Shown one piece after another: positions 1-13,606 of a stretch of 13,606 bases of DNA. The translations under genes and the position numbers were made by a program. The stretch is taken from assembly GCA_016186045.1 (NCBI GenBank), contig JACPMJ010000018.1, positions 1 through 13,606 on the forward strand, written 5' to 3'. This DNA is from Candidatus Uhrbacteria bacterium (lineage in GTDB: Bacteria; Patescibacteriota; Patescibacteriia; JACQRZ01). Below the pieces are notes generated by a model. The model saw only the letters and a program-made list of their open reading frames with translations, did not search any database and was not told the DNA's origin. The stretch's first letter is position 1; each line of letters starts with the position of its first letter.

Positions 1-7047: not shown

Positions 7048-7082
7048 GAAAACATCTCCCTCGCGGAGGTGTTTTTGTTTTT
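7048..7082 (+). terminator. Intrinsic terminator, family copy D (ACCCCATGAAAACATCTCC-CTCGC-GGAGGTG TTTTTGTTTTT)
   Basis: Near-identical to copy A, including the ACCCCATGAAA prefix that in copy A is the tRNA-His 3' end. Confidence 0.7.
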
Positions 7083-7090
7083 CACTATTC

Positions 7091-7118
7091 TTGACATGTA
7101 TTACATATGTAATACAAT
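7091..7118 (+). promoter_or_regulatory. parDE promoter TTGACA-N16-TACAAT overlapped by a perfect 20-bp palindrome TGTATTACAT|ATGTAATACA (7097-7116), the likely TA autorepression operator
   Basis: Perfect dyad symmetry spans the spacer and -10. Type II TA operons are classically autoregulated through such palindromes. Confidence 0.6.
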
Positions 7119-7144
7119 ACATACATAATCCATAAAAAGTTCAT

Positions 7145-7372
7145 ATGCGCGACGTTATCACTATTTCTCTTCCTACAAAAACTCGCTCCATAATTAAAAA
7201 ACGTCTCAAGGAGCGTGGATTTCGCAGTATGAGTGAATATATGCGATACTTGCTTGATCAGGACACAGATGTTATCTCTCAAGATGAACTTCTCGCAATA
7301 GCAAAAGAGGCTGACCGTGACTACAAAAACAATCTTCTAAAAAAACGATCATCCCTTCGAGAGCTTTTATGA
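7145..7372 (+). CDS. parD: ParD/RHH-type antitoxin
   Basis: 75 aa. N-terminal ribbon-helix-helix-like ITISLPTKTRSIIKKRLKERGFRSMSEYMRYLL. Its stop overlaps the toxin start (ATGA at 7369-7372). Confidence 0.7.
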   Translation: MRDVITISLPTKTRSIIKKRLKERGFRSMSEYMRYLLDQDTDVISQDELLAIAKEADRDYKNNLLKKRSSLRELL

Positions 7373-7641
7373 TAGTTGGAGAAATTTATTATAGCAGACG
7401 CTTTGAAAAACAGTTTTGTACTCTTCCAGAACATATACAAAAAAGAGCAATAGTCGCAGAAGATCAATTTAGAGAAAATCCTCTTCATTCCTCATTGCGC
7501 CTTCACCAGCTTAAGGGTGAGCTACATGGTCTTTGGTCGTTGAGTATAAATCTTACCTACAGAATAATTTTAAAACGAAAGGATGGCGGCGCGATTCTCT
7601 TTGTTTCTATTGGAAAACATGATTTGTATAAAGCCCTATAA
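7369..7641 (+). CDS. relE: RelE/ParE-superfamily toxin (YafQ/RelE-like mRNA interferase)
   Basis: 90 aa. LKGELHGLWSLSINLTYRIILKRKDGGAILFVSIGKHDLY matches the RelE/ParE C-terminal signature (L.G...G.W...I...yRiiy.......i.i.rigHR.d.Y). Confidence 0.75.
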   Translation: MIVGEIYYSRRFEKQFCTLPEHIQKRAIVAEDQFRENPLHSSLRLHQLKGELHGLWSLSINLTYRIILKRKDGGAILFVSIGKHDLYKAL

Positions 7642-7642
7642 G

Positions 7643-7680
7643 AAAAATAAAAAACCTCCAGCATCTTTTTTGATGTCGGC
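7643..7680 (-). terminator. Minus-strand intrinsic terminator (GCCGACATC-A6-GATGCTGGAGG + U-tract), family 2 copy 1
   Basis: On the minus strand this reads ...GCCGACATCAAAAAAGATGCTGGAGGTTTTTTATTTTT. It shares the 21-mer AAAAACCTCCAGCATCTTTTT with 8722-8742. Confidence 0.55.
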
Positions 7681-7805
7681 AACTACTAGACAAAGAACTT
7701 TTTTACTCTATGAGTCCGCGGGTCTTTCCCCGCTCCAGCATCCGCTCGATCTCTTCGACTCTTTCCCTGACGTCCGCCTCTATTCGTTCAGACGCATTTG
7801 CGAAT

Positions 7806-8453
7806 TCAAGACTCTCTCTGAAATTGCATCTCTAAGATCGTCCGATTCATCTGAAGCGGTCGCATATTTTCATTGTTTGGTTCTCTTGCGCACATCAGAC
7901 TCAATGCGCACGCGGCACCAACCGACGTCGGATAAAACGATGCCGCCAATTCACGAATATCCTCCTGATTCAGCTCGTCAAAATAATCGCGATGATCATG
8001 CATGAGAATAGAGATGAGAAGCGGCTGACTCGTTGGCGTTTGTCTCAACAGTCCGCCGTGCAGTTCATTTGGGATAAACCAAAACCACTGCATAAAGCCG
8101 GATGATTTGATGTTCAAATCCCTGTCTTCATCATCAGAGCTTTTTTCAGCGGCACGGATCATTCTCTTGAGTTGCGCCCTATCCCGCGGATCAGTGAAGC
8201 TAAAGATCGCGTTACTTCGCTCAATAGCCCTCTGCATACAATACCGCCAGAGATGGCCATACCCCGGATCGGATGATCCGCTTGAGAGTATGTGCTGGAC
8301 TTTCCCGAAAGCGCTTTTGAATGTTTTGAAGGTAAGCCGCGGCTGGGAAAAGATTTGGAGAAGCTCCCATGCTTTTTTCGCGGAAAGATGGCCTCTTTTT
8401 TCCATCCATACCGCGATATCTTCCATGGAAGAATCTTTTGTCAATGAACTCAC
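7806..8453 (-). CDS. Hypothetical helical protein (215 aa as called). A +1-frame continuation to 7703 encodes 34 more residues ending directly at the terminator.
   Basis: GTG start 8453 preceded by AAAAAGGAGGG-N6. A TTGACA-N17-AATACT promoter lies upstream on the minus strand. In the neighbouring frame after TGA 7806, EFANASERIEADVRERVEEIERMLERGKTRGLIE* ends at 7703, about 20 nt from the terminator hairpin. Confidence 0.55.
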   Translation of the reverse strand: MSSLTKDSSMEDIAVWMEKRGHLSAKKAWELLQIFSQPRLTFKTFKSAFGKVQHILSSGSSDPGYGHLWRYCMQRAIERSNAIFSFTDPRDRAQLKRMIRAAEKSSDDEDRDLNIKSSGFMQWFWFIPNELHGGLLRQTPTSQPLLISILMHDHRDYFDELNQEDIRELAASFYPTSVGAACALSLMCAREPNNENMRPLQMNRTILEMQFQRES

Positions 8454-8520
8454 AAATCCCTCCTTTTTGTATTCTGCTCTGCCAGTATTTCATAAAGAGG
8501 TTTCTTTGTCAATATCGCTC

Positions 8521-8715
8521 TAGAGAGCGTTGCAAAACTCTTATTCTGTCATCCCCGACTCGATCGGGGATCCAGTATTTATTTTAAATACGAGGAACTA
8601 GATTCTCGGGTCAAGTTCCCGATTTTTGAACGAGACCTTGAGTTCATAAAAATCGCAATGCCTGTGGTGCCCGAGAATGACACAGGACGAGTTTTGCAAC
8701 GTTCTCTCACTCTAC
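8521..8715. repeat. MITE-like / structured element, copy 2 (~195 bp) with ~20-bp terminal inverted repeats TAGAGAGCGTTGCAAAACTC / GAGTTTTGCAACGTTCTCTCACTCTA
   Basis: TIRs at 8522-8541 and 8690-8715. Internal hairpins CCCCGA-CTCGA-TCGGGG and CCTGTG-N14-CACAGG, and a long-range TCTCGGG/CCCGAGA pairing. Homologous to 4948..5118. Confidence 0.6.
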
Positions 8716-8717
8716 AA

Positions 8718-8756
8718 ATAAAAAACCTCCAGCATCTTTTTTTAGATGTGAAGGTC
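8718..8756 (-). terminator. Minus-strand intrinsic terminator for the 306-aa gene (CCTTCACATCT-A7-AGATGCTGGAGG + U-tract), family 2 copy 2
   Basis: Same conserved 3' half (GATGCTGGAGGTTTTTTATTT) as the terminator at 7643-7680. Confidence 0.55.
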
Positions 8757-8763
8757 TACGGTC

Positions 8764-9684
8764 TTAGAAACGGACGTCTCCGAATCCCGATCTGATCTCG
8801 GTGAGCGGACCGTCTCCCTGAATGTGGACAAAGCGAGCTCCGGATCCTGTGCTCCAGAATCCCGTTGAAAAATACGACACCTGACTTTCTTGCATCCACC
8901 TCATGCATAGCAAGTATCCCACCGGACCACGTTGAAGGTCTGCGTAGCGATCAAGCGAGTCATAGGTACTCTGCGCACAAGCAAAGATGGGAAATTGAGT
9001 TTTTCGTTCCTCACTGCGCATGTCCTTATTTCGCACGTATAGAAGGAATTCTTCCGCACGAGATCCAAGACGCGCCCGCACAAGAGGATTCTCATATATC
9101 TCCTCAAATAAAAGCAAGGAGTGAAATGACTTTTTCAATGACCTCCCGAGCGTTCGCATCTCCACGATCTCCACCTGACCATAGTCTCCGTCACAGAGTT
9201 TCCAAAATTCCCTTTGAAATTTCGGATCCTGCGCGAGACACTGAACGCGAAGATTGTTGTACGCTCGCCACTGAATGATGTCTTCGTCTCTCTCGTATGG
9301 CGAGTTTTTTTCTGCGAGGATCCGCTTCAAAAATCCGCGCTCCTTGTATGCAAGACGATTGCTCGCGCCGTCATAAAATCCGCGAGCAAGTTTTGGCGTT
9401 GCCATGGGTCCCACGCCATGCGCCACTACGATAAGTGGAATACCGGTACGGGAAAGTCCCGCGTATTCTGCCGACATGGTTGTGATGTATGGCGGAAGTG
9501 AGACTTTCTCGAGCTGATGGTTTAAAAGAACATCCACGATATCCGGAATGGTTGCGAGCCGTCCATGAGATATCTTTTCTTCTGGAAACATGATATCCAA
9601 TGGCGGATCATTTACACTTTTTCCCACTCGTACCGACATCCGTTTTTCTCCGAGAGATGTCGTACCGATAGCGGCCGATGCCAT
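8764..9684 (-). CDS. Hypothetical protein (306 aa), divergent from rtcB; family not recognised
   Basis: SD AAGGAGG-N7-ATG at 9684. TAA stop. Globular composition with no confident motif match. I considered TIKI/TraB-like, nucleotidyltransferase KxDG and ART H-G-S motifs and could not support any. Confidence 0.55.
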   Translation of the reverse strand: MASAAIGTTSLGEKRMSVRVGKSVNDPPLDIMFPEEKISHGRLATIPDIVDVLLNHQLEKVSLPPYITTMSAEYAGLSRTGIPLIVVAHGVGPMATPKLARGFYDGASNRLAYKERGFLKRILAEKNSPYERDEDIIQWRAYNNLRVQCLAQDPKFQREFWKLCDGDYGQVEIVEMRTLGRSLKKSFHSLLLFEEIYENPLVRARLGSRAEEFLLYVRNKDMRSEERKTQFPIFACAQSTYDSLDRYADLQRGPVGYLLCMRWMQESQVSYFSTGFWSTGSGARFVHIQGDGPLTEIRSGFGDVRF

Positions 9685-9780
9685 GAGAATCCTCCTTTAC
9701 GAAAACGCCTTTCGAGACAGTACTTATAGTACAAACAGGGACAAAAAATGTCAAAACAACAGGCAGTAGGCGGAGATCTA

Positions 9781-9809
9781 TTGACAAAAAGAGCTTTTTC
9801 ATGTAATAT
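9781..9809 (+). promoter_or_regulatory. Sigma70-like promoter TTGACA-N17-TAATAT for rtcB
   Basis: Hexamers identical to the TrmB-like paralog 2 promoter. SD-like AGAGAAAGGAAAAGGGA precedes ATG 9848. Confidence 0.5.
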
Positions 9810-9847
9810 ACACTATACTTGACTTTGGTAAGAGAAAGGAAAAGGGA

Positions 9848-11068
9848 ATGAACATATACCATCCGGAAAACGCAGTGGTTCCTATAAAACTTTGGACTGA
9901 TGGCGTCCCGATTGAAGAGAGCGCTCTCAAACAGCTTGAACATGTCGCGCGGCTTCCCATTGTAGTATCGCATATTGCCGTTATGCCGGATGTCCATTGG
10001 GGCCGCGGGGCGACGATTGGAAGCGTCATTCCTACTCAAGGCACGATTATTCCCGCGGCAGTGGGGGTGGATATCGGATGCGGGATGATGGCGGTGAGAA
10101 CTACGCTCACCGCGAACGATTTACCCGGTGATCTTCACAGTATGCGCCTTTGTATTGAAGAAGCCGTACCGCATGGCCGCACGCATGATGGCGGCAAAGG
10201 AGATGCGGGAGCGTGGGGGAATCACCCGCCGTCAGCAATTTTAAACGAGTGGGATGCGCTTCATGGTGGATTTAAGGCGATTCTCCAGCAACATCCAAAG
10301 CTTGGCCATGCAAACACCTACACGCATCTGGGGACACTCGGAACGGGAAATCACTTTATCGAGGTATGCATTGATGAGCGCGAACAAGTGTGGCTCATGC
10401 TTCATAGCGGTTCGCGCGGTGTGGGAAATCGCATTGGATCGTACTTCATTGAGCTTGCAAAGAAGGATATGGCACGGCACGGCATTGATCTTCCCAATAA
10501 GGAGCTTGCATACCTTCAGGAAGGAAGTGAACATTTTAGCGACTACGTGATCGCTGTCTCATGGGCGCAAGAATTTGCGCGAATAAATCGTACACTTATG
10601 ATGCAGGCGGTCATCAAGGCGATCAAAAAGTCAAAAGGCCTTCCACATTTTAGCATCACGGATGTGACGGTAAACTGTCATCACAACTACGTGCAGAAAG
10701 AAATCCACTTTGGTCAAGAGGTTTATCTCACACGGAAGGGTGCGGTTCGCGCGGGGGAAGATGATCTTGGAATCATTCCCGGAAGCATGGGAGCGCGATC
10801 ATTCATCGTCCGCGGAAAGGGAAATCCAGACTCCTTTTACTCCTGCAGTCATGGCGCGGGCAGAAAAATGGGGAGGGCGGAGGCGAAACGCCAGTTCACG
10901 CTTCAAGACCATCGCAACGCCACAGAGGGCGTAGAGTGCCGTAAAGATACGGAGGTCATTGACGAGACGCCCGGCGCGTATAAAGATATTGAGGCGGTCA
11001 TGAACGCACAGGCCGACCTTGTGGAGATTCTCTACACACTCAAACAAGTTATTTGCGTCAAAGGATAA
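9848..11068 (+). CDS. rtcB: RNA-splicing ligase RtcB (3'-phosphate/5'-hydroxyl RNA ligase)
   Basis: 406 aa. Hallmarks ...MPDVHWGRGATIGSV..., GVDIGCGM, GTGNHFIEVC, HSGSRGVGN, NCHHNY, CSHGAGR. The length matches E. coli RtcB (408 aa). Confidence 0.9.
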   Translation: MNIYHPENAVVPIKLWTDGVPIEESALKQLEHVARLPIVVSHIAVMPDVHWGRGATIGSVIPTQGTIIPAAVGVDIGCGMMAVRTTLTANDLPGDLHSMRLCIEEAVPHGRTHDGGKGDAGAWGNHPPSAILNEWDALHGGFKAILQQHPKLGHANTYTHLGTLGTGNHFIEVCIDEREQVWLMLHSGSRGVGNRIGSYFIELAKKDMARHGIDLPNKELAYLQEGSEHFSDYVIAVSWAQEFARINRTLMMQAVIKAIKKSKGLPHFSITDVTVNCHHNYVQKEIHFGQEVYLTRKGAVRAGEDDLGIIPGSMGARSFIVRGKGNPDSFYSCSHGAGRKMGRAEAKRQFTLQDHRNATEGVECRKDTEVIDETPGAYKDIEAVMNAQADLVEILYTLKQVICVKG

Positions 11069-11089
11069 GAAAGGCGCAAACATACTTCG

Positions 11090-11122
11090 CCACATTCTTT
11101 CAAAGAATGTGGTTTTTATTTT
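11090..11122 (+). terminator. rtcB intrinsic terminator (CCACATTCTTT-CAA-AGAATGTGG + TTTTTATTTT)
   Basis: Perfect 11-bp stem followed by a T-tract, 22 nt after the TAA stop. Confidence 0.7.
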
Positions 11123-11127
11123 GAAAT

Positions 11128-11170
11128 ACAGAAAATATAAAAAGCGCAGGAATCACGGTGATCCTGCGCG
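11128..11170 (-). terminator. Minus-strand intrinsic terminator (GCGCAGGA-N10-TCCTGCGC + U-tract) for the 11193..12127 gene
   Basis: 8-bp GC-rich stem 11144-11151/11162-11169. The plus-strand A-run 11136-11143 becomes the U-tract on the minus strand. Confidence 0.6.
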
Positions 11171-11192
11171 AAAGGGAACTATTCTTGACTTA

Positions 11193-12127
11193 CTACGAAA
11201 GAAGATGCTTTTCGACGACCTCGACGACCTGATCGATCGTGAGAGTGGAGCTGACACCCTGCGGACTTCCGCCGATCGTCGGAGAGCCGCCCCAACCGGG
11301 CTCGAGTTCGTTGAGTTCCGCGAGAGCCGACTTGATGTCCGCGAACTTTCCCGCCTCGAAGACGCAGATCGTGAACTTCTTGTATGGCTCGCTCGGTGGT
11401 CCTTGCCTGAACTCCGGATTGAGCGCGACCACGACAGGCGCGCGAGGGAGTACCCAACGCTGGTGGCCGCCCGGTGCGTACCCTCCACCACGGCGATGCG
11501 ACCGCCGGAACGCGTCTCGGACTTGATCTTCCCTGTTTCCATGGCGGTGATCATATCGAGCCGCTCCTTCTCGACTTGGGTGCGGTACTGTGCCGGTTCG
11601 TCACCGGTGAGCAACCACTGTTCCATCGTCGAAACGCGATCCGCAAGCGAGACCTTGAAGTCCATGACCGCCGCCGCGATTGCCGCGAGCGAGCGGGACG
11701 ACTCGGCCGTTGCCGAACTCTCGTCCCACTGGTTTTCCCGGGTGGGAAGTGGCTTGGGGCCGGGGTAGCCGCCACGCGCGAACTTATCCGAAGTGGCAAC
11801 CATATTGATCCGATCCATCGCGGACTCGAGGCTTTCGCCCTTCGCCCGGAGGCTAAAGATCGCCATGGAACCTACCGCGTCCAGATCGGCGCGCACCGTC
11901 GTGAGAGTAGAACCCTCGGCAGGAAGATCCACCGTCACCGCGTCCTCGATGGCCGCACGACTCGCGTCGCCGCCTGAGTGCTGGGGGTCGAGGTTGAAGG
12001 TACACCGCTCTGCGAGCGCTGACACCGTGACCTCGATTCCGTAAATCGAACTTCCGGCAAACACCCTGTCATTCGCCTCTGCCGCGGCCGGAACATTCCG
12101 GGGATCCAACGTCGCGAAATTATACAT
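11193..12127 (-). pseudogene. Hypothetical protein (~310 aa), GC-rich, with an apparent frameshift near 11440-11470
   Basis: The N-terminal ~225 aa come from the 12127 frame (SD GAAGGAGAAA-N6-ATG). After ...ATSVGYS that frame turns into an SR-rich low-complexity tail. The 11432-11193 frame gives ...LPRAPVVALNPEFRQGPPSEPYKKFTICVFEAGKFADIKSALAELNELEPGWGG...VVEKHLLS*, which ends just before the terminator. Confidence 0.5.
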
Positions 12128-12165
12128 TTTGTATTTCTCCTTCTTTTCAAAAAACGAGGGGCTAC

Positions 12166-12181
12166 GATACCACGTGGTATC
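12166..12181. promoter_or_regulatory. Perfect 16-bp palindrome GATACCAC|GTGGTATC between the operator repeat and the gene start
   Basis: Exact dyad symmetry around a CACGTG core, in the 5' region of the 11193..12127 gene. Confidence 0.4.
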
Positions 12182-12187
12182 ATTTTA

Positions 12188-12235
12188 CCCTATCAGAAAC
12201 GTTTTTTAGAAAAACACCTCTGATAGAGGCACAAG
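12188..12235. promoter_or_regulatory. 48-bp split-palindrome operator, copy 1: CCCTATCAGA-(AT-rich 20-nt dyad spacer)-TCTGATAGAGG
   Basis: CCCTATCAGAAACGTTTTTTAGAAAAACACCTCTGATAGAGGCACAAG. The half-sites are identical to tetO2 halves (TCCCTATCAG / TGATAGAGA) but separated by ~22 bp. It lies upstream of the 11193..12127 gene. Confidence 0.5.
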
Positions 12236-12266
12236 ATCGTACCTCTACAGGTTTCTTGTGCGTTCG

Positions 12267-12773
12267 TTACGACGTACCGCGCTTGAGAGTTGGTGACCCA
12301 GTATCCATGAAGCCGTGAAACAGACGCTCCATGGTTATCCATCCGCCACACTCCGATCGCACTATATGCAACTTTTTGAAAGATGCGCGTGCCATCACCT
12401 CTGCCTTTTCATGGGTATTGCATGGACAGGTGACGAGAGTTACCTTGTCGTGCGGGAACTTTGCGGCGAACATAATTGCTGACTCGTATCCTTGAGCGCC
12501 TACATAGACCACGAGGTGATCTATGGTACCGGACCAGTTGAAAAGCTCATTGAAGAGGTAATCAATCGCTTCGCAGACGTATTCCTCGCCGCCAGAACGA
12601 CAGGGACCGAAAAGATCCATACTCATGAGGCCTTGAAGTACGAACGCCCGTCGGCCGTTCTCAAAGACCGATTTTTCCATTCCTGTGTGATAAATTCCCA
12701 TCCCCAACGTAGTATGAGTTAAGAACACCGCCGTAGTGATAACCGTCGTTTTTTCTTGAGCGGTTTTTTTCAT
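12267..12773 (-). CDS. Hypothetical protein (168 aa), GC-rich; no family recognised
   Basis: SD AAGGAGG-N7-ATG at 12773. The operator repeat lies ~50 bp upstream. Confidence 0.55.
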   Translation of the reverse strand: MKKTAQEKTTVITTAVFLTHTTLGMGIYHTGMEKSVFENGRRAFVLQGLMSMDLFGPCRSGGEEYVCEAIDYLFNELFNWSGTIDHLVVYVGAQGYESAIMFAAKFPHDKVTLVTCPCNTHEKAEVMARASFKKLHIVRSECGGWITMERLFHGFMDTGSPTLKRGTS

Positions 12774-12825
12774 GGAACATCCTCCTTCTTATTGGGCATT
12801 TTTAATACAACATAGTATCGTCTCG

Positions 12826-12874
12826 CCCTATCAGAAACGTTTTTTGAAAAAAACATCTCTGATAGAGGCGCAAG
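12826..12874. promoter_or_regulatory. 48-bp split-palindrome operator, copy 2
   Basis: CCCTATCAGAAACGTTTTTTGAAAAAAACATCTCTGATAGAGGCGCAAG, ~90% identical to copy 1, upstream of the 12267..12773 gene. Confidence 0.5.
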
Positions 12875-12927
12875 TAGGTAACAGCTTTTTTGTCCTCACC
12901 CTTGCTTGCGCAAAATCATTCCTCCTT

Positions 12928-13179
12928 TCACCTCAGAACTCCCAACTTCTCCCGAAACCGCCGTTCAAACTCAAACTCGGTTGCGAGTTTGCAATCCGAA
13001 TCAATCGGCGTTTCCAGAAGTGCTCTGTATGCCACCATCGCAATCCCTACCTTTTCTGCACAAACTTCGCACAGCATGAAGTGAAAGATAGCGAGCGGCG
13101 AGACCGTATCCGGCGGATCAGCATCTCGCTCGATAAGCGATTGCGCGATATCCGCGATCTCCTGATTGGTAAGTGGCAT
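12928..13179 (-). CDS. Hypothetical small protein (83 aa) immediately downstream of ssrA
   Basis: SD AAAGGAGGG-N7-ATG. It starts 29 nt after the tmRNA 3' end. Confidence 0.45.
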   Translation of the reverse strand: MPLTNQEIADIAQSLIERDADPPDTVSPLAIFHFMLCEVCAEKVGIAMVAYRALLETPIDSDCKLATEFEFERRFREKLGVLR

Positions 13180-13207
13180 GTAGTCACCCTCCTTTCAAAG
13201 AGCGTAG

Positions 13208-13554
13208 TGGAGATGCGGAGAGTCGAACTCCGGTGTCCACTGTCAGCCAAGGTACATCTACGCGCATAGTTACTCGTTTTCAGTGAGCAACACCTGTTTT
13301 GCTTGAGGCGCAAACCGCCGTCCGGGAATTTCTCGCCACCCGTTGGCCAGCACATTGTTCTTAATCGCGACGATCCGTGCCAGAATCGCGATCCAGTCTC
13401 TCCTTTTCGTCTGACCCAGCTACAGAGACACCCTCACTGGCAGACGCTTTGGCTAAGCAGCCGCGGTTGTGTTTTTGTCTCTTTTAACGAATTGAGACAA
13501 ACTTCGACGCGCAGTACTCTCCACTGATCAGCAGATCGAAACCGTTACATCCCC
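13208..13554 (-). ncRNA. ssrA: tmRNA (ssrA), ~347 nt, CCA not encoded
   Basis: 5' end GGGGAUGUAACGGUUUCGAUCUG fits the tmRNA consensus GGGG...GGnUUCGA. 3' end ...CGGAG-UUCGACU-CUCCG-CAUCUCC-A is a T-arm directly joined to the acceptor 3' strand. The acceptor GGGGAUG/CAUCUCC carries the G3.U70 alanine identity pair, with discriminator A. An internal tag-like frame (GAC AAA AAC ACA ACC GCG GCU GCU UAG, ...DKNTTAAA*) lies ~75-100 nt from the 5' end. The region has no credible ORF. Confidence 0.75.
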
Positions 13555-13606
13555 CTTCAATCCCAGAAACACCCTATCTGGGATTGGAGGCGAATGTATC
13601 GATCTC

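What the first reader, a model, noticed from the sequence alone, without database searches (positions are those of the whole stretch)
12188..12874. Two copies of a 48-bp split palindromic operator with tetO-like half-sites in front of adjacent GC-rich genes
CCCTATCAGAAACGTTTTTT-(G/A)A-AAAAA(A)CA(T/C)CTCTGATAGAGGC(G/A)CAAG appears ~55-60 bp upstream of both the 11193..12127 and 12267..12773 genes, ~90% identical. The outer half-sites CCCTATCAG / TGATAGAGG match the two halves of tetO2, but they are separated by a ~22-bp AT-rich spacer that is itself dyad-symmetric. So the whole 42-bp core is one long imperfect palindrome, or on RNA a ~20-bp hairpin in the 5' UTR. No cognate TetR-like regulator is encoded in the window. 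The two downstream genes are both unrecognised, so this marks a small co-regulated module of unknown function.
Basis: seen in the sequence. Interest (0 to 1): 0.6.

Follow-up and report, generated by a model that had tools for sequence, protein, structure and literature searches.

The report
Repeated RNA stem-loop leader, not tetO
The two "tetO-like" palindromes are real, but they are most likely copies of a 71-nt two-hairpin RNA leader that sits between genes transcribed downstream of the tmRNA gene of an uncultured Uhrbacteria (CPR) bacterium; they are probably not a TetR-type DNA operator, and the finding is a moderately interesting lineage-specific RNA element.

Summary
Two copies of a long imperfect palindrome lie 60 and 52 nt upstream of two minus-strand genes. 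The repeated unit is longer than reported: 71 nt (12166-12236 and 12804-12874). It consists of a 19-bp hairpin (P1), a 6-nt linker and a 5-bp hairpin (P2, GATAC-N6-GTATC).

The tetO reading is not supported:
- There is no contiguous tetO and no TetR gene.
- The half-sites are 24-25 bp apart.
- The "spacer" is itself fully self-complementary.

All six non-Watson-Crick positions are G·U on the sense (minus) strand and would be A·C on the other strand. Sense RNA folds at -24/-28.5 kcal/mol, antisense at -15/-20. A syntenic relative from a groundwater metagenome carries one copy in front of the orthologous gene. Across the three copies 72/72 pair cells stay paired, while loops and linker vary freely.

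The contig has eight promoters with a perfect TTGACA -35, but none between the tmRNA gene and the terminator after the last gene. Orthologous genes in other Patescibacteria carry different long hairpins with compensatory changes. These sit behind a promoter or a hammerhead ribozyme.

Best reading: an intercistronic or 5'-leader RNA processing and stability module (about 0.55). Rivals are a wHTH operator, an attenuator, and a duplication scar.

The parts
12188..12229 (-). P1 copy 1. A 19-bp stem with one bulged U and a 3-nt loop, read on the minus (sense) strand. It lies between the 168-aa ORF and the DHH-like gene.
   Evidence: Sense RNA folds at -24 kcal/mol (z -5.5); antisense folds at -14.9 with an A·C internal loop.
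12166..12181 (-). P2 copy 1. GATACCACGTGGTATC, a 5-6 bp mini-hairpin 6 nt 3' of P1.
12826..12868 (-). P1 copy 2. It lies between the 83-aa ORF and the 168-aa ORF.
   Evidence: Sense RNA folds at -28.5 kcal/mol (z -6.7); antisense folds at -20.3.
12804..12819 (-). P2 copy 2. GATACTATGTTGTATT, with a closing G·U pair on the sense strand.
12166..12236 (-). Full repeat unit 1 (5' CTTGTGCC, then P1, linker and P2).
   Evidence: (families D4 and D12). Covariance model R1 scores 98.9 bits.
12804..12874 (-). Full repeat unit 2.
   Evidence: Model R1 scores 95.1 bits.
13205..13554 (-). tmRNA gene, same orientation, immediately upstream. The Shine-Dalgarno sequence of the 83-aa ORF begins about 12 nt after its 3' end, with no terminator between them.
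   Evidence: (103.6 bits).
12928..13179 (-). 83-aa ORF, the first ORF after the tmRNA gene. It is unrelated to the 65-aa ORF at the same place in the relative.
12267..12773 (-). 168-aa ORF flanked by the two repeat units. It is absent from the syntenic relative. It has about 105 remote homologues and no Pfam family.
11193..12127 (-). DHH/DHHA1-fold gene, conserved across Patescibacteria. Here it is frameshifted by a 2-nt insertion near 11443-11444.
11130..11169 (-). Canonical intrinsic terminator (GC-rich hairpin followed by a U run) that ends the transcription unit. It is conserved in the relative.
   Evidence: Read directly from the sequence (L022 2258-2290). The pattern scan did not flag it, probably because of its loop geometry.

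Best explanation
The motif is the DNA image of an RNA element on the minus (sense) strand. It is a 71-nt module made of a 19-bp A/U-rich stem-loop (P1), a short variable linker and a 5-bp stem-loop (P2). It sits 30-38 nt upstream of the start codon of the next ORF.

The three ORFs (83 aa, 168 aa, DHH-like) appear to be transcribed together with, or by read-through from, the tmRNA unit. I infer that the module acts after transcription as an intercistronic processing and stability signal. A two-turn dsRNA stem is the natural substrate of RNase III. After cleavage or trimming, the stem would cap the 3' end of the upstream segment or the 5' end of the downstream mRNA. This would uncouple the accessory ORFs from the tmRNA precursor and give each a defined leader.

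The module was duplicated when the 168-aa gene was gained. Alternatively, one copy was lost together with that gene in the relative.

Shown: the structure, its strand specificity, its conservation pattern, the lack of promoters, and analogous structured leaders at orthologous genes. Inferred: co-transcription, and the cleavage or stabilisation mechanism.
For: 1. Strand asymmetry. Sense RNA folds as one continuous stem at -24 and -28.5 kcal/mol. Antisense RNA folds at -14.9 and -20.3 with an internal loop. All six imperfect positions (four in P1, two in P2) are G·U on the sense strand.
2. Conservation pattern. In the alignment of the two copies and the relative, 72/72 pair cells are standard pairs. 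The four stem substitutions are all G·U to A-U or G-C changes. 4/48 paired columns vary, against 12/17 unpaired columns (Fisher p = 2e-6).
3. The so-called spacer is paired right up to a 3-4 nt loop, and the loop differs in all three copies.
4. Promoters. The window has 8 promoters with a perfect TTGACA -35 in front of other genes. None scoring 9/12 or better lies on the minus strand from the tmRNA gene to the terminator. There is no terminator between the tmRNA gene and the 83-aa ORF. A canonical terminator follows only the last gene.
5. Synteny. The relative L022/L028 has tmRNA, a small ORF, one module, then an intact orthologue. P1 is more than 90% identical there, whereas the flanking coding sequence is about 75% identical.
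6. Orthologous genes elsewhere carry other long hairpins in leaders that are probably transcribed. In L034 the hairpin lies behind a predicted TTGACA-17-TATACT promoter. In L037, L038 and L049 it lies behind a type III hammerhead candidate (31.3 bits, E = 5e-5). Six pairs show compensatory changes among three sequences.
7. Further ~20-bp hairpins with sense-strand G·U pairs flank the tmRNA 5' side (z = -8).
Against: - No transcript data exist. Co-transcription with the tmRNA gene and any cleavage are inferred.
- Only three to four copies in two organisms are known. No double compensatory change occurs within P1 or P2 themselves.
- The copies are related by descent, so the G·U argument rests on about six events (roughly p = 0.001-0.02).
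- A perfect palindrome (copy 1 of P2) and conserved arms are also what a dimeric DNA-binding protein would select.
- A weak extended -10 (TGGTATCGT) overlaps P2 in copy 1. The same TATCGT hexamer serves the tRNA-His promoter.
- RNase III presence in this genome was not checked, because the rest of the MAG is not available.
Confidence: 0.55

Rival explanations
1. DNA operator. P2 (GATAC-N6-GTATC), and possibly the outer arms of P1, are binding sites for a dimeric or tetrameric repressor. The best candidate is one of the TrmB-family winged-helix regulators encoded nearby, not TetR. The repressor would control a weak, -35-less promoter overlapping P2.
For: - Copy 1 of P2 is a perfect 16-bp palindrome.
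- The hexamer TATCGT preceded by TG overlaps it, and TATCGT is the -10 of the tRNA-His promoter.
- Two TrmB-like regulators are encoded in the window, and their counterparts in the relative.
- From memory, TrmB-type operators are TAC..GTA-type palindromes. This is a lead, not a test.
- The outer half-sites resemble tetO.
Against: - The candidate -10 is not conserved (TATTAA in copy 2), and no -35 exists in any copy.
- The 24-25 bp between the tetO-like halves is itself fully paired, which an operator does not require.
- All imperfections are sense-strand G·U.
- There is no TetR gene and no contiguous tetO.
- Arms of 19 bp are much longer than any HTH half-site.
Confidence: 0.2
2. Attenuator or leaky terminator. 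The element damps read-through from the highly transcribed tmRNA gene. The 5' arm alone can form a small hairpin followed by a U run (GCCUCUAUCAGAGGUGUUUUUCU) before the 3' arm is made.
For: - The pattern scan flags this mini-terminator in copy 1.
- Its 3' part resembles the contig's own terminator family, GGAGGTGTTTTTGT (family D1).
- Genes downstream of a tmRNA gene would need damping.
Against: - The mini-hairpin is weakened by a C·A mismatch in copy 2 and in the relative.
- Full P1 is far more stable and is not followed by a U tract.
- The real terminators of this contig look different.
Confidence: 0.1
3. Structural by-product with no function of its own. It would be a duplication scar or recombination substrate left by the insertion or deletion of the 168-aa gene, or a low-copy mobile palindrome (REP-, MITE- or IS200-end-like).
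For: - The two units are direct repeats exactly flanking the one gene that the relative lacks.
- The ORF next to the tmRNA gene differs between the two organisms, so the site is a hot spot for gene turnover.
Against: - P1 is the best-conserved non-coding piece between the two organisms. It also shows a strict stem versus loop substitution pattern.
- The single copy in the relative sits in front of the orthologous gene.
- No transposase is present: there is no Y1_Tnp hit for the 168-aa protein.
- A pattern scan for the P1 hairpin (conserved outer arms and T/A runs, variable inner stem and loop) found no further true copy: the 5 genome-contig hits and the 1 viral-contig hit were unrelated, and 1 of the 14 metagenome hits was real. 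Model R1 found none in the about 200 kb of loci held.
Confidence: 0.1

Closest known systems
tetO / TetR operator (Tn10 tetO2, TCCCTATCAGTGATAGAGA)
   Same: The outer 9 + 8 nt (CCCTATCAG and TGATAGAG) equal the two tetO halves. Even the CCC/CTC asymmetry is the same.
   Different: - The halves are 24-25 bp apart instead of abutting on one central base pair.
- There is no tetR gene and no promoter overlap.
- The intervening sequence is self-complementary.
- The imperfections are strand-specific G·U pairs.
The resemblance is best treated as coincidence.
RNase III processing stem-loops in polycistronic transcripts (phage T7 early-region sites, the stems flanking rRNA in rrn operons, the rnc leader). 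Named from established knowledge.
   Same: About two helical turns of dsRNA, placed between cistrons or beside a stable RNA gene in one transcription unit. Repeated at successive gene junctions.
   Different: Cleavage is untested. P1 is a nearly perfect A/U-rich stem without the internal loops typical of T7 sites. The organism is a CPR bacterium with no experimental system.
5'-terminal stabiliser hairpins and ribozyme-plus-hairpin insulators (ompA 5' stem-loop, B. subtilis aprE and ermC leaders, synthetic RiboJ). Named from established knowledge.
   Same: A stable stem-loop a few tens of nt upstream of the Shine-Dalgarno sequence. In other lineages the orthologous genes carry a hammerhead ribozyme followed by a long hairpin, which is the same layout as RiboJ.
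   Different: The position of the mRNA 5' end here is unknown. No ribozyme was found in the window.
REP/BIME-type intercistronic palindromes (for example malE-malF). Named from established knowledge.
   Same: Imperfect palindromes repeated in intergenic regions inside operons. They act as RNA 3' barriers.
   Different: REPs are GC-rich, shorter and present in hundreds of copies. Here only 2 copies are seen in 13.6 kb, 1-2 in 21 kb of the relative, and none elsewhere.
Structured leader of the DHH-like gene in other Patescibacteria (L034, L037, L038, L049). It is uncharacterised and not in Rfam.
   Same: Same gene family downstream. Same order of elements: long hairpin, short hairpin, then the Shine-Dalgarno region.
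   Different: There is no detectable sequence similarity; model R1 does not hit these leaders. Those leaders add a third hairpin and an upstream anti-SD pairing. The window's module also serves an unrelated gene.

Membership tests
TetR/tetO operator | Contiguous ~19-bp operator with the two half-sites abutting one central base pair | tested here: not met
   No match to TCCCTATCAGTGATAGAGA with up to 3 mismatches. The halves are 24-25 bp apart.
TetR/tetO operator | A TetR-family repressor gene adjacent to the operator (usually divergent) | tested here: not met
   Pfam scans of 17 larger ORFs of the window find no TetR_N domain. They find only two TrmB-like wHTH proteins 5-9 kb away. The rest of the genome is not available.
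TetR/tetO operator | The operator overlaps the -35/-10 of the regulated promoter | tested here: not met
   No sigma-70-like site scoring 9/12 or better lies in or next to either copy. Eight perfect TTGACA promoters occur elsewhere in the window.
Intrinsic (Rho-independent) terminator | GC-rich stem immediately followed by a U tract | tested here: not met
   The P1 stem is A/U-rich and is followed by GGGUAAAAUGA or GGGCGAGACGA. Only an alternative mini-hairpin in copy 1 fits the pattern.
RNase III processing site | About 20 bp of dsRNA or more within a transcript | tested here: met
   A 19-bp stem plus a bulged U on the sense strand, conserved in 3 copies. That it is transcribed is inferred, not shown.
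RNase III processing site | Cleavage by RNase III in vivo or in vitro | not testable with these tools
   Needs RNA-end mapping or an enzyme assay.
5'-UTR stabiliser hairpin | The hairpin lies within a few nt of the mRNA 5' end | not testable with these tools
   No data on transcription start sites or processing sites.
REP/BIME or MITE dispersed repeat | Many dispersed copies per genome | tested here: inconclusive
   There are 2 copies in 13.6 kb, and 1 plus 1 degenerate copy in 20.9 kb of the relative. A pattern scan for the P1 hairpin (conserved outer arms, variable inner stem and loop) found no other true copy: the 5 hits in genome contigs and the 1 in viral contigs were unrelated, and 1 of 14 hits in metagenome contigs was real. 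The remainder of the source MAG could not be scanned.
Integron attC | R''/L''...L'/R' architecture with RYYYAAC and GTTRRRY core sites, 57-141 bp, downstream of each cassette ORF | tested here: not met
   Read from the sequence. No GTTRRRY/RYYYAAC cores are present, the stem is 42 nt, and there is no copy after the last ORF.
IS200/IS605 subterminal hairpins | Hairpins flanking a Y1 (HUH) transposase gene, with an empty site lacking the hairpin | tested here: not met
   The 168-aa protein has no Y1_Tnp or any other Pfam hit. The relative's 'empty' site still carries one hairpin.
Any Rfam family | Score at or above the gathering threshold | tested here: not met
   In the region only chance-level miRNA and snoRNA hits were found, with E = 0.5 or worse.

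The most novel reading that the evidence does not exclude
P1-P2 would be one lineage's version of a previously undescribed, Patescibacteria-wide class of structured leaders. These would control a conserved DHH/DHHA1-like phosphoesterase, and genes that hitch-hike on the same leader. Expression would depend on RNA processing (RNase III here, a hammerhead ribozyme elsewhere) out of stable-RNA precursor transcripts such as tmRNA, and possibly on a ligand or protein that opens a sequestered Shine-Dalgarno sequence. That would make it a new cis-regulatory RNA and processing system in CPR bacteria.
Probability: 0.12. Interest if true: 0.6.

Novelty: new member of a known kind. Interest (0 to 1): 0.32.

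Why it matters
The result removes a tempting false lead. The tetO look-alike is neither vector contamination nor a Tet-type regulon.

It also points to something modestly useful: how an uncultured CPR bacterium may express accessory genes that sit directly behind its tmRNA gene. The locus has almost no promoters and is full of ~20-bp RNA stems.

Together with the hammerhead-plus-hairpin leaders at orthologous genes, it suggests that RNA processing, rather than separate promoters, defines mRNA ends around a conserved DHH-like gene in Patescibacteria. If confirmed by metatranscriptomes, this would be one of the few statements about post-transcriptional gene organisation in CPR bacteria. It would also provide a compact natural insulator module.

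Tried and rejected
- Pattern scans for CTATCAG-N5-TTTT-N2-12-AAAA-N5-CTGATAG. Genome contigs gave 5 hits, all unrelated palindromes. Viral contigs gave 1 unrelated hit. Metagenome contigs gave 14 hits, of which only L022 is a true homologue.
- Rfam at gathering and at permissive thresholds found nothing for the motif. A weak freshwater-2 hit in L037 was not reproduced in L038.
- Pfam and PHROGs gave no hits for the three ORFs. Pfam gave nothing for remote homologues of the 168-aa protein.
- A look-up of a remote 168-aa homologue (L050) showed an unrelated context.
- I searched for a third syntenic organism through the neighbouring 306-aa protein. The best long contig (L051) is not syntenic, and model R1 finds nothing there.
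- Look-ups of the window's own 83-aa and 168-aa proteins returned only the same organism.
- An ORF running through the hairpin in L022 (45 codons) is not conserved in the window, so I rejected it as a leader peptide (sequence reading).
- The attC and IS200-end readings were rejected on sequence grounds.
- Literature searches found no paper linking hammerheads to Patescibacteria. One search failed on syntax. Another returned only general ribozyme reviews and surveys, including a 2011 survey paper on hammerhead ribozymes across all domains of life (PMC3088659).

Full report
**Source and layout**

The window is a complete 13,606-bp contig of a Candidatus Uhrbacteria (Patescibacteria/CPR) metagenome-assembled genome. 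All features relevant to the finding are on the minus strand. In order they are:
- tmRNA gene, 13554..13205 (Rfam 103.6 bits).
- An 83-aa ORF, 13179..12928. Its Shine-Dalgarno sequence starts about 12 nt after the tmRNA 3' end.
- Motif copy 2.
- A 168-aa ORF, 12773..12267.
- Motif copy 1.
- A ~310-aa gene, 12127..11193, which here carries a 2-nt frameshifting insertion near 11443.
- A canonical GC-hairpin and U-run terminator (about 11169..11130).

rtcB follows on the other strand.

**Checking the observation**

The nonamer CYCTATCAG occurs four times, all in the two copies, against 0.13 expected from shuffles. The folds are 5.5 and 6.7 standard deviations better than shuffled sequence.

The same sequence is found in seven independently assembled samples. 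A diverged copy sits at the syntenic place in a different organism from a groundwater metagenome. Chimerism and vector contamination are therefore excluded. No contiguous tetO exists, even with three mismatches allowed.

The unit is larger than reported. It is 71 nt long (12166-12236 and 12804-12874). It is made of the long palindrome (P1), a 6-nt linker and a second small palindrome GATAC-N6-GTATC (P2).

**Evidence that the element acts as RNA on the sense strand**

- Read on the minus strand, P1 is an uninterrupted 19-bp stem with one bulged U and a 3-4 nt loop. It folds at -24 and -28.5 kcal/mol. Read on the plus strand, the same region has a 3x3 A·C internal loop and folds at -14.9 and -20.3 kcal/mol.
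- Every imperfect position is G·U or U·G on the sense strand. There are four such positions in P1 and two in P2, counted across the two window copies and the relative. If a DNA palindrome were simply decaying, six out of six transitions all oriented to the same strand would have a probability of roughly 0.001-0.02 (my estimate).
- In the three-sequence alignment, 72 of 72 pair cells are standard pairs. The four stem substitutions are all G·U to A-U or G-C changes.
- Only 4 of 48 paired columns vary, against 12 of 17 loop and linker columns (Fisher p = 2e-6).
- The 24-25 bp between the tetO-like halves is itself paired to the very loop. A hairpin needs this; a split operator does not.

**Evidence that the region is inside a transcript rather than at a promoter**

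This contig uses strikingly canonical promoters. Eight sites with a perfect TTGACA -35 lie in front of the tRNA-His gene, rtcB, the TrmB-like genes and others. On the minus strand, between the tmRNA gene and the terminator after the last gene, nothing reaches 9/12. The best 8/12 candidates are not at conserved positions in the three copies.

There is no terminator between the tmRNA gene and the first ORF. The region upstream of the tmRNA gene also lacks a canonical promoter. It is packed with further ~20-24-bp hairpins (z about -8) that again contain sense-strand G·U pairs.

**Comparative evidence**

The relative (L022/L028) has a tmRNA gene, an unrelated 65-aa ORF, one P1-P2 module and then an intact orthologue. 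It has no 168-aa gene. The 5' flank of copy 2 and the 3' flank of copy 1 are each orthologous to the flanks of the single copy in the relative. So the 168-aa gene was either gained together with a duplicated module, or lost by recombination between two modules.

Identities between the two organisms:

| Region | Identity |
|---|---|
| tmRNA gene | 87% |
| P1-P2 unit (71 nt) | 82-85% |
| Coding sequences | about 75% |

Within the unit, only the loop and one stem column of P1 differ between copy 2 and the relative, so P1 alone is more than 90% identical.

A covariance model of the module finds no other copy in about 200 kb of held loci. The one exception is a degenerate copy in the relative (L028 7749-7827; 28 bits; same P2 loop TATGTT) in front of another small ORF.

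**The genes served by the module**

The downstream gene belongs to a family of 683 detected proteins spread over Patescibacteria, at 60-85% identity and with no Pfam domain. Four distant relatives sit on large phage contigs. An AlphaFold model (mean pLDDT 86.7) matches DHH/DHHA1 phosphoesterases such as PAP phosphatase 8a8k and RecJ2 7ykv, with Foldseek probability 0.97-1.0. The TM-scores are low (0.29-0.40), so the fold assignment is tentative.

The 168-aa protein is not an orphan. A full HMMER search finds about 105 remote homologues of roughly 150 aa, none with a Pfam family.

**Orthologues in other lineages carry unrelated but equally long leader hairpins**

In L034 a predicted canonical promoter (TTGACA-17-TATACT) lies upstream of the hairpin, so the hairpin would be transcribed. 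In L037, L038 and L049 a type III hammerhead candidate lies upstream, with the full catalytic core (31.3 bits, E = 5e-5, below Rfam's gathering score). So the hairpin there would lie in a processed transcript.

Among three such leaders, six base pairs show double compensatory changes, four of them in the long hairpin. An upstream anti-SD segment pairs with the ribosome-binding site.

This does not prove homology with the window's P1; model R1 does not hit these leaders. It does show that a long RNA hairpin in the leader is a recurrent, selected feature at this gene. It also shows that RNA cleavage is used to define the mRNA 5' end.

**Most likely mechanism**

The module is an intercistronic or 5'-leader RNA element. 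It is transcribed as part of a long precursor that also contains the tmRNA. The two-turn dsRNA stem is processed (RNase III is the obvious candidate) or acts as a barrier to exonucleases, or both. The effect is to separate the ORFs from the tmRNA precursor and to give each downstream ORF a defined, protected leader.

The fact that the same module precedes two unrelated genes argues for a generic expression or processing role and against a gene-specific riboswitch.

Shown: structure, strand specificity, conservation pattern, lack of promoters, analogous leaders. Inferred: co-transcription, cleavage, stabilisation.

**Rivals**

- A DNA operator is the main rival (about 0.2). Copy 1 of P2 is a perfect palindrome overlapping a possible extended -10 (TGGTATCGT). 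Two TrmB-like wHTH regulators are encoded in both organisms. Against this, the -10 is not conserved, there is no -35, and the strand-specific wobble pattern and 19-bp arms are not explained.
- An attenuator reading (a mini-hairpin plus U run within the 5' arm) holds only for copy 1.
- A functionless duplication scar or mobile palindrome is hard to square with the substitution pattern.

**Comparison with known systems and verdict**

The tetO similarity (9 + 8 nt, with the same CCC/CTC asymmetry) is real. All three defining features of a Tet operator that could be tested are not met. The closest functional analogues are RNase III processing stems in polycistronic and stable-RNA transcripts, 5' stabiliser hairpins, and the hammerhead-plus-hairpin layout known from the synthetic RiboJ insulator.

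I file it as a new, lineage-restricted member of the known kind "intercistronic or leader RNA stem-loop". Interest is moderate to low (0.32). The more novel possibility is a Patescibacteria-wide class of processed, structured leaders controlling a DHH-like enzyme. It is not excluded, and I put it at about 0.12.

Noticed in passing
window 13205-13554 (-): The tmRNA gene was found by Rfam (103.6 bits) but missed by ARAGORN. The next ORF's ribosome-binding site begins about 12 nt after its 3' end, with no terminator between.
   Followed up: partly
window ~11443-11444 (within gene 11193..12127, -): A 2-nt insertion in a GC-dinucleotide run frameshifts the otherwise highly conserved DHH-like gene. 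The same 324-aa product is called in at least 3 independent assemblies, so this is a real pseudogene or variant and not an assembly error.
   Followed up: yes
window 11193-12127 (-); proteins P0002-P0121: A Patescibacteria-wide protein family (683 hits, 60-85% identity, no Pfam) has a predicted DHH/DHHA1 phosphoesterase-like fold, with invariant NLDPQH and GWGGSPTIGGSPQG motifs. Distant homologues occur on 134-173 kb phage contigs.
   Followed up: partly
L037 5770-5817; L038 1639-1686; L049 ~12-60: Type III hammerhead ribozyme candidates (complete CUGAUGA...GAAA core, 31.3 bits, E = 5e-5, below Rfam's gathering score) lie about 200 nt upstream of DHH-like orthologues. A literature search found no paper mentioning both hammerhead ribozymes and Patescibacteria.
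   Followed up: partly
L034 4850-5003; L037 5880-6003; L038 1745-1874: A conserved multi-hairpin leader of the DHH-like gene in another lineage. It has 6 compensatory pairs among 3 sequences and an upstream anti-SD segment pairing with the ribosome-binding site. It may be an undescribed cis-regulatory RNA.
   Followed up: partly
window 13538-13606; L001 1930-2045; L028 7683-7737 and 9154-9276: Two further long hairpins (~20-24 bp, z about -8) lie directly upstream of the tmRNA gene. One overlaps the tmRNA 5' end. The other (CGCCCCCTTCCCAAGA...TCTTAGGAGGGGG) is repeated 1.5 kb upstream in the relative, next to the degenerate P1-P2 copy.
   Followed up: partly
window 716-756, 3518-3576, 4862-4926, 7041-7081: A family of near-identical intrinsic terminators (CCATGAAAGCATCTCC...GGAGGTGTTTTTGT) is reused after several genes.
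   Followed up: no
window 4950-5113 and 8522-8707: A set of direct and inverted repeats containing GTTGCAAAAC (arms up to 47 nt, 75-90% complementary) occurs at two places 3.5 kb apart. Unexplained.
   Followed up: no
window 7645-7671 and 8716-8742: A perfect 27-nt direct repeat, AAATAAAAAACCTCCAGCATCTTTTTT.
   Followed up: no
window 819-2567 (-): A 582-aa protein with major-vault-protein shoulder, Vault repeat and SPFH domains (Pfam E = 3e-22).
   Followed up: no
window 3624-4454 and 4441-4839 (+): An AAA_14/DUF4143 ATPase is split into two overlapping ORFs, probably a second frameshifted gene on this contig.
   Followed up: no
window 9848-11068 (+) vs L028 10903-11081: rtcB is inserted between the DHH-like gene and the conserved 306-aa gene, relative to the syntenic organism. 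The window's DHH-like protein is closer (85%) to the hammerhead-leader cluster than to the syntenic relative's protein. This hints at gene replacement behind a retained leader.
   Followed up: partly
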